Assembly: GCA_944323995.1 (NCBI GenBank)
Contig: CALUUN010000006.1
Coordinates: forward strand, 2,807 to 66,806
DNA length: 64,000 nt
Direction of reading: 5' to 3'
From: Candidatus Gastranaerophilales bacterium
GTDB lineage: Bacteria > Cyanobacteriota > Vampirovibrionia > Gastranaerophilales > Gastranaerophilaceae
Part shown: one piece after another, positions 1 through 64,000 of the stretch
How the letters are laid out: every line of letters begins with the position of its first letter
How positions within the stretch are numbered: position 1 is the stretch's first letter
Notes under the pieces: model-generated
The model's input: only the letters and a program-made list of their open reading frames with translations
Told to the model about the DNA's origin: nothing
The model's database searches: none
Made by a program: the position numbers and the translations under genes

Positions 1-1169
1 GAGAATAAATCCAGCTTGACCGAATTTACGTAATCTTCGGCGTTTGTCATTTCCTTGTCATATTCAACAAGTTTACGCATCCATGAAAATTGTAAATCGG
101 AGGCGTTGTTTGCCTTTTCCGAACCTTTTTCTTTGTATCTCCAGTGCGCCGCAACCCCGTATTCGGCAATTTCATGCATTTCCCAGGTTCTTATTTGTAC
201 CTCAAGCGGTTTTGAGCGCGGACCGATTACCGATGTGTGAAGCGATTGGTAAAGGTTTCCCTTCGGCATTGCAATGTAATCTTTGAACCGCCCCGGTATA
301 GGTTTAAACTGCGAGTGAATTAATCCCAGAACTTCATAGCATTCTTTTTCGGTGTCGACGATTACCCTGACCGCTGTTATGTCGTACAAATCATGGAAAG
401 CTATGTTCTGACGCTTCATTTTGCAGTAAATACTGTAATAGTGCTTTGCACGACCCGTAATCTGTGCGTTTATTCCGGCGGCTTTTACGTCTTTTGAAAT
501 TTTATCAATAAGCAATTGCACCGTTTGTTCGCGCTCGGCTTTTTTTTGCGAAACAAGCTGCGCAATTTCAAAATACTTGTCAGGTTCTAAGTATCTCAAA
601 GCCAAATCTTCAAGTTCCGCCTTGATTTTACCCATCCCCAGGCGGTTTGCCAGAGGGGCGAAAATATCAAGGGTTTCTCTTGCGATTTTTTTCTGTTTGT
701 TTACCGCCATAAAATTCAATGTCCGCATATTGTGAAGGCGGTCCGCAAGTTTTAAAAATATTATCCTTATGTCGTTTGCCATCGCTATAAACAAACGGCG
801 GAAGTTTTCGGCCTGACGTTCTTCTTTTGATTTGAATTGAAGTTTGCTGAGTTTTGTAACCCCCTGCACAAGAGTTAAGACATCGTCGCCGAAAAGGTTC
901 TTAATTTCTTCGGGTTTTGTGCCGGTGTCCTCAAGAATATCGTGCAAAAATGCCGCAATAAGGGTATGTGTGTCAACTTTTAAATCAACAAGAATTTTTG
1001 CAACTTCAACCGGATGGATTATATAAGGTTCTTCAGAAATCCTGTATTGCCCCTCGTGAAGTTTTTTCGCAAAATGATATGCCTTTTCGATTAGGTTTAT
1101 ATCTTCCTGACTTCTGTTCTGTTCAATTAATTTATGTTTAATTTCTTCAAAAAGTTCTGTGTCGGACAT
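1..1169 (-). CDS. rel: bifunctional (p)ppGpp synthetase/hydrolase, RelA/SpoT family (N-terminal ~389 codons; 3' end beyond window edge)
   Basis: My translation of the minus strand from the ATG (complement of 1167-1169) gives MSDTELFEEIKHKLIEQ... It has the HD hydrolase block HPVEVAKILVDLKVDTHTLIAAFLHDILEDT and the synthetase blocks GRAKHYYSIYCKMKR, DITAVRVIV and RTWEMHEIAEYGVAAHWRYKE. It is missing from the ORF track because it is open at the window edge. Confidence 0.9.
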   Translation of the reverse strand, partial: MSDTELFEEIKHKLIEQNRSQEDINLIEKAYHFAKKLHEGQYRISEEPYIIHPVEVAKILVDLKVDTHTLIAAFLHDILEDTGTKPEEIKNLFGDDVLTLVQGVTKLSKLQFKSKEERQAENFRRLFIAMANDIRIIFLKLADRLHNMRTLNFMAVNKQKKIARETLDIFAPLANRLGMGKIKAELEDLALRYLEPDKYFEIAQLVSQKKAEREQTVQLLIDKISKDVKAAGINAQITGRAKHYYSIYCKMKRQNIAFHDLYDITAVRVIVDTEKECYEVLGLIHSQFKPIPGRFKDYIAMPKGNLYQSLHTSVIGPRSKPLEVQIRTWEMHEIAEYGVAAHWRYKEKGSEKANNASDLQFSWMRKLVEYDKEMTNAEDYVNSVKLDLF

Positions 1170-1242
1170 GGTATAATAATGATACAAATTTTTTGTACTT
1201 TTTTCAAGCAAAATTGAATAATTTCATTCAGAAAGATTACTA

Positions 1243-1530
1243 ATGTTAAAGCATACAAATGACGGAATTTTAATCGGATTAAAAATCAGGCCGAATTCGG
1301 CAAAAAACGAAATTATAAAATCCGACGACGGAATAAAGGTGAAGATTACCGCTCAGCCGGTCGACGGCAAGGCAAATAAGGCGCTTATTGAATTTTTGTC
1401 TAAAGAATTTAAAATCCCTAAAACTTCAGTTGAAATTGTCAAAGGACTTACCGGAAAAGATAAGACGGTGATTTTGAAAGTGTTTGATGAAAATAAGATT
1501 AAGTTTATTAAAGATAAATTGCAAATCTAG
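1243..1530 (+). CDS. DUF167/YggU family protein
   Basis: 95-aa track ORF. The block KVKITAQPVDGKANKALIEFLSKEFKIPKTSVEIVKGLTGKDK matches the conserved YggU/UPF0235 core. Confidence 0.75.
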   Translation: MLKHTNDGILIGLKIRPNSAKNEIIKSDDGIKVKITAQPVDGKANKALIEFLSKEFKIPKTSVEIVKGLTGKDKTVILKVFDENKIKFIKDKLQI

Positions 1531-1579
1531 CAAAAAATATTTTTATAGGATTTAAAATCTACAACAAGGAGTAAAAAAT

Positions 1580-2170
1580 ATGAAGATCTCAACAAATTAT
1601 CAACTAAATTGCGGCTCTGCAAAACAACAGAATTTACAAAAATGCGGCAAACCTGCTTTTCAGGCAAATTTGCTGCCGAAAATTGAAGAAAGTTTGATTA
1701 TGGAAGCGAAAAAATCCGGCATGCTTGCAAAATTAAACGAGTAGTTTAAAAATATAAAAAATTGGGGCAGCCGGAAATCTTTTATAAATCAGGCAATTGA
1801 TTTGGACACCGGCAAAACATCTTTGTGTCTTGAAAATTATCAGGTTTCAAGAAATTATGCCGGAGATCTCGGCGTTGACGAGAATGCGGGTCTTTTAAAA
1901 CAGTTTTTGTCGTTAACCGAAGATAATGTTTTAAAAGCGGAAAAGAACGTTCAGGATTTGGCCTCGCAAAACAAAACAGAAGCTATTATAAAAATAGCGT
2001 CCAATCCCAAATATTTGAAAGAAATTACGGGCGAAGCAAACCCCTCCGACGAAAAACTTGCGGCCGCTATTGAAAATCTTACCGAAGATCAGCTTATTGA
2101 TTACAGATTCGGTCTGAAAGAAAGCCTTTTAGAAAGTTCAAAACTTTTGGATTTCGATATTATTGCGTAA
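1580..2170 (+). pseudogene. lineage-specific hypothetical gene: a single reading frame interrupted by an in-frame TAG at 1742-1744
   Basis: ATG 1580 is preceded by AAGGAG (1566-1571). The frame is open to TAA 2168-2170 apart from the TAG. The downstream track ORF 1802-2170 is in the same frame, contains no Met and has no SD. Confidence 0.5.
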
Positions 2171-2391
2171 GACTTGCTAAATCAAATATCTTATGCTAAA
2201 ATAAAATTCACAAAGGAAAAATAAATGAACAAAGCGTTGATAAAATTGCATCATCATTTACATAGCACCCTCGGGTAGGCTATGGAATTGATGCGGCGCT
2301 TGAAATAAAATTCAATTCTTTAAAAAATAGCTTCCCGGGGATTAAAAAGCGAGAAGTTATTTTTTTATCGAATTGGAGGTTCAAAAAATTT

Positions 2392-3813
2392 ATGTCTTTA
2401 GTTAATATAATTTCTGCCATAGGCAACAACAGCAGCATTTATCCTTTAATAGTTCGCGACTGCGGTATAGAAGTCCCGACAAAAATTGCAATGACGTATA
2501 ATCAAAACAAAGAAGACAAACGTATTGCCTGGCTCGGTGCAAGAGAACGCTTTATTGATGAATATTCGGTTTCGGCGGTTTGGCTCGGCGGGATTCCGCT
2601 GATTGACAAAATCGGAAAATCGGCGATTAAAAGAGTCAAAAAATTAGGGCTTAATGCAGATGTCAATATGAAACTTTTTAATAAAGACCCGCTGCAAAAT
2701 ATTGACAAAAATATAAAAGATTTTGCGCAAAAGGCTCCTGATGCGGTTCAGGATTTGATTAACGTAAAACAAAACAGCAAACTGTTTAAAACGTTAATGA
2801 ATACAAAATTCATTGCCTCAATTGCAGTTCCGATTGCGCTGATGGGGTTTGTAATTCCGAAACTTATTTTCGCCTCAACCGCCAAAAAAATGGAAAAATA
2901 TAAAAATGAAAATGAACAGATGAAAAATCTTTCGTTCGGTTCAAAAGATTTTGAGCAGTTTTTAAAGCCCAGAAAAGCAAATATGACCTCATTCCAGGGC
3001 GGTTTGACATCTTTTATCACAAATCTTACAACCGTGCAAAAAATGGCTGTCACCGACGGCGGTTATGCGGCGGGACGTATTATTACGGCAAGAAAAAAGA
3101 ACGAAGCGATTGATCTGGCTTTTAAGTTTTCGGGCATGATGTTTTTGAACTTTGTTGCTCCGCACTGGATAGAAAAGGCGTTCAACTTGATTACGGACGT
3201 AAATCTTGATCCGAAAATGCTTGTAAATAAAAGATTTTTGGCAAGTATAAAAAATAATAATCTTGTCCTTCCAAAGTCAAATTCAGCAAAAGATTTGACC
3301 GAATTTATTGATAACAATCCAAAAGCTCTGTTCACACAGCTTGCCGGCAAATACGGCAAAGTAAAACTTCTGGAAAACGGCGTGAGGGATCCGAGAGCCT
3401 ATGTTGATGTTAAGGAACTTGCAAAATTTAAGAATAATATTGAAAAATTCGCCAAAAATGCAAAAGCCGCAGGCATGAAACCCAAAGCCGCAGGCTTGAA
3501 AGGTCAAAATCTTGATATAATTAAATTTGCGAATAAATCTTTAAGGCTCCGTTCATTGACAATTCTTGCAAATATCGGATTAAGCAGCTTTTTACTTGCA
3601 TACTGCCTGCCAAAAGCCCAGTTCTTATTCCGTGAATGGTATACAGGTTCAAAACTTGAACCCGGGTTAATTGAGCCGGAAAACGTTCAAGCCGCTGAAC
3701 AAGCCGCAGAACAGGAGAAAGTAACACCTGCAGAAACGGTTGAAAATTCAGCTGAGCCGGCAGAAATTTTGCAGGTTGATGAAGAAGTTTTAAACGAAAG
3801 TCAAGCTGCATAG
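2392..3813 (+). CDS. hypothetical multi-pass membrane protein (paralog family with 38387, 39010 and 41425 ORFs)
   Basis: 473-aa track ORF with GGAGG at 2375-2379. Hydrophobic helices include IASIAVPIALMGFVIPKLIF and LTILANIGLSSFLLAYCLP, and the tail is Q/A/E-rich. It shares two sequence blocks with the 41425-43419 protein. Confidence 0.6.
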   Translation: MSLVNIISAIGNNSSIYPLIVRDCGIEVPTKIAMTYNQNKEDKRIAWLGARERFIDEYSVSAVWLGGIPLIDKIGKSAIKRVKKLGLNADVNMKLFNKDPLQNIDKNIKDFAQKAPDAVQDLINVKQNSKLFKTLMNTKFIASIAVPIALMGFVIPKLIFASTAKKMEKYKNENEQMKNLSFGSKDFEQFLKPRKANMTSFQGGLTSFITNLTTVQKMAVTDGGYAAGRIITARKKNEAIDLAFKFSGMMFLNFVAPHWIEKAFNLITDVNLDPKMLVNKRFLASIKNNNLVLPKSNSAKDLTEFIDNNPKALFTQLAGKYGKVKLLENGVRDPRAYVDVKELAKFKNNIEKFAKNAKAAGMKPKAAGLKGQNLDIIKFANKSLRLRSLTILANIGLSSFLLAYCLPKAQFLFREWYTGSKLEPGLIEPENVQAAEQAAEQEKVTPAETVENSAEPAEILQVDEEVLNESQAA

Positions 3814-3845
3814 CAAAAATTATTTTTAGACGGTTTATACAATTT

Positions 3846-4676
3846 GTGAAAATAACCGCCATACAACCCTATAATTTATCTTTTTCTTCAAACTGTAAAT
3901 TTGAAGAGTTTGAGGACGATTATGAAAAACGTCATTTTGCGGATGACTGGGGCGGAAGCAAAGTCCGCGACGCAATAAGGGCGCATTTTTATTCGCAATT
4001 TTTGCCGGACTGTTATTATAACGGTTATACCGTTGTGCCGGGGTATGCACAGAGCCTTGATGATGTTTACATCCCGAATTTGCGCAAAATCGGTCATTTT
4101 TCATATCGGGGTTCATCGCTAGCCAAAAACATCGGATACCTTGATTTGCTGCATAACTCTCAGATAAATACGGTTATTGATCTTGCAGGATTTGATGATT
4201 TGCGGCAGGAGTGTGAAAAAAGAAATATTGAATATTTCCGATATGATATTAAACCCGATTACTGGACTAACGCAATTTTTTACGATAAAGACGAGCTTAT
4301 TGAACGCAAGAAAAACGAGCTGCAGGAAAAAAATTTAAGCGAAAAAGATTATAAAAGAGATATAAACGGTTATGAATGGCGGCTTTTAGAAGAGCGCAGG
4401 CAATTTATGGATGATTTTATCAAACTTGCGGCAGTAATTTCGCACGGTCATTTTTATATAGCATGCGAGCATGGAGAGTACAGAACCTCAAATATTCTGG
4501 CTCTGAACTCGTTTTTTAATCCGTTGAGCCATGTTGATAAAACTTTGCCTACAACCAAATTTATTTTACAGTCGATGAAAAATATGTACAAAAATCTTAC
4601 GGACGAAGAAAAATCAAGGCTCGGATTTAATGACAAGTTTGAAAAAGATTTGAAAGGACAGCTGGAAATATGTTAA
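3846..4676 (+). CDS. putative atypical dual-specificity/tyrosine-phosphatase-like protein (Y_phosphatase2/PFA-DSP-like)
   Basis: 276-aa track ORF with a GTG start. It has the C-x5-R signature ACEHGEYRTS (DNA about 4464-4487) and an upstream block FSYRGSSLAKNIGYLDLLHNSQINTVIDL that resembles the YRS...N..FL..L.IKT(I/V)I.L block of that family. Confidence 0.45.
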   Translation: MKITAIQPYNLSFSSNCKFEEFEDDYEKRHFADDWGGSKVRDAIRAHFYSQFLPDCYYNGYTVVPGYAQSLDDVYIPNLRKIGHFSYRGSSLAKNIGYLDLLHNSQINTVIDLAGFDDLRQECEKRNIEYFRYDIKPDYWTNAIFYDKDELIERKKNELQEKNLSEKDYKRDINGYEWRLLEERRQFMDDFIKLAAVISHGHFYIACEHGEYRTSNILALNSFFNPLSHVDKTLPTTKFILQSMKNMYKNLTDEEKSRLGFNDKFEKDLKGQLEIC

Positions 4677-4684
4677 AAAAAATA

Positions 4685-4707
4685 ACCGCCATAAAGGCGG
4701 TCATTTT
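4685..4707. terminator. bidirectional rho-independent terminator between convergent genes
   Basis: Stem ACCGCC (4685-4690) pairs with GGCGGT (4696-4701). An A-run lies upstream and a T-run (4704-4709) downstream. Confidence 0.6.
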
Positions 4708-5340
4708 TTATGCTAAAGCAAATTCTTGTTCGCTTGAGATAATCCTGTCGGAAAGAATTGAATTTCTTATTTCCCTAAGATCCTGCTGCATAAGTCTTCT
4801 CGGAGAACCTTCCTGCATTGAGTGGTTTCTCAAAAGATAAGACGGATGGAATATAGCCATTGCTCTGTATTCTTTGTTGTTTATATTAACCGTAAACCAG
4901 TTTCCTCTGATTTTGGAAATCTGAACTTTCTGGTCAGCCCAGAAGGATTTGAGGGCTGTTGCGCCGCAGAAAATAATTGCTTTAGGGTTCATAATATCAA
5001 TTTGTGCATGCAGGAATTTTTCGCATGCTGATTTTTCTTCTTCGGTCGGAATTCTGTTTTCCGGCGGTCTGCATTTAACCGTGTTAATGATATAAAGGTC
5101 ATCTTCTCTGGAAATTCCTGCTTCGCTTAAAAATTCATCCAAAAGCTGTCCTGCACGGCCTACAAACGGTCTGCCTTCCATATCTTCCATTTCTCCCGGG
5201 GCTTCGCCTATCAAAACAATACTTGCCGTTTCGGGGTTGCCGTCAGCAAATACAACATTATGGCGGGTTTTTGCAAGAGCGCATGCTTTGCAAGCTCTGC
5301 ATTTAGATTCCACAATGTTCAGGCATTCTTTTTTCATCAT
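4708..5340 (-). CDS. udg: uracil-DNA glycosylase, family 4
   Basis: Motif VLIGEAPGEMEDMEGRPFVGRAGQLLD plus the N-terminal Cys cluster CRACKACAL. I prefer the MMKKE start at 5340, which has GAGGAGAG about 8 nt upstream, over the track start at 5373. Confidence 0.85.
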   Translation of the reverse strand: MMKKECLNIVESKCRACKACALAKTRHNVVFADGNPETASIVLIGEAPGEMEDMEGRPFVGRAGQLLDEFLSEAGISREDDLYIINTVKCRPPENRIPTEEEKSACEKFLHAQIDIMNPKAIIFCGATALKSFWADQKVQISKIRGNWFTVNINNKEYRAMAIFHPSYLLRNHSMQEGSPRRLMQQDLREIRNSILSDRIISSEQEFALA

Positions 5341-6808
5341 CGTTGTTCTCTCCTCTGTTAAATATCGTTCCAATATTATATTTTTGACAATAACGTTTAA
5401 GTTCTTTCATAATTACGTTTGAAAGTAAAAATACCGCAAATAGGTTCGGAACAGCTAAAAATAAAGTAAATGCATCTGATAAATTGATTATACTTTTAAA
5501 ATTCATAGCCGAGCCGACAATTATGAATATACAATATATAACCTGAAAAGTTCTCGTTGTCAATTTAGAATCTCCAAAGAGAAAATTCCAGCTCTTAATT
5601 CCGTAATAAGATCCGCAAAGCATGGTTGATAAAACAAAGCAGCTTGCCATAAAAGTTAATAAAATCGGGAAAAACGGGCAAACGCTTTCAAACGCTTTTG
5701 AAGTCAATTCAATTCCTGCAAGTCCGGTTGACTGCTGATAAACTCCGGACACCACAATAACAAAAGCAGTTGCGGAACCGACGATTACCGTATCAACAAA
5801 CGGTTGAAGCATGGCGATAAAAGCCTGAGCCGCGGGTTTGCTTGTTTTGACTGCGGAAAACGCAATAGGCGCCGTGCCCAGTCCGGCTTCGTTTGCAAAC
5901 ATTGCGCGCCGGAATCCCCAGAGCATGCAGGCGAACATGCCGCCTGTTAAGGCCTGAGGTTTAAAGGCTTCTTTTATTATAAGCATTATTGTGTGCGGAA
6001 TATGTCCTATGTGCATAAGACAAATTATAAAAGCCGAAAATACGTATAAAGTACACATAACAGGAGTTACTTTTGAGGTAAATTTTCCGATGGCTTTAAT
6101 TCCGCCGATAATTGTGACATAAGTGATTACGGCGACAATGAGCCCTAAAAGCCAGCTTCTGCCGTCAAAAAAGCTGCTGCTGCCGCCTGTTACTTCGGTA
6201 ATCTGTGCGGTCATTGCGTTAATCTGGAACAAATTCCAGCCGCCGATCATTGCAAAAATACAGCATACAGCATAGATTTTTGCAAGATAAGGCGCGAAAG
6301 GTTTTATCCAGGGAGCTTTTAAGCCGCCGAGTATGTAATACATGGGGCCTCCGGCAACAGTGCCGTCATTGTTTACTTTTCTGAATTTTATACCGAGGAG
6401 CACTTCGGCAAATTTAAGCGCCATTGAGAAAAACCCCGCCAACACCATCCAGAAGATTACTCCCGGCCCGCCGATTGAAACCGCCGCCGCAGAACCTGCC
6501 ACGTTGCCTATTCCGGCTGAAGCCGATATTGTGGCGGTCAGTGCCTGAAATGATGAAACTTCACCTTTCTTTTTGCGTTTTATTGTATCGTCATGTTTAT
6601 ATTTGTTAAGAATTAAGTTAAGCCCGTGTTTAAATCCCCAGATGCCGATAAAGCGCATTCTGAATGTAAAATAGAACGCCGCAGCCATTAAAAGCGCGAC
6701 AAGAAGCTGAACTTCAACGCCATTAATGTTTACGGAGTAAAATATTATCCCTGAAATCCTGTCGGCAATAGGAGATAACAGGCTGTCAATTGCATTATCC
6801 AAATTCAT
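5303..6808 (-). CDS. alanine/glycine:cation (sodium) symporter, AGCS family
   Basis: 501 aa and multi-pass. Conserved AGCS block GEVSSFQALTATISASAGIGNVAGSAAAVSIGGPGVIFWMVLAGFF. Confidence 0.85.
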   Translation of the reverse strand: MNLDNAIDSLLSPIADRISGIIFYSVNINGVEVQLLVALLMAAAFYFTFRMRFIGIWGFKHGLNLILNKYKHDDTIKRKKKGEVSSFQALTATISASAGIGNVAGSAAAVSIGGPGVIFWMVLAGFFSMALKFAEVLLGIKFRKVNNDGTVAGGPMYYILGGLKAPWIKPFAPYLAKIYAVCCIFAMIGGWNLFQINAMTAQITEVTGGSSSFFDGRSWLLGLIVAVITYVTIIGGIKAIGKFTSKVTPVMCTLYVFSAFIICLMHIGHIPHTIMLIIKEAFKPQALTGGMFACMLWGFRRAMFANEAGLGTAPIAFSAVKTSKPAAQAFIAMLQPFVDTVIVGSATAFVIVVSGVYQQSTGLAGIELTSKAFESVCPFFPILLTFMASCFVLSTMLCGSYYGIKSWNFLFGDSKLTTRTFQVIYCIFIIVGSAMNFKSIINLSDAFTLFLAVPNLFAVFLLSNVIMKELKRYCQKYNIGTIFNRGENNDDEKRMPEHCGI

Positions 6809-6835
6809 TCTTTAATTATACTATAAATAAAACTA

Positions 6836-6864
6836 TTTACAAAAATCAAAAAATCTGCTATATT
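6836..6864 (+). promoter_or_regulatory. sigma-70-type promoter of pilin-like gene copy 1
   Basis: TTTACA (6836-6841), a 17-nt spacer, then TATATT (6859-6864). The same architecture occurs at 25820-25848. Confidence 0.6.
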
Positions 6865-7092
6865 AAAACAGTAGTACGACATAAGAACAACGAAAGGGGC
6901 TAAAAGTATGATGAATAGTGGATTTCAGCCTAAGGGGGTACTTCTTTAAGCTCTCACCGTGCGGGTTTCGGGGTATTTTGGAGTAAAGCGTTAAGCAAAA
7001 GCACCGCAGAGAGTGCATTTGCAGACTCGGTAAATTGCAGCGATTATGCGTCCTGTCATTGCGAGGAGCGAAGCGACGTCGCAATCGCAAGG
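6865..7092 (+). promoter_or_regulatory. long conserved 5' leader (copy 1) with mini-ORF 6908-6949 and a G5 tract
   Basis: 6856-7038 aligns to 25840-26029 with 5 substitutions and one 6-nt indel by my alignment. A palindromic repeat insertion lies at 7039-7102. Confidence 0.55.
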
Positions 7093-8253
7093 TTGGTAAA
7101 ATGCAACGACAATGCGATTACTACGTCGAATGCTGCGCATTCTCCTCGTAATGACAAGACTGTAAAAAGGAGCGTCGCAATCGCAAAACCGATAAAATGT
7201 GGTAGTAAGCGCAAAAAGGCCGCCTTCACTTTAGCGGAAGTATTGATAACCTTAGCAATTATCGGAATAGTCGCAGCACTGACAATCCCGACACTAGTGC
7301 AGAATTTCCAGCAAGATGCATGGGATACAGCATCTGAAGTATTCCAAAGAAAACTTGAAGAATCGTTAAAGGTTATGAATGTTCAGGGAACCTTAGCAGG
7401 CTATACAACAACAGAAGCATTTGTTGATGAACTTTCTAAACATATTAAGATAACAAGAATATGCGATAACGATGATATTACAACATGCTTTGCAGATAAA
7501 GTTACATGGGGAACAGAGAATGAAGAAGTAGCGATGGCGGATGTAAAAAGAGCATCACACTTCGGACAAGATAGCTGGGGAACAAATACTGTAGGAGTGC
7601 AGTTTGCAAACGGAGTAAATGCAGTATTAGCATATAACCCCGAGTGCGTACAGAACCAGTTTAGTAATCAAATAACAGGAACAAGCTGCTTGGCAATATT
7701 GTATGACGTAGACGGATTTAAGAATCCAAATACACAGAATAAAGATTTAAGAAGTATAAACGTATCAAGTTTAGGCGGAAGTTCATGTTCATTTGAAGTA
7801 GACGGAATATGTTTCGGAACACTTTTCCAACCGACAGCATTAACAGCAGCAGATTGTAATGCAAACAAAGACAAATACGGTATACAAACCTGTAGAACAA
7901 CAGATGACGATTTCTGGGGCGGCGCAATGAAAGCATGTGCAGATCAAGGAAAGCGATTACCGACGGACAGTGAGCTATTAGCATTAGCAAATGATTTATA
8001 CGGTAAAGACATGTCAGGTGGAGACGATGATTTAGTCGAAGGTACCATGGATGAAGACAAAGCAAGCTCATACGGCTTCACTCTCACTGACCTAGGTGGC
8101 GGAATCAGCGGCTTCTACCTGTGGTCCGGTCAGGAGACGGACGCTCGCGACGCGCACGCGCGCGCATTCGGCTCCGTGGGCACGGGCTGGCTCTCGAATG
8201 GCGACAGAGACGGCTCCGTCCCGGGCTTCTGGGCGGTTTGCGTAGGTGAATAG
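7093..8253 (+). CDS. pilin-like protein (prepilin-type N-terminal methylation-like motif) with DUF1566/C-type-lectin-like C-terminal domain and VR-like tail, copy 1
   Basis: KKAAFTLAEVLITLAIIGIVAALTIPTL. The C-terminal domain reads WGGAMKACADQGKRLPTDSELLALAND...FYLWSGQE...AVCVGE. The start is uncertain: the track uses TTG 7093, and an in-frame ATC at 7180 lies 7 nt after AAGGAG (7167-7172). Confidence 0.75.
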   Translation: MVKCNDNAITTSNAAHSPRNDKTVKRSVAIAKPIKCGSKRKKAAFTLAEVLITLAIIGIVAALTIPTLVQNFQQDAWDTASEVFQRKLEESLKVMNVQGTLAGYTTTEAFVDELSKHIKITRICDNDDITTCFADKVTWGTENEEVAMADVKRASHFGQDSWGTNTVGVQFANGVNAVLAYNPECVQNQFSNQITGTSCLAILYDVDGFKNPNTQNKDLRSINVSSLGGSSCSFEVDGICFGTLFQPTALTAADCNANKDKYGIQTCRTTDDDFWGGAMKACADQGKRLPTDSELLALANDLYGKDMSGGDDDLVEGTMDEDKASSYGFTLTDLGGGISGFYLWSGQETDARDAHARAFGSVGTGWLSNGDRDGSVPGFWAVCVGE

Positions 8254-8264
8254 CAGCAGACTAG

Positions 8265-8285
8265 CCTCTCCCCTTGTGGGAGAGG
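8265..8285. repeat. perfect 8-bp-stem hairpin CCTCTCCC-cttgt-GGGAGAGG, 12 nt after the stop codon; repeated at 27327-27347
   Basis: The arms are exact reverse complements. No T-run follows, so it is not a canonical terminator. An identical 21-mer lies downstream of copy 2. Confidence 0.8.
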
Positions 8286-8290
8286 CCTTG

Positions 8291-8335
8291 CTTACGTTGG
8301 TTCGCTTTACTCCTCAAGGTGGGAGGGGATTTCAG
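8291..8335. repeat. dispersed repeat cttacgttggttcgctttaYtcctcaagg..gggag..tttcag
   Basis: A near-identical copy lies at 27552-27596 and a partial copy at 27515-27546. Confidence 0.75.
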
Positions 8336-8489
8336 CTCAATAACTAATCCTGAGCGAAGCGAAAGTAACAGACTTAACAACTTTTAAATAACGATTTTAA
8401 AAATCAAATCCCATGAAACACTTCAACACAGTTTTTCTTTGTGTTAAAATAGGCGGGTAAATGACTATTTTTTTGAAAGGACAGAGGAT

Positions 8490-9770
8490 ATGAACAGAGT
8501 AGTTGTAGGCGCGCAATGGGGTGACGAAGGCAAGGCAAAGATTACGGACATTCTTGCTGAAAAAGCGGATTTAATCATCAGATATCAAGGCGGCTGTAAT
8601 GCCGGTCACACTGTTGTAACAAACAATACTACTTACAAGTTTCACCTTATACCGTCGGGAATTTTGTATAAGAATAAAATCTGTCTTATCGGGCCGGGAA
8701 CGGTTGTTTTGCCCGAGTATTTTGAAAAAGAGCTGAACGAACTTTTAAGTCAGGGGGTAGATGTTTCTGGTTTACGCGTAAGCCCGCTGGCATCAATTAC
8801 AATGCCTTACCATACGGATGTTGACGGTTACAGCGAAGATACCGCGAAAAAAGGCAAAATCGGCACTACAAAAAAAGGCATCGGCCCGACTTATACCGAT
8901 AAAATGGCAAGAATAGGGCTGAAAATTCAGGATTTATTCAGCGAAGAAACTTTGAGCGAAAAACTCGACATAATTCTTCCGTTGAAAAACAGGCAGCTTC
9001 AGGAGGTCTACGGACTTGAACCGTATTCAAAAGAAAAAGTGCTTGATTTATGCAAAAAATACGCCGAAATTTTCCGGCCGTTTGTATGGTTTGACTGGCA
9101 GAAAAACCTTGAGCATGCAAAAGAATTCGGCTCATCAATTTTGTTTGAGGGTGCTCAAGGGGTAATGCTTGATGTTGATTACGGAACATATCCGTTTGTT
9201 ACAAGTTCAAACCCGATTGCAGGCGGTGCGGCAACCGGCTCGGGATTCGGGCCTAAGATGATTGATGAAGTCATCGGTGTTGCAAAAGCCTATGTTACCC
9301 GTGTTGGTGAAGGGCCGTTTGTTACCGAACTTGATAACGAAATCGGAGAAAAAATCCGGACTATCGGCCATGAATTCGGAGTTACTACAGGACGCCCGAG
9401 ACGCTGCGGTTGGTTTGACGCGGTTACAATGCGTTATGCCGTGCTTGTCGGAGGTTTGACTTCCGTTGCTTTAACAAAAATCGACGTGTTTGATACTTTT
9501 GATGAAATTAAAGTCTGCATTGCTTACCGTGACAAACGTAACGGAAAAATTTATGATGAGTATCCGACTGATGTGTTTATGCATAAATATCTGGAGCCGG
9601 TTTACGAAACCTGCGAAGGCTGGAATCAGGATGTTTCCGGTATTAGAGAATACTCAAAACTTCCCGAAAATTGCAAAAAATACCTTGCTAAATTGGAAAA
9701 ACTTATCGGTGCTCCGATTTCTATCGTAAGTGTCGGCCCTGACCGAGATCAAACTATTTTTAAATTTTAG
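8490..9770 (+). CDS. purA: adenylosuccinate synthetase
   Basis: N-terminus VVVGAQWGDEGKAKITDILAEKADLIIRYQGGCNAGHTV and the block GTTKKGIGPTYTDK. Confidence 0.95.
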   Translation: MNRVVVGAQWGDEGKAKITDILAEKADLIIRYQGGCNAGHTVVTNNTTYKFHLIPSGILYKNKICLIGPGTVVLPEYFEKELNELLSQGVDVSGLRVSPLASITMPYHTDVDGYSEDTAKKGKIGTTKKGIGPTYTDKMARIGLKIQDLFSEETLSEKLDIILPLKNRQLQEVYGLEPYSKEKVLDLCKKYAEIFRPFVWFDWQKNLEHAKEFGSSILFEGAQGVMLDVDYGTYPFVTSSNPIAGGAATGSGFGPKMIDEVIGVAKAYVTRVGEGPFVTELDNEIGEKIRTIGHEFGVTTGRPRRCGWFDAVTMRYAVLVGGLTSVALTKIDVFDTFDEIKVCIAYRDKRNGKIYDEYPTDVFMHKYLEPVYETCEGWNQDVSGIREYSKLPENCKKYLAKLEKLIGAPISIVSVGPDRDQTIFKF

Positions 9771-9827
9771 TAACAAAAAGGCAATTTTTATTTAAAATTT
9801 GTTTTTATAAGCATATAGGTAGTCAGA

Positions 9828-12617
9828 ATGCTTAGAGTCAATCCGATAACAAATACAGGATGCAAAAAGCCTGAATATCGTCAGGCGTTTACGTCGTCAC
9901 CTCAAATTCAAACGCAAAACGAGGTGCCCTCCGCTCTGCCTGATTACAATGTTAAAGTGCCTATGGCTTATCAAAAAGCAGGTGTCTTAAATCTGCCGTT
10001 TGATTTTGAAGCTCATTGCTACAAATTGGCAAACGGCCAGCGGGTTGTTATACTTCCAAAAGAAGGCGAAACTGTCGTTAAAACTTATGTCAGTACCGGC
10101 TCCATGAATGAGCCCGACAAAGTCCGCGGAATAAGCCATTACATTGAACACAACCTTTTTAACGGTTCTAACGGTTTAGAAGCCGGCGAGTTTTTTGATA
10201 CGGTTAATAAAATGGGCGCTGAAACCAATGCCTCTACAGGGTTTGCCGAAACTAATTATTATATAAGTTCAAATCTTCTTGATGATACCGATCTTGAAAA
10301 GAAAATTAAAATCCATGCCTCTATGCTTGAAACCCCGCGTTTTGCGCTTGAAATGCTGGAAAAAGAAAAAGGTATCGTAAATTCCGAAATTAATATGATT
10401 CTGGGTGATCCCGAAAATATAGCCGCAAATGAAACATTGAAAAAATTATACAATATTAAAAGCACCTCGGGCGATCTTATCGGCGGCTCTACCCAAAATA
10501 TTACCGCACTTACAAAAGAAGATGTTCTGGATTATTACAACAACAATTACTATCCGGCTAATATGGTAACCGTTGTGACCGGTGAAGTTAATCCTGATGA
10601 AACAATAAAACTTATTGCAAAATATTTTTCGGCTCCGAATAAGGTTTCGCATTCAAGAAAATTTGAAGAACTTATTCCGGTAAATAAAACCGTCCGGCAG
10701 GATTTGATTTCGGATAAAACAGCCGCAACGCATATTATGCTCGGTTTTAACGGCCCTAAAAATAATGACGTAAAATCAAGAGTTTTGATGAATGCGATTG
10801 AAGAACTCTTGACCGCCGGAACAATCGGAAGATTTTCCAAAAGCCTGAAGGATTACAACGCCTATGCGTCTTTCAATTGCGAAAAAGTAGGCTCCCGTCC
10901 TGCTGACAATCAGGCTATCCTTATAAGTACGGAAACTTCTGAAGAAAATTCCGAAAAAGTGTTGAAAACTCTTTTTGAACAAATAAATTCAATCGTTACA
11001 AATCCTCCGGGTGACGAGGATTTGAAACTCATAAAAAAAACACTCCTTAACGGTTATTCCCATGCGTTTGAAGTTTCGCATTCCATTAATGATATTATCG
11101 GAAGCAACCTTTTAACCGGAACGCCTGAAATGTTTACCGATTATAAAAAAATCGTAAATTCAATTACTCAGGAAGATATCGTAAATGCAGCAAAAGAGTT
11201 CCTCAATCTAAATAAAACGGTAGTAACAGTTTTGCATCCGCAGACTGCAAACAAGGATTCCATTGTGAACAGGTACAAAAATGCAGTGTCCTTCAGCGGA
11301 AATGTTCAAAAACAGGTTATTAATCCGGAAAATGTAAAAAGATACATTATGCCGAATAATTTTGAAATCATTACAAATGATACAAAAACCGACAATTCGG
11401 CTTGTGAAATAGTATACAATACAGATCAGTTTGCAAAAACCAAACCCGCTGCAATACCGCTTTTGTCAGCTTTGTTGAATGAAGGTTCCAAATTCAGAAA
11501 TGATGTTGATTTTGCGGATGATATGCACAAAAACGGTATTAATATTTACTTCAGCTGCGGAGATTCCGAAATTATCGCAAATGCTGAATTCAGCGCTGAT
11601 GACATGCAAAAAGCTCTTTCATCACTTAAAGAAGTGCTTTTAAATCCGAGATTTAATGAAGATGTGCTTAATCATTTAAAATCAGAACTCAAAGAAAAAC
11701 TTGAAATTCGGGAAAAAAATGTTAATAACAAACTCTACAAAGAGCTTTTCAAAAATCTTCCGATAGGATATACGAAAGAAGATATCTTGAACAGTATTGA
11801 CGATGTTACGGTTGAGGATTTAAAATCGCTCTACTCTTTTATTCTGAACTCTGCACAGGGACATTTGACGGTTTCTGCACCGTTTAAAACAAGACCGGAA
11901 TTGTTAAATGCGGTCTTTAATGAAACAGCGGCTCTGGCACCGGTAAAACCTGCCGGAAGTTTTAAAAGAGATATTTATGAACCCGTAACCGAAACTAAAG
12001 TTCTTGTCGATACCCATGACAAAAATCAGGCACAGATTGTTGAAGCGTATAAATTTAAAATTAACGGTAATGTGAAAGATTACACAACGGTAAGCCTTTT
12101 AAATATTATCCTCGGCGGCAATGCTTCTTCAAGATTGTTCAATGACCTGCGTGAAAAACAGCAGCTTGCCTACAGAGTTAATTCAAAAGTAAATTATAAC
12201 GACAATACCGGTGTCATTAAACTTCAAATAGGTACAACCACCGAAAACAAAGACACCAATGAAATAAGTTATGACAATGTTCAAAAAGCAATTAACGGTT
12301 TTAACAAACATATCGAGCGGATTAAAACCGAAAAGGTTTCAAATGAAGAACTTGAAAGTGCAAAAAAATACCTCAAAAACACGCTTATAAATAACGCTGA
12401 AACAACCTCCGGCAAAAATGAGGTTCTTTCTTATTGTTCATTGAGATTCCACAGTGCGCTTTCTGATAATGAAGTACTCAAAATTATTGACGGGATTACG
12501 CCTGATGATATCTACAATGCGGCAAATTATATTTTCAGCGGCAAGCCGACCTATTCCGTACTTGCCACCGAAAATACAATAAAAGCAAATCAGGATTTCT
12601 TTAAAACTTTAGCTTAG
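9828..12617 (+). CDS. M16 (pitrilysin/insulinase) family zinc peptidase, double-length
   Basis: 929 aa. HxxEH zinc motif in ISHYIEHNLFNGS. There are two tandem M16-like halves and an unusual ~60-aa N-terminal extension MLRVNPITNTGCKKPEYRQAFTSS. Confidence 0.8.
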   Translation: MLRVNPITNTGCKKPEYRQAFTSSPQIQTQNEVPSALPDYNVKVPMAYQKAGVLNLPFDFEAHCYKLANGQRVVILPKEGETVVKTYVSTGSMNEPDKVRGISHYIEHNLFNGSNGLEAGEFFDTVNKMGAETNASTGFAETNYYISSNLLDDTDLEKKIKIHASMLETPRFALEMLEKEKGIVNSEINMILGDPENIAANETLKKLYNIKSTSGDLIGGSTQNITALTKEDVLDYYNNNYYPANMVTVVTGEVNPDETIKLIAKYFSAPNKVSHSRKFEELIPVNKTVRQDLISDKTAATHIMLGFNGPKNNDVKSRVLMNAIEELLTAGTIGRFSKSLKDYNAYASFNCEKVGSRPADNQAILISTETSEENSEKVLKTLFEQINSIVTNPPGDEDLKLIKKTLLNGYSHAFEVSHSINDIIGSNLLTGTPEMFTDYKKIVNSITQEDIVNAAKEFLNLNKTVVTVLHPQTANKDSIVNRYKNAVSFSGNVQKQVINPENVKRYIMPNNFEIITNDTKTDNSACEIVYNTDQFAKTKPAAIPLLSALLNEGSKFRNDVDFADDMHKNGINIYFSCGDSEIIANAEFSADDMQKALSSLKEVLLNPRFNEDVLNHLKSELKEKLEIREKNVNNKLYKELFKNLPIGYTKEDILNSIDDVTVEDLKSLYSFILNSAQGHLTVSAPFKTRPELLNAVFNETAALAPVKPAGSFKRDIYEPVTETKVLVDTHDKNQAQIVEAYKFKINGNVKDYTTVSLLNIILGGNASSRLFNDLREKQQLAYRVNSKVNYNDNTGVIKLQIGTTTENKDTNEISYDNVQKAINGFNKHIERIKTEKVSNEELESAKKYLKNTLINNAETTSGKNEVLSYCSLRFHSALSDNEVLKIIDGITPDDIYNAANYIFSGKPTYSVLATENTIKANQDFFKTLA

Positions 12618-12817
12618 TATCTGTCGCCTATATCACGATATGACATTAAAAGATAAATCAACGCTGAAATTCCGACAAGTGCATAGATTATTCTTGCAGC
12701 AGCCGTCATATCGCCGAAAATTGCCGCAACAAGGTCAAAGTTGAAAAATCCTACAAGACCCCAGTTTAACGCACCGATTATCACAAGGATATAAGCAATT
12801 AATTTTAAAATATACAT
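12614..12817 (-). CDS. DUF378 family small membrane protein
   Basis: 67 aa. IIGALNWGLVGFFNFDLVAAIFG is the DUF378 signature. Confidence 0.8.
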   Translation of the reverse strand: MYILKLIAYILVIIGALNWGLVGFFNFDLVAAIFGDMTAAARIIYALVGISALIYLLMSYRDIGDRY

Positions 12818-12896
12818 AAACTACCTCTCTTTCAAAAGCAGTTTAACAGATTTTCCGCAGGATTTAATTCCCCGAAAGGATATAAAGTCCGGATGC

Positions 12897-12927
12897 AAAA
12901 AAAGCGCCGCAAGCTGCGGCGCTTTTA
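12897..12927 (-). terminator. rho-independent terminator downstream of gap
   Basis: 9-bp stem AGCGCCGCA (12903-12911) pairs with TGCGGCGCT (12915-12923) around a 3-nt loop. A run of A on the plus strand gives a T-run on the minus strand. Confidence 0.75.
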
Positions 12928-12943
12928 ATTATTCAAGACTGAA

Positions 12944-13948
12944 TTATAATTTGTTAGCAACCATCAAAGTTGTTTCAGCCAATCTTGTTGAGTAACCCAT
13001 TTCGTTGTCGTACCAGGAAATGATTTTAACCTGATTGCCGCCCATTACACGGGTTAACAAAGCATCAACCGTTGATGATTGAGAAGTGCCGATGTAATCA
13101 GATGATACCAACGGTTCTTCTGTGTAGCAAAGTACATGTCCGTCAGCACCTTCTTTTAATGCAGCGTTAACTTCTTCAACAGTAACGTCTTTTGAAAGTT
13201 CAAATACAACGTCAACCAGTGATACGTCAGGGGTCGGAACTCTCATAGCAAAACCGTCCAATTTACCTTTCAATTGAGGCAAAACAAGAGCAACAGCTTT
13301 TGCTGCACCTGTTTTTGTAGGAACGATGTTAAGAGCACCTGCTCTTGCACGGCGCGGATCTTTGTGGCCAGCGTCCAAAATTCTCTGGTCGCCTGTGTAT
13401 GAGTGAACTGTTGTCATCAAACCTTTTACGATACCGAATTTTTCGTCGATAACTTTAGCAACAGGTGCCAAGCAGTTTGTTGTGCAAGATGCCATAGAAA
13501 TTACGTTGTGTTTTGCAGGATCGTATTCTTTGTCGTTAACGCCTAAAACAATTGTAATATCTTCGTTTGTAGCAGGTGCTGAGATAATAACTTTTTTAGC
13601 GCCTGCAGCAATGTGAGCTTTAGCTTTTTCAGCATCTGTGAAGAAACCTGTTGATTCAACAACAACTTCTACACCCAGATCTTTCCAGGGTAATTGAGCA
13701 GGATCTTTTTCAGCAAAGAATTTGATTTTTTTGCCGTTTACGATAATGCCTTCTTCGTATGCTTCAACTGTACCGTCAAACTTGCCCATAACTGAATCAT
13801 GTTTGAAAAGAAGTGCAGCTTCTGCAGGTTTCAATCCGGGGTCATTGATTGCAACATAATCAATCTTATCAAAGATACCTTCTCTGATAGCTGCTCTCAA
13901 TGTGTTACGTCCGATTCTTCCGAATCCGTTAATTGCTACTTTTACCAT
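12944..13948 (-). CDS. gap: type I glyceraldehyde-3-phosphate dehydrogenase
   Basis: MVKVAINGFGRIGRN and the active-site block ASCTTNCLAP. Confidence 0.95.
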   Translation of the reverse strand: MVKVAINGFGRIGRNTLRAAIREGIFDKIDYVAINDPGLKPAEAALLFKHDSVMGKFDGTVEAYEEGIIVNGKKIKFFAEKDPAQLPWKDLGVEVVVESTGFFTDAEKAKAHIAAGAKKVIISAPATNEDITIVLGVNDKEYDPAKHNVISMASCTTNCLAPVAKVIDEKFGIVKGLMTTVHSYTGDQRILDAGHKDPRRARAGALNIVPTKTGAAKAVALVLPQLKGKLDGFAMRVPTPDVSLVDVVFELSKDVTVEEVNAALKEGADGHVLCYTEEPLVSSDYIGTSQSSTVDALLTRVMGGNQVKIISWYDNEMGYSTRLAETTLMVANKL

Positions 13949-14098
13949 AAGTTTTACTCCTTCTTATTTTTATAACATGTATTTTATACCACCAACACAA
14001 AAACTAATCAATAGGTTTACTACTTCCGAATTGTTAAAAAAATGTTAATAATGGCAAAAAAAAGTTTGTTCGGGTATTATACTTTCAAGGAGAATTTT

Positions 14099-14416
14099 AT
14101 GAAAGTTCAAAGAATAAGCAGCAATATAAATTTTAGGGCAGACGAAAAACAAAAATTTACGGACAAATTTATTACACACACAAAAAATGCAGCCGATATG
14201 AATGATACGGTTGTAGTGCCGCGGACTATTTTCAAAGGATATTTAGGGTTTATGTTCGGTACGACGCTCACCGCACTCGGAAGCCTTGCCAAAAATAAAA
14301 AATGGCTCGGTTATCCTTTGAATATCGCCGGTATCTTAAGCTGTCTATACGGAACCTGGGCGTTTGTAAGACCGTTTGTGGTTAAAGATGCACCGGGTGT
14401 TGCGCAGAAAAAGTAA
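14099..14416 (+). CDS. hypothetical small membrane protein
   Basis: ATG 14099 is preceded by AAGGAG. The sequence MKVQRISSNINFRAD... is followed by two hydrophobic helices. The track start at 14042 is probably too early. Confidence 0.55.
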   Translation: MKVQRISSNINFRADEKQKFTDKFITHTKNAADMNDTVVVPRTIFKGYLGFMFGTTLTALGSLAKNKKWLGYPLNIAGILSCLYGTWAFVRPFVVKDAPGVAQKK

Positions 14417-14420
14417 AAGA

Positions 14421-15788
14421 TTATTGCCCCGAAACACAGGCTGATATAGCATCAATAAGTCGTTTTACCCGAATAATTTCTATTTTGTCGTTCTCAACTC
14501 TGTTTGCATAGGGTATTATTGCTTTTTTGAACCCTGAAAGCACAGCTTCGTTAAGACGTTTTTCAATATTTTGTACGGGGTGAATTTCGCCCGACAGCCC
14601 GATTTCGCCTATTATAACCGTCTGGCTGTCAACAACAACATCTCTTGCGCAGGTTGCGACCGCAAGCGCTATTCCCAAATCAGCGCTCGGTTCGTCAACT
14701 TCAATTCCGCCCATAACATTAACATAGACATCCTGCTTGGAAAGGTTTAGCCCGATACGTTTTTCAAGCACAGCAAGAATTTGCAAAAGTCTGCTTGTGT
14801 CAACCCCGTTTGTCACACGGCGGGGGGTAGGGTACGGAGTTGTGCCGACAAGCGCCTGAATTTCCACCAACAGCGGACGCGTACCCTCATTGGTTACAAC
14901 AATTGCAGTTCCGGGGATTGAGCCTTGCGAGCGTTCGTTCAGGAATAGTTCATTAGGATTTGTAACGCAGCTGAGACCTTTTGAACCCATTTCAAAAATT
15001 CCGACTTCCGAAGTGTTTCCGAAACGGTTTTTCATTGCCCTTAAAATTCTGTAGGATTTGTATTTATCGCCTTCAAAGTATATAACCGTGTCCACCATGT
15101 GTTCAAGAACTTTCGGGCCTGCAATTGAGCCGTCTTTTGTGACATGGCCGATTACGATTATCGTAATATTTTTATTTTTTGCGATTTGCATTAATATATT
15201 GCAGCATTCGCGGATTTGAGAAACACTTCCGGCAGAGCTTGTAATTGTTCCGGAATAAATCGCCTGAATACTGTCAACTACAACTATATCAGGATTAAGT
15301 GCATCAATTTCGCAACGGATGCTTTCCATGTTAATTTGCGGATAAATATAGAGGCTGTTTGAATTAATATCAAGCCTTTCAGCGCGGAGTTTTACCTGAC
15401 TTGCGCTTTCTTCGGCCGAAACGTACAGAACTTTTTTATTGTTTTTGCACAATTCGCCGCTTGTCTGCAAAAGTATTGTGGATTTGCCGATTCCCGGATC
15501 TCCTGCGATAAGTACGAGAGAACCCTCTACCAATCCGCCGCCGAGTATTCTGTCAAATTCGGAAATGTTGGTGCTTATGCGGACTTCTTCGCCGATTTTT
15601 ATATCGCTTAAAAGTGAGGGTTTTGCATCGTTCAAAAATCCCTGCGGCGTTATTGCCTGAGGTTTTAACGATGTTTGAACTTCTTCTGCAAAACTTCCCC
15701 AGCTGCCGCATTCGGGACATTTGCCTAAATACCCCGCTGTTTCATATCCGCAGTTCTGACATATCCATTTTGATTTTACTTTTGCCAT
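14421..15788 (-). CDS. radA: DNA repair protein RadA/Sms
   Basis: Zinc ribbon CQNCGYETAGYLGKCPECGSWGSF, Walker A GDPGIGKST, and a Lon-like C-terminal domain. Confidence 0.95.
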   Translation of the reverse strand: MAKVKSKWICQNCGYETAGYLGKCPECGSWGSFAEEVQTSLKPQAITPQGFLNDAKPSLLSDIKIGEEVRISTNISEFDRILGGGLVEGSLVLIAGDPGIGKSTILLQTSGELCKNNKKVLYVSAEESASQVKLRAERLDINSNSLYIYPQINMESIRCEIDALNPDIVVVDSIQAIYSGTITSSAGSVSQIRECCNILMQIAKNKNITIIVIGHVTKDGSIAGPKVLEHMVDTVIYFEGDKYKSYRILRAMKNRFGNTSEVGIFEMGSKGLSCVTNPNELFLNERSQGSIPGTAIVVTNEGTRPLLVEIQALVGTTPYPTPRRVTNGVDTSRLLQILAVLEKRIGLNLSKQDVYVNVMGGIEVDEPSADLGIALAVATCARDVVVDSQTVIIGEIGLSGEIHPVQNIEKRLNEAVLSGFKKAIIPYANRVENDKIEIIRVKRLIDAISACVSGQ

Positions 15789-15871
15789 AAGTTTATTATA
15801 TTACAAAAATTGTTGAATTATACTTGAAAATTATATGAAATAATGTTAAAATATAAGCAGAAAGGCTGTCT

Positions 15872-16060
15872 ATGATATTTAATGTTGTTTTACATAAAGA
15901 AGATAATGGATATTGGGCGGAGGTTCCCGCACTAAAAGGTTGTTATACGCAAGGTGACAGTATTGAAGAAGTTAAAGAAAATATTAAAGAAGCGATAACT
16001 GCCTGGTTATCAGTTGATGTCGGAGATAGCGACGGAGAAGTTATATCTGTTGCATTATGA
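15872..16060 (+). CDS. hicB: HicB-family antitoxin (UPF0150)
   Basis: 62 aa. YWAEVPALKGCYTQGDSIEEVKENIKEAITAWL. Its stop overlaps the next gene's start (ATGA). Confidence 0.75.
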   Translation: MIFNVVLHKEDNGYWAEVPALKGCYTQGDSIEEVKENIKEAITAWLSVDVGDSDGEVISVAL

Positions 16061-16284
16061 AAAATTTAACCGGCAAAAAGTTATGCAAAATATTGGAAGA
16101 TAACGGCTGGAATTTAGCCAGAATATCCGGATCTCATCACATTTATGTCAAAACCGGTGAGAATGCCAGAATTGTAGTGCCGGTTCATGGTAACAAAGAA
16201 ATTAAAAAAGGATTGCTAAAAGCTATATTAAAAACTGCAGGTTTGTTATCATTATTCTTTTTGTTGGTGCAGAAAATTCAGTAA
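16057..16284 (+). CDS. hicA: HicA-family mRNA interferase toxin
   Basis: 75 aa. KKLCKILEDNGWNLARISGSHHIY...VPVHGNKEIKKGLLKAILKTAGL. Confidence 0.75.
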   Translation: MKNLTGKKLCKILEDNGWNLARISGSHHIYVKTGENARIVVPVHGNKEIKKGLLKAILKTAGLLSLFFLLVQKIQ

Positions 16285-16298
16285 CAGGAATAAAAGAT

Positions 16299-16337
16299 AA
16301 AAATGCCGCCTTTGGTTTTGCAGAGGCGGCATTTTTC
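16299..16337. terminator. bidirectional terminator between hicA and the convergent 16347-17384 gene
   Basis: Stem ATGCCGCCT (16303-16311) pairs with AGGCGGCAT (16324-16332). It is flanked by an A-run and a T-run. Confidence 0.7.
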
Positions 16338-16346
16338 GCGAAAGAT

Positions 16347-17384
16347 TTATTTCTTTTCATTTAACGCTGCGGCGTCGGCAACGCGGAGCGCGAAATACGG
16401 CTTGTCTTTTTCAATCAAAAACATTACAAATGTATCGTCAAAGAAAAAGTCAGCAGGTTTTCTCATTATCGGAACAGGCATTGACATTTTCATAATCAAA
16501 GCTGCTTCGCTTTTAAGTTTTACGCCTTTGTTGTCCATTTTAAAATCAATGCTTTGCAGCGCCTGATCTATTGTTAAATCAGTATCTTTAATGGTTTTAC
16601 CCTGAATTTCGGGATATTGATTAAGGCTTTTAAAGCTGATGAACGGGATTTTCAGTCTGTCTTTTTCGCCGAATCTTCTGCTTTCGGTGTATTCGGAAGA
16701 TTTTTGCATCATATCATCGTACAGTGCCGAAAGTGATTTGTTGTCATCAGTTCTGTATAAAAGGACTCTGTCATTTTGTTTTGTACGCAATTCAACCGCA
16801 AAATCGTCCGGATTGTTGTAAAACAGTACGCTGACGTTTTCACGGAGGCCTTTTTTGCTTTTTTCATTTATGCCGAAATATTCAACCTTTTTCTTATTGA
16901 GTTTGCCGAATTTTTCTTTTTTAAGTTCGTCAAAAGCGTTTAAAAATTCAAAATCTTTTTTGAGCATTGCATAAACAAGGTAATTTTTCCCCGACCAATC
17001 CATTCCCTGAAGCAGGTCGCTTGTTTCGTTGAATTTTTCCATCAATGCGGTATCAATTTGTTCTTTTAAATTCATATTGGCAACACCGTGCGCCGTGTAA
17101 TATGAATTGTCTGAAAGCATTTCTTTTGTGAATTCCTGCTTGTTGAGTTCTTCGGCAAGATTTGAGGGGCCGTCCGTAAATTCAACAGGTGCTTTTACAA
17201 CATTATCCGTCAAATCGTTCCATACAAGCTGGAAAGTTCCTGCCCAAACTTTGTTTTCATCCTGAGTTTCGGTAGAAAATACAGGCATGACAACAAGTTC
17301 TGTTTTAGGCGCTTTTTTGAAAAATGCAAACGCGGATGTCGAAAATAACATCATTGCAAGCAGTGTTAAAACAATTTTTTTCAT
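16347..17384 (-). CDS. secreted protein, tentatively serpin-like
   Basis: Signal peptide MKKIVLTLLAMMLFSTSAFA. The C-terminal pattern KSEAALIMKMSMP...ADFFFDDTFVMFLIEKDKPYFALRVAD resembles a serpin hinge and reactive loop followed by the F..D.PF.F.I strand. This is a by-eye judgement only. Confidence 0.4.
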   Translation of the reverse strand: MKKIVLTLLAMMLFSTSAFAFFKKAPKTELVVMPVFSTETQDENKVWAGTFQLVWNDLTDNVVKAPVEFTDGPSNLAEELNKQEFTKEMLSDNSYYTAHGVANMNLKEQIDTALMEKFNETSDLLQGMDWSGKNYLVYAMLKKDFEFLNAFDELKKEKFGKLNKKKVEYFGINEKSKKGLRENVSVLFYNNPDDFAVELRTKQNDRVLLYRTDDNKSLSALYDDMMQKSSEYTESRRFGEKDRLKIPFISFKSLNQYPEIQGKTIKDTDLTIDQALQSIDFKMDNKGVKLKSEAALIMKMSMPVPIMRKPADFFFDDTFVMFLIEKDKPYFALRVADAAALNEKK

Positions 17385-17396
17385 AAATTTTCCTTT

Positions 17397-17759
17397 CTAT
17401 ATATTCAAAAATCTGAAAAAACTTTCTAAAAACCCTTTTGTATCTTTTGTGTGCGGAATATTGGCCGACTTGTAATACTTTTCGTAGCTTTTTATGACAT
17501 TATCCGGCAAATCTTCGCCTCTGTCCATAATATATGATAAAAATTCAATATAGTCATCCTGCTCTTCACGGTATAAATCATCGCGGTGTCTTAAATCCTC
17601 ATCCGCCTCATAGTGAACAAGAGCATGATAAGCTGCCATAATGCTTTTGTCATCTGTTTCATCAGGAAAAGCCAGCAGGGCATCTCTTACATGCATTTCA
17701 CCGAGCCTCACTCTGCGGAGGAGCTCCGCAACCCTTTTCCTGTTTTCAATTATTGTCAT
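17397..17759 (-). CDS. hypothetical acidic cytoplasmic protein
   Basis: 120-aa track ORF, 8 nt downstream of the BlaI-like gene. I recognise no family. Confidence 0.5.
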   Translation of the reverse strand: MTIIENRKRVAELLRRVRLGEMHVRDALLAFPDETDDKSIMAAYHALVHYEADEDLRHRDDLYREEQDDYIEFLSYIMDRGEDLPDNVIKSYEKYYKSANIPHTKDTKGFLESFFRFLNI

Positions 17760-17767
17760 AAAAAATT

Positions 17768-18112
17768 TTATCCGACCAAAAACTCACTGCATTCACGTTC
17801 AATAAAACGGATCATTTCGGTATAACTTCCGTTGAAGAACCGGCCGCACAAATCCTTGACCGATTCCGCCGCCATCTCGTGTCTGTCCATAGCGGCTTTG
17901 TAGAAGAATTTTTTGCCGACTTTATATCTTACAAGAATGCTTTTTACGGTTAATCTGTCCATTACGGTTTTTATGGTAGTATAAGCTCTTTCTATTCCGG
18001 ATTGTGAAAGATAATCAACAACATCCTGTATTGAAATATCCGAATCTTCGTTTTGTTCCGTAAGAGTCCAGACAGAATTTAAAATATCCATTTCGAGTTT
18101 TCCGCACACCAT
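17768..18112 (-). CDS. BlaI/MecI/CopY family transcriptional repressor
   Basis: 114 aa. Winged-helix pattern LEMDILNSVW...ISIQDVVDYL...YTTIKTVMDRLTVKSILVRYKVGKKFFY. Confidence 0.7.
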   Translation of the reverse strand: MVCGKLEMDILNSVWTLTEQNEDSDISIQDVVDYLSQSGIERAYTTIKTVMDRLTVKSILVRYKVGKKFFYKAAMDRHEMAAESVKDLCGRFFNGSYTEMIRFIERECSEFLVG

Positions 18113-18201
18113 AGAGTATAATACCTTTTATAAATGCTAAACTGCTAACATTGTAACATAACAATTTATGTTTTCAATTCTCTTATAAAAAAACTTTACA
18201 A

Positions 18202-19350
18202 TCATTCCAGATTAAATAAATCGGTATCTTTTTTATAATTTTTTCTGAAACGTTTTTTTTCATTTTTTTTCTGATCTTTTCTTGACATATTTCTGTAGGC
18301 GTTATCAACCGAGATTTTTGTAATTGCTTTGCCGGATCTTCTGTCAAAGAAGGTCAGCCAGTATTTTCGGTGGATATTGTCGACGGAAAAAGACACTTCA
18401 CCTGCAAGTTTTTCGCCCGGGTTGATAGTTTTAAACATCATTTTTGTATCGCCGAAAACAGAAGGTCTGAAAGAAGAATTGTAATCGTTAACAAGCGCCA
18501 TATCAAATCCCGAAAGAGATTTGTCCGACATATTTGATATTGTAAGTTTCAGGGTAATGGTATTCATCTCGCCGAACGGGTCTTCTTCGTGTTCGACACC
18601 GGTAATCATAATATCAAGCCCGGGGTATAAAAGTTCTTCCTGCTTAAGCGCTTCCGATTTGTAAACGGGAAGCGGCACGGATGAATTGATTTTTACTCTT
18701 ATTTCGTCACCGGGGGCAATCAGAACCTCGTGGCCTTTTCTTATTAAAGCCATTCCAAGCCCGACAGCACCTCCGATTGCCGCACCTCCGGCAAGAGAGT
18801 ATCCTTGAGTTAAAATTGCGGTTTCAAGTCCGAGCCAGTTGAGAGCCAGAAGCCCGCCGACAACGCCTCCTGCCGCGGTATAACCCAGATCCTGCGCAAT
18901 AATTTTTGATGTTTCGGCAACAGGATGAAGTTTTGTTGACATTTTGCCGTCAATGGGAATTTCGCGGCCGTCCGGTGTCACAAGATAATCAAAAGACAGT
19001 TCAATCCAGGCTTGTTTCCCCATTTTACCAGGATCGCCGGTTTCGGTAATTTTTCCGTGAGCAACCGTTCCTTTTGGAATTATAATCCCTTTATCGCCGT
19101 AAACATCAGAGGTTACCTGAGCAAAAAACTCGTCGCCTTCCATTGAATAAGAACTGTCCAATACCTGAGTTACCGACATATTAATTATATCTTTTCGCTC
19201 AAGGTGTTCTATTTTTCCGGTAAATAATTCTTCCTGCATCTGTTTATATTCATCGGTTTCTTCCACATGCCCCTGCAGAGGTTCTGATGCAAGCGCAAAT
19301 GTATTAAACGAGAATATGATTGATATAATTAATGCAAAAATCTTTTTCAT
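18202..19350 (-). CDS. secreted/membrane protein with TrbI/VirB10-like beta-barrel segment, glycine-zipper helices and DUF4352-like C-terminal segment (tentative)
   Basis: Signal peptide MKKIFALIISIIFSFNTFALA. GDEFFAQVTSDVYGDKGIIIPKGTVAHGKI...LVTPDGREIPIDGKM resembles the TrbI/VirB10 pattern. The Gly-zipper segment is GGVVGGLLALNWLG...AGGAAIGGAVGLGMALI. Confidence 0.4.
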   Translation of the reverse strand: MKKIFALIISIIFSFNTFALASEPLQGHVEETDEYKQMQEELFTGKIEHLERKDIINMSVTQVLDSSYSMEGDEFFAQVTSDVYGDKGIIIPKGTVAHGKITETGDPGKMGKQAWIELSFDYLVTPDGREIPIDGKMSTKLHPVAETSKIIAQDLGYTAAGGVVGGLLALNWLGLETAILTQGYSLAGGAAIGGAVGLGMALIRKGHEVLIAPGDEIRVKINSSVPLPVYKSEALKQEELLYPGLDIMITGVEHEEDPFGEMNTITLKLTISNMSDKSLSGFDMALVNDYNSSFRPSVFGDTKMMFKTINPGEKLAGEVSFSVDNIHRKYWLTFFDRRSGKAITKISVDNAYRNMSRKDQKKNEKKRFRKNYKKDTDLFNLE

Positions 19351-19435
19351 AAGAATATTATATTACGTTTTAAGAAAATAGCAAAAAAAATATAAAAGTT
19401 GACTAAATTTTCCATGACATATTATAATAAAACTT

Positions 19436-19726
19436 ATGAAGAAACGTTGGTATGACTTAGATGTTACGGTCAGCAAAGCTGTTGCAATGCTGGAGAAGGC
19501 GGATGAAAACAATCAGATCCGCTGCGCCGAGTATATTATTGACCGGCTTAAAGATGTTGATTTTGATATTCCGATGTCTTTGGAAGATCAATACAATTAC
19601 ATTATGCGCCGCTGGTATGACAAAAATATTAAAGTGTCGCATGCAATGGAATATTTGAAAAATTCTCCCGTAGAAATAAGAAAACAGCTTGCGCTTGATA
19701 TAATTGACTATTTAAAACAGGTATAA
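19436..19726 (+). CDS. hypothetical protein with an internal ~38-aa tandem duplication (RWYD repeat)
   Basis: KRWYDLDVTVSKAVAMLEKADENNQIRCAEYIIDRLKD aligns with RRWYDKNIKVSHAMEYLKNSPVEIRKQLALDIIDYLKQ. Confidence 0.6.
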   Translation: MKKRWYDLDVTVSKAVAMLEKADENNQIRCAEYIIDRLKDVDFDIPMSLEDQYNYIMRRWYDKNIKVSHAMEYLKNSPVEIRKQLALDIIDYLKQV

Positions 19727-19727
19727 A

Positions 19728-20066
19728 ATGACCGACGACATCAACAAAAAAATTATTAATCTTTTTTCAAAGCATAGCAAATCAATTCCGACTGATGAAA
19801 AAATTAAATACTATGCCGGCTTTAACTATGTAAAAATTAACAAAGATACTAACGGAAAAAAGTTTAATCCCGAACATTTAAAAAAATATGCCGAAAAATG
19901 CCACTATATAGTGCGTGTAATGAGGGAGTTTGACGGGGAAACTTATTTATACAACTACGATGTGCCGAACGGCGACCTTTTTAAATTTATGAAATCGTTT
20001 GAAGAAAACACGCTTGACGGTACGATAATTGAAATAGACAAATACTTTCCGGAAGATTTAGCATGA
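19728..20066 (+). CDS. hypothetical protein
   Basis: 112-aa track ORF. It starts 2 nt after the previous stop and overlaps the radical SAM start by 4 nt. Confidence 0.5.
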   Translation: MTDDINKKIINLFSKHSKSIPTDEKIKYYAGFNYVKINKDTNGKKFNPEHLKKYAEKCHYIVRVMREFDGETYLYNYDVPNGDLFKFMKSFEENTLDGTIIEIDKYFPEDLA

Positions 20067-22597
20067 ACTGTTTTTTCAGACAATATCACGACGCTTTATA
20101 CAATTGCACAAAACCGTATCAATATGTCGGCGGAGAATTTTTATCGCACAATAAAGATTTTGACAGTGCAAAGGTTCGGTTTGCATTTGCATTTCCCGAT
20201 AAATACGAAATCGGCGTAAGCAATCTGGGTGTGCGGGTTTTATATGAACTTATTAACAGGCATGAAGGCTATATGTGTGACAGAGTTTATGCACCGGAGC
20301 CGGATTTTAAGCCCGAACCGCTTTACGGGCTTGAAAGTAAACGACCGATAAAAGATTTTGACGCTGTCGGGTTTTCCATTCAATATGAAATGTCTTATCC
20401 GACTATTTTAAAGATGCTCGAGATGGCGCAAATTCCTTACAAAAACACAGACCGCACCGAAGATGACCCTATTATAATCGGCGGCGGCCCTTGCGCATAT
20501 AATCCTTTACCTGTTGCCGAATTTCTGGATGTATTTATGATAGGCGACGGCGAGGACAGTATTATTGAGGTGTGCGAAATTCTGGAAAAAACAAAAGGAC
20601 TTCCGCGCAAAGAACGTATAAAGGCACTTGTTGAAGGTGAAAATTCAGGCCGCTGGTCGCTTTTAGACGGCGGAAAAGTTAAAAAACGTATTGCACAGCT
20701 TGATTATGAAAGAGCCTTAAAATCTTACCCCATACCTTTTTCATCCTCAGTTCACGACAGGGCGATTGTTGAAATCAGGCGCGGATGCGGGCGCATGTGC
20801 AGATTTTGCCAGCCGGGGCATGTAACACTTCCTATCAGAGAAAGAAGCGCGGAAGATATTATTAAAATTGCAAAAGAACTTGTTAAAAATACAGGTTATG
20901 ATGAATATTCTCTGCTTTCGCTTTCATCAAACGATTATGCAAATATTAATGAAGTTATAAAAGAACTTTCAATAGATTTTAACGAAAAAAAAGTTTCGGT
21001 ATCTTTGCCGAGCCAGCGCATAGACGGATTCAATCTTGAACTTGCAAACCTTGTGCAGAGCGTACGAAAATCTACCATGACGCTTGCGCCGGAAGCGGGA
21101 AGCCAGAGGCTCAGAAACGTAATCAAGAAAAATATCACAGAAGAACAAATTCTTGACGCTGTTTTGACGCTTTATGAAAACGGCTGGTCAAGAGTTAAAT
21201 TTTATTTCATCTGCGGGCTTCCGTCGGAAACTCTTGAAGATATGGATGAAATGGCTGAATTGCTCGCAAAAATTAAATACCGCACAAAACAGATTAAAAA
21301 AGAAAAAAATCTTAACCACGGAATGGATATTACCTGTACTCTTTCAATTTTTGTTCCCAAACCTTTTACGCCTTTACAGTGGTGTCCTCAGATGAATCTT
21401 GATGAAGTTACGGCGCATATTCATTATTTAAAAGATAAAATTTCACATCTCAAAGGTGTTAAAATAAATTATCACGAAAAATTTGTTTCTCAGATAGAAG
21501 CCGTTCTTACCCGCGGTGATATCAGCCTGTGTAAATATATTGAAAAATTATACCAAAAAGGCTGTTATCTGGATGCATGGGGTGAGTATTTTGATAAAAA
21601 CATCTGGCAGGAAACGGCAAAAGAACTCGGATTTGACCTTGCAGGACTTGCGCAAAAACAATACGATTTGAATGATGAACTTCCGTGGGATTTTATTGAT
21701 ACGGGATTAAATAAAGACTGGCTTATTAATGAATACAAACAGGCTTTCCGTGTTGACGCAAATTCTTTGAATATTGTTCCGACCTGTGAAAAACAGTGCG
21801 TAAACTGCGGCGTCTGCCCGAATTTTAAAACTCATAAAGTAATGGCAAAACCGTTTAAGGCTTCTGATAAGGCGCAAAAACTTTCAAAACTGCAGCCCGT
21901 CAATCCGGCAAATGCCCACGCACAGATTAAAGAAACTTATAAATACAGAATTAAACTGACAAAAACAGGTATTTTAAAATACTTTTCACACCTTGACTGG
22001 CAGAATACTTTTTTCAAAGCTCTTGCGCGGAGCGGTTTGAATATTGCGTTTTCGCTCGGATTCAACCCTTCCATGAAAGTTTCCATGGGTGTTGCTCTGC
22101 CGTTGTTTGAGGAAAGTTTAACCGAATTTGTTGATATTGAGCTTTACGACGATATTTTGGAATGTGAACTCCAACTAAAGTTAGAAAAAGTTTTGCCGCC
22201 GCAATCTCAAATAATAAGTATTGTAAAACTTGAAAAAGGTGCAAAATCAATAGATAATACCGTATTTTGGGCAGAATACAAGGTTGAGATTTCTGATCCG
22301 GCTCTTTACGATTTTGAAAAATTAGTGTATAATACAAACAGAGTTTTATCTTCCGATGAGATTTATATTGAGAAGAAAAACAAAAAAGGTTTAATTAAAA
22401 AAACAGACATAAAACCGTCAATAAAATCATACAGATTTGAGAATGATTGTCTGTTCATAGTATTAAAAACGGGTCAAAACCTTGAAGGCAAACTCCAATC
22501 TTTGAGAGCGGACGTACTGATGAATTTGATTGCGGAGAAAATACCGTTTAATATCACGCGGACAAGGTTCTTTGACGAGAGTTTAAAAGAGTTATAG
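20063..22597 (+). CDS. B12-binding-domain radical SAM protein (TIGR03960-like) fused to a DUF2344/TIGR03936-like C-terminal domain
   Basis: 844 aa. Radical SAM cluster motif RGCGRMCRFCQPG. The C-terminal 230 aa are DUF2344-like. It sits in the usual position directly upstream of RNase E/G. Confidence 0.8.
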   Translation: MNCFFRQYHDALYNCTKPYQYVGGEFLSHNKDFDSAKVRFAFAFPDKYEIGVSNLGVRVLYELINRHEGYMCDRVYAPEPDFKPEPLYGLESKRPIKDFDAVGFSIQYEMSYPTILKMLEMAQIPYKNTDRTEDDPIIIGGGPCAYNPLPVAEFLDVFMIGDGEDSIIEVCEILEKTKGLPRKERIKALVEGENSGRWSLLDGGKVKKRIAQLDYERALKSYPIPFSSSVHDRAIVEIRRGCGRMCRFCQPGHVTLPIRERSAEDIIKIAKELVKNTGYDEYSLLSLSSNDYANINEVIKELSIDFNEKKVSVSLPSQRIDGFNLELANLVQSVRKSTMTLAPEAGSQRLRNVIKKNITEEQILDAVLTLYENGWSRVKFYFICGLPSETLEDMDEMAELLAKIKYRTKQIKKEKNLNHGMDITCTLSIFVPKPFTPLQWCPQMNLDEVTAHIHYLKDKISHLKGVKINYHEKFVSQIEAVLTRGDISLCKYIEKLYQKGCYLDAWGEYFDKNIWQETAKELGFDLAGLAQKQYDLNDELPWDFIDTGLNKDWLINEYKQAFRVDANSLNIVPTCEKQCVNCGVCPNFKTHKVMAKPFKASDKAQKLSKLQPVNPANAHAQIKETYKYRIKLTKTGILKYFSHLDWQNTFFKALARSGLNIAFSLGFNPSMKVSMGVALPLFEESLTEFVDIELYDDILECELQLKLEKVLPPQSQIISIVKLEKGAKSIDNTVFWAEYKVEISDPALYDFEKLVYNTNRVLSSDEIYIEKKNKKGLIKKTDIKPSIKSYRFENDCLFIVLKTGQNLEGKLQSLRADVLMNLIAEKIPFNITRTRFFDESLKEL

Positions 22598-22609
22598 AAG
22601 GATTTTTTT

Positions 22610-24325
22610 ATGGGAAATTTTAAAAACAACAATCGAAACAAGCAGCAGAATGACAATACTGTTGTTGAAAAGAAAATTGTCATTGCAGAACGCGACAATA
22701 TTGCAGCAGTTCTGGAAAACAAAAAAGTAACGGACTTTTTCATTCATAGAGGCGACGTATTGCTCGGGGATGTTTATCTTGCAACTGTTGACAATATTTT
22801 GCCGAGTATTGATGCGGCATTTGTTAATGTAGGCACAGATAAAATGGGCTTTTTGCACGCGGAAGACGTTATGGGCAAAGGCACCTTGAAAGAAAAATTA
22901 AAACCGAAACAAAGACTTATTGTTCAGGTGGTAAAAGAACCCACAGGTCATAAAGGTCCCAGAGTTACGACAGAAATAAGCCTTCCCGGAAGATTTCTTG
23001 TCCTGATGCCTTATGAACCGGGCGTGAGCGTAAGTAAAAAGATTGAAAATTCCAAAGAAAGAGCAAGGCTTAAAGCTATAATGAACCTGATAAAACCTGT
23101 CGGAGTCGGCGTTATTATAAGAACAGAAGCCGAAGGTCAGTCAGAAGCCGATATTCAGGAAGATTTGGAAATCCTGCTTGAAAAATGGAATAATATTATA
23201 ACATCATCAGAAACCTTAAATCCTCCGAATCTTATATACAGAGATCAGGATTTGTTATACAGGGTAATCAGAGAAGCCTGCACGGATGATGTCAAAGAAA
23301 TTATTGTTGATACGGCATTTGCCTTGAACAGAGTTCAAAACATTCTGCAAAACTGGCACATGAACAAAAACGTTCAGGTGACATTATACAAAGGCACAGA
23401 ACCGCTTCTGGTTGCAATGGATATTCATAAAGAAATCAAAGCCGCTTTGAACGTAAAAGTTAATATGCCCTCGGGCGGTTATTTGTTTATCCAGCAAACA
23501 GAGGCTCTTACGGTAATTGATGTTAACAGCGGCAAATTCACAAGTTCGGCAACTCAGGATGAAACAATTTTAAAAACCAATATAGAAGCTGTCCATGAAA
23601 TCGCACGCCAGCTCAGATTAAGAAACATCGGCGGAATGGTTATTATTGACTTTATTGATATGGTTTCGCGCGCGGACAAACTTGCCATAATGGAAGAATT
23701 GGAAATTGCGCTTGAACCTGACAAGGCAAAACCTCAGGTCGGCCAGCTTTCGGATCTCGGGCTTGTTGAATTGACACGCCACAGACAGGGGCAGTCGCTT
23801 TCCGAAATATTTACCAAAAAATGCCCGCACTGTCAGGGAAGCGGTTATTTTATGAACGAATTTAACTTTGCAACTCCGACCGCAGAGGGTGAATACAGAG
23901 CAAAACAGGCAAAAACAAAACTCCCTGTTTCAAACAGCTTCAAGAAAAACAAAAATAACAAACCTCAAGAGGCGGAACCTGCGGTTGAACAGCAGCAGGC
24001 GCCCGTTCAAATAGAAGTTGAAAATCCGTCGCAGACTGCGCAGAATAATGAAAATTCAAAACGCGATAACAAACGCAAAAACAACAAGCGCGGCAAATTT
24101 AATAAAAATAAAGAACTTCAGGCGGAAAACGAAGTTCAAACCGCAGAAACATTGATTAAACCTAACGAAGAAATAAAACCTGTGGTTGAAGCTGCGGAAC
24201 AGGCTCCGGTTGAAATTTCCGAACCCGTTGAGGAAAAAACGCAAAAGGAAGAAAAACCGAAAAGAAAACGTACGGCAGCAAGAAAACCGAGAGCAAAAAA
24301 AAGCGAGGCAAAAGTTGAAGCATAA
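22610..24325 (+). CDS. rne: ribonuclease E/G family (Rne/Rng) with K/E/Q-rich C-terminal tail
   Basis: S1 domain GDVYLATVDNILPSIDAAFVNVGTDKMGFLH. Catalytic core ALTVIDVNSGKF...GGMVIIDFIDM. Zn-link CPHCQGSG. Confidence 0.9.
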   Translation: MGNFKNNNRNKQQNDNTVVEKKIVIAERDNIAAVLENKKVTDFFIHRGDVLLGDVYLATVDNILPSIDAAFVNVGTDKMGFLHAEDVMGKGTLKEKLKPKQRLIVQVVKEPTGHKGPRVTTEISLPGRFLVLMPYEPGVSVSKKIENSKERARLKAIMNLIKPVGVGVIIRTEAEGQSEADIQEDLEILLEKWNNIITSSETLNPPNLIYRDQDLLYRVIREACTDDVKEIIVDTAFALNRVQNILQNWHMNKNVQVTLYKGTEPLLVAMDIHKEIKAALNVKVNMPSGGYLFIQQTEALTVIDVNSGKFTSSATQDETILKTNIEAVHEIARQLRLRNIGGMVIIDFIDMVSRADKLAIMEELEIALEPDKAKPQVGQLSDLGLVELTRHRQGQSLSEIFTKKCPHCQGSGYFMNEFNFATPTAEGEYRAKQAKTKLPVSNSFKKNKNNKPQEAEPAVEQQQAPVQIEVENPSQTAQNNENSKRDNKRKNNKRGKFNKNKELQAENEVQTAETLIKPNEEIKPVVEAAEQAPVEISEPVEEKTQKEEKPKRKRTAARKPRAKKSEAKVEA

Positions 24326-24605
24326 AATTTCAAAATTCATAATTCCGGCGGCGGTAATTTTAATTACCGCCCTTCCCGGCCATTGTGCGCCGTCGGTTTC
24401 CGTCAAGCAGGCGGCAGTAAAATTTCTGCTTGCGATGGGCGGGGTTGCGCTTTCGTCGTTTATAATTTTTGCGGGCCTTACGATTTACAACAAGTTTTTT
24501 GCGGAACGCAAATCAATCACCTTTGACAGGGAAGATTCGCTCTCAACGCCGGAAAACGTTGATGATGCCGTGAGATTTTTTATAAAGAAGAATAAATTAA
24601 GGTAA
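24315..24605 (+). CDS. small hypothetical membrane protein (TTG start, overlaps rne stop)
   Basis: Reads (L->M)KHKISKFIIPAAVILITALPGHCAP... plus a second helix GGVALSSFIIFAGLTIY. The upstream part of the track ORF from 24186 is an alternative-frame read of the rne tail. Confidence 0.45.
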   Translation: MKHKISKFIIPAAVILITALPGHCAPSVSVKQAAVKFLLAMGGVALSSFIIFAGLTIYNKFFAERKSITFDREDSLSTPENVDDAVRFFIKKNKLR

Positions 24606-24608
24606 AGT

Positions 24609-24833
24609 ATGAAAAAAGGTTTTGGCGTAATTGAGTTATTAATAGGTTTTTTGCTGTTAAGTATAATAATAGCGGGTTTTATGCACATGACGCTTGTAAT
24701 GATGCCGGACGGCAGCCTGAAGCATTCACGGGTTGAAGATGCACGGAACAGTGCAAACGAAATGATTAAAAATATTCAAGATATAAAACAAAAAAATCTT
24801 GAATATCAGCGGGATTTACTTAACAATAACTGA
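24609..24833 (+). CDS. small pilin/pseudopilin-like protein (prepilin-type N-terminus)
   Basis: MKKG|FGVIELLIGFLLLSIIIAGF: Gly at -1, Glu at +5 and a hydrophobic helix. 74 aa. Confidence 0.6.
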   Translation: MKKGFGVIELLIGFLLLSIIIAGFMHMTLVMMPDGSLKHSRVEDARNSANEMIKNIQDIKQKNLEYQRDLLNNN

Positions 24834-25750
24834 TTTTTCCGCAATTCAAAATTCTTGTGTAAAATATTAAACATTTCATACATCAATTCATTGTACGGAA
24901 CCGGAATGTTGTGTTTTTTGCCGAAATTAATCATTGTACCTGCAAACATTTCGGCCTCGGTTTTTCGTTCAGCCAAAACATCCTGAAACATTGATGTTTT
25001 GCCGTTCGGAACCATTGATGCAACGGCTTCGAGCGCTTCATCAATCATAACTGCGGTATTTTTAACTCCTTCGGCCTTTGCAATCATTTGAACTTCGCGC
25101 ATAAGTTTTTTTGCAAAATCCATAAAATATTCGTTTGCGTTCATTTCACCGAAAGTCATTCTCAAAATTGCCGAGGGCTGGTTGGTGCTGACGTTCATCA
25201 TGAATTTAAGCCAGAGGGCATGCTCAATATCATTCGGAATTTTGTAATCAATATTCAGTTTGTCAAAGAAGTTTTGCACCGGTTTTTCGTTGGTTTTGTC
25301 AGAACCTTTTGCGCCGAAAACAATTTTGCCGACGCCGTCATGTGTAATAAATCTGCCGTCGCGCATTGCGCTGTGCCCGATAAAATATGATAAAAGAAGT
25401 TTGTCCCATCCGTATTCGCGGGCGATAATTTCTTCTGACGTAACCCCGTTCAATAAAGAAAGTATAACAGTGTTTTCTTTGACAAAATTTTTAATATTTC
25501 TGACAGCATCAGAAAGCCCGTCAAATTTTGTAGCGATGATAATAATATCGGCTTTAAAATCCTTATCATCCGGAAGAATATAATTCAGACGGAGTTCTTT
25601 GCCGTTGAATACGGGCGGATTTTTGGTATAACGCTCAAGCCGTTGTTCATCAACAAGAATTTTTAGATTATCAGGGCTGTATTTTTGGATTTTTTCGGCA
25701 TAAATGCTTCCGACTGCGCCAATCCCGCAGATTAAAATATTTTCTTTCAT
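24806..25750 (-). CDS. panE: 2-dehydropantoate 2-reductase (ApbA/PanE family)
   Basis: Rossmann N-terminus ILICGIGAVGSIYAEK. 314 aa with a typical ketopantoate reductase layout. Confidence 0.75.
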   Translation of the reverse strand: MKENILICGIGAVGSIYAEKIQKYSPDNLKILVDEQRLERYTKNPPVFNGKELRLNYILPDDKDFKADIIIIATKFDGLSDAVRNIKNFVKENTVILSLLNGVTSEEIIAREYGWDKLLLSYFIGHSAMRDGRFITHDGVGKIVFGAKGSDKTNEKPVQNFFDKLNIDYKIPNDIEHALWLKFMMNVSTNQPSAILRMTFGEMNANEYFMDFAKKLMREVQMIAKAEGVKNTAVMIDEALEAVASMVPNGKTSMFQDVLAERKTEAEMFAGTMINFGKKHNIPVPYNELMYEMFNILHKNFELRKNQLLLSKSR

Positions 25751-25819
25751 GATAACTCTATATTAACATAAATAATTTTGCTATTTTAAAATTCAATCAA
25801 AAAGAGCAGAAAAAAGCAC

Positions 25820-25848
25820 TTGCCAAAATTCAAAAAAAATGCTATATT
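25820..25848 (+). promoter_or_regulatory. sigma-70-type promoter of pilin-like gene copy 2
   Basis: TTGCCA (25820-25825), a 17-nt spacer, then TATATT (25843-25848). Confidence 0.6.
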
Positions 25849-26127
25849 AAAACAGTAGTACGACACAAGAGCAACGAAAGGGGCTAAAAGTATGATGAAT
25901 AGTGGATTTCAGCCTAAATGGGGGGGGGTACTTCTTTAAGCTCTCACCGTGCGGGTTTCGGGGTATTTTGGAGTAAAGCGATAAGCAAAAGCACCGCGCA
26001 GAGTGCATTTGCAGACTCGGTAAATTGCAACGATAATGCGATTACTACGTCGAATGCTGCGCATTCTCCTCGTAATGACAAGGGATACAACCCTCTACCT
26101 TTGGGAGAGGGTGGCACGCAGTGCCGG
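25849..26127 (+). promoter_or_regulatory. long conserved 5' leader (copy 2) with mini-ORF 25892-25939, a G9 tract (25920-25928) and palindromic repeats
   Basis: Near-identical to 6865-7038. It continues with the element aatgcgattactacgtcgaatgctgcgcattctcctcgtaatgacaag, which is shared with 7113-7158. Confidence 0.55.
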
Positions 26128-27162
26128 GTGAGGGTCAAAAAGGCCGCCTTTACTCTTGCGGAAGTCCTGATAACTCTTGCGATTATAGGAATAGTCGCAG
26201 CATTAACAATCCCGACGTTAATTCAGAATTATCAAGAAAGAGCATGGAACACAGCATCACAGGTATTCCAGAGAAAACTCGGCGAAGCATTAAGGGTTAT
26301 GAATGTTCAGGGAACCTTAGCAGGTTATACAACAACAGAAGCGTTTGTTGATGAATTATCTAAACATATCAAGATAACAAGAATATGTGATAACGATGAT
26401 ATTACAACATGCTTTTCTGATACCGTAACCTGGGGTGATGAAGAAGTTGATATGTCTAAAGTTAAAAAAGCAAAAAACTTCGGACAAAACGACTGGGATA
26501 CAAACACGGTAGCAGTACAGTTTGCTAATGGCGTTAACGGCGTAATAGCATACAATCCGGATTGCAGACAGAACCAATTCAGTAATGATGTAATAACAGT
26601 AGGAGAAACCGGAATAGGCACAGATTGTCTTGCAATATTATATGACGTAGACGGATTTAAGAACCCTAATACCGAAGGTAAAGATTTAAAGAATCTAAAC
26701 GTAACAAGTTTAGCAGGCAGCAACTGTGCAATAGAACTAAGTGACGGAACATGCTTTACCGCACCATTCTATCCAACAGCAGTAACAAAAGCAGAATGCG
26801 ACCAATTAGTAGCAGAGGGTTATCCGATAAAAGAGTGTTATCACGAAAGTGACCGCTGGGCCGGCGCAGTAAAAGCATGCCATGATATGGGCTCAAGTTT
26901 ACCGAGTGATACAGAACTGATGAAACTTGCAGAAGAGTTATATAAAGACGCAAGCGGGGCGTCACTCACAGACAACAGAAATAACGACCTTGCAGTATCA
27001 ATGGGATTTATCTCCTCTCCCGGCAGTCCGTTTTACCTGTGGTCGAGTGAGGAGTACAGCAAGTACTACGCGTACTACCGCTACTTCAACTCCGCGCACA
27101 CGTACCGGAACTACAGCAGCCGCATCAACAGCAGCAATCAGGCGGTGTGCTTATGTGATTAA
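26128..27162 (+). CDS. pilin-like protein with DUF1566/C-type-lectin-like C-terminal domain and VR-like tail, copy 2
   Basis: The in-frame GTG at 26128 gives MRVKKAAFTLAEVLITLAIIGIVAALTIPTL. The C-terminal domain reads WAGAVKACHDMGSSLPSDTELMKLAEELY...FYLWSSEE...AVCLCD. The track ORF extends to ATG 25918 through the leader. Confidence 0.75.
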   Translation: MRVKKAAFTLAEVLITLAIIGIVAALTIPTLIQNYQERAWNTASQVFQRKLGEALRVMNVQGTLAGYTTTEAFVDELSKHIKITRICDNDDITTCFSDTVTWGDEEVDMSKVKKAKNFGQNDWDTNTVAVQFANGVNGVIAYNPDCRQNQFSNDVITVGETGIGTDCLAILYDVDGFKNPNTEGKDLKNLNVTSLAGSNCAIELSDGTCFTAPFYPTAVTKAECDQLVAEGYPIKECYHESDRWAGAVKACHDMGSSLPSDTELMKLAEELYKDASGASLTDNRNNDLAVSMGFISSPGSPFYLWSSEEYSKYYAYYRYFNSAHTYRNYSSRINSSNQAVCLCD

Positions 27163-27181
27163 ATTTTCCAATTCCTAATTC

Positions 27182-27206
27182 GCGCGATTTTTCCAGAAAA
27201 TCGCGC
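27182..27206. repeat. perfect 10-bp-stem hairpin GCGCGATTTT-tccag-AAAATCGCGC, 20 nt after the stop codon
   Basis: The arms are exact reverse complements with a 5-nt loop. It is followed by cccgcc with no T-run, so it is not a canonical terminator. Confidence 0.8.
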
Positions 27207-27207
27207 C

Positions 27208-27258
27208 CGCCAAGGGCACCGTGGCTCCTGCCTCTGCTCGGCTTGCTTAGGTGATTGA
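27208..27258 (+). pseudogene. vestigial third copy of the VR-type 3' end (reads ...GSCLCSACLGD-stop)
   Basis: cgc caa ggg cac cgt ggc tcc tgc ctc tgc tcg gct tgc tta ggt gat tga. The 20-mer at 27244-27263 matches 27148-27167 at 17 of 20 positions (17 of the 19 positions spanning tgctta..aattt), and the ending parallels tgc gta ggt gaa tag of copy 1. Confidence 0.55.
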
Positions 27259-27326
27259 ATTTCTTTGTTTTAATAATGCGGTATTTGTAACTTTCCACAA
27301 GTGCCGCTTTTTTAACAGCTGAATTT

Positions 27327-27657
27327 CCTCTCCCCTTGTGGGAGAGGCAGAATTTCAACACGAGGAACGAGTGTTAGAAATTCAGGTGAGGGGTAATTTG
27401 AGAACTTCATGCATATTTAGACCCCTCACCCGCATTTGTAGTTCACTGCGTTCACACAACTGCGGCCTCTCACCTTCACTTTGTTACGGAAGCAGGCTCA
27501 CACAACTCGTTCCTCGTTGGTTCGCTTTGCTCCTCAAGGGGAGAGGCTATTCTTACGTTGGTTCGCTTTATTCCTCAAGGGGGGAGGGAGTTTCAGGCAT
27601 ATCAGTACCGCAGCAATGCGATTACCACGTCGCTTTGTGCTTATCGGATAATGACAA
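27327..27657. repeat. cluster of nested palindromic/dispersed repeat elements (noncoding, GC-richer)
   Basis: Contains hairpin 27327-27347 (identical to 8265-8285); inverted repeat 27356-27376 with 27499-27519; a 9-bp stem 27385-27393 with 27422-27430; repeat copies at 27515-27546 and 27552-27596; and element 27615-27657, related to 7113-7158 and 26036-26081. Confidence 0.75.
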
Positions 27658-27782
27658 GAGTTATCACCATCCCTTTTAAGTTTTTGTTAAATTTTATTCA
27701 CAAAACTCTCAAATCATGCAATTTACTCTGAAAAAAAGACTTTATATAAACATAGTCGTGTAGTTTTGTTTTAGTGTGGAAA

Positions 27783-28559
27783 ATGGGAATTGACATCAGA
27801 CATGCGCTTGGTGTGGGCGCAATCAATCCGAATATAGCAGTAAATCCGTTCCGTGTCGGGTTCGGAAACAGCGCTTCCGTTGACAGATTTGAAAACACTT
27901 CTGTCAGTCGTTTTACTACAGAAGAACACATTCAAAACGCCTTGATGTCAAATCCGAATATCAAAGCAATCCTGAAAGAGATGAATGCTCCGGCAAAACT
28001 TAACCTCAAAGAGCTTGAAGAACTTTCCAAAACCCACGCAAAAGACACGCAAAACATTGCCGCAGGTATTATTGATAACCTTCCGAAAGCTCTGAAACAG
28101 CACGTTGATGTCAAATCGGTTAAAGATGCGGCATATCTTCACGATATCGGCAAAGTTCTTATCCCTGCCGAAATTTTAAACAAAAACGGCAAACTTGACG
28201 ATGCAGAAAAAGCAATTATGCACCGTCATTCAGAACTTGGATATGAGATTTTGAAAAACACGGGAATCGATCCCAAAACCCTCAATCTTGTTAAATACCA
28301 CCACCAGAACGCAAGCCACACCGGATATCCAAAAGTCCCGTCAGACTTTTTTGCTGATATAAACCTGCAAATCCTGTCTGCCGCAGATAAATATTCAGCC
28401 CTTCTGGAGCCCAGAGTTTACAAAGCACCGATGGACAAAAGTCAGGCACTTGCGCTAATCTACAGAGATGTCGCAAAAGGCAATCTGCACCCCTTTGTGT
28501 TCAAAGCCCTGAAAGATTATGCGGAAAATGCGCCAAAGCAAAATTATGTTGTCAGTTAA
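27783..28559 (+). CDS. HD-GYP domain protein (putative cyclic-di-GMP phosphodiesterase)
   Basis: AAYLHDIGKVLIP ... HRHSELGYEIL ... KYHHQNASHTGYPK. The N-terminal extension is MGIDIRHALGVGAINPNIAVNPFRVGFGNSAS. Confidence 0.75.
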   Translation: MGIDIRHALGVGAINPNIAVNPFRVGFGNSASVDRFENTSVSRFTTEEHIQNALMSNPNIKAILKEMNAPAKLNLKELEELSKTHAKDTQNIAAGIIDNLPKALKQHVDVKSVKDAAYLHDIGKVLIPAEILNKNGKLDDAEKAIMHRHSELGYEILKNTGIDPKTLNLVKYHHQNASHTGYPKVPSDFFADINLQILSAADKYSALLEPRVYKAPMDKSQALALIYRDVAKGNLHPFVFKALKDYAENAPKQNYVVS

Positions 28560-28583
28560 ATCCCTCAGGAAAGCGTCCGGAAC

Positions 28584-29573
28584 TTAAGGGGTTTTAAGCA
28601 TTTCGATTAATTTGGGCACGACTTCAAACACATCCCCGACGATTCCGGTGTCAGAAACATCAAAAATCGGGGCGTTCGGGTCGTTATTTATGCAAAAAAT
28701 ATGCTCGGAACCCGTGATTCCGACTGTATGCTGGATTGCACCCGAAATAGCGCAGGCGATGTATAATTTCGGTGTAACAGTTTTGCCTGTCTGTCCTATC
28801 TGGATAGTGTGGGGTGCATAACCCATATCCACTGCGCCTCTTGTGGCTCCGACCGTTCCGCCGAGCGCGTCCGCAAGCTCTTTCAGTATTTTAAAGCCTT
28901 CTTCGCCTTTCATTCCTTTACCGCCCGCAACAATTATTTCTGCCGAATCAAGTTCGTTCAGGGTGTCGTTTAAACCTTGGACAAAGTCAACAAGTTCAAC
29001 TCTGTCCGTTAAATTTTCCGCAGGTCTGTAAATAAATTCAGTATTTTTATAGTTAATATCAAATGCCGGTTTAAAAACTTTCGGTCTTACGGTTGCCATT
29101 TGCGGCTTTGTTTTGCACAGGATAGTCGCCATTAACTGCCCGCCGAAGGTCGGACGGGTTGCGGCAAGCATGCCTTTTTCGTTTATATCAAGCTCAATGC
29201 AGTCTGCGGTAAGCCCTGTTTTCAGCGTCGATGAAACCCTCGGCGCAAGATCTCTGCCCTGATTTGTGGCGCCGATTAAAAATATATCGGGTTCAATTTC
29301 TTTTACAAGTTCGGTAATCAGCTTTGTATAAATTTCTGTGGAATATTTTGAAAATTTTTCATCTTCAAAAACAAAAACTTTATCAATTCCGCTGTTTGTA
29401 AAACCCTCTTTGTAATCCTCCATCATCCCCGGTTTTGTGAATAATACCGCCATAACCGGAGCGTTATTAAGTTTTGCCGAAAGTTCACACGCTTTGTTTG
29501 CAAGTTCAAAAAACACCGTATGGATATAACTCTGTCTTGTCACTTCAGCGTACAAAAGTATTCCGTTACCCAT
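28584..29573 (-). CDS. etfA: electron transfer flavoprotein subunit alpha
   Basis: 329 aa. The FAD-binding C-terminal block is GATRGAVDMGYAPHTIQIGQTGKTVTPKLYIACAISGAIQH. Confidence 0.9.
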   Translation of the reverse strand: MGNGILLYAEVTRQSYIHTVFFELANKACELSAKLNNAPVMAVLFTKPGMMEDYKEGFTNSGIDKVFVFEDEKFSKYSTEIYTKLITELVKEIEPDIFLIGATNQGRDLAPRVSSTLKTGLTADCIELDINEKGMLAATRPTFGGQLMATILCKTKPQMATVRPKVFKPAFDINYKNTEFIYRPAENLTDRVELVDFVQGLNDTLNELDSAEIIVAGGKGMKGEEGFKILKELADALGGTVGATRGAVDMGYAPHTIQIGQTGKTVTPKLYIACAISGAIQHTVGITGSEHIFCINNDPNAPIFDVSDTGIVGDVFEVVPKLIEMLKTP

Positions 29574-30360
29574 TAAGCACCCCGATTTCTTTTATTTTGC
29601 CGTACAAAATTTCTGCGCCTTCGCGGTTTTCAAGACAGAAAAACTTTTCGCCGCCGTGTTTGACCTCCGGACGGAAGGCTTTTGAAACATAAGTCGGTGA
29701 ACCTTTAATCCCCGCATCTTCGGGATTAAGTCCAAGATTATCCAGTGAAACCGTTTTTATTTCTGCATTCTGTGCTTTTATAATCCCGTTTATCAAAGCT
29801 CTTTGCGGTTCAAAATCAGATTTGAGAATGCACAACAGAGCCGGAAGCTGTACTTTCACCGTTTCTATTCCGTCATCAAGAACCCTTGTTGCAGTCAAAA
29901 TATTATCATTGCAGTCATTAATTTCTCTTACGTAAGTTAATTGCGGAATGTCAAGAAGGCTTGCAATACAGGGGCCTGTCTGCGCTGTATCACCGTCAAT
30001 TGCAAACTGCCCGCAAAGAATTAAATCAAAATCAGGAAGTTCTTTTTTTATTGCTGCGGAAATTGTTTTGCCTGTCGCATAAGTGTCTGCACCCGCAAAT
30101 TTTTTGTCGGATATCAAAATACCTTTATCCGCACCGACCGCTATTGTGTCTCTAAGCATATCCGCCGCCTGCAAAGGCCCCATTGTAAATACGGTAATTT
30201 CCGCATTAAGTTCTTTTTTGAGTTTGAGAGCCTGCTCAAGTGCATACACATCATAAGGGTTAATTATGCTTTCAACCCCGTCTCTTTGCATTGTATTGTT
30301 TTCCGTCCACTTGATATCAGATGTATCAGGAACCTGTTTTACACATAAAGCTATTTTCAT
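29566..30360 (-). CDS. etfB: electron transfer flavoprotein subunit beta
   Basis: 264 aa. MKIALCVKQVPDTSDIKW...INPYDVYALEQAL. Confidence 0.9.
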   Translation of the reverse strand: MKIALCVKQVPDTSDIKWTENNTMQRDGVESIINPYDVYALEQALKLKKELNAEITVFTMGPLQAADMLRDTIAVGADKGILISDKKFAGADTYATGKTISAAIKKELPDFDLILCGQFAIDGDTAQTGPCIASLLDIPQLTYVREINDCNDNILTATRVLDDGIETVKVQLPALLCILKSDFEPQRALINGIIKAQNAEIKTVSLDNLGLNPEDAGIKGSPTYVSKAFRPEVKHGGEKFFCLENREGAEILYGKIKEIGVLNG

Positions 30361-30542
30361 TGATTAACCGGTTTCTTTTTGCTGCTGGCATCCAGTAATG
30401 CGTTATATCCCATTATATACATTGAACACTTTTTTACATTAGCCAGATACCATGCACACTTTTCCTGTGTGCAGATCATGTCAATTCCGCCCGAGCCCAC
30501 GCTCAGTAAAGGACAATAAGGAATGCTGTTGTTGCTAGTCAT
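30357..30542 (-). CDS. hypothetical 61-aa four-cysteine protein
   Basis: Track ORF with Cys at positions 10, 24, 29 and 39. Its start and stop overlap both neighbours, which suggests translational coupling. Confidence 0.45.
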   Translation of the reverse strand: MTSNNSIPYCPLLSVGSGGIDMICTQEKCAWYLANVKKCSMYIMGYNALLDASSKKKPVNQ

Positions 30543-31383
30543 GATTATTCACCTTTTGTTTAAATAAATTGCAATTTTCGTCGCGTTTTCTTTCTTGATC
30601 TTTATAAATACGGGTTCTGTTAATAACCTCGTCAAAGTCGATTTTATGTGCGTCAAAATCAGGCCCGTCAACACAGGCAAATTTTGTTTCTCCGCCGACA
30701 GTAACTCTGCATGCTCCGCACATTCCGGTTCCGTCTACCATAATCGGGTTCATGCTGGCTTCGGTGTATATTCCTTTGCCGCGTGTCATATCCGCAACCG
30801 CTCTCATCATGGGCATCGGGCCGACAGCGATTGCATAATCAATTTTCTCCTGCTTCATTAATCTTTCAAGAACTCCGGTTACAAACCCTTTTTCGCCCGC
30901 CGAACCGTCATCGGTAGTTATGAAAAGTTCGGTGCAGGCGTTTTTCATTTTGTCTGCCCAGAAGATTAAATCTTTGTTTCTTGCGCCCATAATCATATAA
31001 ACCTTGTTGCCGGCTTCTTTGAAGGCTTTTGCTATTAAATAACACGGCGCAGCCCCGTAACCGCCTGCAAGGCAGACAACCGTTCCGTATTTTTTTATGT
31101 GAGTCGGCTGACCTAAAGGCCCGACTAAGTCAACAAGTTCGTCACCCTCATTAAGCGAGGCAAGTTTTTTGGTCGAATACCCGACTGCCATGAATACTAA
31201 CGTCAATACCCCTTTTTCTTTATCAATATCAGCAATCGTCAGTGGAACTCTTTCCCCGTTTTCTTCCGCTCTGAATATGATAAATTGTCCCGCTTTTGCG
31301 TTCCTTACAACATAAGGCGCCTCAACCCGTATCTCATACTGGTTCGGACATATTTCTCTTTTTGACAGTATTTTGTATCCCAT
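30535..31383 (-). CDS. PyrK/NfnA-like FAD/NAD(P)-binding oxidoreductase with C-terminal 2Fe-2S site (sulfide/dihydroorotate dehydrogenase-like)
   Basis: 282 aa. GQFIIFRAEENGERVPLTIAD, LAGGYGAAPCY and MVDGTGMCGACRV. Confidence 0.75.
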   Translation of the reverse strand: MGYKILSKREICPNQYEIRVEAPYVVRNAKAGQFIIFRAEENGERVPLTIADIDKEKGVLTLVFMAVGYSTKKLASLNEGDELVDLVGPLGQPTHIKKYGTVVCLAGGYGAAPCYLIAKAFKEAGNKVYMIMGARNKDLIFWADKMKNACTELFITTDDGSAGEKGFVTGVLERLMKQEKIDYAIAVGPMPMMRAVADMTRGKGIYTEASMNPIMVDGTGMCGACRVTVGGETKFACVDGPDFDAHKIDFDEVINRTRIYKDQERKRDENCNLFKQKVNNHD

Positions 31384-31460
31384 AATTTGTATCCTCTTAC
31401 GGATAAATTATAACACAAAATTTTAAAGAGGTTAAGTCGTTTGGAACCGGCATGGTTAGT

Positions 31461-32186
31461 TTAGTGTGCCGCAATACTACAGTGATTGTCTTTCCATATA
31501 ATGGCAGAGCCTCCTTGAGTATTGATTTCCTCTTCACGGATTTTCATACAGTCGGCTTCTGTAGTACAAGCCCTCAGATTTTCTAAAGAACACGTCACCA
31601 TCGCCAGTAAAATGCTTGTTTCATCAGTCAATAACCCGTTACCTGATAAAGAAAACATAAACATGTCCTTCCCGAATGTATTAGGCTCACTTCTGCCGTT
31701 AAGGTCTGCATAGAAATTAATTTCACTGCTCTGCGGCATTCCCATATAAGAAATCCCATCTGCTGTCTGGAATATCGGTGCGTATTTTTCATTCCCTGCA
31801 AAACTTATTTTTTGGTTATTTATTGTATATTCTTCTCCAAATGTCTGTATTATGTCCGGGCTTGAATTGTCACGTACAATTTTGAATACTTTTTTGTATT
31901 CATCAAGATAGCAGTCTATATCGCTGCATTGCATTATCGCCAAATCTTTTACGTCAAATACCTGCTCGTTTGACATCATCAGTTTGAACCCGTTTGTCAT
32001 TATATTTACTGCTTTTTTATATCTGGTTTCAAGTACTTTATCATTATAATTATTTAATAACGTCGGAATTGTTAATGCAGCAACAACGCCGATAATTGCT
32101 AATGTTATCAATACTTCCGCGAGTGTAAAAGCGGCTTTTGCGGCTGTAACCTTTTTTCTTTTGCTTTGTTCAAAATTTTTAGCCAT
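31461..32186 (-). CDS. pilin-like protein (prepilin-type N-terminus), third paralog without VR-like tail
   Basis: MAKNFEQSKRKKVTAAKAAFTLAEVLITLAIIGVVAALTIPTLLNNY. The C-terminal half is unrelated to the DUF1566-like domain. Confidence 0.7.
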   Translation of the reverse strand: MAKNFEQSKRKKVTAAKAAFTLAEVLITLAIIGVVAALTIPTLLNNYNDKVLETRYKKAVNIMTNGFKLMMSNEQVFDVKDLAIMQCSDIDCYLDEYKKVFKIVRDNSSPDIIQTFGEEYTINNQKISFAGNEKYAPIFQTADGISYMGMPQSSEINFYADLNGRSEPNTFGKDMFMFSLSGNGLLTDETSILLAMVTCSLENLRACTTEADCMKIREEEINTQGGSAIIWKDNHCSIAAH

Positions 32187-32255
32187 CCTGTTTTCTCCTG
32201 TTGCTTATTGTATGTATACAGTAACTTAAATAACTATACCATTATTATTGTATGT

Positions 32256-32531
32256 ATGCAATATAAGAATGAAAAAATGTTACATTTGATAAAAACATTT
32301 GGTGAATGTGTGCGTAAAAAGAGAATTGAGACCACGAATAAATCTCTGACGCTGTTTTCTTATGAGTATGATTTGGATTCCGGCAATATGTCCAGAATTG
32401 AGAACGGTCATATTGAGCCGAAACTTACTATGCTCTGGAGAATTGCTGAAGCTCTGGGTATTAAATTATCCGATTTATGCAAGATGCTTGAAAATTCTCT
32501 GGGCGATGATTTTTTTCTGATTGATAAATAA
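32256..32531 (+). CDS. XRE-family helix-turn-helix transcriptional regulator
   Basis: [49 protein letters not shown]. The start is either ATG 32256 or ATG 32277. The track start at 32166 overlaps the divergent pilin-like gene. Confidence 0.65.
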
Positions 32532-32557
32532 TTAATTTTTCCTTAACTTTTTTAAAT

Positions 32558-32609
32558 TTGTGTAAAATATGTATTATAAATATAATTAGTTATTCTGAAC
32601 TCAGAATAA
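32558..32609 (+). promoter_or_regulatory. groESL promoter with overlapping 9-2-9 palindromic operator (not CIRCE)
   Basis: TTGTGT (32558-32563), a 17-nt spacer, then TATAAT (32581-32586). A perfect inverted repeat TTATTCTGA-ac-TCAGAATAA follows at 32590-32609. Confidence 0.6.
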
Positions 32610-32638
32610 TTGGTTGCAGTAAAAAAGGAGAGGAAAAT

Positions 32639-32923
32639 ATGATTAAACCATTAAGCGACAGAATTGTTATTAAGGTTATTGAAGACACCGAACAAACTTC
32701 AGGGGGAATTTTTATTCCTGACAGCGCCAAAGAAAAACCTCAAAAAGGTGAAGTTGTTGCCGTTGGATTAGGCAAAATGAATGACAAAGGCGAAAGAGAA
32801 CCTATGGATGTTAAGGTCGGTGATGTTGTGCTTTATGCTAAATATGCAGGCACTGATATTAAAATGGACGGGGTTGAATACAAAATCCTGTCAGTAAAAG
32901 ATGCACTGGCGGTAATTGAATAA
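32639..32923 (+). CDS. groES: co-chaperonin GroES
   Basis: AGGAGAGG precedes ATG 32639. [43 protein letters not shown]. Confidence 0.95.
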
Positions 32924-32975
32924 TTACCTTTTATCCCGCTCTCTCAATTGTGAGGGCAAAGAATATTTATAATAA

Positions 32976-34631
<1,656 letters not shown>

Positions 34632-34649
34632 GACCGTATTATCTCATTA

Positions 34650-34679
34650 AAGACGGAGTTATTTTAACTCCGTCTTTTT
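34650..34679 (+). terminator. rho-independent terminator of groESL
   Basis: AGACGGAGTT-atttt-AACTCCGTCT followed by TTTTT. Confidence 0.85.
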
Positions 34680-34698
34680 GTATGCATAAGATATTTTT

Positions 34699-35610
34699 TT
34701 AATTGAATAATTCGCTTGACAGATATCTTTCACCTGAATCAGGCAAAATTACCACAATCATTTTGTTTTTGTATTCGGGACGTTTTGCGATTTCCGATGC
34801 GGCGTACATTGCTGCACCCGATGAAATCCCGCATAAAATTCCTTCCGCTTTTGCCAGTTTTCTTGCTGTTTCAAATGCATCTTCATCGCTTACGGGGATA
34901 ATTTCATCCACAACGTTATAGTCAAAATTTTTCGGTACAAAATTTGCGCCTATGCCCTGAATTTTATGCGCTCCGGCCGGTTTTCCGGCAAGCACCTGTG
35001 AGGATTCAGGTTCCACGGCAATTGCTTTTATCTGCGGATTGTGTGATTTTAATCCTTTGGCAATTCCCGTAATTGTGCCGCCTGTGCCTGCACCTGCCAC
35101 TATAACGTCAACTTTGCCGTCTGTGTCGTGCAGGATTTCTTCTGCTGTTGTTTTGATGTGCGCTTCAGGATTTGCAGGGTTGTCAAATTGTTGCGGTATA
35201 AATGAATTAGGATATTTTTTGCTTAATTCAATTGCCTTGTCAACAGATCCTTGCATGCCTTTTGAGCCTTCTGTCAGAATAATTTCCGCCCCGTATGCTT
35301 TTAAAAGTTTGCGCCGTTCAAGACTCATTGTCTCAGGCATTGTCAAAATCATTTTGTAACCCTTAATCGCACAGACCATTGCAAGCCCAATCCCCGTATT
35401 TCCGCTTGTCGGCTCAATTATGACCGTATCTTTGTTTATAAGACCTTCTTTTTCCGCTTTTTCTATCATGTTAAGCGCCGGCCTGTCTTTTATTGAACCT
35501 GCCGGATTAAAACTTTCTATCTTAGCGAAAATATTCGCGTTTGTAAGTTTGTTTATTTTTACAAGCGGAGTGTTTCCGATTAATTCTGTCATATTGTTTG
35601 CTATTTTCAT
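34699..35610 (-). CDS. cysK: cysteine synthase A (O-acetylserine sulfhydrylase)
   Basis: The start at [22 protein letters not shown] (35610) has GGAAAGGGG upstream. PLP-site block: NPAGSIKDR, and SGNTGIGLA. Confidence 0.9.
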
Positions 35611-35707
35611 TTGCTGCCCCTTTCCGTAAATTCCGGTATTTGTTTTCGAGGTAACAGCGCGAGCAGGGCGATAGTGTGACCGAGAAAACAAATATCAGAA
35701 ACAAGTA

Positions 35708-36706
35708 TTATCTAAACCCTTTGTCTTTTGAAATTGTTCTGTTAATTTGTTTGAGTTTTTCTTCCAACTTTGTATAATCAACAGATTTTTTGCCGGGGTA
35801 AATTTCATATTTATTTTTGTGAAATTCGTCCGTAACATTCGGCATTACGACATTTGCCCCGCTTTGAAGCGCAAGAATTCTTCCGTCCTGTCTGAGAGTT
35901 TCCATTGCGGTTGTCGCCGGAATATTTATGTCCGGCATTAAAAGTCTTGTGAGTGCCATGACTTTCAGCGAAAGCCAAAATCCGTCAGACGCCGCATCCT
36001 TTAACGGGGTATCTTTGTGCGGTATTAAAGGGCCCAGACCTATCATATCAGCGTCAAGTTCTTTAAAGAATAAAATGTCATCCGCAAGCGATTCAACAGT
36101 CTGTTCCGGAAGTCCGACAAGGCAGCCCGTTCCGGTTTCATATCCCAGTTCTTTTAAATTTTTGAGGCATTTTATGCGGTTTTCAAAACTCATATCCGGA
36201 TGTAATTTTTTGTATAAGTCTTTGTCTGTTGTTTCAATTCTCAATAAAAACCTGTCTGCACCGGCGTCTTTTAGTATTTTGTATTCTTCATAACTCCGTT
36301 CGCCGATGCTTAAAGTCACTGCGGTATCGTTTTTTTTAATTTCTTTAATTATGCCGGCAAGAATTTCCGCAGTAAAATACATGTCCTCTGCTGATTGCAG
36401 AACAATTGTTCTGTATCCGGTTTTTAAAGCGTTATCGGCGAGGTTGATTATTTCATCGGGAGTTAATCTGTAACGGTCGATATTTTTGTTTGCCGCGCGG
36501 ACTCCGCAGTAAAAACAGTTTCTGCGGCAGATGTTTGAAAATTCTATCAATGCCCTTAAATGGACTTCATCGCCCTTAAATTCTTTGCGGATTTCATCTG
36601 CTGCTTTGAAAAGTTCATCATTTAATGAGTTGTCTTTTAAAACGGAGACGATTTCATCTTTGGAAAGCTGATGCAGAATTTTGGCTTTTTCGATTAGTTC
36701 ATTCAT
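35708..36706 (-). CDS. hydE: radical SAM protein of the BioB/HydE/PylB branch, most likely [FeFe]-hydrogenase maturase HydE
   Basis: CRRNCFYCGVRAANKNIDRYRLTPDEII. The ATG at 36706 (MNELIEKAK) is preferred, because the track TTG at 36724 lies inside the upstream terminator T-run. Confidence 0.6.
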   Translation of the reverse strand: MNELIEKAKILHQLSKDEIVSVLKDNSLNDELFKAADEIRKEFKGDEVHLRALIEFSNICRRNCFYCGVRAANKNIDRYRLTPDEIINLADNALKTGYRTIVLQSAEDMYFTAEILAGIIKEIKKNDTAVTLSIGERSYEEYKILKDAGADRFLLRIETTDKDLYKKLHPDMSFENRIKCLKNLKELGYETGTGCLVGLPEQTVESLADDILFFKELDADMIGLGPLIPHKDTPLKDAASDGFWLSLKVMALTRLLMPDINIPATTAMETLRQDGRILALQSGANVVMPNVTDEFHKNKYEIYPGKKSVDYTKLEEKLKQINRTISKDKGFR

Positions 36707-36724
36707 AAAAAAATTATATAACAA

Positions 36725-36748
36725 AAAGGCTGACTTATGTCAGCCTTT
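36725..36748 (-). terminator. rho-independent terminator after the LTXXQ gene
   Basis: AAAGGCTGAC-ttat-GTCAGCCTTT. On the minus strand it is followed by TTTTT. Confidence 0.8.
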
Positions 36749-36763
36749 GGAGATGATTGAGAA

Positions 36764-37384
36764 TTATTTTTCATCCGGAGCTTTCTGCGGAATTACAGGG
36801 CCCGGGCCCATCGGACGGACTTTATGATCTTTGCCGTAAATTCCGTATCCGGGGCCGAATGCAGGATGTTTGTGTTCTTTTTCAAAACGTTCTCTGCCTT
36901 CTTTTTTCATTTTTTCAAGTTCTTTTTTCTGTTTTTTGGTCAGAACCGATTCAAAATCTTTCATGTTCTGCATGCGTAATTCGTGTGCCTGTTTTCTCAA
37001 ATCTTTTATGTCTGCATTAATCTGATTTAATTTTTCCTGCTGCATTTCAACTGACATTCTTGAACGTTTTATGGCTTCTGCTTCTTGATGTTTTGCTTTA
37101 ATCTGCTCCATTATCGGTTTTATTTGTTCATGACCTTTCATCTGGAGTTCTTTGATTTTAACTTTTTGTTCGTCAGTTAATTTGAGGCGTTTTTCAAATT
37201 TTTGACGTTTCATTTCATGTTTTTTGATTTGTTCCTGAGTCAAAACAGGTCTTGCCGGTTTAACTTCGGTTTGTGCGGCAGGCGGCGTCTGCACCGGTTT
37301 GTCCGGTGTTACGGTTGTGTCCGCCGCTAATGCGGTTGTCATTGAAAAAGCTATCAAGCTCGCTAAAATAAGAGTTTTTTTCAT
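36764..37384 (-). CDS. periplasmic Spy/CpxP/ZraP-like protein with LTXXQ motifs
   Basis: Signal peptide MKKTLILASLIAFSMTTALA. LTQEQ, LTDEQ and LTKKQ repeats in a K/E-rich helical protein. Confidence 0.65.
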   Translation of the reverse strand: MKKTLILASLIAFSMTTALAADTTVTPDKPVQTPPAAQTEVKPARPVLTQEQIKKHEMKRQKFEKRLKLTDEQKVKIKELQMKGHEQIKPIMEQIKAKHQEAEAIKRSRMSVEMQQEKLNQINADIKDLRKQAHELRMQNMKDFESVLTKKQKKELEKMKKEGRERFEKEHKHPAFGPGYGIYGKDHKVRPMGPGPVIPQKAPDEK

Positions 37385-37896
37385 CAGTTAATCCTTTCTT
37401 TTATTAGGTGTTCCAATTTTTCTGCCAATTCTTTTTTTGCATTGTAAATTCTTGATTTTACGGTGCCCAGAGGACATTTTAACCTGCGCGCACAATCCTC
37501 GTAGCTGTATCCTTGAATTTCACAAAGCATTATTACTTCTTTGAATTTTGGCTTCAGTGAATTTATTGCGTTAATTATTTGTGTTTGTCTTTCGTTTTTT
37601 ATAAGTTTAAGTTCAGGTGTTTCCTTTTTATCTTTTATTGTGTTTAATACTGCTTCATCAGAAGTTGAGTTATTTAGATTTTTTTTGTATGCGGATTTTA
37701 AATAATCTTTTGAAACGTTTTTTGCAATTGTGTTAATCCAGCTTTTAAAATTTCCTTGTTCAATGTATTTGTCTGAATTTTTCCACGCTTTTATGTAGAC
37801 CTCCTGTTCAAGGTCCTCGTTTGCTTCTTTTGTAATCAGTTTGATTATGCCTTTTACGTTATTTTGATTTTTCTTTATGAGTTCTTTAAAATCCAT
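37384..37896 (-). CDS. ECF-type RNA polymerase sigma-70 factor
   Basis: 170 aa. Region 2 is EQEVYIKAWKNSDKYIEQGNFKSWINTIAKN. Region 4 is GYSYEDCARRLKCPLGTVKSRIYNAKKEL. Confidence 0.85.
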   Translation of the reverse strand: MDFKELIKKNQNNVKGIIKLITKEANEDLEQEVYIKAWKNSDKYIEQGNFKSWINTIAKNVSKDYLKSAYKKNLNNSTSDEAVLNTIKDKKETPELKLIKNERQTQIINAINSLKPKFKEVIMLCEIQGYSYEDCARRLKCPLGTVKSRIYNAKKELAEKLEHLIKERIN

Positions 37897-38241
37897 TTAC
37901 TCTACCATTACAAACCCGTACGAATCAACTGGAAACCCTAAGTCCTCGGCGGTCAGAGTCGTGCCGTACCTTATAGTGTCAGAGATATCCGTGTTGAGAT
38001 TGATTACTCCGAGTGTTGTTGCACTTAAACACATCGCAAATACCGCGCAGGCAATTTTTAATTTTGCAGCTGTTTTTTTATGCTGCAAATAGTGCGGTCT
38101 GACCTCTTTTATAAGTTCGGATACCGCGTCCATTTTTTCCTGCTCTCTGCGGCAGTCATCACAGGTTTTGATGTGTTCCCGCAATGTTTTTTCATCAGAG
38201 AAGGTGAAAAGTGCTTCATATTTTGTGCATTTGTTGTTCAT
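37897..38241 (-). CDS. anti-sigma factor (zf-HC2 type) with one transmembrane helix
   Basis: H-x3-C-x2-C in REHIKTCDDCRRE. TM helix KLKIACAVFAMCLSATTLGVI. It lies immediately upstream of, and abuts, the sigma factor gene. Confidence 0.65.
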   Translation of the reverse strand: MNNKCTKYEALFTFSDEKTLREHIKTCDDCRREQEKMDAVSELIKEVRPHYLQHKKTAAKLKIACAVFAMCLSATTLGVINLNTDISDTIRYGTTLTAEDLGFPVDSYGFVMVE

Positions 38242-38386
38242 TTTTTAACCTCTGTACCCATATAACGAAACAGAAAATAAAAAAGTTCATTTTATTATAT
38301 AATATTCTCTTGCATTTGTAAAATTCTTGTAATATTATAACATTCGGCTGGCAACTTTTAAGATTTACGAACTTGAGATATGTGAA

Positions 38387-39013
38387 ATGAGTATATCAAA
38401 TACACTTGAAAAAATATGCACCTCCATGGGTAAAAATAACAAGCCGACTTACGTTGTAATGGCTATTGCAACGGTTAAAGGGATTTGTCGGCCTATGTTT
38501 ACCATGATGGATAAAAAGGAAAACCCTGAAACTAAAAAATATACGGCAATAAGAGAAGGATTAACAGAGATTATAGCAATTCCCGTATACTGGGCATGCG
38601 GCGAGGTGGCCGGAAAATTATCCAACTTGTTTGCAAATCCTAAAAATTTCATGGATAAGGCTTTGTACAAACAATATAAAAGCGGTCAAAAATCTCCCGA
38701 AGTCGTTAAAGCGTTTGAAAGAGCTAAAGAATTGGCCGAAAATAATCTTCCGAAAATGAATAAAAACCTGATGTTTATGGGAGTTTGCGGAGCTGCTTTG
38801 TTTGTAATTCCGGCATTATGTTCGGCTGCAATCAAACCTTTGATGAATAAAATTCAAAAAAATGCCAAACCCGCGGAAAAAACTTTGGATATTAATACTC
38901 AAGCTCCTGCTCAGGTGAATTTTTATACTCCGAATTTTCAGCACGGTGAAACATTCAAACGTATGTCAATTTCTCCTGACAGAGTATACGGCATGAAAGT
39001 AGGTGGCGTATGA
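38387..39013 (+). CDS. hypothetical membrane protein, tandem paralog 1
   Basis: TVKGICRPMFTMMDKKENPETKKYTAIREGLTEIIAIPVYWA aligns with the next gene's product. Confidence 0.6.
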   Translation: MSISNTLEKICTSMGKNNKPTYVVMAIATVKGICRPMFTMMDKKENPETKKYTAIREGLTEIIAIPVYWACGEVAGKLSNLFANPKNFMDKALYKQYKSGQKSPEVVKAFERAKELAENNLPKMNKNLMFMGVCGAALFVIPALCSAAIKPLMNKIQKNAKPAEKTLDINTQAPAQVNFYTPNFQHGETFKRMSISPDRVYGMKVGGV

Positions 39014-39651
39014 TAAGTGCTATAGCTAACGGATTGTCAAATTCGACACTTGCAAATATTGCTCAAAATACGGCGGCGTCCGTTTCAATTGAAACAACTT
39101 TAAAATCAATAGGCCGTCCCGGATTTATCCTGATTGACAACGACATAAGCCCTGATACAAAAAAATATGCAGCGGCAAAAGAATTCTTATATCAGGCAAC
39201 ATGTCTTGCCGTATATCTGGCTTTAATTACGCCGGTATTCAAAAAAGGCGCGTTTCAACTTGCAAAGAAAACGTTTTTCAAAAATAAACCCGAATTTGCT
39301 AAATTTAAAGACGCTGCGGAATATTTGGATTACCACAATCTGGCGTCAAAAAACATTACAAACCGCCGCGCAACTCTGTTAAAAGATCATTCACGCCAAA
39401 AATTTATGCATGATGACCTGCGCGAAGAATTACAAAACAACAAAAATCCTGAAAAATATCCGTTAATCAAAGGAACAATTGAACTCGGTTCTTTAATCGG
39501 TTCGGTTCTCGGGCTTGCAATTCTTGCTCCGCAAATCAGCCACTATACAATCCATCCGATGCTGAGAGCTCTCGGTATGGAGAAAAAAGAACCGAAGGAA
39601 TTAAAAGAACAGCAGCCTGTTCCTGCGCATAAATTAGACAAAGAGGCTTAA
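39010..39651 (+). CDS. hypothetical membrane protein, tandem paralog 2
   Basis: TLKSIGRPGFILIDNDISPDTKKYAAAKEFLYQATCLAVYLA. ATGA start/stop overlap with the previous gene. Confidence 0.6.
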   Translation: MISAIANGLSNSTLANIAQNTAASVSIETTLKSIGRPGFILIDNDISPDTKKYAAAKEFLYQATCLAVYLALITPVFKKGAFQLAKKTFFKNKPEFAKFKDAAEYLDYHNLASKNITNRRATLLKDHSRQKFMHDDLREELQNNKNPEKYPLIKGTIELGSLIGSVLGLAILAPQISHYTIHPMLRALGMEKKEPKELKEQQPVPAHKLDKEA

Positions 39652-39655
39652 ATAT

Positions 39656-39847
39656 ATGGAATGTAAACAGAAAGAAAATCTTAAATCCTGCACATGTACC
39701 GCAGGTTGTTCAAACAGAGGACTTTGCTGCGAGTGTGTTGCTTATCACAGAAGTCTTAATCAAATTCCGGGCTGTTTTTTTCCGAAAGATGCCGAAAAAA
39801 CTTATGACAGATCTGTTGAGTATTTTATAAAAGTGATGAGCAGATAG
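39656..39847 (+). CDS. small cysteine-rich protein (DUF6485-like)
   Basis: 63 aa. CTCTAGCSNRGLCCECVAYHRSLNQIPGCFF. Confidence 0.55.
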   Translation: MECKQKENLKSCTCTAGCSNRGLCCECVAYHRSLNQIPGCFFPKDAEKTYDRSVEYFIKVMSR

Positions 39848-41138
39848 GTTCCAGGGAATTTATTGACCGTTTGGCGATTAATTCAGCCTTAAGTTTTTTG
39901 TTTTTTCTCTCTTTTTTCGGTAATTCAACCGGCGGAAGTATTCCCCAGTTTGAATTTATGGGCTGGAATTTTTCATGTTCAGGATTGCTTATGTAATGCG
40001 TCAATGCGCCGAGCATGGTTTCTCGGGGAAGCTCTGAGGGTTTTTCTCCGTTTAGATATTTGGCCATGTTAATTCCCGCAAGCAATCCTGTTGCAATTGA
40101 TTCGGTGTAGCCTTCGGTGCCTGTTATTTGTCCGGCAAAAAATAAATCCGGACGTTTTTTGCTCTGCAAACCTGCAGTTAAAATTTTTGGTGAATTTATA
40201 AAAGTATTTCTGTGCATTACGCCGTATCTCACAATATTTGCGTTTTCAAGCCCGGGGATTGAATGTATCAACTCTTTTTGACTGCCCCATTTTAAATTCG
40301 TCTGAAATCCGACAAGATTATACAGGGTTTTTGCGGAATTATCCTGTCTTAGCTGCACTACGGCGTAATTTTCAATACCGGTTCTTTTGTCAATAAGTCC
40401 GACGGGTTTCATCGGGCCGAATCTTAATGTGTCAACTCCGCGTGATGCCAGAACTTCCACGGGCAGACAGCTTTCAAAAAATTTTGCGTTCTTTTCAAAT
40501 TCTTTTAATTCTATTCTCGGAGCATTTATTAATATGTTATAAAAATTCTCATACTCTTCTCTGTTCATCGGGCAGTTTATGTATGAAGCCTCGCCCTTGT
40601 CATACCTTGATGCGTAAAATGCTGTGTCAAAATTTATGCTCTCTTTTTCAACTATAGGCGCAATTGCGTCAAAAAAATACAAATGTTCGCTTTCGGTAAA
40701 CTTTTTAATGTTTCCGGCAAGTTTTTCGCTTGTGAGCGGGCCGGAGGCTATTATAACAGGCGTGTCCGGAATTTCTTCAATTTCTTTTCGGATTAAATTT
40801 ATATTCGGGTCGGATTCAATTCTTTCTGTTACTTTTTGCGAAAATAATTCTCTGTCGATTGCAAGCGCGCTTCCGGCCGGTACACGGCATGCGTGTGCGA
40901 TTTTTATAAGTTCACCGCCTAAAAGCTCCATTTCATGTTTTAAAAGTCCGCTCGCGTTTGTTATATCGTAAGAGCCCATGCTGTTTGAGCATACAAATTC
41001 GGCACAATCCGAAGTCTTGTGTGCGCCGGTGGTCTTTTCGGGACGCATTTCGTATAAATTTACTTTAATGTTTCTTTTTGCAAGCTGTATTGCGGCTTCT
41101 GAGCCGGCAAGACCTGCCCCTGTTACTGTTACTTCCAT
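39825..41138 (-). CDS. trmFO: methylenetetrahydrofolate--tRNA-(uracil-5-)-methyltransferase TrmFO
   Basis: VTVTGAGLAGSEAAIQLAKRNIKVNLYEMRP. 437 aa of the Gid/TrmFO family. Confidence 0.9.
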   Translation of the reverse strand: MEVTVTGAGLAGSEAAIQLAKRNIKVNLYEMRPEKTTGAHKTSDCAEFVCSNSMGSYDITNASGLLKHEMELLGGELIKIAHACRVPAGSALAIDRELFSQKVTERIESDPNINLIRKEIEEIPDTPVIIASGPLTSEKLAGNIKKFTESEHLYFFDAIAPIVEKESINFDTAFYASRYDKGEASYINCPMNREEYENFYNILINAPRIELKEFEKNAKFFESCLPVEVLASRGVDTLRFGPMKPVGLIDKRTGIENYAVVQLRQDNSAKTLYNLVGFQTNLKWGSQKELIHSIPGLENANIVRYGVMHRNTFINSPKILTAGLQSKKRPDLFFAGQITGTEGYTESIATGLLAGINMAKYLNGEKPSELPRETMLGALTHYISNPEHEKFQPINSNWGILPPVELPKKERKNKKLKAELIAKRSINSLEPICSSLL

Positions 41139-41267
41139 TTTTTCAGTTTATTATACTCAAATTTTACTGTCAATGATTTTTCTGCTACATATATAGCAGG
41201 ATTTCTTCAAGATATACCGTCCTCTCAACCCTTTTGTAAATCAAATGTTACAATTGTAGCAGACAAC

Positions 41268-41296
41268 TTGCAAATTTATTTTTTATTAAGTATAAT
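41268..41296 (+). promoter_or_regulatory. sigma-70-type promoter upstream of 41425 gene
   Basis: TTGCAA (41268-41273), a 17-nt spacer, then TATAAT (41291-41296). Confidence 0.55.
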
Positions 41297-41424
41297 AAAT
41301 ACACTTATTAAATACATTTATCTTTTTGTTAATTTTCTTAAAAATTACGCTTAAAAAAAGCAATAAGTGTCAGAGTAAGTTTTTATAAATAATATGTGTG
41401 TAGATAGTAAAGATTAGTAGGGAC

Positions 41425-43419
41425 ATGTCAGTAAAAGCAGTACAGTTAGCAAACGCGGAAACAAAGCGTAATTATAACAATAATCAGCAGAAACATAACA
41501 ATGTTTCATTCGGTAATGCGGGAAATCCTGTTATCACATTAATGGATGCAATAGACAGAGGCGGTTTTGCCGCATCGTTTATTATGCAGGATTTTTTAGG
41601 CATGGCCGGCCCGCGTGTTTTGACAGGCATGTACAGAAACCATGACAAAACCGGTCAATTGAACTGGGATTTTGCCAAAAAAGAAGGTATCAGAGAAATT
41701 TTAAGCGGTCCGAGTGCGTTTTTAATTCCGGCGGCTATGATGTTCGGAATTAAAAAAGTTTCGGGCACTGCAAATAATGTTCCGGTTGATTTTATTAACG
41801 GTTTCGGACACACTTTTGCGGAATATGCAAAAGCTAATAAGGCAACTCTTTCGGATGCGGCAAAAACAAAGCTCGGATTTTACGAAGAAGTGTTCAAAAA
41901 TATGCTTTCCGCATCAACCAACAAAGGTCTTGCGGGAGAAGAATTGGACAAAACAGCAAAAGAATTTGCCCAAAGGCTTATAGAAGCTGAAAAAGCTCCG
42001 AAAAAGAGTTTTTGGAAACATCTTACCGGTAAGCACGTAAAAGGTTCGGCTCAGGATTTGCAGCATGAGCTTATGGAAGATTTTGTAACCCGCCGCAAAC
42101 AATTTTTGGGAGCGGAAGGCGACAAAGTTATTGCCGAATACGGGGTTCCGAACGATAAAAAGATTGCATCTTCCTTCAAATCAATGCTGAAGCATATGGA
42201 AGATTATTCACATGATGCAATAAAAAGTGTGAATAAACAGCTTAAAAAAGCTCAGAACGCGGATGTTGACGAAATAGTAAAAACCTTGAGCAAACGCCGC
42301 ACCGGCACGCGCTTTTTATCTAATATCGGTATGTGGCTTGCTGTTGTAGGTTTTTATACAATTATTCCTAAACTTTACAACCATGTAACCAAAGGCCGCG
42401 ACCCCGGACTGGACGGTCTCGGAGTTCAGGATGAAAATGTTAAAAAGTCTGCCAACCCGACTTTTTCAAACGAAAAAGAAGTGACAGACGGCAAAAAAGA
42501 TGATAAAGCTGCCGATAAAAATGCTCAGCCGTCATTTACAGGTATTCAGAGTTCAATGGCAAAATTAGGCAAGACTGTTGTTGATACGCCTGCTGTTAAA
42601 AAATTCTCAAATGCGTTTGAATTTGACGGTGCAACAATGTCTATGCCGGCAATGCTGACATTGCTTTTCGGGTTCTGTCTGCCGCCGAGGTTAATTCATG
42701 CGCAGAGCAGCACTGACAGAAAAGAAATACTTATGCGTGATATAACAAGTTTCCTTGCTATATTATTCGGTTCAAAAGCAATTAACAGAGTAAGTTCAGA
42801 CATATTTGCAAAAGAATCCGGACTTGCGTTGAATATCAAACCGGCAAATCATAATGACAATATTTTCAAAAAAATATGGCATTATATCTACCCGACCGGC
42901 GGTGTTCAGGTGCTTGACAGCGACAGAATTGTTTCAACTTACAGCGATGTTTCGTCATTCAAAAACGGTATAAACGATATGTTCAGATTTGTCGATAAAA
43001 ACGGCGGCAACGTCGGTAAAATGCTCGGTATTGATAAAGATATCAAAGCTGCGGCATCTGAAATTCTCGGCAAAGCGCCCGATAAACGCATGAATCTCAA
43101 TGAAATTATAAAAGCGTTTGATAAAGCTAAAGATACCGACGCTTATAAGAAAATTGTCGATATTCTCGCAGATAAAGGCAACACAATCGTAAAACGCGCT
43201 AAAACTTATAACAGTGCTTTCGGATTTGCGTCAACCGTGCTTCTTGTACCGGCGTTGATGATATGGATTTCAAAACACTGCGAAAAAATGACAAAACAGC
43301 ATATTGCGGAACAGAAAAAGGCCTCAATGGAAAATATGGCAAAACAAACTCAGGTGCCGGATTCAATGAGGGTTGTAACAAACAAACCGACAATGGCAGG
43401 GTTTTTAAACAGAGCGTAA
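41425..43419 (+). CDS. large hypothetical membrane protein (paralog family with 2392 ORF)
   Basis: 664 aa. Shared blocks are FLGMAGPRVLTGMYRNHDKTG...KKEGIREILSGPSAFLIPA and PRLIHAQSSTDRKEILMRDITSFLAILFG. It has a C-terminal TM helix. Confidence 0.6.
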   Translation: MSVKAVQLANAETKRNYNNNQQKHNNVSFGNAGNPVITLMDAIDRGGFAASFIMQDFLGMAGPRVLTGMYRNHDKTGQLNWDFAKKEGIREILSGPSAFLIPAAMMFGIKKVSGTANNVPVDFINGFGHTFAEYAKANKATLSDAAKTKLGFYEEVFKNMLSASTNKGLAGEELDKTAKEFAQRLIEAEKAPKKSFWKHLTGKHVKGSAQDLQHELMEDFVTRRKQFLGAEGDKVIAEYGVPNDKKIASSFKSMLKHMEDYSHDAIKSVNKQLKKAQNADVDEIVKTLSKRRTGTRFLSNIGMWLAVVGFYTIIPKLYNHVTKGRDPGLDGLGVQDENVKKSANPTFSNEKEVTDGKKDDKAADKNAQPSFTGIQSSMAKLGKTVVDTPAVKKFSNAFEFDGATMSMPAMLTLLFGFCLPPRLIHAQSSTDRKEILMRDITSFLAILFGSKAINRVSSDIFAKESGLALNIKPANHNDNIFKKIWHYIYPTGGVQVLDSDRIVSTYSDVSSFKNGINDMFRFVDKNGGNVGKMLGIDKDIKAAASEILGKAPDKRMNLNEIIKAFDKAKDTDAYKKIVDILADKGNTIVKRAKTYNSAFGFASTVLLVPALMIWISKHCEKMTKQHIAEQKKASMENMAKQTQVPDSMRVVTNKPTMAGFLNRA

Positions 43420-43423
43420 AAAA

Positions 43424-43452
43424 AACAGGTTCAAATTTGAACCTGTTTTTTT
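43424..43452. terminator. bidirectional rho-independent terminator
   Basis: Palindrome AACAGGTTCAAA/TTTGAACCTGTT flanked by an A-run and a T-run, between convergent genes. Confidence 0.85.
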
Positions 43453-43467
43453 GTGATGAATTAACTT

Positions 43468-43671
43468 TTATTCTTCTATCAAAGCGTTAATATCAGCAAC
43501 CATTGCATCGGGGTCAAAGCCGTGAACTTTAGCTCCCGCTTCAAGGTTTTCAAAACGTGCTGCAGCGCATCCGATACAGCCGAGGCCGTATTTCTGGAAA
43601 ATTTCAATACTTTGCGGATATGCCTGTACTATATCCATAATGTTCATTTCTTTTGTTACTTTTTGTGCCAT
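43468..43671 (-). CDS. DUF1858 / hybrid-cluster-protein-associated redox disulfide domain protein
   Basis: The MAQKVTKEMNIMDIVQAYPQSIEIFQKYGLGCIGCAAARFENLEAGAKVHG start at 43671 has AAGGAG upstream. Confidence 0.75.
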   Translation of the reverse strand: MAQKVTKEMNIMDIVQAYPQSIEIFQKYGLGCIGCAAARFENLEAGAKVHGFDPDAMVADINALIEE

Positions 43672-43742
43672 AATTTTCTCCTTTTTGACTTTTAAAAATT
43701 TATCGTTAATTACATTATACATGAAAAAAAGAAGGCAGGTAT

Positions 43743-43904
43743 ATGGAATTATTGAAAAAACTATTTAAAGATGAAGACAGAGCGATAGGCTTGTGCAGTT
43801 TCAGAAAACAGGAGGAAGAACCGGTAAGGGTTTTTATCCCCAAGTTTAACCCTTCAAAAACTATTTACGGCGCAAATTACGGCAATAATTTTTTTCTGCT
43901 GTAA
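43743..43904 (+). CDS. possible 53-aa hypothetical protein
   Basis: My reading gives MELLKKLFKDEDRAIGLCSFRKQEEEPVRVFIPKFNPSKTIYGANYGNNFFLL. It is below the track length cut-off and I recognise no family. Confidence 0.3.
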   Translation: MELLKKLFKDEDRAIGLCSFRKQEEEPVRVFIPKFNPSKTIYGANYGNNFFLL

Positions 43905-43979
43905 TATTTATTAACAAAAAGGCAATTTTTAATTCCTCAATTTTTTTATTATAATACAGGGAAAAATTGAGGAGTCGCT

Positions 43980-44165
43980 ATGACTGTTAGTGCAGTACAA
44001 TTAAGAAACGTATTTAATGTTAATGATGTAAAACTTGCTCAAGCATATCCGAAGTTTGATGCAACAGGTGTCAGTGCCGTAAAAGAAAGAGAACTGCATC
44101 CGACGGTTTGCAGCACCGAAATCGGTAAAACACATCTGGCAAACAGATTAGACTTGTTTTGCTGA
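43980..44165 (+). CDS. hypothetical 61-aa protein
   Basis: GAGGAG lies upstream. The N-terminus MTVSAVQLRNVFN parallels MSVKAVQLANAE of the 41425 protein. Confidence 0.5.
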   Translation: MTVSAVQLRNVFNVNDVKLAQAYPKFDATGVSAVKERELHPTVCSTEIGKTHLANRLDLFC

Positions 44166-44681
44166 TTACTGATCGCTTTCGTGGTGTTCGTTGTCTTTCA
44201 TCAATTTTGCAAAGTCTGAGGGCTTAATGCTCTGGATGAAATTTTTAAATTCCTGAGCTTCTTCCTCGTCTTTTGCTGTGTCTGTGGAAACAGAGCCGCT
44301 GGAAAGTACGTTCGCCGTAACAAATATAGGCGCGTCAACTCTTATTGCAACCGCAATAGCGTCAGACGGTCTTGAATCTATTTCAACAAAATTATCGTTT
44401 TCATCTTTTAAGAAAAGAGTTGCAAAATAGGTTTCTTTTTCGACATCGTTTATTTCTACTCTGTCGAGGGTATAGCCTGTCTTTTCGATAAGATTAATAA
44501 TCAGATCATGTGTCATGGGTCTTGAAACGGTAAGATTTTCGATTTTTCTGATAATTGCGCTGGCTTCTGCGGAACCTATCCAGATAGGCAGAGCCTTTCT
44601 GTTGTCTTTGTCGTGCAAAACAACAATGGGAGAACCTGTTCTTGTATCAAGGGCAATGCCCATAACTTTCATTTCTATCAT
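44166..44681 (-). CDS. bifunctional nuclease family protein (DUF151)
   Basis: MIEMKVMGIALDTRTGSPIVVLHDKDNRKALPIWIGSAEASAI...SRPMTHDL...RPSDAIAVAIRVDAPIFV. The upstream part of the track ORF is probably not translated. Confidence 0.8.
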   Translation of the reverse strand: MIEMKVMGIALDTRTGSPIVVLHDKDNRKALPIWIGSAEASAIIRKIENLTVSRPMTHDLIINLIEKTGYTLDRVEINDVEKETYFATLFLKDENDNFVEIDSRPSDAIAVAIRVDAPIFVTANVLSSGSVSTDTAKDEEEAQEFKNFIQSIKPSDFAKLMKDNEHHESDQ

Positions 44682-44796
44682 AGTTAAATTATAACCTTTC
44701 ATCTGTATGTCGTCAATATTTATTATAAGACAAAAATAACCCCTTTTAAAAAAATATATTTGTGCTATACTCATGTTAGAGAAATTTCACAGATAC

Positions 44797-44886
44797 GGAG
44801 TAATGGCCGAGTGGCTGAAGGCGGCACCCTGCTAAGGTGTTATGTGGGTCTAACCTGCATCGAGGGTTCAAATCCCTCTTGCTCCG
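44797..44886 (+). tRNA. tRNA-Ser (anticodon GCU)
   Basis: Hand-folded cloverleaf: acceptor GGAGTAA/TTGCTCC, D arm GCC..GGC, anticodon stem GCACC/GGTGT with loop CTGCTAA, a long variable arm, and T arm GAGGGTTCAAATCCCTC. Confidence 0.85.
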
Positions 44887-44910
44887 TTTTTTCTTTTAAG
44901 GAGTATGAAA

Positions 44911-45936
44911 ATGTTAAAAACAAAAAAAGATTTGGACTGGCAAAATTTAGGCTTCGGATACGTAAAGACTGATTACAGATATGTTTCAAACTATAAAAAC
45001 GGCAGCTGGGATGAAGGTGTTTTGACCGGAGATTCAGATGTTACAATAAACGAAAGTGCAGGCGTTTTGCAGTACGCACAGACATGTTTTGAAGGTTTGA
45101 AAGCATATACCACTGCAGGCGGGCATGTTGTTTGTTTCAGACCGGATTTGAACGCAAAAAGAATGGCTGATTCCTGCAAAAGACTTGAAATGCCTGTTTT
45201 TCCGGAAGAACGATTTCTTGATGCAATATCAAAAGTTGTTAAAGCAAATATTGAATGGGTTCCTCCGTACGGTTCGGGTGCTACTTTGTATCTGAGACCT
45301 TATATGTTCGGAAGCAGTGCCGTCATCGGCGTAAAACCCGCTCAGGAATACCAGTTCAGAATTTTTGCAACTCCTGTGGGCCCCTATTTTAAAGGCGGTG
45401 TTAAACCCATTACATTAAGAGTTCCCGATTTTGACAGAGCAGCCCCGAGAGGCACGGGCCATGTTAAGGCGGGCCTTAACTATGCCATGAGTCTGCACGC
45501 TATTGTTGATGCGCATAATCAGGGTTACAGTGAAAACATGTATCTCGATTCGGCAACAAGAACCAAAGTCGAAGAAACAGGCGGTGCTAATATTATTTTT
45601 GTGACAAAAGATAATAAAGTTGTGACACCTAAGTCGGATACAATTTTGCCGTCAATTACCCGCAGATCTTTGATGTACGTTGCGCAGAAATATCTGGGGC
45701 TTGAAACTGAAGAACGCGCAATTCCGGTTGAAGAATTGAAAGAATTTAAAGAATGTGCGCTTTGCGGTACTGCGGCGGTGCTTTCTCCGGTCGGTGAAAT
45801 CGTAAACCACGGTGAACATATTTGTTTTGATAAAGAAAATATGGGCGAAGTGACAAAGAAACTTTACGATACGCTTCTGGGTATACAGCTCGGTACAATT
45901 GAAGCACCCGAAGGCTGGATTAAAGTTATTGAATAG
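44911..45936 (+). CDS. ilvE: branched-chain amino acid aminotransferase
   Basis: AAGGAG lies 7 nt upstream of ATG 44911. LDWQNLGFGYVKTDYRY...CFEGLKAY...YLRPYMFG is the class IV aminotransferase pattern. Confidence 0.9.
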   Translation: MLKTKKDLDWQNLGFGYVKTDYRYVSNYKNGSWDEGVLTGDSDVTINESAGVLQYAQTCFEGLKAYTTAGGHVVCFRPDLNAKRMADSCKRLEMPVFPEERFLDAISKVVKANIEWVPPYGSGATLYLRPYMFGSSAVIGVKPAQEYQFRIFATPVGPYFKGGVKPITLRVPDFDRAAPRGTGHVKAGLNYAMSLHAIVDAHNQGYSENMYLDSATRTKVEETGGANIIFVTKDNKVVTPKSDTILPSITRRSLMYVAQKYLGLETEERAIPVEELKEFKECALCGTAAVLSPVGEIVNHGEHICFDKENMGEVTKKLYDTLLGIQLGTIEAPEGWIKVIE

Positions 45937-47794
45937 AGCGGTTTTGAAGTGCGCGCAAAGAATTCAGGACGGCAAGCAATGTTACGCCGACATCTGCAAA
46001 TACGGCGCCCCACATTGTCATAAGACCAATTGCGCCGAGAATTAAGAACAAGACCTTAATTCCGATTGCAAAAATTATGTTTTGTTTTACAATACGCATT
46101 GTTTTGCGCGCAATTTCTACGGCAAGAACAATTTTAGAGGGTTTGTCGTCCATAATTACAATATCGGCAGCCTCTATTGCCGCATCAGTACCCAGTGCTC
46201 CCATTGCAATACCTGCATCAGCTCTTGTTAATACCGGTGCGTCATTAATTCCGTCGCCTGCAAAAATTACACTTTTTCCTGCGGGTTTTGTGTTTATTAA
46301 TTCTTCTGCTTTTTCAACTTTGTCTGAGGGTAAAAGCTGTGCGTAATATTCTTTTATTTTGAGAATTTGTGCAATGTATCCGGCGTTTTTGGCTGAATCT
46401 CCGGTGAGCATGACAACTTTATCCGCAAGTTTCTTGAGGGATTGAATTGCAGCTGCCGAATCCTCTTTAATTTCGTCCGAAATTATTATCCGACCGATGT
46501 ATTCTTCATTTTTTGCAAGATAAATTATTGTGCCGGGCTCATTTGCGGGTTCGTAATTTATATTGAATTTTTCCATGAGTTTTGCATTGCCCGCAAGAAC
46601 CGCATTATTGTTTATTTTTGCTTTTATTCCGTATCCTGCAAGTTCTGTTACTTCAGAAACGGTGCTTTTTTCAACCGGCATGTTATATGTTGATTTTATT
46701 GAAACCGCAATCGGGTGATTTGAATAATTTTCGGCCGCAGCAGCAATCTCAAGCAGTTCATTTTCGGTAACGCCTTTTACCGGTGAAATTTTTGTAACTT
46801 TAAAGGTTCCTTTTGTCAGAGTTCCTGTTTTGTCAAAAACAATTGCGTAAGGCTTTGCAAGTGCTTCTATATAATTGCTCCCTTTAATTAATATCCCGGC
46901 CCTTGAAGCCCCGCCTATCCCTGCAAAAAATCCCAGAGGAATTGAGATTACAAGTGCGCACGGGCATGATATTACAAGAAATGTCAAAGCCCTTTCAATC
47001 CAGATTTCAAACGGTGCAGAAAGTACTACAGGCGGTACAATTGCAAGTATTAACGCACCGAATACAACTACGGGTGTGTAATATTTTGCAAATTTTGTTA
47101 TAAAATGCTCTGCTTTTGCTTTTCTTGAAATTGCATGTTCAACAAGTTCAAGAATTTTGGACACGGTTGATTCCGAATACTCTTTTGTCACCCGTATTCT
47201 TATTAATCCGTTTGTATTTATGCAGCCGCTTAAGGCAAGGTCACCTTTTTTAAGCGTTTTGGGCGCGGATTCTCCGGTTAGTGCCGAGCAGTCCGCAACT
47301 GCTGTGCCTTCAATTACAATCCCGTCCAGCGGAATTTTTTCACCTGTTTTGACGGTTATTATATCGTCTGTATGAACTTCCGAGGGTGATTTTCGGATAA
47401 TTTGCCCGTTTTGTTCTATGTTTGCATAATCCGGTCTTATGTCCATTAATTCAGTTATTGAATGACGGGATTTTTCAACTGCTCTGTGCTGAAAATATTC
47501 GCCGGTTTGATATAATATCATAACCATTACGGCTTCCGGATATTCGCCTATTAAAATTGCCCCGAGCGTTGCAAGTCCCATCAAAAAGTTTTCGTCAAAA
47601 ATTTCACCCTTTAATATGTTTTTTGCGGCTTTTAAAAGTATATCATACCCTGAAATTAAATATGCAGCAAAAAATATTAAAAAGCGCGCTGTTCCCTCAA
47701 AATCCGTCAGCATCCCTGCCGCAAATATTATTGCTGCCGTGCAGATTTTTAATACAGTGTGTTTATCTTCATTGTGTTCGTGATGGTCGCACAT
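45926..47794 (-). CDS. heavy-metal (Cd/Zn/Co-type) translocating P-type ATPase
   Basis: His-rich start MCDHHEHNEDKH, CPC motif SCPCALVISIPL, DKTGTLT and GDGINDAP. The start at 47794 has GAGGA upstream. Confidence 0.9.
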   Translation of the reverse strand: MCDHHEHNEDKHTVLKICTAAIIFAAGMLTDFEGTARFLIFFAAYLISGYDILLKAAKNILKGEIFDENFLMGLATLGAILIGEYPEAVMVMILYQTGEYFQHRAVEKSRHSITELMDIRPDYANIEQNGQIIRKSPSEVHTDDIITVKTGEKIPLDGIVIEGTAVADCSALTGESAPKTLKKGDLALSGCINTNGLIRIRVTKEYSESTVSKILELVEHAISRKAKAEHFITKFAKYYTPVVVFGALILAIVPPVVLSAPFEIWIERALTFLVISCPCALVISIPLGFFAGIGGASRAGILIKGSNYIEALAKPYAIVFDKTGTLTKGTFKVTKISPVKGVTENELLEIAAAAENYSNHPIAVSIKSTYNMPVEKSTVSEVTELAGYGIKAKINNNAVLAGNAKLMEKFNINYEPANEPGTIIYLAKNEEYIGRIIISDEIKEDSAAAIQSLKKLADKVVMLTGDSAKNAGYIAQILKIKEYYAQLLPSDKVEKAEELINTKPAGKSVIFAGDGINDAPVLTRADAGIAMGALGTDAAIEAADIVIMDDKPSKIVLAVEIARKTMRIVKQNIIFAIGIKVLFLILGAIGLMTMWGAVFADVGVTLLAVLNSLRALQNRSIQ

Positions 47795-47823
47795 ATTTAT
47801 ATCCTCTTCTAATAGTATTATAA

Positions 47824-47839
47824 TTGAACAACTGTTCAA
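47824..47839. promoter_or_regulatory. ArsR/SmtB-type operator palindrome, copy 1
   Basis: TTGAACA-ac-TGTTCAA, a 7-2-7 inverted repeat just upstream of the ATPase start. Confidence 0.6.
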
Positions 47840-47883
47840 TTGTCAAGTTTAAGGATGCGAATATTTACAAAACTTTAGAATGG

Positions 47884-47899
47884 TTGAACAACTGTTCAA
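47884..47899. promoter_or_regulatory. ArsR/SmtB-type operator palindrome, copy 2, next to an extended -10
   Basis: Identical 16-mer TTGAACAACTGTTCAA, followed by TGGTATAAT (47903-47911) upstream of the arsR-like gene. Confidence 0.6.
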
Positions 47900-47932
47900 A
47901 TGATGGTATAATATTAGAAGAAGGAGACTCTT

Positions 47933-48277
47933 ATGAGGGGTTCTGATTGCGAAGCAACAAATATTGATATAGTGAATAATGTGAAGCCCAAAATGCCGGA
48001 GATGCGGACGTTGTATGAATTGTCGGATTTTTTCAAGGTTATGGGCGACGGCACGAGAATACAGCTTTTGTGGGCATTAGAACAGAGTGAGATGTGCGTG
48101 GGGGATCTGGCTGTGCTTTTGAATATGACAAAGTCAGCCGTATCGCATCAATTGAAAGTTTTGAGAACAGCAAAGCTGGTAAAGGCTTTGAAAAAAGGTA
48201 AGAACGTTTATTATTCGCTTGATGATAACCATGTAAAAACAATTCTTGAAAAAGCGCTCGAGCATGTATGCGAATAG
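47933..48277 (+). CDS. ArsR/SmtB family metal-sensing transcriptional repressor
   Basis: FKVMGDGTRIQLLWALEQSEMCVGDLAVLLNMTKSAVSHQLKVLRTAKLV. Confidence 0.85.
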   Translation: MRGSDCEATNIDIVNNVKPKMPEMRTLYELSDFFKVMGDGTRIQLLWALEQSEMCVGDLAVLLNMTKSAVSHQLKVLRTAKLVKALKKGKNVYYSLDDNHVKTILEKALEHVCE

Positions 48278-48278
48278 G

Positions 48279-48728
48279 TTAGTGTGATTTTAAATAGTCG
48301 TCGATAATCTGAGCGGCATCGCCAATAAATTTTTCGCAGGGGCGGTTTTTGTAGTATTCTTCGGTGCGTTTGGAGGGAATCGGTGAATCTTTGCCTTTAT
48401 CAAGTCCTAAAAGTTCGCGGCAGATTATGGTGTTGTGTTTGTTTTCAAATTCAAGTGCCAACTTTTGGATACGAGCGTAGTGTTCAGCTTTTACTTTATC
48501 GTCAGCGGGTTCGGTGTAGCCGTATTTAAGTCCTGCTATCATAAACATTGCGCTTACGGCTCCGCAGACTTCCCTTAACCTTCCCATGCCGCCGCCGAAT
48601 GAGGAGGAGAGTTTTAGTGCGGTTTCAAAATCCATATTAATTTCGTCGCAAAATGCGCAAAATACGGCTTGTGCGCAGTTGCGGCCTTCTCTGAATAATT
48701 TTTGTGCTTTTTCCGATTTAGTTTCCAT
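48279..48728 (-). CDS. C_GCAxxG_C_C family protein
   Basis: GRNCAQAVFCAFCDE ... VCGAVSAMFMIAG ... CRELL ... PCEKF. Confidence 0.75.
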   Translation of the reverse strand: METKSEKAQKLFREGRNCAQAVFCAFCDEINMDFETALKLSSSFGGGMGRLREVCGAVSAMFMIAGLKYGYTEPADDKVKAEHYARIQKLALEFENKHNTIICRELLGLDKGKDSPIPSKRTEEYYKNRPCEKFIGDAAQIIDDYLKSH

Positions 48729-48769
48729 ATAATTTATTATAAAACGGTTTTTTGTGTTTAAATATATTT

Positions 48770-49852
48770 ATGGAAAAATTTTTTACAAATGAAATGACAC
48801 TGTTAAAAGCGTTAGCAATAATGCTTGTGGTATCGGGGCATCTGGAGTTTTCGCTTCTTGGAATTTTTCCGCCGTATTCTTTTCAGATTGCTTTGTTTTT
48901 CTTTATTTCGGGATGTTTGTTCAAAGACAAATATCTTGATGATGTTACTCAATTTGTGAAAAAACGTGTTAAGAGTTTGTTGGTTCCTTATTATTTGTAT
49001 ACGGTGTTTTATCTTGTTGTAACAATTGTTATTGCAAAATTGACCGGAAAATTCTGGGGAATGCCGGTTACTTTAAAAAATTATATTCTGACACCGTTTT
49101 TAAACGGTCATGAATTGGATTTAAGCTGTCCTTTGTGGTTTGTAACCCAGTTGTTTATGACGTTGATGGTGTTTTTATTTTTACTCCGGCAGTTAAGGAA
49201 TTTTAATAAATACATCATACTTTGCGTATTTGTAATTTTAGGTATATCGGCAATTTTTTTGTCAAAGGTGCTGCCTTTGACACCTGTGTTGCTGCTGGTT
49301 GTAAGGACAATGTTTTCGTTGTTATTTGTGTATCTGGGATATTTTTACACGCATTATATAAAAGACAGACACGATATTTTTACCGTAAAATGGTTCGGCG
49401 CGGTTATTGTTTTGCAGGCAGTATTGTGGCTTTTTAATACTGATTATGACCCTGTGCAGGGAATAGGCTTGAGTTATATACTTGTCTGGGCGCAGTTTAA
49501 TACACCTTTTATTGTGCCGGTATTGACATCTGTAACCGGAATATGGGCCTCTTTATTTGCGGTGAAGATTTTTTATCCTTATCTTAAAGATGTAAAATTT
49601 TTACAGGATATGGGAAATGTTACCTATCACATAATGGCAAATCATTTGTTTGTAATGTATTTGATAACGGCGTTTTTCATGTATTTGAACGGCGTTCCGA
49701 TGACGGAAAGAGCAAATCACGACATATATTGGATTTATGATCCGGTTAAAACAACTTATCTGTATTTTGTTTTGACAATGGTAATTACAACTTATACGGG
49801 CGTCGGGTTAAGGAAATTGAAATCCTACATTCTTAGCCACATTGCGTCATAA
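48770..49852 (+). CDS. acyltransferase family 3 membrane protein
   Basis: MEKFFTNEMTLLKALAIMLVVSGHLEF and about 10 hydrophobic helices. Confidence 0.7.
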   Translation: MEKFFTNEMTLLKALAIMLVVSGHLEFSLLGIFPPYSFQIALFFFISGCLFKDKYLDDVTQFVKKRVKSLLVPYYLYTVFYLVVTIVIAKLTGKFWGMPVTLKNYILTPFLNGHELDLSCPLWFVTQLFMTLMVFLFLLRQLRNFNKYIILCVFVILGISAIFLSKVLPLTPVLLLVVRTMFSLLFVYLGYFYTHYIKDRHDIFTVKWFGAVIVLQAVLWLFNTDYDPVQGIGLSYILVWAQFNTPFIVPVLTSVTGIWASLFAVKIFYPYLKDVKFLQDMGNVTYHIMANHLFVMYLITAFFMYLNGVPMTERANHDIYWIYDPVKTTYLYFVLTMVITTYTGVGLRKLKSYILSHIAS

Positions 49853-51879
49853 GGTTTTAGCCTTACCGTAAGTTGTTTGTTTTTAACGATTGCGCGGGTC
49901 ATTTTATCGGTTAATAAATCGTAGAAGTAAACTTCTTTTGCTTTTTTGCCGAAATCATCGTCCGTGAGGTTTACGGTTGCCTTAATTCTGTTATTTGAAA
50001 GGTTATTTATGACAACTATTCTTGTGTTGTCCATTGCTCTCACGTATGCAAAAACATCCGGCGATTCGGTCTTAATCTCCACAAACGAGCCTCTGGACAT
50101 AACCGGATATTGTTTCCTTACCTTGATAAGTTTTTTAACGCGTTCGTAAACTATGTTATTGTGGGTTCCTTTGTTTGTTACGGCATTTTTGAAGGTAGCT
50201 TCGGTTACGGGCCCTCTGTTAATGTCGCGGCTGTCAAAATAGCTCAGCATTTTGACTTTATTTTTGCTGTGGGTTTGTTTGTATTCTCTTATTCTTGCGC
50301 TGCGTCTTGCGTTTGCGTAATTGTTTTGAATACCGATTTCATCGCCGTAATAAATTATGGGAACTCCCGGCATTGAAAGTAGAATTGAAAATGCCATACC
50401 TATTCTGTCGGGGTCGTTATCCAAAAAGTTTGCAAGCCGCCCGCTGACGCCGAAACCTTTTCTGAAGGCAGCACCTTTCGGCGCCAAATCTTCAAAGAGA
50501 AGTTCTCTGGTTTTTTGGTTAACCATTTCAAGCGTAAGTTCGTCGTGTACTCTCAAGAATATTCCCCAGGCAGCTGTGTACGGAATTTGCGGAGTTTCTT
50601 TGTATGCTTTCCAAAAATAACTGTTGTCTTCCGCGACAAGTGATGCCCAGATTGCCGGCATATACGGGAAATGATATGCTATCTGAACTTCATCCGTTCT
50701 TGTTAAATCGCGTTCTTTGCCGTCAACAATCGGTTTGACCTTTCTTTCCGTGCCGAAGTAGGGGAGAATTTTGTTCGGGTGCTGGCATGCTTCAGCCTGA
50801 ACAACAGAACGCGGAGCTATTACCTGAAGATATGCGCTTAAGAGTTTTATTATTCTGTGCGTTTTTTGAAGGTTTTCGGCGTCGGTGCCGTCCTCTTTTA
50901 TCAAATAAGGTATTGCATCCATTCTGAAAATGTCAACGCCCAGATTTGCCCAGAAACTTATTGTTTCAAGATTATAATAAAGCACCTGCGGGTTTTCCCA
51001 GTTTATATCCAGCTGGAACGGGTAAAACGTGTGGTAAAAATAGTAATCTTTCCCTTGAAGTTTTACTTTGCGGTAATGATTGTCAGTAATTTCGGGAAAA
51101 ATCAGTCTGCGTTTTGAAACTTTTCCGTTCGGCTCTTTGTATTCCACAACATGCCCCAGTTTGGGATCTTTATATTTTGTGTATTCAGGCATTTTTTCTC
51201 TTACAACAAAATAGTTAAGTTTGTTCAAATCACCGTTTTGTATATCTTTAAACCACTCGTGTTCGTCAGAAAAATGGTTCAGAACAAGATCCGCTTTTAT
51301 TTTAAAGCCTTTGTTTTTTGCGGCAGTTATAAATTCTTTAAATTCTTTCATTCCGCCGAGATCAGCGCGGACATCTCTGGGATCTCTTACATCAAATCCC
51401 GCATCTTTCATCGGTGAATCCGCAAAAGGAAGAATATATATAGTTGTAACGCCCAGATCTTTTAAATAATCAAGCATTTTTATGTCGTCTTTAAATGTAT
51501 TCGGTGTGAATGCATTTTTTACCCCGAACTGGTCTGCGTAAAACATATATATGACTTCATCTTTATACCAGTCATCCGCCCTTGTGTAATCTTCTTCTTT
51601 TAATTTTTGAGGACGCATAAGTTTTGTCTTTAGTGCTATGCGTTCTATATTTGCGTAAATGATATCAACATTTTCCTGCCCGTATATTTTTGAAAGCGAA
51701 GTCTTTATTTCTTTTTCAAGTTTAGGCGGGATTACCGCGATAGAGGCTTTGTTCTGTTCGGTAATAACCGACTTTAAACCGTCTTTTGCAAATACGGCAA
51801 TGCCGGTGCAGTTGAACAGCATAGCAAAAGTCAGTATAAATACCGCAATTTTCTTTTTATTAAGATACAAATTTCCCAT
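49825..51879 (-). CDS. GH13 alpha-amylase-family enzyme (trehalose synthase/amylosucrase-like) with N-terminal signal/anchor
   Basis: LGVTTIYILPFADSPMKDAGFDVRDPRDVRADLGG...KIKADLVLNHFSDEHEWF...VDIFRMDAIPYL. The start at MGNLYLNKKKIAVFILTF (51879) is preferred. Confidence 0.8.
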   Translation of the reverse strand: MGNLYLNKKKIAVFILTFAMLFNCTGIAVFAKDGLKSVITEQNKASIAVIPPKLEKEIKTSLSKIYGQENVDIIYANIERIALKTKLMRPQKLKEEDYTRADDWYKDEVIYMFYADQFGVKNAFTPNTFKDDIKMLDYLKDLGVTTIYILPFADSPMKDAGFDVRDPRDVRADLGGMKEFKEFITAAKNKGFKIKADLVLNHFSDEHEWFKDIQNGDLNKLNYFVVREKMPEYTKYKDPKLGHVVEYKEPNGKVSKRRLIFPEITDNHYRKVKLQGKDYYFYHTFYPFQLDINWENPQVLYYNLETISFWANLGVDIFRMDAIPYLIKEDGTDAENLQKTHRIIKLLSAYLQVIAPRSVVQAEACQHPNKILPYFGTERKVKPIVDGKERDLTRTDEVQIAYHFPYMPAIWASLVAEDNSYFWKAYKETPQIPYTAAWGIFLRVHDELTLEMVNQKTRELLFEDLAPKGAAFRKGFGVSGRLANFLDNDPDRIGMAFSILLSMPGVPIIYYGDEIGIQNNYANARRSARIREYKQTHSKNKVKMLSYFDSRDINRGPVTEATFKNAVTNKGTHNNIVYERVKKLIKVRKQYPVMSRGSFVEIKTESPDVFAYVRAMDNTRIVVINNLSNNRIKATVNLTDDDFGKKAKEVYFYDLLTDKMTRAIVKNKQLTVRLKPYDAMWLRM

Positions 51880-51982
51880 AGTTTTATTATAACGCAAACA
51901 TGTCATGGGTTTTAAAATTTACCCTTGTGTCTGATGTAACTGGGCATTATAGGGGTAAATATATAAACAAAGGAGAAAATTT

Positions 51983-52951
51983 ATGAATAATTCAGGTTCA
52001 CCGGATTTGTCAAATACAGTTAAAAATTTCAATGATGAGTTGAAAAAAAGAAACGGCAAACCTCTTTACGAATTAACCCCGCAGGAGGCGCGGCTTTTTC
52101 TTATTAATCTGCAAAACGAAACGCACAGAGAAATTGATGCGGATATCGAGGACAGGGCAATATATACCACGGATTGCGGAAGTATTGAGCTCAGGATTGT
52201 CCGGCCTAAAAATTCCGGAAAAAATATTTTGCCTGCAATGTTGTATCTGCACGGCGGCGGCTGGGTTATGGGCGGAAAGTCAACACACGATATGCTTATC
52301 AGAATACTTGCAAATGAAATAGGCGTAACTGTGATATTTCCGGAATATACACTTTCTCCCGAAGCACGGTTTCCGGTTCCGTTAAAGCAGTGTTATTCGG
52401 TTCTTGAATATTTGTACGAAAATCCTGAAGAATTTAACATTGACAAAGAAAAAATTGTTATAGCAGGTGACAGTGCAGGCGGTAATATGGCGGCATCAGC
52501 TGCTCTGATGTCAAAATATTCGGCCGGGCCTTCAATACTTTTGCAGGTGCTTCTTTATCCGGTTACCGATTTAAATCCGGATACTAAATCTTATAATGAA
52601 TTTAAAGACGGCCCGTGGCTTACCAAAAAAGCCATGCAGTGGTTTATAGATGCTTATGCGCCCGATAAAACCGCAAGAAACGATATATACGCCTCCCCTT
52701 TAAAAGCACCTGTTGAAAAGCTCGCAAATCTTCCTCCGGCACTTATTATTACCGCGGAAAATGATGTTTTACGCGATGAAGGCGAAATGTATGCATCAAA
52801 ACTCCAAAAAGCAGGCACTGATGTCTTGTCGCTGCGAATTAACGGAACCCAGCACGATTTTCTGATGCTTAATGCCCTGCAAAATACTATGCAGTTCAAG
52901 GGTGCAGTCGCTGTTATAAAACAAGCTGTTTCGGATGTTTTGGAAAATTAA
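51983..52951 (+). CDS. alpha/beta hydrolase, hormone-sensitive-lipase-like esterase
   Basis: LYLHGGGWVMG oxyanion motif and GDSAGGNMA nucleophile elbow. Confidence 0.85.
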   Translation: MNNSGSPDLSNTVKNFNDELKKRNGKPLYELTPQEARLFLINLQNETHREIDADIEDRAIYTTDCGSIELRIVRPKNSGKNILPAMLYLHGGGWVMGGKSTHDMLIRILANEIGVTVIFPEYTLSPEARFPVPLKQCYSVLEYLYENPEEFNIDKEKIVIAGDSAGGNMAASAALMSKYSAGPSILLQVLLYPVTDLNPDTKSYNEFKDGPWLTKKAMQWFIDAYAPDKTARNDIYASPLKAPVEKLANLPPALIITAENDVLRDEGEMYASKLQKAGTDVLSLRINGTQHDFLMLNALQNTMQFKGAVAVIKQAVSDVLEN

Positions 52952-52953
52952 AA

Positions 52954-53199
52954 TTACTTTTTGCCGCTTTTTGCATAACACAACGCTATTGCAAGAGCAA
53001 CTTCGCTTTCAGGTGATGTTTTAGCCTTTGAAGAGCCCGCAGTTTCAACAACTTCTTCAGGGAAAAGTATGTTAATTTTTCTGATTACATACGCCATAAT
53101 CTGCATCGCATATACTAAAATTATAAGAAATAAAAATACAAACCCCATTCCGAGGCTCATTATAACTGCTCCGTCTTTTAACAAAGAAAGGTTATCCAT
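52954..53199 (-). CDS. OadG-family small membrane protein (oxaloacetate decarboxylase gamma-chain-like)
   Basis: 81 aa. VIMSLGMGFVFLFLIILVYAMQIMAYVI. Confidence 0.55.
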   Translation of the reverse strand: MDNLSLLKDGAVIMSLGMGFVFLFLIILVYAMQIMAYVIRKINILFPEEVVETAGSSKAKTSPESEVALAIALCYAKSGKK

Positions 53200-53262
53200 C
53201 CGGTTCTCCTTTTTTAATATCCTTTGGTTTTATTCTAGTATAAATACTTTGAAATTACAAAT

Positions 53263-53925
53263 TTATTTTGTAACCGGAAAGATAATTTCAAATTCGGTTA
53301 ATTTTCCGGTGGATTTGTTGAGTTTAAGAACCGCGTTCTGCGCTTCAAGGTTGGATTTGCAAATGTGCAGCCCGAGCCCGCTTCCGGTGTTTTTGGTTGT
53401 AAATCCTTCTTTGAAGATTTCTTTTTGCTTTTCAGGTGAAATCATTTTGCCGTTATTGGATATTTTTAAATGAGCGGCGCTGCCTTTGACCTCGGCTATT
53501 ACATTTATTTCTCCCTTAATTTCAATCGCTTCTGTTGCATTTTTGATTATGTTAACCATACAGGCAAGAAATTTATTCGTGTCTGCAAAAATTATGCATG
53601 AATTTTTTATAAGGCAGGTGATTTTTATATCCTTTCCTGCAGTATATGCCTCAGCAAGTCTTACGCCTTCTTCAACCAGATTTTTAAAATCGCAGTTCTG
53701 CATTGATAAGTTGTTTGCGGCTTTTAAATCAATCAGTGAATTCCCGATTATTTTGAGTGACTTTTTAATACATTCAATTGCGTTTTCTACGGAATCGTTT
53801 TTGTAACCGTCACGATCCAAATTTTTACGCAAAATTTCGGTGTACATTTCACATATTGAAACGTGGTTTCTGATTTCATGTGAAACACATCTTGTCTGCA
53901 GTTTTATTAATTCGGAATCGTTCAT
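53263..53925 (-). CDS. cytoplasmic sensor histidine kinase (HisKA + HATPase_c, no TM or sensor domain)
   Basis: H-box VSHEIRNHVSI, N-box IIKNATEA, and G-boxes FTTKNTGSGLGLHICK. Confidence 0.8.
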   Translation of the reverse strand: MNDSELIKLQTRCVSHEIRNHVSICEMYTEILRKNLDRDGYKNDSVENAIECIKKSLKIIGNSLIDLKAANNLSMQNCDFKNLVEEGVRLAEAYTAGKDIKITCLIKNSCIIFADTNKFLACMVNIIKNATEAIEIKGEINVIAEVKGSAAHLKISNNGKMISPEKQKEIFKEGFTTKNTGSGLGLHICKSNLEAQNAVLKLNKSTGKLTEFEIIFPVTK

Positions 53926-53993
53926 TTATGCCTTTCTTAATAATAAGGTTCAGCCGTGCGGCTGAACCTTAAGCCCTCTCTACTTTATGTTTA

Positions 53994-54692
53994 TTAAACA
54001 GCCATTTTTACGCGTCTTTTGTTTGCAAAACCGTTGTTCAATGCGTATAAAACAGCTTGTGTTCTGTCATTTACCTGAAGTTTTTGGAAAATATTGTTAA
54101 CGTGTGTTTTAACTGTAGTTTCCGATATAAATAATTTTCCTGCAATGCCCTTATAGTTATTACCCTGTGTGAGCAAATCAAGAACTTCTTCTTCTCTTGC
54201 AGTGAGATATGTAAGCAGGTTTTCGGAATCTGATGCGGCAGTTTCTTCTTTGAATGATTTTTGGAAGTAGTCAAAGAATCTTGAAGAAAGTGCTGACGGC
54301 AGATAAACTTTACCGGCTGCAACCTCATCTATTGCGTAAATAAGCTGTGCTGATGCCATGGTTTTTAAAATATAACCTTTTGCGCCCAGCTTCATAGCAC
54401 GGAAAATTAAATCTGAATCATCATATCCGCTGAGTGCAATTACTCTTGTGTTTAATCCTAACTTTTCAATATCCTGAATTGCCTGCAAGCCGTCTTTTTC
54501 CGGCATGTTGATGTCCATCAGAACAATATCGGGATGATATTTTTTTACCAGACTGATACCGATATTTGCGCTTGTTGTTGCACCTACAACGTCATAATTG
54601 CTTTCAAGTGAAATTAATTCTTTCACGCCTCTTAAATGATCCGCGTTATCATCAATCAGTAACACTCTCAATTTACTTCTGAACTCTCTCAT
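53994..54692 (-). CDS. NarL/LuxR-family response regulator
   Basis: MREFRSKLRVLLIDDNADHL receiver domain (DIVLMDINMP) plus the LuxR HTH LTAREEEVLDLLTQGNNYKGIAGKLFISETTVKTHVNNIFQKL. GGGGAG lies upstream of 54692. Confidence 0.85.
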   Translation of the reverse strand: MREFRSKLRVLLIDDNADHLRGVKELISLESNYDVVGATTSANIGISLVKKYHPDIVLMDINMPEKDGLQAIQDIEKLGLNTRVIALSGYDDSDLIFRAMKLGAKGYILKTMASAQLIYAIDEVAAGKVYLPSALSSRFFDYFQKSFKEETAASDSENLLTYLTAREEEVLDLLTQGNNYKGIAGKLFISETTVKTHVNNIFQKLQVNDRTQAVLYALNNGFANKRRVKMAV

Positions 54693-54949
54693 TTTATCTC
54701 CCCTTATTTTTGTAACCTTCAACTACACTTTATATACTACTATTTTTAGAGGGGGTTATTCATCCATGCCCCGATTGATATTGAAGTCATGGCGGTTTGA
54801 GAATTTGGCGTACATCTTTGGATTGATATTTTGCCTCAACCATGCTCTAGACCATGATTTGCGGCATGGTTGATTTTTTTGTAAATATTTTTCTGTTACA
54901 TTTTTTGATGTAGAACAATTGTGGTATAATTCTTGACAGGGAGAATGTG

Positions 54950-55987
54950 ATGGAAATATTGATATTTATCGGAGGATTTATTTTAGGTGCGGTATGTGTT
55001 TTCGTACCTTTTACCCTTGCGCAGAAAAATACGCAGGCAAATTTTGAAAATATAGCGAACAGAATTTTCAAAGAAAGTTCTGCCGAATTATCTTCTCAAA
55101 ACCGAGAGAAGCTGGATGAGTTTTTCAAGCGTTTTAAAGAAAGAATTGAGGATTTTGAGCGCAGAACTGAAGAAAATTTTAAACAGGAAAAAGAAAACTT
55201 TACGGTATTTGATTTGAATATTAAAAATTTTCTTGAAACCGGTAAAAAGATTTCAATGGATGCAAATTCTCTTGTAAACGTTATGAAATCCGACAACAGA
55301 TCTTCCGGCAAGTGGGGCGAAATCGTTCTGGAAAGAGTTCTTGAGGCTTCAGGTTTGAGAAAAGACGAAGAATATAAAGTTCAGGCCGGATCATCCGAAG
55401 GACGTCCGGATGCCACCGTTTTTCTGCCGGATGACAGATGTATATATATAGATTCAAAAACTTCTTTTGCATCCTGGGAAGGATATGTTAATTCCGATAA
55501 CGAATATGAAAAAGATGTGCATTTAAAACAGTTCATTGATTCTACAAAGGCTCATATCACGGGACTTGCAAAACGTGATTATTCGGCCGATGAAAAATCT
55601 CCTGATTATGTTTTGATGTTTATTCCGATAGAAAGCTGTTATGCAATGCTTTTCTGTGATGATTGCGCTCTGTGGGATTACGCTTGGAAAAACAAAATAA
55701 TGCCGGTATCTCCGTCAACCTTGCTTGCTGCTTTAAAAATCATAAATTCTTTCCACGTTGTTGACAGACAGAATAAAAACGCGCTTGAAATATCAAGAAT
55801 TTGTTCCAAAATGATTGACAAATTTTCCGATCTTCTCGGAGATATGAATAAGATTAAAACAGCCTTTAATTCGGCAGTTACGCGTTTGAGCGGAAAAGAC
55901 AACATAATAAACCAGCTTACGCGTATTGAAGAACTCGGTGTAAAAGGTTCAAAAAATATGCCGGAACTTCCGGAATCTATTGAGTAG
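54950..55987 (+). CDS. rmuC: DNA recombination protein RmuC
   Basis: N-terminal TM helix, a coiled coil, GKWGEIVLERVLEASGLRKDEEYKVQ and PDYVLMFIPIES. Confidence 0.85.
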   Translation: MEILIFIGGFILGAVCVFVPFTLAQKNTQANFENIANRIFKESSAELSSQNREKLDEFFKRFKERIEDFERRTEENFKQEKENFTVFDLNIKNFLETGKKISMDANSLVNVMKSDNRSSGKWGEIVLERVLEASGLRKDEEYKVQAGSSEGRPDATVFLPDDRCIYIDSKTSFASWEGYVNSDNEYEKDVHLKQFIDSTKAHITGLAKRDYSADEKSPDYVLMFIPIESCYAMLFCDDCALWDYAWKNKIMPVSPSTLLAALKIINSFHVVDRQNKNALEISRICSKMIDKFSDLLGDMNKIKTAFNSAVTRLSGKDNIINQLTRIEELGVKGSKNMPELPESIE

Positions 55988-58376
55988 ATAGTTGAGTTTC
56001 CGAAGATTTTTTGTATTTTTTGGTTAATCTGTCAAAAGTAAAAATTTCAAAATCTTGACCGCGCGTTGTGATTTTTATTGAATTGTGCCGGTCGGTTCTG
56101 TAAATCAGCGTGTTCCTTAAAATATCAAGGGTGCTTTTGTTCGGATGTCCGAAAGTGTTCGGGCCGGTCGAGATTATCGAAACTTTACTGTTAAGATGTT
56201 CAAGCATGGACTTGTTGACCACGTTTCTGCCGCCGTGGTGTCCCGCTTTTAAAACTTCAATATTGTGAGGAATATCTTGTTTAATCCTTTCAAACGCCTG
56301 TATTCCCGCATCACCCATAAACAACATATCAAAATCTTTGCAGCTTAAAAGAGTTATTATTGAATTTTCGTTGTCATTATCTTTAATTCCGGCGATGAAA
56401 GTTTTTATGAAAAGATTGTTTTCTTTATATATTTCGGAATTATTTGCGGCAAGGTGCGTTTTGATGTTTTTCTCCTTAATTGTGTTAAAAATTTTATTCA
56501 CGGTGTAGGTGTCTTTATCAAAAGAATTTACGTAAATGTTTTTTATGTTAAGTTCGTTCATTAAATCGACCGCGCCTCCGGCATGGTCAAGGTCAAAGTG
56601 CGTCAGAATCATTCCTTCAATATTTTTGATTCCGCGATCTTTCAGATATTTTGCGATAACCAGTTTTGCGGTTGAGGCACTGCTTTTGTAGCTTAATTTT
56701 GCGGTATCAATTATAAAATATTTATTTTCCGGCGTTTTTATGAGAAAAGCATCGGCATTTCCGACATCAAAGGTTATAATTTCAAGTTTGTTATTCGGAA
56801 TATTTATTGTTGAAATAAGCAGTATAATTACCGCAGAAAGAGCGGTTAAAATAATTTTCTTATTGAGCCCGATTTCAATTAAAACGGTTATTAAGAGAAT
56901 TATAAAATAGTAAATGAGAATTTGGATAATATTCGGATGTGTTGTCTGCAAAAGTGAATCAGGCAGCTTTGCAAAATAGTTTGAAATTATAACAACAGCA
57001 TCCAGAGCGTATTTCAAAACAAAATCAAACACCATGCATACAAAATCCGCAACCGGCTGAATTGCGGCCAGAATTGAACTTACAAAACCGCCGAAACTTA
57101 TAATGCTCAAAAACGGTACGGTCAGTATATTTGCTAAAATTGAATAGGTGCTGAAAGTATTAAAATAAAACATTTGTATCGGCGCAACCCAGATTTGTGC
57201 AATCACCGGAATTATCACCGCACCCGTAAGCCATTCGGGCAGATTTAGTGAATTTAGCCGGTTGAATATTACCATTCCGGTTGTCAAAAGTCCGAAAGTT
57301 ACTATAAACGAAAGCTGAAAACCCACATCATTCAAATATGCCGGATTGTAAAGAAGCATTAAAAATGCCACAAAAGATAATAATGAAACACTGTGTGCGT
57401 CACGGTCTATCAGTTTTCCGGCCTGAATAAACAAAAGCATAAGCGCCGCCCTTAAAACAGACGGCCCGAGTCCGGTCATCAAAGTGTAAAGAATTACCAT
57501 AATCATTCCGCCGGTTATGTTAATTCTGTATGGAACTTTGAAAAACCTCATTATAAAGAACCAGAATCCGAAAATAAAGGCAACGTTCATACCCGATGCC
57601 GCAAGTATATGTAAAAGTCCGGAATTTATAAAATCGGCTTTTATGTAATCAGGCGGTGCAACCGCATCGTCGCCGAATACAATTCCGCCGAGAATTTCCA
57701 GATTCGGTGTTTTTAAATATTTTGCATGGCTTTCAAGTATTCTGTTTCTGACCTCGTTCAAACCGCGCATAAATTTCCAGCGCAATGTAAGATTGCTTTC
57801 CAGAATTTTGCAGTCTGTTTTGTCCGCGTACAAAGTAGTAAACACGTTGAAATTTCTTAGATATTTGCTGTAATCAAATTGGGAAGGGTTTCCGGCTATA
57901 AAAGGCTGCCGCAGTTTCCCTTGAATTGAAACATTATCCCCGATGTTAAGTTTGCCGAAATCATCGTTGTTGTTATCGGTTATTGTTACGTAGGTTTTTG
58001 CATTCAAAGATGTTTCGCCTGCCTTGTTTACGTCTAAAAAGAAACGAATTCGGCCTTTTGTGTATTCCGGAATTGAAACAATTTGTCCGGTGATTTCGGT
58101 ATCAACGGGCGCCAGAGGGTAGAGTTCATCTGTTGTGTTTATTCTGAAATACGAATTGAAAAATCCCAGATAAAATATAAACAGCCAGAAAAAGATGTAT
58201 TTTGCCGGAATTCTTCTAAGTAAAATTAACGTCATACCGGCCAGAGTAAAAATTGCAGCAACGGCAATCCCGCAGTCGTTAAAATACGACATTATACCTG
58301 CCATAAATATAAATGATGTTATAAACATTACGGAATTTTTATTCTGTAATGCAGAATTTATGTATTCACTAATCAT
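55977..58376 (-). CDS. comEC: DNA internalization-related competence protein ComEC/Rec2
   Basis: 799 aa with a multi-pass competence domain plus a C-terminal metallo-beta-lactamase fold (THFDLDHAGG, KAGHHG). Confidence 0.85.
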   Translation of the reverse strand: MISEYINSALQNKNSVMFITSFIFMAGIMSYFNDCGIAVAAIFTLAGMTLILLRRIPAKYIFFWLFIFYLGFFNSYFRINTTDELYPLAPVDTEITGQIVSIPEYTKGRIRFFLDVNKAGETSLNAKTYVTITDNNNDDFGKLNIGDNVSIQGKLRQPFIAGNPSQFDYSKYLRNFNVFTTLYADKTDCKILESNLTLRWKFMRGLNEVRNRILESHAKYLKTPNLEILGGIVFGDDAVAPPDYIKADFINSGLLHILAASGMNVAFIFGFWFFIMRFFKVPYRINITGGMIMVILYTLMTGLGPSVLRAALMLLFIQAGKLIDRDAHSVSLLSFVAFLMLLYNPAYLNDVGFQLSFIVTFGLLTTGMVIFNRLNSLNLPEWLTGAVIIPVIAQIWVAPIQMFYFNTFSTYSILANILTVPFLSIISFGGFVSSILAAIQPVADFVCMVFDFVLKYALDAVVIISNYFAKLPDSLLQTTHPNIIQILIYYFIILLITVLIEIGLNKKIILTALSAVIILLISTINIPNNKLEIITFDVGNADAFLIKTPENKYFIIDTAKLSYKSSASTAKLVIAKYLKDRGIKNIEGMILTHFDLDHAGGAVDLMNELNIKNIYVNSFDKDTYTVNKIFNTIKEKNIKTHLAANNSEIYKENNLFIKTFIAGIKDNDNENSIITLLSCKDFDMLFMGDAGIQAFERIKQDIPHNIEVLKAGHHGGRNVVNKSMLEHLNSKVSIISTGPNTFGHPNKSTLDILRNTLIYRTDRHNSIKITTRGQDFEIFTFDRLTKKYKKSSETQLSTQ

Positions 58377-58403
58377 TCCAACAAACGGATTATATCATGG
58401 ATT

Positions 58404-60206
58404 TTAATTTTTTTCCCAGAATTTCCAGAAACTTTTTTTCTTTTTTTCGGGTTTAGGCGGTTCGGGTTTTGTATATTTAAATGCGCTTTCACTCAGCATT
58501 TTTGTGTATTTTTCGGTTGTATGCGCGTAATCAAACAGTATAACTCCGTTTGATTTTAATTTTCTTGTTTCGTGGATTTGCCTTACAAGATCTTCGTTAG
58601 AACCTCCCATAAAGGTTACGAAAATTCCCGCAAAAATATCTGTTTTGCCGCCTTTTATCTTCATGACATCATCCATCATTTCCGCAACCGTTTTGGGATC
58701 ATAAGTCAAAAACAGAGGTGTAAATCCGTCTACAAAATCCCTTTTTGACCATGTTCTCCAATCCTGCTGTTTTGTATTAAGCGCGCTTTCAATATCGGGG
58801 AAAATTACGGTTGTCATATATACGCCGTGATTACGTCCGAGAGTTCCCGCTTTTGCCACAAAATTGGTTATCTGTTCGCGGCGGTATTCTTCCCATTTGT
58901 CCCACATATTGCCGTTTAGTTTAAGATTAACCGGATCTGTTTTGTACATATCTTTAAAGTCATTTCTTGCATACGGTGTATAACCCCAGCTTCCAGCCTC
59001 GTTTTTCGAAACAGCCTGAGGGTATCTTATATAATCAAGATTAATCCCGTCCGGTTTATAAGTGCACATGATTTCTTCCAGTAATTTTAACAGAAATTCC
59101 TGCACTTTCGGGTTAGCGGGATCAAGAAAATAACCGTTGTGTTCCGATTTAGAACTTGTAGGCGCCGGATTTTTATAATTTTCTTTTGTTTTGTTGCCCC
59201 ATTCCGGATGTACCGCAAGAATACTTTTTGCATACGGAGGTGTGTTGCCTACATAGAAAGACTGGAACCAGATATGAACTTTCATATTGCGCTTATGAGC
59301 TTCTGTTATCCATATTTTTAAGGGATCAAAAGTTGCAAATTGTTCATTTTGAATTATGAAACCGTAATCGCGCATTGTTTTGCTCGGGAAAATCGTTTTT
59401 CCGTGGTAAAAAGTTTCCAGAAAGACGTTATCAATGCCGGTTTCGTGCATTTTATCAAGTGCTGAAATTATCTGAGTTTCGTTTGTCTGGGTCGGTCTTA
59501 TCCAGACACCTTTTGTTTCCTCCTGTATGTACGGCAATACTGTGCCGAGTGCAAGATTTGTTTCATCCACTGCGAGTTTGGAATATTTTTTTACGCGTTC
59601 TTGATCTTCAAGGTCTTTGCGGGCTTTTTTCAGATATTCCTGCGCGGTGTTTATGTGTTTTGTCGGAACTTTTGTGTTGTAGCAGGGAATTTTCCCTTTA
59701 TAGTAATCCATCATGGATTTTGTTTCGGCGATTTTGTTTTCTGCCTCAAACATGTAACTTTCAGAGGTTGTGTATACGTTTAAAGTGTTGGTTTCTTTAT
59801 CTATATAAACTTTTGTGCCGATTGTTATGTTTTTATTCATCCATAATTTTGCATTTCCGTGCCCGCTTATTACAATTCCGTCGGGAGGTATGAATGAATT
59901 TGCACCGCTGATTATCGTCACAATATTATTTTGTACGATTGCTTCGGTGCCGTATTCGTTAGTGTTTGTTCTTTCACCGAATGCAGGTGTATAGATTACC
60001 AGCTGATTAGGGCCTCTGCCTCCCGGGAAAATACTTCCCTGCGCATTATTTTGAGGCGATGGGTCAGTAATATCGGTTTTTCGGGATGCGTTTAAAAACA
60101 CGACTTCCTGTCTGGAAAATTTTACCGGTTCATAAATGTCAGATGCGTATGCGCATTGTGTAAGTGATAAAATTATTGCAGCTGTCGTAAGATATTTTTT
60201 CTTCAT
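58404..60206 (-). CDS. secreted glycoside-hydrolase-like family 10 (GHL10/YngK-type) protein
   Basis: Signal peptide MKKKYLTTAAIILSLTQCAYA. DNVFLETFYHGKTIFPS, HIWFQSF and GINLDYIRYP. Confidence 0.6.
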   Translation of the reverse strand: MKKKYLTTAAIILSLTQCAYASDIYEPVKFSRQEVVFLNASRKTDITDPSPQNNAQGSIFPGGRGPNQLVIYTPAFGERTNTNEYGTEAIVQNNIVTIISGANSFIPPDGIVISGHGNAKLWMNKNITIGTKVYIDKETNTLNVYTTSESYMFEAENKIAETKSMMDYYKGKIPCYNTKVPTKHINTAQEYLKKARKDLEDQERVKKYSKLAVDETNLALGTVLPYIQEETKGVWIRPTQTNETQIISALDKMHETGIDNVFLETFYHGKTIFPSKTMRDYGFIIQNEQFATFDPLKIWITEAHKRNMKVHIWFQSFYVGNTPPYAKSILAVHPEWGNKTKENYKNPAPTSSKSEHNGYFLDPANPKVQEFLLKLLEEIMCTYKPDGINLDYIRYPQAVSKNEAGSWGYTPYARNDFKDMYKTDPVNLKLNGNMWDKWEEYRREQITNFVAKAGTLGRNHGVYMTTVIFPDIESALNTKQQDWRTWSKRDFVDGFTPLFLTYDPKTVAEMMDDVMKIKGGKTDIFAGIFVTFMGGSNEDLVRQIHETRKLKSNGVILFDYAHTTEKYTKMLSESAFKYTKPEPPKPEKKKKSFWKFWEKN

Positions 60207-60208
60207 CC

Positions 60209-60844
60209 CTATTTCCTGATAAAGTGGTAGTATTCGGATTGGTCATAATTCAGTGAATCTATCTGCAAAATTTTATCCTGCAGGTTTGTTTTTGAATTAT
60301 CCATGGAATAAGCCTTTTCATAATAATACTTTGCTTTCGATAAATCTGCAAATTTTTCATATATCGTAGCAATTTTGTAATTCAAATCGTAATAATCCCG
60401 GTATCCGTTGTTGTATGCAATTCTGAAATATCTCAGAGCGCGTTTAAAATCGCGTCTTTTGTAATAGAAATCTCCGAGATAGTAATTAAGATACGGATCT
60501 TTTCTGTTTATATCAAGGCAAATGTTGAAATATTCTTTTGCGAACCGGTCAAGTTTCTTTTCGTCATAAGTTCTTGCAAGCTGAACCATCGGATAAATTT
60601 CCAGCGGAAAAACTTTTGTGACAAGGTAATAATTTCCCATTGCGGTATTCAAAAACTTTTTGTCGCCGGTTGTTTCGTACTGTTCAAAAAATGAATCCGC
60701 ATCGGTCAGAATTTTATTTGCGTCCAGAACGGAATAATCAATCAAGTTTTCTTCAAATTTGACCGAGCCTTTTTCGACCGCAAAAACAGGCGTAATTATT
60801 ATACATAATAAAGCAAACAGAGATGCAAATTTTTTACAGATCAT
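60209..60844 (-). CDS. TPR-repeat protein with signal peptide
   Basis: YYLGDFYYKRRDFKRALRYFRIAY and YEKFADLSKAKYYYEKAY TPR-like repeats. Confidence 0.6.
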   Translation of the reverse strand: MICKKFASLFALLCIIITPVFAVEKGSVKFEENLIDYSVLDANKILTDADSFFEQYETTGDKKFLNTAMGNYYLVTKVFPLEIYPMVQLARTYDEKKLDRFAKEYFNICLDINRKDPYLNYYLGDFYYKRRDFKRALRYFRIAYNNGYRDYYDLNYKIATIYEKFADLSKAKYYYEKAYSMDNSKTNLQDKILQIDSLNYDQSEYYHFIRK

Positions 60845-61163
60845 CTACGTGCGGGTTAGGTTTGGAATCGTGACGCATAAATGAACCGTCATCAAGCGCC
60901 GGATCAAAGTAAATAAATATTTTTCTTACGAATTTGACAAACTTGTTGTCGTTTGCGTGTTTTGCATTATCGACAGTCACATATTCTTCTCCGTTTGCAC
61001 CTGCTTTTGTCATCTGAACCATTTCAACAATGGAATTTGAGTGGCCGTGATTTCTCAAATATTCCGGAGAAGTCGCTTCGGCAGGAGTTATTTCGGCTAA
61101 CGCCGGATATGCCGCAAATGCGAGAGTTAATGCTGTCAATAAAAATTTTATTTTCATATACAC
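60834..61163 (-). CDS. small secreted hypothetical protein
   Basis: Signal peptide MYMKIKFLLTALTLAFAAYPALA. 109 aa. Confidence 0.5.
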   Translation of the reverse strand: MYMKIKFLLTALTLAFAAYPALAEITPAEATSPEYLRNHGHSNSIVEMVQMTKAGANGEEYVTVDNAKHANDNKFVKFVRKIFIYFDPALDDGSFMRHDSKPNPHVDDL

Positions 61164-61237
61164 CTCTGTTTGGTAATATTATATATATTTTTTCCGCTCA
61201 ATACAAATATATTATATTTTTGTTACACTTGCATGTA

Positions 61238-62293
61238 TTATTCGTATGATTTTATTATAATTTCTTCCAATTTTTCCAGAAGTTGATTTTCGGGAACCTT
61301 TGCGATAATTTCGCCTTTTTTAAAAATATACCCTTCATTTATTCCGCCTGCTATTCCAAAATCCGCATGTCGTGCTTCTCCGGGGCCGTTTACGGCACAG
61401 CCCATAGTTGCAATTGTAATCGGTTTGTCAAGATTTTTGAACTTTTCTTCGACTTTTTTTGCAAGGCTTATTAAATCAATTTGAGTTCTTCCGCAGGTCG
61501 GACAGGAAACGAAATTCACGCCGCGCGCTCTCAAATTGAGGCTTTTTAAAATATCAAAACCTGCGGTAACTTCTTCTTTCGGATTTTCGGTTAAAGAAAC
61601 TCTAATGGTATCTCCGATACCTTCCGCAAGAAGTGTTCCGAGGCCTATTGCGGATTTGATTATTCCGCCGCGCATTGTGCCGGCTTCGGTTACTCCGAGG
61701 TGAAGCGGGTAGGGAATTTTTTCGGCAATTGAACGGTAGGCGTCTATTGTTGTCATGACGTCAGAAGATTTCAGAGAAACTTTTATCAAATCAAAATCCA
61801 AATCTTCCAGAATTTTTATATGTTTCAGGGCGCTTTCAACCATTTTTTCGGAAAGCGGAATATCTTTTTCCTGAAGTTCTTTTTCCAAAGATCCGGCATT
61901 TACGCCTATTCTTATCGGAATTTGCTGCTGTTTGGCAAGCGATACGACTTTTTCCATGTTTTCGCGTCTGCCGATATTTCCGGGATTTAATCTGAGTGCG
62001 TCTATTCCGTTATTTATACACCGTATTGCAAGTCTATAGTCAAAATGGATATCCGCAACAAGCGGAAGCGGAGATTTTTTAACTATCTCTTTTATTGCAT
62101 CTGCGGCATCTTTATTTAAGACCGCAAGCCTTGCAATTTCGCAGCCGGCGTCTGCAAGTTCGCGTATTTGATTTAAAGTTGCGTTTACATCCCGTGTATC
62201 CGTATTGCACATTGATTGCACGCTGACAGGTGCATCACCGCCGATTTTTACATCACCGATTTTAATTTGTTTGGAATTGCGTCTTTTCATCAT
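61238..62293 (-). CDS. ispG: 4-hydroxy-3-methylbut-2-en-1-yl diphosphate synthase (flavodoxin)
   Basis: IKIGDVKIGGDAPVSVQSMCNTDT ... RINPGNIG-type block LRLNPGNIG ... SCPTCGR. Confidence 0.95.
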   Translation of the reverse strand: MMKRRNSKQIKIGDVKIGGDAPVSVQSMCNTDTRDVNATLNQIRELADAGCEIARLAVLNKDAADAIKEIVKKSPLPLVADIHFDYRLAIRCINNGIDALRLNPGNIGRRENMEKVVSLAKQQQIPIRIGVNAGSLEKELQEKDIPLSEKMVESALKHIKILEDLDFDLIKVSLKSSDVMTTIDAYRSIAEKIPYPLHLGVTEAGTMRGGIIKSAIGLGTLLAEGIGDTIRVSLTENPKEEVTAGFDILKSLNLRARGVNFVSCPTCGRTQIDLISLAKKVEEKFKNLDKPITIATMGCAVNGPGEARHADFGIAGGINEGYIFKKGEIIAKVPENQLLEKLEEIIIKSYE

Positions 62294-62354
62294 GATTTAT
62301 ATTTTAAACCAAAAAACTTTTTTGTGTTATATTAAATAAAAAAGGAGAATTTAT

Positions 62355-63086
62355 ATGCGAGCAGCTGTAATATCGGATATTCACGCAAATTTCATTGCGT
62401 TGCAGGAGGTTATGAAAGATATTGAACGTGAGGGATGCGAAAAAATTTTCTGCCTCGGAGATTTGATTCTGGCGGGCCCTCAGCCGAGAATGACTATTGA
62501 TTTTGTGAAAGATCAAAATTGGACAATTATTCAGGGCAACACTGATAAACTTATTTCTGATTTCGGCCCTGAGGTTATTGAAATGATGAAAGAAAAATAT
62601 CCGATTATGGCGAATGCAATTGTTGATGATATGTTCTATGTTGAGGAAGAAAGAAGAAACTTTTTGAACAGCCTTCCGCCGCAGCTTGAACTTGAAATTG
62701 AGGGTGTCAGGGTTTTGCTTGTTCACGGTTCGCCCAGAGCAAATAATGAAGATATTCTTCCCGAAAGACCAATTGAAGAAATTGAAGAAATAATTAAAGG
62801 TGTTGACGCAGATTTGATTCTGTGCGGGCACACACATGTTCCCTGCGGATATCAGACAAATAACAAGCAGACAGTGGTAAATGTCGGAAGTGTGGGCCGC
62901 CCGATGACACCGACACCGCTTGCGTGTTATGCGGTTATTGATTTTGAGAACGGGATGTTTAACATAAGACACAAATTTGTTGATTATGATAAAGAAACAG
63001 CGGCAGATTTAATCAGAGCAAGAAATTTTGACGGCGCGGATAAACTTGCCGAACTTCTTATCAATCCTGTTCAGCGCCACGTTTAG
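62355..63086 (+). CDS. metallophosphoesterase family protein (YfcE/MJ0936-like)
   Basis: AVISDIHAN, LGDLI, LVHGSP and CGHTHVP metal-binding motifs. Confidence 0.85.
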   Translation: MRAAVISDIHANFIALQEVMKDIEREGCEKIFCLGDLILAGPQPRMTIDFVKDQNWTIIQGNTDKLISDFGPEVIEMMKEKYPIMANAIVDDMFYVEEERRNFLNSLPPQLELEIEGVRVLLVHGSPRANNEDILPERPIEEIEEIIKGVDADLILCGHTHVPCGYQTNNKQTVVNVGSVGRPMTPTPLACYAVIDFENGMFNIRHKFVDYDKETAADLIRARNFDGADKLAELLINPVQRHV

Positions 63087-63147
63087 TTGTAATTTTTATT
63101 TTTGTGGTATAGTGTCTTTACGAGGATTTTTTTGAAAGAAGATTTTT

Positions 63148-64000
63148 ATGAATATGGATAAAGAAAAACTCGTTTCTTACATAAAGAAACTTGCCGAACC
63201 CAGAATATTAGTAATCGGTGATTTAGCGATAGATGAAATGATTTACGGCGATGCCGAACGCATTTCGCGTGAAGCTCCGGTTTTGATTCTTCAGCATACG
63301 AGAACAAGACTTATATTAGGCGGAGCATCAAATGCCGCTCATAACGCTTCAACTCTTAACAGGGGTAAAGTAGGTGTTATAGGCGTGTGCGGTGAAGATT
63401 ATCAGGCAGGTCAGCTTATTGAAACTTTGAAAAAAGCGGATATTGACTGCAGATATCTCGTAAAAGATTCTACCAGAAAAACCACCACAAAAACGCGTAT
63501 TTCAGGTTCTATTACAACTTCAATAACCCAGCAGATTGTGAGGGTTGACAGACAGACCAATGCTCCGGTTTCTGAAGAAACGGAAAATAAAATTATCTCT
63601 AATATTGAAAAAGCTATTCCCGAATACGATGCGGTTATTCTTTCAAATTATCATATAGGAACGTTGACAAAACGGATTATTGATGCGGCAATCAGGCTGG
63701 CAAATAAGTATAATAAAATTATTGTTGTTGATGCTCAGAAAAATTTGAATACATATAAAAACATAACATCAATGACGCCGAATCTTCCGGATACCGAAAA
63801 AGCGGTCGGATTTGAACTTAATAACGATGAAGATTTGAAAAAAGCCGGCGACAAACTGCTTGCAGATACCAGAGCAAAAGCCGTACTTATAACCTGCGGT
63901 GCTGACGGAATGTTTGTTACCGAACCCAGAAAAAGATATACAAAAATTCCGGTATTTAATAAGTCGGAAGTTTTTGACGTAACAGGTGCGGGTGATACAG
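63148..64000 (+). CDS. PfkB-family sugar kinase, RfaE/HldE domain-I-like (D-glycero-beta-D-manno-heptose-7-phosphate kinase), 3' end beyond window
   Basis: My translation gives MNMDKEKLVSYIKKLAEPRILVIGDLAIDEMIYGDAERISREAPVLILQH... ending ...DVTGAGDT at the window edge. Confidence 0.7.
   Translation, partial: MNMDKEKLVSYIKKLAEPRILVIGDLAIDEMIYGDAERISREAPVLILQHTRTRLILGGASNAAHNASTLNRGKVGVIGVCGEDYQAGQLIETLKKADIDCRYLVKDSTRKTTTKTRISGSITTSITQQIVRVDRQTNAPVSEETENKIISNIEKAIPEYDAVILSNYHIGTLTKRIIDAAIRLANKYNKIIVVDAQKNLNTYKNITSMTPNLPDTEKAVGFELNNDEDLKKAGDKLLADTRAKAVLITCGADGMFVTEPRKRYTKIPVFNKSEVFDVTGAGDT

Follow-up and report, generated by a model that had tools for sequence, protein, structure and literature searches.

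The window, by which we mean the whole stretch of 64,000 nucleotides analyzed here (C6:2807-66806), contains two genes for type IV pilin-like proteins, copies A and B, each preceded on the forward strand by a 5' module of nearly identical sequence. The module of copy A opens with a candidate σ70-type promoter (6836-6864) composed of a −35 box (TTTACA, 6836-6841), a 17-nt spacer ending in a TG extension (6856-6857), and the −10 box TATATT (6859-6864); transcription would start near 6871, and the −35 box is also the point at which the homology of all copies begins. The 5' untranslated region (UTR, 6865-6907) carries the Shine-Dalgarno (SD) sequence AAAGGGG (6893-6899), located, as in copy B, 8 nt before an ATGATG start (ATG1). 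The ATG1 frame encodes the short peptide MMNSGFQPKGVLL (6908-6949) and closes at TAA 6947-6949, because the length of a tract of five G residues (G5, 6934-6938) sets the pilin in the −1 frame. This G5 is a 6-nt deletion allele of the ATG+G9 found in the family. Between the tract and the predicted site of prepilin cleavage (6934-7224) the pilin frame is free of stops; cleavage would fall between Ala 7222-7224 and Phe 7225-7227, and the mature protein (7225-8253) begins FTLAEVLITLAIIGIVAAL... and matches Pfam N_methyl. The start listed for the copy A open reading frame, TTG 7093, is simply the first in-frame start that remains under the G5 allele.

Copy B follows the same plan, with a predicted promoter at 25820-25848 (TTGCCA, 17 nt, TG, TATATT), an SD sequence at 25877-25883, and an ATG1 frame encoding MMNSGFQPKWGGVLL at 25892-25939. 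Here a second start, ATG2 (25918-25920), abuts and overlaps a G9 tract (25920-25928, the two together spanning 25918-25928). It lacks an SD sequence, having only a GGA at −14, and is in frame with a leader-coding region (25918-26148) that ends at the predicted Ala/Phe junction (Phe codon 26149-26151), beyond which lies the mature pilin-like protein (26149-27162; Pfam N_methyl). The short frames comprise 13 or 15 codons in the two copies, their stop lying three codons beyond the tract and, in copy B, 17 nt past ATG2. Both proteins match PF07963 (N_methyl; E values of 1.9e-6 and 1.1e-5) and possess the prepilin methylation motif (G/A↓F-T-L-x-E, the arrow marking cleavage) with its hydrophobic helix behind it; the motif reads A↓FTLAEVLITLAIIGIVAAL.

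The initial annotation had described the promoters, each with a 17-nt spacer and TATATT, as well as the mini-ORFs with their SD sequences, and these coordinates hold; each promoter additionally carries the TG extension. Its count of 5 substitutions and one 6-nt indel between 6856-7038 and 25840-26029 is reproduced by our alignment, the indel being of the ATGGGG type (6934/25918), and the similarity of the two copies is far above chance level. That annotation overlooked the fact that homology resumes beyond a 66-nt, in-frame insertion in copy A relative to copy B (7036-7101, encoding ...CSDYASCHCEERSDVAIARLVK): a second near-identical block, 7102-7158, equals 26029-26083 of copy B and is an in-frame repeat module encoding CNDNAITTSNAAHSPRNDK. 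The insertion belongs to nested palindromic dispersed repeats with arms at 7050-7068/7142-7160 and 7074-7089/7113-7128, and the leader frame of copy B holds in-frame repeat modules of its own, AITTSNAAHSPRNDK and GYNPLPLGEGGTQCRVRV.

The module had been presented as a feature of two genes. A search of the window's own assembly (1.75 Mb, 39% GC, 35 contigs) returned 25 matches, of which 8 are complete and internal to a contig; the remainder are halves at contig ends, a distribution that arises because the assembler broke inside the repeat. The assembly represents an uncultured gut bacterium of the Gastranaerophilales (Melainabacteria), and the genomes closest to it by PurA are MAGs of Candidatus Gastranaerophilales / Melainabacteria. 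These matches correspond to about 18 genes, each copy standing ahead of a type IV pilin-like gene, and this largest subfamily of pilin-like genes was named class 1. The elements of the module are, in order, a σ70-type promoter, a 5'UTR of ~37 nt with SD sequence, ATGATG plus nine codons, poly-G, and a stop-free frame leading to G/A↓FTLAEVL. A recent segmental duplication that included the flanks can be dismissed as the source of the similarity, because the −35 box is precisely where identity sets in, the flanks upstream of it being unrelated (~46% identity). A MITE-like mobile promoter element was likewise rejected as an account of the whole module, its 3' boundary being an in-frame junction with the mature pilin, and an inverted-repeat scan of copy A (6800-7260, arms no more than 120 nt apart) detected solely the internal palindromic repeats of the long-form inserts.

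Class 1 is one part of a wider arrangement. The 1.75-Mb genome contains 45 runs of G or C that are 7 nt or longer, and about 40 of these lie 9-14 codons past an SD sequence and ATG and 5' of a prepilin open reading frame, in at least six unrelated leader classes. The genome also carries a Peptidase_A24 (prepilin peptidase) gene at C5:16329-16718, which scores above cut-off and lies in an open frame of 338 aa. MutS and MutL genes are intact, and loss of mismatch repair was accordingly rejected as a source of tract instability; the lack of any repair defect that could raise slippage counts against the switch proposed below.

The behavior of the sequence between tract and pilin indicates that it is coding. 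In 14 of 14 class-1 copies with downstream sequence the frame is open from the tract into G/A↓FTLAEVL. Six of them are short forms reading MGGGTSLSSHRAGFGVF[WR]SKG↓FTLAEVLITLAIIGIVAAL, while the long forms, copies A and B included, carry extra modules (ALSKSTAESAFADS..., CNDNAITTSNAAHSPRNDK, GYNPLPLGEGGTQCRVRV, CHCEERSDVAIA), every one of which is in frame. Genome-wide, 31 loci totaling 3994 nt between tract and prepilin motif contain 4 stops in the pilin frame, while the two remaining frames contain 130 and 81. As for the inserted modules, they belong to dispersed palindromic repeats, of which 18 matches fall in pilin leaders and 13 in other parts of the genome. Counted from ATG1 or ATG2, the leaders are 20-30 aa in the short forms and 75 to ~150 aa in the long forms; the latter, both window copies among them, far exceed the ~6-30 aa of classical type IV prepilin leaders. 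Leader lengths of 28 to ~150 residues speak against the reading adopted below, in which cleavage is assumed. With G6, G7, and G10 alleles fusing it in frame to the pilin, the mini-ORF is better read as the true, SD-driven start of the pre-pilin, cut short by the G tract. The initial annotation was thus right that a mini-ORF exists, and its suggestion of a regulatory leader peptide gives way to that of a pre-pilin N-terminus truncated at the wrong tract length.

The same open frame bears on the proposal that a riboswitch or attenuator, folded in the leader as a structured cis-regulatory RNA, controls the pilin genes. Some 150 nt of highly conserved sequence upstream of a more divergent coding region is what such an element might look like, but most of the leader is translated in the proposed architecture, the region past the tract being kept open in the pilin frame, and its minimum free energy is no better than that of shuffled sequences (z = +0.52). 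The Rfam search that had been recommended for the leader gave no match at gathering score, the best E value being 2.8; at gathering score the whole window yielded only a tRNA-Ser elsewhere, and at E values up to 10 the interval 6780-7260 gave three noise matches, all with E>2. RNAalifold on nine copies found 0 pairs changed on both sides, in an alignment with only 19 variable columns. The class-1 leader sequence is, furthermore, absent from the 21 congeneric species sampled, which carry other sequences with the same ORF and tract layout. Together these results largely refute a structured regulatory RNA, which we regard as highly improbable.

Conservation of layout rather than of sequence extends further. 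The succession of SD sequence, ATG, tract, and open frame was present, in unrelated sequences, at 20 of 20 loci sampled in three other genomes, two of them from other genera, and it recurs with a different sequence in one diverged copy in this genome and in three congeneric genomes. Of 151 genomes in the order, 71 contain a pattern consisting of G8 or longer, 20-300 nt, and FTLAEV; almost all of them belong to one family, and the reversed pattern, used as a control, gave 0 matches. A search for the leader in 40 relatives retrieved matches to the first ~30 nt only and no homologous leader; these matches are strong housekeeping promoters, such as that of the HU gene. At the position defined by purA synteny, no tract-bearing pilin gene was found in other species.

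The length of the tract determines which start codon is joined to the pilin. At G6, G7, and G10 the pilin is in frame with ATG1, whereas at G9 and G5 ATG1 takes the +1 register relative to it; ATG2 is in frame at G9, and a GTG (aGTGGATTTC) at G8. Within this genome, G9 is the tract of all class-1 copies that have ATG2. Orthologous loci in other metagenome assemblies were identified by exact-protein look-up of neighboring housekeeping genes, the tract lengths given being those of the assembly consensus. Two look-ups were uninformative: the SNF2-like neighbor of C11:7318 had no exact match, and the glycosyltransferase neighbor of C1:173213 gave only short contigs ending inside the module. Elsewhere, between identical flanks, the class-1 tract next to FlhA measures G9 in this genome and G10 in a different sample, where ATG1 is in frame; that next to an S30AE gene is G9 here and G8 elsewhere; and a third locus has G7 in two assemblies, which again brings ATG1 into frame. 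Of ten other assemblies that cover the copy A locus, six carry ATG-G9, two G5, and two G6, and the G6 allele reads in frame as MMNSGFQPKGGTSLSS... / MMNSGFQPKGGTSLSSHRAG..., with the mini-ORF fused to the pilin.

Other classes vary in the same manner between identical flanks. One class-2 locus shows G10, G11, G12, G13, and G14 and another G10, G11, and G12, the in-frame lengths being G11 and G14, and class 6 has either an interrupted tract or one of G9, which is out of frame, or G10, which is in frame. The presence of G7-G10 in class 1 and of G10-G14 in class 2 at the same loci across assemblies proves a change at the level of DNA. As at slipped-strand contingency loci, whose homopolymers of at least ~7 nt lie in the 5' coding region or promoter, the genes carry such a tract (G9 in copy B, the G5 of copy A being a deletion allele), its length sets the frame, out-of-frame reading ends soon past it, and it differs in length between strains.

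These observations suggest a model in which the module is the 5' expression cassette of the class-1 pilin-like genes, acting as a G-tract frame switch whose leader is discarded and whose sequence is homogenized by conversion; we assign this reading a probability of roughly 0.7. A strong σ70-type promoter would drive the transcript, and the ribosome would load at the SD sequence and initiate at ATGATG. With G9, or G5 for copy A, the pilin lies one base off register and the ribosome would stop after 13-15 codons, a state that would leave the gene OFF or, at most, weakly expressed from ATG2. Slipped-strand mispairing during replication would add or remove G residues to give G10 or G7 (G6 in the deletion allele), and the G10, G7, and G6 alleles would fuse ATGATG to the pilin, turning the gene ON. 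Prepilin peptidase would then cut off the tract and all sequence up to the cleavage site, so that neither tract length nor inserted repeats would alter the mature protein.

The prevalence of G9 complicates the assignment of its state. Among 58 class-1 protein clusters in the protein database, 48 start at ATG2, corresponding to G9, 6 start at GTG, corresponding to G8, and 3 start at ATG1 (G7, G10, and one interrupted, "locked" tract). These figures, together with the uniform G9 of the ATG2-bearing copies in this genome, can be explained if ATG2 is the real class-1 start, G9 a selected ON state, and the mini-ORF an upstream overlapping ORF for reinitiation or tuning, other lengths then being rare and mostly deleterious slips. 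The recovery of the copy B protein with an ATG2 start on 15 contigs is in keeping with this, as is the mini-ORF stop, which lies within reinitiation reach of ATG2. However, the strong SD sequence stands before ATG1 and only the GGA at −14 before ATG2, and ATG1-fused alleles exist, one of them with the locked tract. Other leader classes and species, moreover, display the same design without an in-frame start at the tract, and "one G short" is still their commonest state, so that ATG2 is unnecessary for explaining the dominance of G9. We therefore consider ATG2 as the real start quite unlikely; G9 in class 1 may nevertheless be a state of weak expression and not wholly OFF, or even, as this alternative would have it, the principal one.

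States that are one G short are over-represented family-wide, an excess that a purely stochastic switch does not predict and that might reflect mutational bias, selection for OFF, or slippage at the RNA level; the uniform G9 of class 1 could, alternatively, be a selected and expressed state rather than an OFF state. The excess could also mean that slippage on RNA provides every gene with a low, stochastic output. In its full form, this explanation holds that the polymerase adds a G, or that the ribosome slips by −1 on G GGG GGG, to yield a fixed low fraction of full-length product with no change in the DNA. A frame relation needing +1 indeed predominates: it is seen at every locus of classes 1 and 3 and, in three other genomes, at 13 of 20 loci, and class 1 is uniform in its G9. 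Both out-of-frame states and in-frame alleles nonetheless occur at the same loci in classes 1 and 2, and class 2 is mostly at the state needing −1, so that the uniform frame relation of programmed −1 frameshifting is lacking; nor did folding reveal a stable downstream structure of the kind that stimulates it. For an analogous pilus G tract in Bifidobacterium breve, ON/OFF expression is reported to result from replication slippage (PMC9187656). Slippage on RNA or at the ribosome is accordingly very unlikely as the main source of expression, and a DNA-level frame switch is the reading retained here.

The initial annotation had noted that the coding regions are more diverged than the leader and had offered ongoing gene conversion as one possible cause; across the family, the first statement is confirmed and the second supported. 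Mean pairwise identity among class-1 paralogs is 46% in the unique upstream flank, rises to 92% across promoter, UTR, and ATG1 frame and to 98% in the first 44 nt past the tract, and then falls to 79% in the long-form inserts, 80% in mature codons 1-30, 63% in the gene body, and 55% in the C-terminal tail. Thirteen paralogs share 98% identity over the first 57 nt of the copy A leader frame. Across mature codons 1-30, the 78 pairs differ at 978 codons synonymously versus 164 non-synonymously, and the protein is almost invariant. The peptide assumed to be cleaved and the UTR are thus five- to ten-fold less diverged than the adjacent synonymous sites, a contrast that points to homogenization.

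The distribution of polymorphism within the module is mosaic: all four gametes are present for 33 of 78 informative SNP pairs. At the locus next to FlhA, the 5'UTR of the other strain carries a SNP block that differs from the ortholog here and, by eye, resembles the variant at the truncated copies C21 and C25 of this genome. At the copy A locus, the synteny of symporter, pilin, and purA is kept across strains, while the identity of the pilin body in other strains to any paralog of this genome runs from 99.7% down to ~78-80%. These data support concerted evolution, through recombination or gene conversion among the copies, as the source of the module's near-identity, gene conversion being the probable mechanism of homogenization. 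It is possible to extend the model to variation in three tiers, in which a rheostat with three levels (ATG1 with its strong SD at G7/G10, ATG2 at G9, and GTG at G8/G11) is combined with a homology handle, kept uniform at ~18 scattered loci through directed conversion, for swapping pilin bodies from one expression site to another, and with a DGR (diversity-generating retroelement); this larger scheme we judge unlikely.

If the frame-switch model is correct, a 1.75-Mb genome devotes ~40 loci to pilin-like proteins that are predicted from their sequences to be individually switchable. With its own promoter and a slippery G run in the portion predicted to be discarded, each locus would contribute to combinatorial variation of the surface, a phenomenon so far described mainly in mucosal pathogens. 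Gastranaerophilales are widespread and uncultured inhabitants of the human and animal gut, and we know of nothing about how they present their surfaces. For annotation, the start codons of these genes appear to be systematically mis-called and the mini-ORFs are not small genes; assemblies, in turn, break inside the module. The sharp step from a homogenized 5' cassette to synonymously diverged codons also makes this uncultured organism a clean natural system in which to study gene conversion over short tracts.

A switch of this type is already known from Neisseria. In the pilC1 and pilC2 genes of N. gonorrhoeae and N. meningitidis, a homo-G tract in the signal-peptide coding region undergoes RecA-independent on/off frameshifts (PMC5354566). 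As in pilC, the poly-G of the present genes lies just past the start codon, in the part of a pilus-associated protein that is, here by prediction, cleaved off. Unlike pilC, which encodes a tip adhesin with a Sec signal peptide and is represented by two loci, the tract here would lie in the class III prepilin leader of pilin-like subunits, at ~40 loci per genome, and precedes a very long leader with in-frame repeat insertions; the host is a non-photosynthetic relative of cyanobacteria. For the Gastranaerophilales lineage, a literature search found no report linking it with phase variation, and searches for Melainabacteria with pilin or DGR and for phase-variable pilins in gut metagenomes found nothing relevant.

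While pilC is the closest analogue of the switch, the closest multigene analogue is opa of Neisseria, a family of ~11 loci that carry CTCTT repeats where the signal peptide is encoded. Both opa and the present family are dispersed families of surface proteins in which each locus has its own promoter and leader repeat, switches independently (by prediction in the present case), and recombines with other members. The opa repeat is a pentamer and its products are outer-membrane proteins, whereas here the repeat is a homopolymer and the products are pilin-like; relative to opa, the near-identical promoter, UTR, and leader module beside synonymous divergence is the feature measured here.

In the sortase-dependent pilus clusters of B. 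breve UCC2003, an intragenic G tract is reported to be subject to replication slippage, with the population mostly OFF (PMC9187656). B. breve is likewise a gut commensal in which pilus expression is tied to G-tract slippage; its pili differ in being sortase-dependent Gram-positive structures encoded at two loci, for which neither a common leader module nor a leader of the prepilin type is known. Another parallel is Campylobacter jejuni, having a small, AT-rich genome with tens of G8-G13 tracts, among which G9 is common, and a reading frame that sets genes ON or OFF. The genome described here is similarly small and AT-rich, with tens of G tracts predicted to act ON/OFF by frame. The tracts of C. 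jejuni, however, lie in many unrelated surface-modification genes and those reported here in one gene family, and C. jejuni is not known to have mismatch repair of the MutS/MutL type, both components of which are present here.

The vlp and vsp lipoprotein families of Mycoplasma possess highly conserved promoter, 5'UTR, and signal-peptide regions. They share with the pilin-like genes the combination of a conserved 5' cassette on divergent surface genes, a homopolymer switch, and recombination. Their homopolymer is a poly-A in the promoter spacer and their genes are clustered, whereas the tract described here lies within the coding leader, and the pilin-like genes are dispersed beside housekeeping genes. 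Set against these systems, what the present family adds is the homogenized cassette, the quantified synonymous contrast, the occurrence of class-1 starts in all three frames, and the in-frame repeat insertions of the leader.

The poly-G tracts that separate ATG1 from the pilin-like coding frame were found to be unevenly distributed among the three possible frames in the window's own assembly (G000) and in its relatives G074, G009, and G091, where a tally made by hand, which is approximate and includes copies that are not independent, gave ~6 tracts in frame (ATG1 fused to the pilin, ON), ~35 one G short, and ~12 one G long. Class 2 is the only leader class that is mostly one G long (G12). Two identical class-6 leaders (MSENLIYKS-G10), located 4.2 kb apart at C19:20737 and C19:24963 of G000, are both in frame and thus ON; the pair has the appearance of a pilin-like locus duplicated in tandem not long ago. 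The copy next to glyA carries G9 (off), G10 (on), or an interrupted tract (GGAG7) in other samples.

Annotated start codons are unreliable for the pilin-like family of the window. Mechanical ORF calling placed the copy A gene at 7093–8253 with a TTG start at 7093 and the copy B gene at 25918–27162 with an ATG start at 25918, and at the same locus public gene calls assign the alleles lengths between 365 and 448 amino acids, varying with tract length. A short motif immediately following the tract recurs among leader classes and species (e.g., CTCCTCTA[AG]GTAG and AGCTCTCAC ... GGGTTT[CT]). Read in the pilin frame, it encodes S-P-L or S-L-S ... (R)AGF, and each of the two other frames meets a stop codon in it. 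The class-1 sequence RAGFGVFWSKG|FTL has the look of a relic left by duplication of the cleavage site.

Across the 1.75 Mb of G000, 79 prepilin-type motifs ([GAS]F[TS]LxE...) were detected, of which only ~40% are preceded by a G tract, arguing for the existence of a second, putatively non-switchable set of pilin-like genes. As to the composition of this assembly, contig C31 (2.7 kb) has 66.5% GC and C32–C35 have 27–34% GC, C34 being 154 kb long, while the remaining contigs are at ~39%; C31–C35 could represent contamination, or a further replicon or a phage that was binned together with G000. In the class-2 proteins (L066–L075, from the locus orthologous to G000 C1:167723), the N_methyl motif is followed by Pfam DUF6613 (PF20318). 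The "DUF1566-like" label of the initial annotation was not reproduced, because N_methyl is the sole Pfam domain of the class-1 window proteins at E values up to 0.01.

The only cross-species DNA matches of the module lie in the promoter of the gene encoding the HU-like DNA-binding protein (TTGCCA, 17 nt, TGCTATAAT; loci L030, L031, L034, and L038; relatives G012, G014, G018, and G007); the pilin promoters thus resemble the strongest housekeeping promoters of the lineage.

The inserts of long-form leaders, at 7036–7212 and 26084–26139 of the window and also across G000, are dispersed palindromic repeats (translated, e.g., as CHCEERSDVAIA, AITTSNAAHSPRNDK, and NPLPLGEGGTQCRVRV). BLAST searches of G000 with the repeat returned 18 matches within pilin leaders, all 18 in frame and without stops, and 13 in other parts of the genome. 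In their in-frame insertion, the leader repeats are similar to Rickettsia palindromic elements, which sit inside ORFs.

Follow-up and report, generated by a model that had tools for sequence, protein, structure and literature searches.

[quoted passage not shown] The prototype, Mtd/Brt of the Bordetella phage BPP-1, acts on one adjacent tail-fibre gene of the phage, which ends in a variable tract of ~130-140 nt and a fixed GC-rich 3' anchor (IMH) that is spared mutagenesis; a hairpin lies shortly downstream. The Treponema denticola DGR (TvpA and remote targets) and the Legionella LdtA DGR are chromosomal, non-phage elements that serve several paralogous surface proteins, in these cases lipoproteins, with the same C-terminal variable region (VR). 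Their VRs form the ends of the open reading frames and follow the logic by which AAC becomes NNC, and most copies lie far from the reverse transcriptase (RT) (PMC5758913). Distances of more than 100 kb between the RT and its remote targets are on record, with seven such targets in Treponema as one example (PMC5758913). In the searchable literature, DGR targeting of pili is represented by the type V pili of Bacteroides, where identified cassettes are aimed at the adhesive part of the pilus in a host-associated bacterium (bioRxiv 10.1101/2024.11.15.621889), and a GspG-type pilin domain with a VR received a passing mention only (PMC11661182). Two further systems are related through the pilus. PilB and PilC of Streptococcus sanguinis combine a canonical pilin N-terminus with an added globular module, which would be carried on the filament and bind ligands there (PMC8179133), and Neisseria varies its pilus surface by pilE/pilS gene conversion and by poly-G phase variation of pilC.

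The locus analysed here compares with each of these. It lies in a window of 64 kb (the whole stretch of DNA that was analysed, 64,000 nt), in which positions 8110-8231 are most probably the VR of a DGR target and 8232-8253 its fixed 3' anchor, as judged from comparisons among related sequences. The length and 3' position of the tract, the spared GC-rich end and a hairpin shortly downstream of this copy recall BPP-1, although the target here is cellular, multi-copy and remote. The resemblance to Treponema and Legionella lies in the paralogous surface proteins that end in the same kind of VR; the differences are that the proteins here are type IV pilin-like, that VR-bearing loci number at least 12 across related genomes (three of them within ~28 kb here), that there are two VR classes, that the RT and template repeat (TR) were not located, and that the C-terminal module has no FGE-sulfatase or DUF1566 score. 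Compared with Bacteroides, the lineage is a different one and the pilins are of the type IV class. The gene itself appears to be one of many remote DGR targets.

The two open reading frames at the centre of the analysis, 7093-8253 and its paralog 25918-27162, were both confirmed in checking an earlier, sequence-only reading of this DNA. A protein identical to the product of the first (P0122/P0001) was found in public assemblies, and 2586 homologs were retrieved at E ≤ 1e-5. The strain and its relatives are represented in such assemblies as ENA ERZ24773470, whose NODE_496 matches the window at 100% over 13.8 kb, ERZ24773346, ERZ28614933, ERZ15838865 (NODE_27, 271 kb) and NCBI GCA_949293275.1. 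Close homologs (80-88% identity) occupy different genomic loci, so the family is a multi-copy one. The GTG start of most paralogs is absent from this copy, which leaves the true start of the gene uncertain. The coordinates of the features are collected in the table.

Features of the target gene, its surroundings and the paralog, in positions of the 64 kb window
Feature	Position	Strand	Basis
Conserved leader common to VR-bearing paralogs	6826..7203	+	Direct repeats D3, D5 and D6 shared with 25810-26082; promoter scan
Target gene, modular type IV pilin-like protein, 386 aa from TTG 7093	7093..8253	+	List of open reading frames
Prepilin N-terminal methylation motif and start of hydrophobic alpha-1 helix, KKAA/FTLAEVLITLAIIGIVAALT	7207..7281	+	Pfam, TIGR02532, profile
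C-terminal globular module, 145 aa, three helices then beta sheet (predicted)	7816..8250	+	AlphaFold2 model
Candidate variable region proper (type A)	8110..8231	+	Alignments of six and of eight DNA sequences; column entropy and NNC test for 83 peptides
Invariant 3' end of the repeat, GCGGTTTGCGTAGGTGAATAG, encoding AVCVGE and stop	8232..8253	+	83 peptides, 8 DNA sequences
Perfect 9-bp hairpin with 5-nt loop, GCCTCTCCC CTTGT GGGAGAGGC, 11 nt past the stop codon	8264..8286		Fold
Candidate VR of the paralog 25918-27162 (type B)	27031..27162	+	Sequence comparison; 19 peptides

The end of the gene stands out by its composition. Recounting gave exactly the figures of the sequence-only reading, 72 G/C in the 100 nt of 8131-8230 and 19 NNC codons among the 31 of 8137-8229. 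In a 100-nt sliding scan the former value was the maximum of the window, for which the mean was 39% (sd 6.9), and every 100-nt stretch with at least 62% GC fell within 8061-8300 apart from one at 5861. C-ending codons make up 18% of the 300 codons upstream in the same gene. The content of A was 12.9% in 8111-8250 versus 37% upstream, and the VR is the most A-poor and GC-richest stretch of the window. The tract had been taken to start at 8060; this had to be revised, as the alignment of relatives places the uniform, homogenised tract at 8110-8252, with its onset at GGCTTC (8110) and its end at the stop codon. Variable bases within it run from 8116 to 8231, at ~37 positions that alternate with bases fixed in all relatives.

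A jump in GC content and variability at the protein level would by themselves permit ordinary paralog divergence under diversifying selection, or the horizontal acquisition of a GC-rich domain. One related gene speaks against this explanation: L010 1165-2427 is a family member with an unvaried C-terminus that encodes the same fold and the same '...WAVCV' ending in ordinary AT-rich codons, which indicates that the GC-rich NNC texture was imposed on the domain and is not intrinsic to it. The explanation is also contradicted by type-A VRs that were compared as DNA, from further loci and samples (L004-L008, L010 and L013). In six VRs from different loci and strains, 105 of 141 bases were identical, including 41 of the 47 third codon positions, whereas the 300 nt immediately upstream in the same six sequences were 65-85% alike and saturated with synonymous changes, with 30 of 100 third positions identical and 70 polymorphic. 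By codon position (1/2/3), the polymorphic sites were distributed 14/16/6 in the VR and 46/31/70 upstream, and many of those in the VR had three or four alleles. Divergence would not be expected to hold the fixed bases identical across loci whose flanks differ this much, nor to restrict the residues to sets encoded by NNC and GNN codons, and we regard both ordinary divergence and the acquired domain as exceedingly improbable.

The similarity of the VRs was uncoupled from that of their flanks. L007 and L008 were 95.7% identical upstream and 85% in the VR, and L005 and L008 were 65% identical upstream and 80% in the VR. The pairs L006/L007 and L004/L008 represent the same loci, as judged by the downstream flanks, yet differ in the variable codons of their VRs. 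The identical scaffold of fixed bases is what targets of one template would show if their non-variable bases were copied faithfully. Codon by codon, the contrast between the C-terminus of 7093-8253 and positions 27034-27162 of the paralog was as the sequence-only reading had described it.

At the peptide level, 81 close homologs were near-invariant up to the last 45 residues, where columns of ~3 bits alternate with columns of ~0 bits. The type-A consensus is LWSGQETDARxAHxRxFxSVxTxWxSxxxRDxSxPxLWAVCVGE. Among 83 distinct type-A peptides, 11 columns had an entropy of 2.7-3.6 bits, and K, E, Q, M and W, the five residues without any NNC codon, occupied 5 of the 913 cells in these columns. In two further columns, 73 and 79 of the 83 peptides had A, G, V, E or D, the residues expected of a GNN codon. 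By this indirect test, variation appears to be limited to sites where a template A would sit (AAC to NNC). As no TR/VR pair was found, adenine specificity is read from the products. There were exceptions at sites that are not candidates for a template adenine, namely C/T at 8199 and 8202 and T>G at 8227 in L007. Eight adenines within the tract were invariant, at 8132, 8135, 8137, 8141, 8156, 8182, 8206 and 8208; the last two belong to the Arg codon AGA (8206-8208), which was kept in 8/8 sequences although CGA and AGG would be silent. The invariance of this codon is for that reason not attributable to selection, and it does not fit a uniform mutagenesis of every template A, if that is how the tract was written.

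The repeat closes with a fixed end. AVCVGE was unchanged in 83/83 type-A peptides, and the last 22 nt showed no variation at all: the GTA and GAA codons were fixed in 8/8 DNA sequences, including the synonymous third-base A of GTA at 8244. Past the stop codon the loci bear no relation to one another. The segment is IMH-like and behaves as a 3' anchor that is not overwritten would. The hairpin that follows may be a target-site hairpin, or merely part of a repeat or terminator; its 21-mer recurs at 27327-27347. As a conserved DGR element it was rejected, since other loci have different hairpins or none, which also sets it apart from BPP-1.

The sequence-only reading had proposed a DGR variable region whose NNC codons derive from template AAC. 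This proposal is supported by the fixed bases shared across loci, the variation at codon positions 1 and 2, the restricted residue sets and the invariant 3' end. In all respects in which its products were tested, the tract looks as a DGR would be expected to leave it, save for the mixed result on the mutability of all template adenines. We prefer DGR mutagenic retrohoming, since these features in combination are explained only if the tract is copied from a shared template and defined template bases are randomised on the way.

Recombination among the paralogs was evident, and with the pilin nature of the host protein it brings to mind cassette recombination or gene conversion in the style of Neisseria pilE/pilS, acting without a retroelement. 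The gene body of L006 versus L007 is a mosaic with blocks of ~95% and ~70% identity. The VRs of this copy (W1) and of L008 have a common 3' half (GAC AGA GAC GGC TCC GTC CCG GGC) and different 5' halves, so the compared sequences are not fully independent. Pilus surface variation, mosaic recombination and a leader G-tract of variable length are indeed points of likeness to Neisseria. The shuffling of cassettes, however, cannot generate independent variation, with as many as four alleles at a site, in the first two codon positions while third positions stay frozen, and it gives no account of why K/E/Q/M/W are nearly absent from the 11 columns of the 83 peptides; in contrast to cassette exchange, the hypervariability here is the codon-wise randomisation typical of mutagenesis by reverse transcription. 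Recombination probably redistributes VR segments and is not the source of their diversity, and we consider it very unlikely that it accounts for the tract without a retroelement.

The paralog tract had been read as a second copy of the same VR. This did not hold: the fixed bases differ (TCG AGT GAG in the paralog versus TCC GGT CAG in 7093-8253, GCG versus GTG, and CGG versus TGG), so that the paralog carries a different VR class, type B, and the two tracts are not outputs of one template. The paralog VR was also considered as the template for 8110-8252 and was rejected for the same difference. The type-B consensus is WSSEExSKxxAYxRxFxSTxTxR....RxxSxxQAVCLAE; in 19 peptides it had 17 variable columns, with 0-1 residues not encodable by NNC. 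Two VR classes would imply two templates, and a second template is accordingly predicted from these sequences.

The relationship of the two genes extends beyond their coding regions. Blocks of 74-96% identity between 7093-8253 and 25918-27162 begin ~270 nt before the coding region and continue to about codon 200. The conserved leader was compared by aligning nine upstream regions taken from different loci. Within it lie a promoter-like site (6836-6864) and a G-tract (6934-6938); the latter is G5 in this copy and ATG followed by G9 in most copies. A 66-nt insertion (7051-7116) is private to this copy and its orthologues.

From sequence profiles and the predicted structure, the architecture of the protein is that of a modular type IV pilin, a pilin N-terminus joined to a confidently folded C-terminal module. 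The N-terminus scored above the cut-offs of both Pfam N_methyl (27.7 bits versus 21.2) and TIGR02532 (22.2 bits versus 16.3), in agreement with the earlier suggestion of a pilin-like host protein that would be unusual for a DGR target; we likewise rate the modular type IV pilin as an unusual class of DGR host protein. A profile of 76 relatives matched the alpha-1 helix of solved type IV pilins (geopilin, 2.9e-8, and PilA), and Glu5 is present in FTLAEV. The -1 residue at the prepilin peptidase site is Ala (KKAA/FTLAEV) in this family, not Gly. No ATG, GTG or TTG start was found near the cleavage site in this copy, where the leader peptide would be ~46 aa from TTG 7093. No pilus assembly ATPase was identified within the 64 kb window; on related contigs, ATPases of the T2SSE family lie near paralogs (L014 12862-13932 and L018 635-2017). 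The gene content of paralog loci in related contigs includes LdpA, flagellar export genes and many pilins, from which a Melainabacteria-like gut lineage may be suspected.

The C-terminal module, modelled by itself with AlphaFold2, reached a pLDDT of 94.7 and a pTM of 0.87, and in this model the VR encodes the last strands and loops. Its relatives comprise 211 representatives among 1.84 billion proteins. A Foldseek search with the domain-only model gave nothing significant (best E-values 0.74 in PDB and 1.3 in BFVD, range to 3), a search with the full-length model gave only noise, and PDB sequence searches with the module gave no match. The module had been assigned to the DUF1566/Lcl class of C-type-lectin folds (CLec). 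The Pfam part of this assignment failed, as neither Lcl_C (DUF1566) nor FGE-sulfatase matched the 7093-8253 protein at the gathering score; a weak hint from the fold and from distant relatives stood. The top Foldseek matches, themselves weak, were CLec-like (intimin D3, EgtB/SenA, the TSG-6 link module, phage DUF1566 and Fib_succ_major proteins). Lcl_C appeared in 1 of 76 close relatives (E = 0.3) and in 2 of 114 distant relatives (best E 0.001), with FGE-sulfatase in one of the latter (E 0.0029). The motif 'G.RLPT..EL..LA' presumably reflects a resemblance to DUF1566. The module is thus weakly CLec-like, and we treat the DUF1566/CLec label as a plausible lead and not as a result. Like PilB and PilC of S. 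sanguinis, the protein joins a globular module to a pilin N-terminus; the difference is that the module here would be hypervariable through a retroelement and is known from sequence and predicted structure.

The search for the other DGR components was negative at every level. Pattern matching, BLAST, a YxDD scan, Pfam and the called-gene tables all agreed with the earlier statement that RT and TR are missing from the 64 kb window. No RT was found in the window by the YxDD motif scan, by Pfam on the larger open reading frames outside the called-gene tables of L001, L018 and L021, or in those tables. The flanks of the window, covered to about -7.6 kb on one side and +8.3 kb on the other, contained neither RVT_1 nor a TR, and the same held within 10 kb of ~18 paralog loci. 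When the window was searched for a template by sensitive BLAST and by a degenerate pattern that tolerated at most 3 mismatches, the two VRs were all that came up, and no further copy of the repeat was found in the window or in the 23 loci compared. Rfam returned only a tRNA on the window.

Larger collections gave the same outcome. Probes for an all-AAC template had 0 matches in species-genome and metagenome contigs, and a pattern matching every type-A VR had 0 matches among 185,579 species genomes and 2 among metagenomes, both small VR contigs. In viral contigs, patterns for type A, type A+B and type B had 0 matches and protein and alignment searches were also empty; phage records had no match by blastn. 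Three open reading frames of the inferred template, concatenated, retrieved only a VR fragment from an index of 5.8 billion proteins. The supplements of DGR surveys that were examined had no pilin or Melainabacteria entries. The negatives from the DNA collections are uninformative about the TR, because the lineage is essentially missing from those collections.

These negatives bear on a non-canonical targeted hypermutation, in which a different class of RT, or a template embedded in another gene, would leave the same pattern in its products. That no canonical cassette was found beside any of the ~18 targets, that some adenines, AGA above all, escape variation, and that no open reading frame translated from the inferred template appeared in the protein index are what such a mechanism would lead one to expect. 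It rests, though, on an absence of evidence in collections that scarcely hold the lineage, and every positive feature matches the products of a DGR. We give such a mechanism very little credence.

Nothing at this locus pointed to current activity. Strains separated by 30-34 differences in 13.8 kb (0.26%) had an identical VR (8110-8252), and the same VR occurred in ~21 contigs from two cohorts. Its identity across strains 0.26% apart indicates that it has not been rewritten recently at this locus. Judged from their sequences, some sister VRs are clearly frozen, frameshifted or decaying: that of P0024/L011 was 70% like the inferred template and richer in A, that of P0004 carried a 3-nt insertion fixed in 10 cluster members, and those of P0047 and P0125 were frameshifted. 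All of this would suit a fossil or orphan VR, written by a DGR in the past, with the element now gone or carried on a mobile element that is sometimes present and the pilin tip frozen; so would the lack of an RT or TR in ~80 kb around the gene and near the paralog loci. Against this, VRs from other loci and more distant strains have fixed bases 100% identical to those of this VR, at synonymous sites too, which speaks for templating that was recent relative to the divergence of the paralogs. Other loci differ between related strains, and remote targets are normal for chromosomal DGRs (PMC5758913). We hold a fossil VR to be rather unlikely, while giving it some weight.

Under the preferred reading, a VR written by a DGR, a template repeat of ~140 nt elsewhere in the genome would be copied into RNA, and the DGR reverse transcriptase would read this RNA and misread the template adenines. 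The resulting cDNA would replace the 3' end of the pilin gene, so that template AAC would become NNC and GAA-type codons GNN, with other bases copied faithfully. The conserved N-terminal helix would then put the protein into a pilus or pseudopilus, and the C-terminal module would display the randomised residues as a binding surface. The data show the sequence pattern, its uniformity between loci, the pilin N-terminus and the folded module; that a template and an enzyme exist, that they act today and that the tip binds something is what we infer within this scheme.

A broader picture can be put forward tentatively, and we would not yet expect it to hold in full. An uncultured, flagellated, AT-rich gut bacterium, perhaps of a Melainabacteria-like lineage, may carry a dozen or more modular type IV pilins with tips that one or two remote DGR templates would rewrite, given the two VR classes, and with a shared leader that contains a slippage-prone G-tract. 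This would give two layers of variation in what the pilus binds, on/off phase variation and retroelement hypermutation. In an even more novel variant, the RT and TR would not be chromosomal and would be supplied by a mobile element.

Of most note are the division of the VRs into two classes, the number of loci that carry them, and a leader with a variable G-tract that these loci share. The locus also illustrates that comparative data by themselves can reveal a DGR target, by frozen third positions and NNC-restricted residues, without an assembled cassette. A large family of DGR-written type IV pilin tips would link DGR mutagenesis to a display machine that is well understood and, if true, would suggest pili that adapt to ligands or host surfaces in a poorly known gut lineage.

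A third pilin paralog bearing a variable region (VR) of the paralog's class (type B; ...FWLWSSEELSKDNAYYRYFSSTYT...QAVCLAE) lies just beyond the window edge, at 3-1082 of locus L001, ~1.5-2.6 kb 5' of the first base of the window. Together with the two VR genes of the window, this gives three targets in ~28 kb. The same ~300-nt leader, comprising a promoter-like site and, immediately 3' of an ATG, a homopolymeric G-tract, precedes every VR-bearing paralog, both in the window and in related loci (L001, L004, L006, L007, L013, L014 and L018). Most copies carry ATG followed by G9, and L014 carries G13. At the target locus the tract varies between near-identical strains: the window has G5 and no ATG, L018 has G6, and L001 has ATG plus G9. 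These length differences could represent slipped-strand phase variation, or else poly-G assembly noise.

The leader of the target copy also contains a 66-nt in-frame insertion (7051-7116) that includes CATTGCGAGGAGCGAAGCGACGTCGCAATCGC. The GTG start present in the paralog at 26128 (MRVKKAAFTLAEV) is absent from the target copy (7160-7210), and the start codon is therefore ambiguous between TTG 7093 and ATC 7180, the latter non-canonical and 8 nt 3' of AGGAG. The L014 paralog at 19621-20862 (minus strand) likewise lacks the GTG start and shares with the target copy the variant sequence immediately 5' of the KKAA prepilin cleavage site.

Within the hypervariable tract, adenines are constant at 8132, 8135, 8137, 8141, 8156 and 8182 and in the AGA at 8206-8208, which was retained in 8/8 DNA sequences even though silent changes of its adenines were available. 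Judged from the sequences compared, mutagenesis acting equally on all adenines does not account for this constancy.

Features of the window and of related contigs.
Feature	Coordinates or contigs	Strand	Remark
Common leader	6826-7203; 25810-26135		window
Leader G-tract	6934-6938		target copy
Leader G-tract	25920-25928		paralog
Short repeated elements	8278-8335; 27539-27596		window
21-mer	8265-8285; 27327-27347		window
Shorter N_methyl protein, 241 aa	31461-32186	-	end not VR-like
Contigs ending after VR or pilin-only	L013 11140-11383; many 1-2 kb contigs (P0027, P0037, P0043, P0054, P0155-P0162)		

Many paralogs are flanked on both sides by short repeated elements with the cores CCTCTCCCCTTGTGGGAGAGG and GGTGAGGGG, which resemble REP or MITE elements. 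They were also found downstream of L005, L006, L007 and L009, and over-extended ORFs render them as '...PLPLGEGG...'. Contigs frequently end directly 3' of a VR or contain nothing but the pilin gene, consistent with assembly breaks due to a repeated, variable pilin family; such breaks may be one reason why no DGR cassette was seen near any examined paralog locus.

Four family members (L010 1165-2427, minus strand; L014 1650-2816, 10001-11224 and 19621-20862) have AT-rich C-termini, such as ...GDRFTYGPYWAVCVH, with no NNC texture; as relatives that are not diversified, they provide an internal control. The targets P0047, P0125, the P0004 cluster and the P0024 cluster (L011 11133-11274) appear to be decaying or frozen: several of their VRs carry frameshifts (…SVSRTGSRMATEAAPTRTFGRFA), one has a 3-nt insertion fixed in 10 cluster members, and one has merely 70% likeness to the inferred template. 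At the paralog, the interval 27163-27260 contains, ~60-95 nt 3' of the stop, a stretch similar to a decayed 3' end of a type-A VR, type A being the class of the target; the BLAST match of GGCTCCTGCCTCTGCTCGGCTTGCTTAGGTGATTGA to GGCTCCGTCCCGGGCTTCTGGGCGGTTTGCGTAGGTGAATAG is weak (80% over 25 nt). A type-B end seems to have replaced an older type-A end at this gene.

Follow-up and report, generated by a model that had tools for sequence, protein, structure and literature searches.

Positions 27029-27153 of the window, the whole 64-kb stretch of DNA analysed here, are in our judgement (probability about 0.92) the variable region (VR) of a gene that is targeted from a distance by a diversity-generating retroelement (DGR) on the chromosome of an uncultured Candidatus Gastranaerophilales species. 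The gene that bears this VR, hereafter copy 2, is a genuine DGR target, and the retroelement that serves it is canonical in mechanism and in parts, i.e., of a known type. What is distinctive is its pilin-like host protein, its taxon, the many scattered paralogs, the poly-G tracts at the 5' ends of these genes, and the contrast between a target that is active in cis and a remote target that is static. Gastranaerophilales are gut-dwelling, non-photosynthetic relatives of cyanobacteria; the present analysis places a complete, apparently active DGR among them, and our search of the literature found no paper joining DGRs with Gastranaerophilales.

The variable tail and its template

The tract in question makes up the last 43 codons, at the 3' end, of the copy 2 open reading frame (Table 1). 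On direct recount, 22 of the 28 codons at 27055-27138 have the form NNC and 8 are TAC, exactly as an earlier sequence-only reading of this DNA had counted them, and their translation is YSKYYAYYRYFNSAHTYRNYSSRINSSN. Of the 374 remaining codons in this frame, 20.6% are NNC, with a mean of 5.5 and a maximum of 9 per 28 codons; against this background, taken from the frame outside the tail, the binomial tail probability of at least 22 NNC codons in 28 is 8e-11. G+C content, ~0.35-0.45 over the gene body, climbs to 0.52-0.56 in the tail. The stretch homologous to the template (TR) described below, 27029-27153, is slightly wider than the codons originally flagged. A protein identical to the copy 2 product (P0001) is encoded on 15 contigs.

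The sequence-only reading had seen no reverse transcriptase (RT) near the gene, and the window indeed holds neither an RT nor a TR: an adenine-tolerant ungapped scan of both strands for a TR found no candidate with fewer than 29 non-A mismatches, a scan for the YxDD motif gave no RT-like ORF, and Pfam scans of ORFs of at least 150 aa returned no RT. Seven related loci from GTDB genomes were likewise without an RT or TR within 10 kb. Exact-pattern scans of IMG/VR and JGI metagenomes, queried with the TR as predicted and with a VR scaffold whose adenines were masked, gave 0 matches in these collections, which are without this lineage, and a protein search with the translated predicted TR gave no candidates.

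The lead came from a cluster of proteins at 90% identity (P0043), in which the body is identical and the tail is different in nearly every member. On a contig of the same species that carries a P0043 gene (L014), the gene order is target gene, bAvd, a 125-nt TR, RT and a second pilin-like target. This TR had been predicted from comparisons of VRs in four tails before it was discovered, and the real TR matches the prediction except in one codon. In all 10 RT loci compared, it precedes the RT start by 353 nt. The L014 RT carries the motifs IGNLTSQ and YVDD and matches Pfam RVT_1; its best match in the PDB is 8ub7_A ("Reverse transcriptase", E 3e-37), which we take to be the bRT of Bordetella phage BPP-1. 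The adjoining Avd matches Pfam bAvd (PF22296) at 62.9 bits, above the 40-bit cut-off (E 5e-17), and the NCBIfam model NF033474 (DivGenRetAVD) at 70.8 bits (E 1e-19), below its curated cut-off of 80 bits. A search of the cassette against Rfam returned nothing. The RT and TR that were to be sought in the full genome have thus been located as one full cassette, on contigs of the same species and not in the window.

We infer that the genome holds the Avd-TR-RT cassette at another place, outside the 64-kb window. The copy 2 gene and the RT cassette co-occur, with matching coverages of 34.7 and 40.1, respectively, in sample BRZ_NA and of 12.0 and 12.7 in BRZ_NN, but never on one contig; it is this co-occurrence and coverage that support placing the two in one genome. 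Several metagenome contigs break off at one end or the other of copy 2 (L009 ends at window position 27369; L010 and L040 start 17-26 nt before 25918), presumably because pilin gene bodies and hairpin repeats recur, and these breaks are what keeps the RT locus and the window from assembling together. For annotation, the repeated gene family thus explains assembly breaks at pilin-like genes.

The copy 2 tail was compared with the L014 TR base by base. Over the core, 27037-27153, the two differ at 12 positions, all of them TR adenines (12 of 43 adenines vs 0 of 74 other bases; Fisher p = 2e-6), and non-A differences occur only at the edges of the core, namely GG to AC at 27035-27036 and G to T at 27154. 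AAC, which the sequence-only reading had inferred as the underlying codon before any template was available, is what the real TR has at those codons. The copy 2 tail is therefore a true DGR variable region, as that reading had proposed: a TR exists, and 12 of the 12 core differences fall at its adenines.

The same pattern extends across the family. Homologs of the copy 2 protein number more than 3600 and combine a fixed scaffold with a hypervariable tail; with x for a free position, the tail scaffold reads F-W-L-W-S-S-E-E-x-S-K-x-x-A-Y-x-R-x-F-x-S-T-x-T-x-R-x-x-x-x-R-x-x-S-x-x-Q-A-V-C-L. When four tails taken from separate genomic settings are compared as DNA, nearly all differences fall at codon positions one and two of NNC codons. 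Among 91 distinct canonical tails, entropy is at least 2.76 bits at all 18 AAY codons of the TR, and Tyr is the commonest residue at 15 of these 18, whereas all but five of the adenine-free codons stay below 0.7 bits.

By analogy with the BPP-1 paradigm, an RT-Avd complex would reverse-transcribe TR RNA with random misincorporation opposite adenines, and the resulting cDNA would replace the VR, guided by the G+C-rich 3' end common to TR and VR and possibly by a hairpin downstream. Each of the 18 AAY codons in the TR could thereby come to specify 15 different amino acids, but not a stop, for ~1e21 possible tails, with the diversified residues placed in a putative ligand-binding, C-type-lectin-like domain of a type IV pilin-like protein. 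For copy 2, retrohoming would have taken place in trans.

Activity in the population and origin of the tail

An identical RT protein is encoded on 65 contigs. Across 10 RT loci from different samples, compared as assembly consensus sequences, the RT gene is without a variable nucleotide and the 117-nt TR core is identical, whereas the RT-adjacent VR is different in all 10, with 170 changes at A sites vs 4 at other sites; variable columns number 37 in the 117-nt VR vs 5 in ~2580 nt of flank. With a hypervariable VR beside an RT and TR that are identical throughout, the element is active at its cis target.

Copy 2 behaves otherwise. The exact gene is present in 10 samples, with 0 nucleotide differences in its 1245 nt. 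Between BRZ_NA and BRZ_NN, the RT-adjacent VRs differ at 23 sites and the copy 2 VR at 0; over 21 kb, the flanks of the window clone are identical in three samples. At the consensus level, therefore, we found no ongoing diversification of the copy 2 VR in those 10 samples, and this VR, a product of the DGR, is at present quiescent. It is now fixed, either as a poor substrate or as the stored product of an earlier event. A single population thus offers a natural contrast, in which the RT-adjacent target changes from host to host and a remote one, whose 3' flank is the same, is fixed; it is a useful setting in which to ask which properties render a DGR target competent in trans.

The 3' end of the tail bears on how it came to be where it is. 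Past 27153 the VR diverges from the TR. At 27154 the window has T where both the TR and the RT-adjacent VR have G (RT-adjacent VR, TTAGGTGATTAA; window, TTATGTGATTAA). Twenty nucleotides past the stop codon, within the flank that copy 2 has in common with the RT-adjacent target, stands a perfect 10-bp hairpin at 27182-27206 (GCGCGATTTT-TCCAG-AAAATCGCGC), with a DNA fold of -19.1 kcal/mol (z = -3.2). From 27224 onward, the related strain L028 matches the window at 98.4% identity and has the same fossil of an older VR end, while its pilin gene is only 81% identical and its junction different; tails or whole genes have thus been replaced at this locus by recombination. When orthologous VR variants were sought by way of the HD-domain gene that neighbours copy 2, L028 was the one syntenic strain; it was rejected as a strict ortholog since the whole gene is replaced. 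P0119, considered as an orthologous locus, was rejected as an unrelated one.

These observations invite the reading that the tail was not written in place: a diversified RT-adjacent allele, along with its 62-nt flank, would have been copied in by recombination or gene conversion, with diversification proceeding mainly in cis and the remote paralogs forming an archive of variants. The flank argues for it, being identical to that of the RT-adjacent target and ending abruptly at 27224, as do the older VR fossil that follows directly and is common to L028 (with its 81% identical pilin gene and different junction) and the static state of the copy 2 VR in a clone whose cis VR changes. Other remote paralogs, however, carry a 3' flank of another kind (TTAGCGGAATAG with an AGCC-GCAA-GGCT hairpin), and still nearly all their differences from the TR fall at adenines; the 90% cluster of P0112 (L041) contains two VR variants that differ only at AAC positions, at a locus with no RT within 2.7 kb upstream (to the contig end) and 10 kb downstream; and identity to the cis target over the copy 2 gene body is just 83%, so that any conversion tract must have been short. 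For the copy 2 tail this origin is possible but doubtful: the tail may be a copy of one at the cis locus and not a product of retrohoming on the spot. As a general rule for remote paralogs, the other flanks and the P0112 variants speak against it. It is unlikely, on the other hand, that copy 2 is still an active trans target whose consensus is kept constant by rare mutation or by strong selection against variants. Its common G+C-rich 3' end and hairpin are intact, and the sampled clone is extremely recent, three samples being identical over 21 kb; yet between BRZ_NA and BRZ_NN the RT-adjacent VR has changed at 23 sites and the copy 2 VR at none, and the G-to-T change at 27154 falls in the boundary element.

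An explanation with no retroelement at all would make the tract an ordinary compositional feature, i.e., a Tyr/Ser/Asn-rich, low-complexity tail of a DUF1566-like domain. The compositional bias of the tail and the lack of an RT or TR in the window could be read in its favour, but it is refuted by a matching TR that adjoins a DGR-type RT and Avd, by mismatches that are confined to adenines, and by the hypervariability of the RT-adjacent copy among strains, and its probability is negligible. With copy 2 read as the remote target of a DGR, the alternatives put forward in the sequence-only reading, action in trans or a decayed or dormant system, can be apportioned. Since the cassette is remote, the element would act, or would once have acted, in trans; the copy 2 VR is unchanged in 10 samples; dormancy is favoured at copy 2, with the system active elsewhere in the population, as the RT-adjacent VRs attest.

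The host protein, its paralogs and their poly-G tracts

The copy 2 protein begins as a type IV prepilin. It matches PF07963 (N_methyl) at 25.2 bits (cut-off 21.2) and TIGR02532 at 22.6 bits (cut-off 16.3), and its prepilin motif, A/FTLAEVLITLAIIG with the slash at the cleavage site, has Glu at +5 and is followed by a hydrophobic helix. Copy 1, a paralog 19 kb upstream in the window, also has a prepilin N-terminal motif above the Pfam and NCBIfam cut-offs. In most paralogs and homologs the leaders are short and of the MKKxG/F type (MKKxG/FTLAEV). The copy 2 leader is ~76 aa as called, vs 5-21 aa in paralogs, and contains copies of a hairpin repeat inserted in frame that translate as ..NPLPLGEGG... 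Near a pilin-like paralog in L015 there is a gene for a T2SSE-family ATPase. The copy 2 protein would be displayed on a pilus and may act in adhesion. The analysis also identifies thousands of unnamed "N_methyl" proteins in gut metagenomes as DGR targets.

The C-terminal domain, which holds the VR, is confidently modelled as a C-type-lectin or Lcl_C-like fold. An AlphaFold2 model of the last 150 residues has a pLDDT of 93.8 and a pTM of 0.87. Foldseek matches this domain to the CLec-fold domain of Bd2740 of Bdellovibrio (probability 1.00, E 5e-3) and to the C-terminal domain of Legionella Lcl (8q4e, probability 0.87), as well as to snake-venom C-type lectins (snaclecs), and Mtd is among the structural matches when the full-length model is searched; the E-values of the fold matches are all 5e-3 or weaker. 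Bd2740 is described as a CLec variant of which Mtd is the only trimer-matching homolog (PMC10769870). The label DUF1566 given to the domain by the sequence-only reading is weakly supported, by the fold (the Lcl match above) more than by the sequence: the domain scores 15.0 bits against Pfam Lcl_C (PF07603, formerly DUF1566), vs a gathering cut-off of 34.9 (E 0.031; profile positions 24-107 of 117), and the full-length protein gave no match to Lcl_C at E < 0.1.

The copy 1 and copy 2 ORFs are 74-96% identical in DNA over most of their length. The possibility that both draw on one template, raised in the sequence-only reading, did not hold up, as the copy 1 VR has 26 non-A mismatches to the TR found here (class A), which puts it in a second class of VR (class B). 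The class B scaffold is F-x-LWSGQETDAR-x-AHxRxF-x-SV-x-T-x-W...AVCVGE, and VRs of this class vary at their own NNC codons, as seen in copy 1, in L014 (14230-15492) and in L022 (4037-5299). Some strains have a class B target directly downstream of the RT, and others have a 72-aa ORF there. No class B TR was found in any of the loci examined, and a MAFFT alignment of the 3' regions of copies 1 and 2 was uninformative. A third pilin-like paralog, P0006, lies in the same clone (L015 10001-11272), ~5 kb left of the window start and ~10 kb from copy 1 on its upstream side. Compared with the TR, the P0006 VR is longer by two codons, and all five members of the P0006 90% cluster have it in identical form.

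Most pilin-like paralogs carry a tract of G8-G12 at the 5' end, even in species only ~55% identical. In the RT-adjacent gene of different samples the tract is G10, G9 or interrupted (GGAGGGGGGG), and the length of the called ORF shifts with it (419 or 394 aa). In copy 2, an ATG at 25892, with AAAGGGG upstream, is out of frame at G9, with a stop at 25937-25939; a tract of G10 would bring it into frame. As judged from these lengths and frames, the tract may be a slipped-strand phase-variation switch. Also around the pilin genes are G+C-rich hairpin repeats (e.g., CCTCTCCCCTTGTGGGAGAGG), which flank them and recur at other loci. As for the rest of the window, its sole Rfam match is one tRNA gene at 44797-44886, and several sizeable ORFs (664, 208, 213, 473 and 276 aa; window 41425-43419, 38387-39651 and 2392-4676) have no Pfam match.

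Taken together, we would tentatively picture one chromosomal DGR, with a single RT and two or more classes of template, that serves a large family of type IV pilin-like paralogs scattered over the genome, with on/off switching through poly-G tracts and exchange of tails by gene conversion, and with the remote copies as a stored repertoire; although doubtful at present, such an arrangement would, if true, amount to a three-layer surface-variation system of retro-mutagenesis, phase variation and cassette shuffling.

Table 1. Coordinates of the features discussed (positions in the window unless a contig is named)
Feature	Position	Strand	Basis or remark
Copy 2 target gene, type IV pilin-like with C-terminal variable domain	25918..27162	+	ORF as called, 414 aa; true start uncertain
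Poly-G tract (G9), 5' end of copy 2 ORF	25920..25928	+	comparison with paralogs
Prepilin N-terminal cleavage/methylation motif, then hydrophobic helix (AAFTLAEVLITLAIIGIVAAL)	26137..26205	+	PF07963, TIGR02532
C-type-lectin-like (Lcl_C-like) predicted ligand-binding domain bearing the VR	26710..27159	+	AlphaFold2, Foldseek
VR, class A, 125 nt	27029..27153	+	position-by-position comparison with L014 TR (12166-12290)
A-site substitutions in copy 2 VR	27064, 27067, 27076, 27082, 27094, 27097, 27103, 27112, 27116, 27119, 27125, 27134	+	TR comparison
VR 3' boundary: G+C-rich block common to TR (CAGGCGGTGTGCTTA), then VR-specific sequence; IMH-like	27139..27175	+	TR comparison
62-nt 3' flank	27163..27224	+	62/62 nt identical to RT-adjacent target flank, L014 11261-11322
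Fossil of older VR 3' end (TGC TTA GGT GAT TGA = C L G D stop)	27225..27260	+	comparison with L028 (~4207-4243)
Intrinsic terminator-like hairpin and T-run downstream of gene	27278..27313	+	also follows paralogs in other genomic contexts
Copy 1 paralog, class B VR ~8113-8241	7093..8253	+	repeat families D1-D6, N_methyl motif
Hairpin repeats	8262-8285, 27328-27350, 27387-27433, 8278-8335 / 27539-27596, 25978-26140		
Poly-G tracts elsewhere	L018 7502-7511; L019 7503-7511; L016, L017 ~7500; L028 3003-3014		
Poly-G tracts elsewhere	L002 9867-9875; L004 906-914; L005 9526-9534		

Comparison with known systems

The closest model is the DGR of Bordetella phage BPP-1 (Mtd, bRT and bAvd). Both have a cassette of target, Avd, TR and RT with adenine-only differences between TR and VR, and in both the VR stands at the 3' end of a gene for a C-type-lectin-fold protein and AAC codons are the units of diversification. 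A G+C-rich 3' end common to VR and TR, with a hairpin downstream of the VR, is also found in both, the corresponding block here being IMH-like by its sequence. In terms of structure, the best solved match of the L014 RT is 8ub7_A, and Mtd is among the fold matches of the target. The BPP-1 element, however, is phage-borne, whereas the present one is chromosomal, with the same housekeeping flanks in 10 samples; its target is a tail fibre, whereas here it is a pilin-like cell-surface protein, and remote targets are many.

Cyanobacterial DGRs are said to serve multiple remote targets per RT. As relayed by PMC11661182, the study of Vallota-Eastman et al. 2020 (PMC7517822) describes elements that resemble the present one in having one RT, a chromosomal location, and VRs in multi-domain targets; in the account given there, the binding domain is joined to signal-transduction domains, whereas its partner here is a pilin N-terminus. 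Of the domains that hold VRs, a 2024 survey counts a GspG-type pilin domain with the peculiar and scarcely represented ones. Nearer in habitat is the Bacteroides DGR, which is likewise chromosomal in a gut commensal, has pilus-associated putative adhesins as targets, and shows VRs that differ between hosts. The present target differs in its type IV prepilin N-terminus (PF07963), which belongs to an unrelated pilus system, and the organism is a member of the Gastranaerophilales; neither type IV pilins nor Melainabacteria appear in the text of the Bacteroides DGR paper.

With the family of the Legionella Lcl C-terminal domain (PF07603), the likeness is one of fold (8q4e, probability 0.87) together with a weak Pfam alignment, and the difference is one of sequence: at 15 vs 34.9 bits, the copy 2 domain is not a member of that family on sequence grounds. 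Lastly, pilin variation in Neisseria combines gene conversion between pilE and pilS, the latter being silent donor cassettes, with phase variation at homopolymer tracts. The system described here resembles it in its many pilin paralogs, in the evidence for cassette replacement, and in 5' poly-G tracts whose length varies between strains. It differs in that phase variation is here a putative contributor, and in that the main source of diversity is a retroelement.

Follow-up and report, generated by a model that had tools for sequence, protein, structure and literature searches.

A patchwork 3' end with a candidate target-site hairpin in a pilin-like DGR target gene of Gastranaerophilales

Efficient DGR retrohoming in phage BPP-1 depends on an inverted repeat just downstream of the VR (Guo et al. 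2011, PMC3240598). Hairpins of this kind follow most DGR VRs, have GC-rich stems of 7-10 bp with 4-nt GRNA loops, and lie 4-34 bp from the VR; enlarging the BPP-1 loop by 2 nt nearly abolished function (PMC3240598). There is no such hairpin 3' of the TR (PMC5758913).

The locus described here lies in a window (the whole stretch of DNA analysed, 64,000 nucleotides) that corresponds to C6:2807-66806 of a 1.75-Mb Gastranaerophilales MAG (G000). It resembles the BPP-1 target site in having a VR at the 3' end of a gene, a VR end that differs from the TR end (IMH versus IMH*) and an inverted repeat shortly past the VR (20 nt here) with no counterpart behind the TR; at 10 bp, the stem is inside the 7-10 bp range of BPP-1-type hairpins. 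However, the loop is a 5-nt TCCAG instead of a 4-nt GRNA, and 6 of the 10 stem pairs are G+C where the described stems are strongly GC-rich. Moreover, the targets of the DGR are about 23 chromosomal pilin-like genes, reached in trans, and the majority of them are hairpin-less.

Multi-target DGRs (Treponema denticola TvpA, Legionella LdtA and those of cyanobacteria) provide a second comparison. These, like the present system, combine one avd-TR-RT cassette and one adjacent VR with many remote VRs, and their targets are paralogous surface proteins with A-specific substitutions. The present system differs in the very large number of targets (about 23, plus about 11 for a second DGR on contig C8), in their prepilin type, in the coexistence of two types of VR end, a and b, and in the retention of displaced ends as scars. 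The swapping of the 3' parts of pilin-like genes between paralogues by non-reciprocal recombination, which the locus appears to record, is reminiscent of Neisseria pilE/pilS. Here, in contrast, there are no promoterless silent cassettes, the remnant is 19 nt long with two orphan ends genome-wide, and diversity comes from the DGR, recombination reshuffling ends and UTRs only.

A repeat that contributes to the locus, E, is a short structured multi-copy intergenic element like REP, BIME, Correia and RUP sequences. Unlike these, it is without terminal inverted repeats, and one of its copies, a syntenic 'master', has promoter-like and terminator sequences; compensatory changes back the structure of E, its target duplications measure 14-38 nt and it belongs to no Rfam family. 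Set against these systems, the 3' end is a scar of a rather ordinary kind, left by recombination within a family of about 23 sister genes, a fresh example of known things (a probable DGR target-site hairpin, recombination scars in a gene family) in a DGR that is unusually target-rich. E is the more unusual item.

The target gene and the DGR that writes it

The gene and the elements of its 3' end that match the DGR are as follows.

25918-27162, + strand: pilin-like DGR target gene ('copy 2'), an ORF of 414 aa with N_methyl/prepilin domain matches
27029-27159, + strand: VR of copy 2, defined by its blastn match to TR2 at G000:C19:22872-23000
27139-27166, + strand: current type-b VR end (IMH-like), caggcggtg-TGCTTATGTGATTAA-attt, encoding C-L-C-D-stop

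The VR occupies the C-terminus of the protein, at the 3' end of the ORF. The protein has a prepilin N-methylation motif; its tail is G+C-rich and finishes with AVCLCD-stop. Pfam recognizes in the protein the N-terminal pilin motif alone. The gene may start at an in-frame GTG at 26128.

No TR or RT was found within the 64-kb window. The genome encodes two RVT_1 reverse transcriptases, on contigs C19 and C8. On C19 the order is a pilin-like gene with the home VR, avd, an A-rich TR (22872-23000) and the RT (RVT_1 match at C19:23446-24120). The avd product matches bAvd (PF22296) at 62.9 bits (cut-off 40) and the Avd model NF033474 at 70.8 bits, under the cut-off of 80. The RT has an IGNLTSQ motif, which we take to be a hallmark of DGR RTs.

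The VR of copy 2 differs from the TR by 13 A-site and 3 non-A substitutions, the C19 home VR by 17 A-site and no non-A substitutions, and across the VRs of the genome 30-55% of TR adenines are changed. By this A-specific pattern copy 2 is a genuine DGR target, written in trans by the C19 cassette. The VR of the paralogue at C4:77002 is decayed, with 24 A-site and 18 non-A-site differences from the TR.

About 23 loci of the genome match the C19 TR, and their VR ends are of two types. Most of the loci have type a (cttagcggaatag), and type b (cttaggtgattaa-attt), which goes on resembling the TR end (cttaggtaatgaaaac), is found at the C19 home VR, copy 2, C3:132181 and C4:77002. Since more distant Gastranaerophilales MAGs have type-b-like ends as well, type b looks like the ancestral end type.

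The second DGR (RT, avd and TR1 at G000 C8:56686-58200) serves the VR family of another gene in the window, copy 1 (7093-8253, VR part 8060-8253), which is among the roughly 11 loci that match TR1 genome-wide. In a sister species, G007, the contig with the RT begins 579 nt before the RT, and TR and VR are not on that contig.

Composition and origin of the 3' UTR

The first-pass annotation had described 82 nt behind the gene as a perfect hairpin followed by a vestigial third VR end. Comparison with the other VR loci of the genome indicates that these 82 nt are three pieces of different origins, namely a C19 flank, the tail of E and a former gene end. The features of the 3' UTR are as follows.

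27166-27224, strand not given: 59-nt block including the hairpin, identical at 59 of 59 positions to C19:21970-22028
27182-27206, strand not given: perfect inverted repeat with a 10-bp stem and a 5-nt loop, recognized from its arms and fold, candidate DGR target-site hairpin/cruciform
27225-27246, + strand: truncated, non-folding 22-nt 3' tail of the structured repeat E (ctcctgcctctgctcggcttgc), identical to the E tail at C3:4098-4119
27244-27262, + strand: displaced former type-b gene end TGCTTAGGTGATTGAATTT, encoding C-L-G-D-TGA, its first 3 nt overlapping the E tail
27263-27417, + strand: former 3' UTR and downstream repeats, collinear with the C4 paralogue
27278-27313, + strand: intrinsic terminator of the gene (11-pair stem and T6), the same terminator as after most VR2-family genes

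The counterpart of the 59-nt block on C19 is the sequence directly past the stop of the RT-adjacent home VR. Together with the preceding gene end, the block is identical to C19 at 85 of 86 positions, while the copy 2 gene and the C19 home gene are otherwise about 83% identical. The single exception, 27154, has T for G in the live end, which turns Gly into Cys and CLGD into CLCD.

The displaced end was recognized in the first-pass annotation from the match of 27244-27263 to 27148-27167 at 17 of 20 positions. This is the sole other match of the 20-mer in the window at <=3 mismatches, and 0.08 such matches are expected in shuffles. From 27244 to 27417 the window runs collinear with the C4 paralogue (C4:77002-76829) through the gene end, 3' UTR and terminator of the latter, with about 97% identity over 174 nt (96.6% over 175 nt). 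Relative to this paralogue, the window contains a 96-nt insertion (27148-27243) between ...ggcggtg and TGCTTAGGTGATT, so that the proposal of a current 3' end placed upstream of an older one is borne out. As had been noted, the remnant ends C-L-G-D-stop; it is also in frame with the gene, the insertion length being a multiple of three. Stop-codon readthrough into the remnant was considered and set aside: the frame match is a 1-in-3 coincidence and nothing speaks for readthrough. The live end (at 27154) and the scar (at 27257) are each one base off the consensus TGCTTAGGTGATTAA, and the A>G change at 27257 converts TAA to TGA.

The remainder of the earlier description needs revision. The 'NNC-rich open remnant' does not consist of VR codons: 27207-27224 belong to the C19 block, 27225-27246 to the E tail, and the last ~19 nt alone are a VR end. 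The NNC-rich reading frame is thus an accident of joining these three sequences. Nor is there a third VR, since what precedes the remnant is the tail of a generic repeat and not the body of a VR. The possibility that the remnant is a generic repeat present at unrelated loci applies to the E tail, which recurs at tRNA genes and an intergenic locus, and not to the 19-nt end. A genome-wide census of TGCTTAGGTGATTAA at <=1 mismatch gave four real ends and two orphans, both orphans fused to an E tail; apart from these two orphan ends of 19 nt, every VR-like match is either a TR or located where a full gene ends. The genome-wide look for further silent fragments that had been proposed thus gives two orphan ends and no pilS-like store. 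In the same census, VR1-type ends were all at real gene ends, with 0 orphans.

Repeated VR cassettes in a MAG, some 23 in this one, are a classical source of chimeric joins, and a short match can arise by chance. Either explanation is extremely improbable here. The 17-of-20 match, expected 0.08 times, runs on into a collinear flank of 174 nt; contigs assembled separately from three samples reproduce the entire 3' flank of the window without a single base difference (over 600, 600 and 269 nt); and the two novel joints share no k-mer-sized repeat able to mislead an assembler. The exact 414-aa copy 2 protein is present on 15 contigs of independent assemblies. The patchwork is real DNA. Among these 15 contigs there is no VR variation at copy 2, the 90% protein cluster has one member and the protein has no recorded strain variants; with the same protein on 15 of 15 contigs, the VR is not seen to be diversified in populations.

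The copy-2 cassette (~25790-27680) comprises a promoter-like site, a conserved leader, the gene, its UTR and a repeat cluster. All five alignable sister species lack it between panE and the HD-GYP gene, which identifies copy 2 as a lineage-specific insertion. With no orthologous locus carrying the cassette, there is no orthologue in which the remnant is the live end, a role that the C4 paralogue fills. The panE/HD-GYP spacer of the five sister species measures ~45-140 nt. The AT-rich borders of the cassette resemble each other and the empty site, and a target duplication of ~18 nt at these borders is possible.

It seems likely that the 3' UTR patchwork arose by ectopic recombination among the ~23 paralogous target cassettes, with the imported hairpin as the likely homing element. 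In the sequence of events that we infer, the older locus would have ended ...ggcggtg-TGCTTAGGTGATT(A/G)A-attt-ctttg...terminator, as C4:77002 does today. At some stage E would have come to sit directly in front of this old end. The E tail in the window suggests that the state before the exchange was probably like C3:3844-4150, where a VR, its end and a short flank are followed by a full E and a displaced type-b end. A later DNA exchange with a C19-type locus would then have supplied the new type-b end and the 59-nt flank.

Upstream, this exchange would have been anchored in the conserved VR scaffold; since conservation of the 50 nt preceding the VR extends to every paralogue, this stretch is uninformative on the tract boundary, and the crossover is not delimitable within the scaffold. 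Downstream, it would have been closed by an illegitimate joint (caccgtgg/ctcctgcc) with 1 nt of microhomology, deleting E but for its last 22 nt. The net result would be the 96-nt insertion in front of the old end, which would now be a silent scar, and the imported flank would have brought in the 10-bp inverted repeat, which most likely acts as a homing hairpin or cruciform, as in BPP-1. The cassette-type recombination envisaged in the first-pass annotation accords with this, the new end and the 59 nt matching the flank of the C19 home VR as paralogous-cassette exchange would predict. The order and number of recombination events have no unique reconstruction from the sequence.

Imprecise cDNA replacement had been suggested as well. 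In such a process, cDNA from a non-TR RNA (for example C19 home-target mRNA, with a template switch onto E RNA) would have been integrated at the IMH and the end duplicated. Several features are consistent with this route. The right joint falls exactly where the G+C-rich part of the IMH stops (ggcggtgtgc/ttaggtgatt), which by analogy with BPP-1 is the expected 3' cDNA integration point (PMC3240598), and the same joint recurs at four loci in two species. Moreover, E is truncated on its 5' side, like an incomplete cDNA, and the joints have just 1-3 nt of microhomology. Against it, the block is absent from the C19 TR and its 3' flank, so that normal TR cDNA could not have delivered it. The RT-Avd of BPP-1 is intrinsically error-prone at adenines, and cDNA of a home-target mRNA should carry A-to-N changes. 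However, all 13 adenines of the block are unchanged (17 of 17 over 70 identical nt), compared with 30-55% changed in VRs; at 30% per A, zero changes have a chance of ~0.01. In addition, full E copies with target duplications are also found in genomes without detectable RT (G019 and G012). The cDNA route is therefore improbable, and exchange at the DNA level appears the better explanation, given the lack of the block in the TR and its flank and its unchanged adenines.

The inverted repeat behind the VR

The perfect hairpin reported in the first-pass annotation is confirmed. It reads GCGCGATTTT-TCCAG-AAAATCGCGC, with exactly reverse-complementary arms and a DNA fold energy of -11.6 kcal/mol, and begins 20 nt past the TAA stop (27160-27162) of the pilin-like gene. 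No T-run adjoins it on the + strand (past 27206) or on the - strand (ahead of 27182). An intrinsic terminator was considered and ruled out for want of a T-run, the terminator of the gene being that at 27278-27313; as the latter is 3' of both the hairpin and the second end, both are inside the 3' UTR. In the window, 6 different perfect stems reach 10 bp or more, equivalent to 14 registers, and Markov-1 simulations give a mean of ~1 register.

A search of 22 genomes of the genus for GCGCGATTTT-N3-7-AAAATCGCGC found this pattern only in the window, at the C19 home VR and in G007. In one G007 locus (C26) the hairpin is 9 nt past a type-b VR end (...ttaggtgattaag), and in another (C58) a copy truncated by another repeat is 3' of a further type-b VR end. 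The stem, of 6 G-C and 4 A-T pairs (60% G+C), is conserved in sequence among the hairpin copies and thus shows no covariation; the loop is TTCAG in G007. Rfam covariance models gave no match over the hairpin or E at E <= 1 to 5.

The favoured reading, which we hold with somewhat more confidence than doubt, is that of a DGR target-site hairpin or cruciform whose function is proposed by analogy. It is suggested by the position 20 nt past the stop, the 10-bp stem, the absence of the hairpin behind the TR and its exclusive link to VR ends. The position falls within 4-34 bp past the VR, none is present behind the TR and the TR flank differs in sequence; the 5-nt TCCAG loop, which is not GRNA, and the 60% G+C stem do not fit the consensus of DGR hairpins. 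This hairpin is present at just 2 of the ~23 VRs of the genome, and several hairpin-less VRs equal the hairpin-bearing ones in their match to the TR at non-A positions. It is therefore not essential for targeting here.

The same misfit of the loop, and the lack of the hairpin at the majority of VRs in the family, leave some room for a function unrelated to homing, such as a 3'-UTR stabiliser or processing site in the mRNA, or an operator for a dimeric protein, carried along with the C19-type flank. A perfect palindrome with a 5-nt spacer is typical of protein operators, and the hairpin is inside the transcript, 5' of the terminator at 27278-27313. This alternative is rather unlikely, given that the hairpin occurs solely right behind type-b VR ends in two species among the 22 genomes searched, that it adjoins the RT-adjacent home VR, and that the lack of a T-run on both strands rules out a terminator. 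Its distance from the stop also falls in the 4-34 bp range reported for DGRs (PMC3240598).

The locus reads as a preserved before-and-after record of a remote DGR target gaining a 3' recognition end, a hairpin-less old IMH-type end having been displaced by a copy of the hairpin-bearing end of the home target. Should the hairpin be functional, such exchanges would allow a genome to gain new targets for a trans-acting DGR or to renew existing ones. The locus also shows that 3' UTRs are mosaics where a genome has dozens of VR cassettes, and orphan ends can mislead automatic VR/IMH calling. A modest practical use is also conceivable: the copy 2 locus and C4:77002 form a natural allele pair for studying hairpin dependence in a non-phage multi-target DGR.

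Other palindromic sequences occur behind VR ends of this genome. At about 12 VR2-family loci, a conserved mini-hairpin, (A/T)GCC-GCAA-GGC(T/A), is located 7 nt past the stop of type-a VR ends (for example at G000 C6:1260-1290, C9:30735-30760 and C1:62262-62285). Its loop is 4 nt long, one variant is compensatory (tgcc..ggca), and this gcc-GCAA-ggc hairpin may be the equivalent of the DGR hairpin for type-a targets. At G000 C3:4005-4022, the junction of a full E with the flank of a type-a VR end creates a perfect 18-nt palindrome (GGCGCAGCA joined to TGCTGCGCC), 15 nt past the stop and placed much as the hairpin at 27182-27206.

Repeat E

E is ~100 nt long and genus-wide, with 1-12 copies in 19 of 22 genomes. 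Full copies are located behind VR ends at C3:3985-4119 and C13:7938-8089, and a 'master' copy (C10:43612-43725) occupies an unrelated intergenic site. The syntenic copy has promoter-like and terminator sequences and contains 1-4 tandem units. Sister species carry E downstream of tRNA genes and at other sites (loci L017, L066, L067 and L070). RNAalifold predicts 21 pairs, 8 of them with compensatory changes, and G-U pairs favour the + strand. A variant ending ...CTCGGCTTGC lies behind tRNA genes and at other sites, flanked by direct target duplications of 14, 16, 23 and 38 nt, often of tRNA 3' ends.

The joint of the E tail with ttaggtgatt exists at exactly four places: the window, C3:4117, G007:C26 and G007:C76. 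Its location exactly at the expected cDNA-joining point of the IMH, at four loci in two species sharing this DGR, could mean that the DGR machinery has captured E, as a small structured RNA, where VR ends were nicked, either by template switching or by off-template priming. Such capture would be a bacterial analogue of SINE-like retro-insertion, and displaced ends such as 27244-27262 would be its footprints. We regard it as very improbable. Recurrent site-specific capture of E at the IMH is possible and not needed as an explanation: the cassettes share their downstream terminator and repeats, so that a single origin of the joint, followed by conversion between cassettes, would account for all four. 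SINE-like retro-copying of E was also rejected as the main reading, since G019 and G012, which carry full E with target duplications, have no RVT_1 match.

At a further locus (L018, G012:C18 ~42560-42760), a stretch of ~40 nt that spans the 5' end of a tRNA gene and the flank upstream of it occurs a second time ~100 nt further upstream, which suggests another insertion in which the tRNA 5' end was rebuilt.
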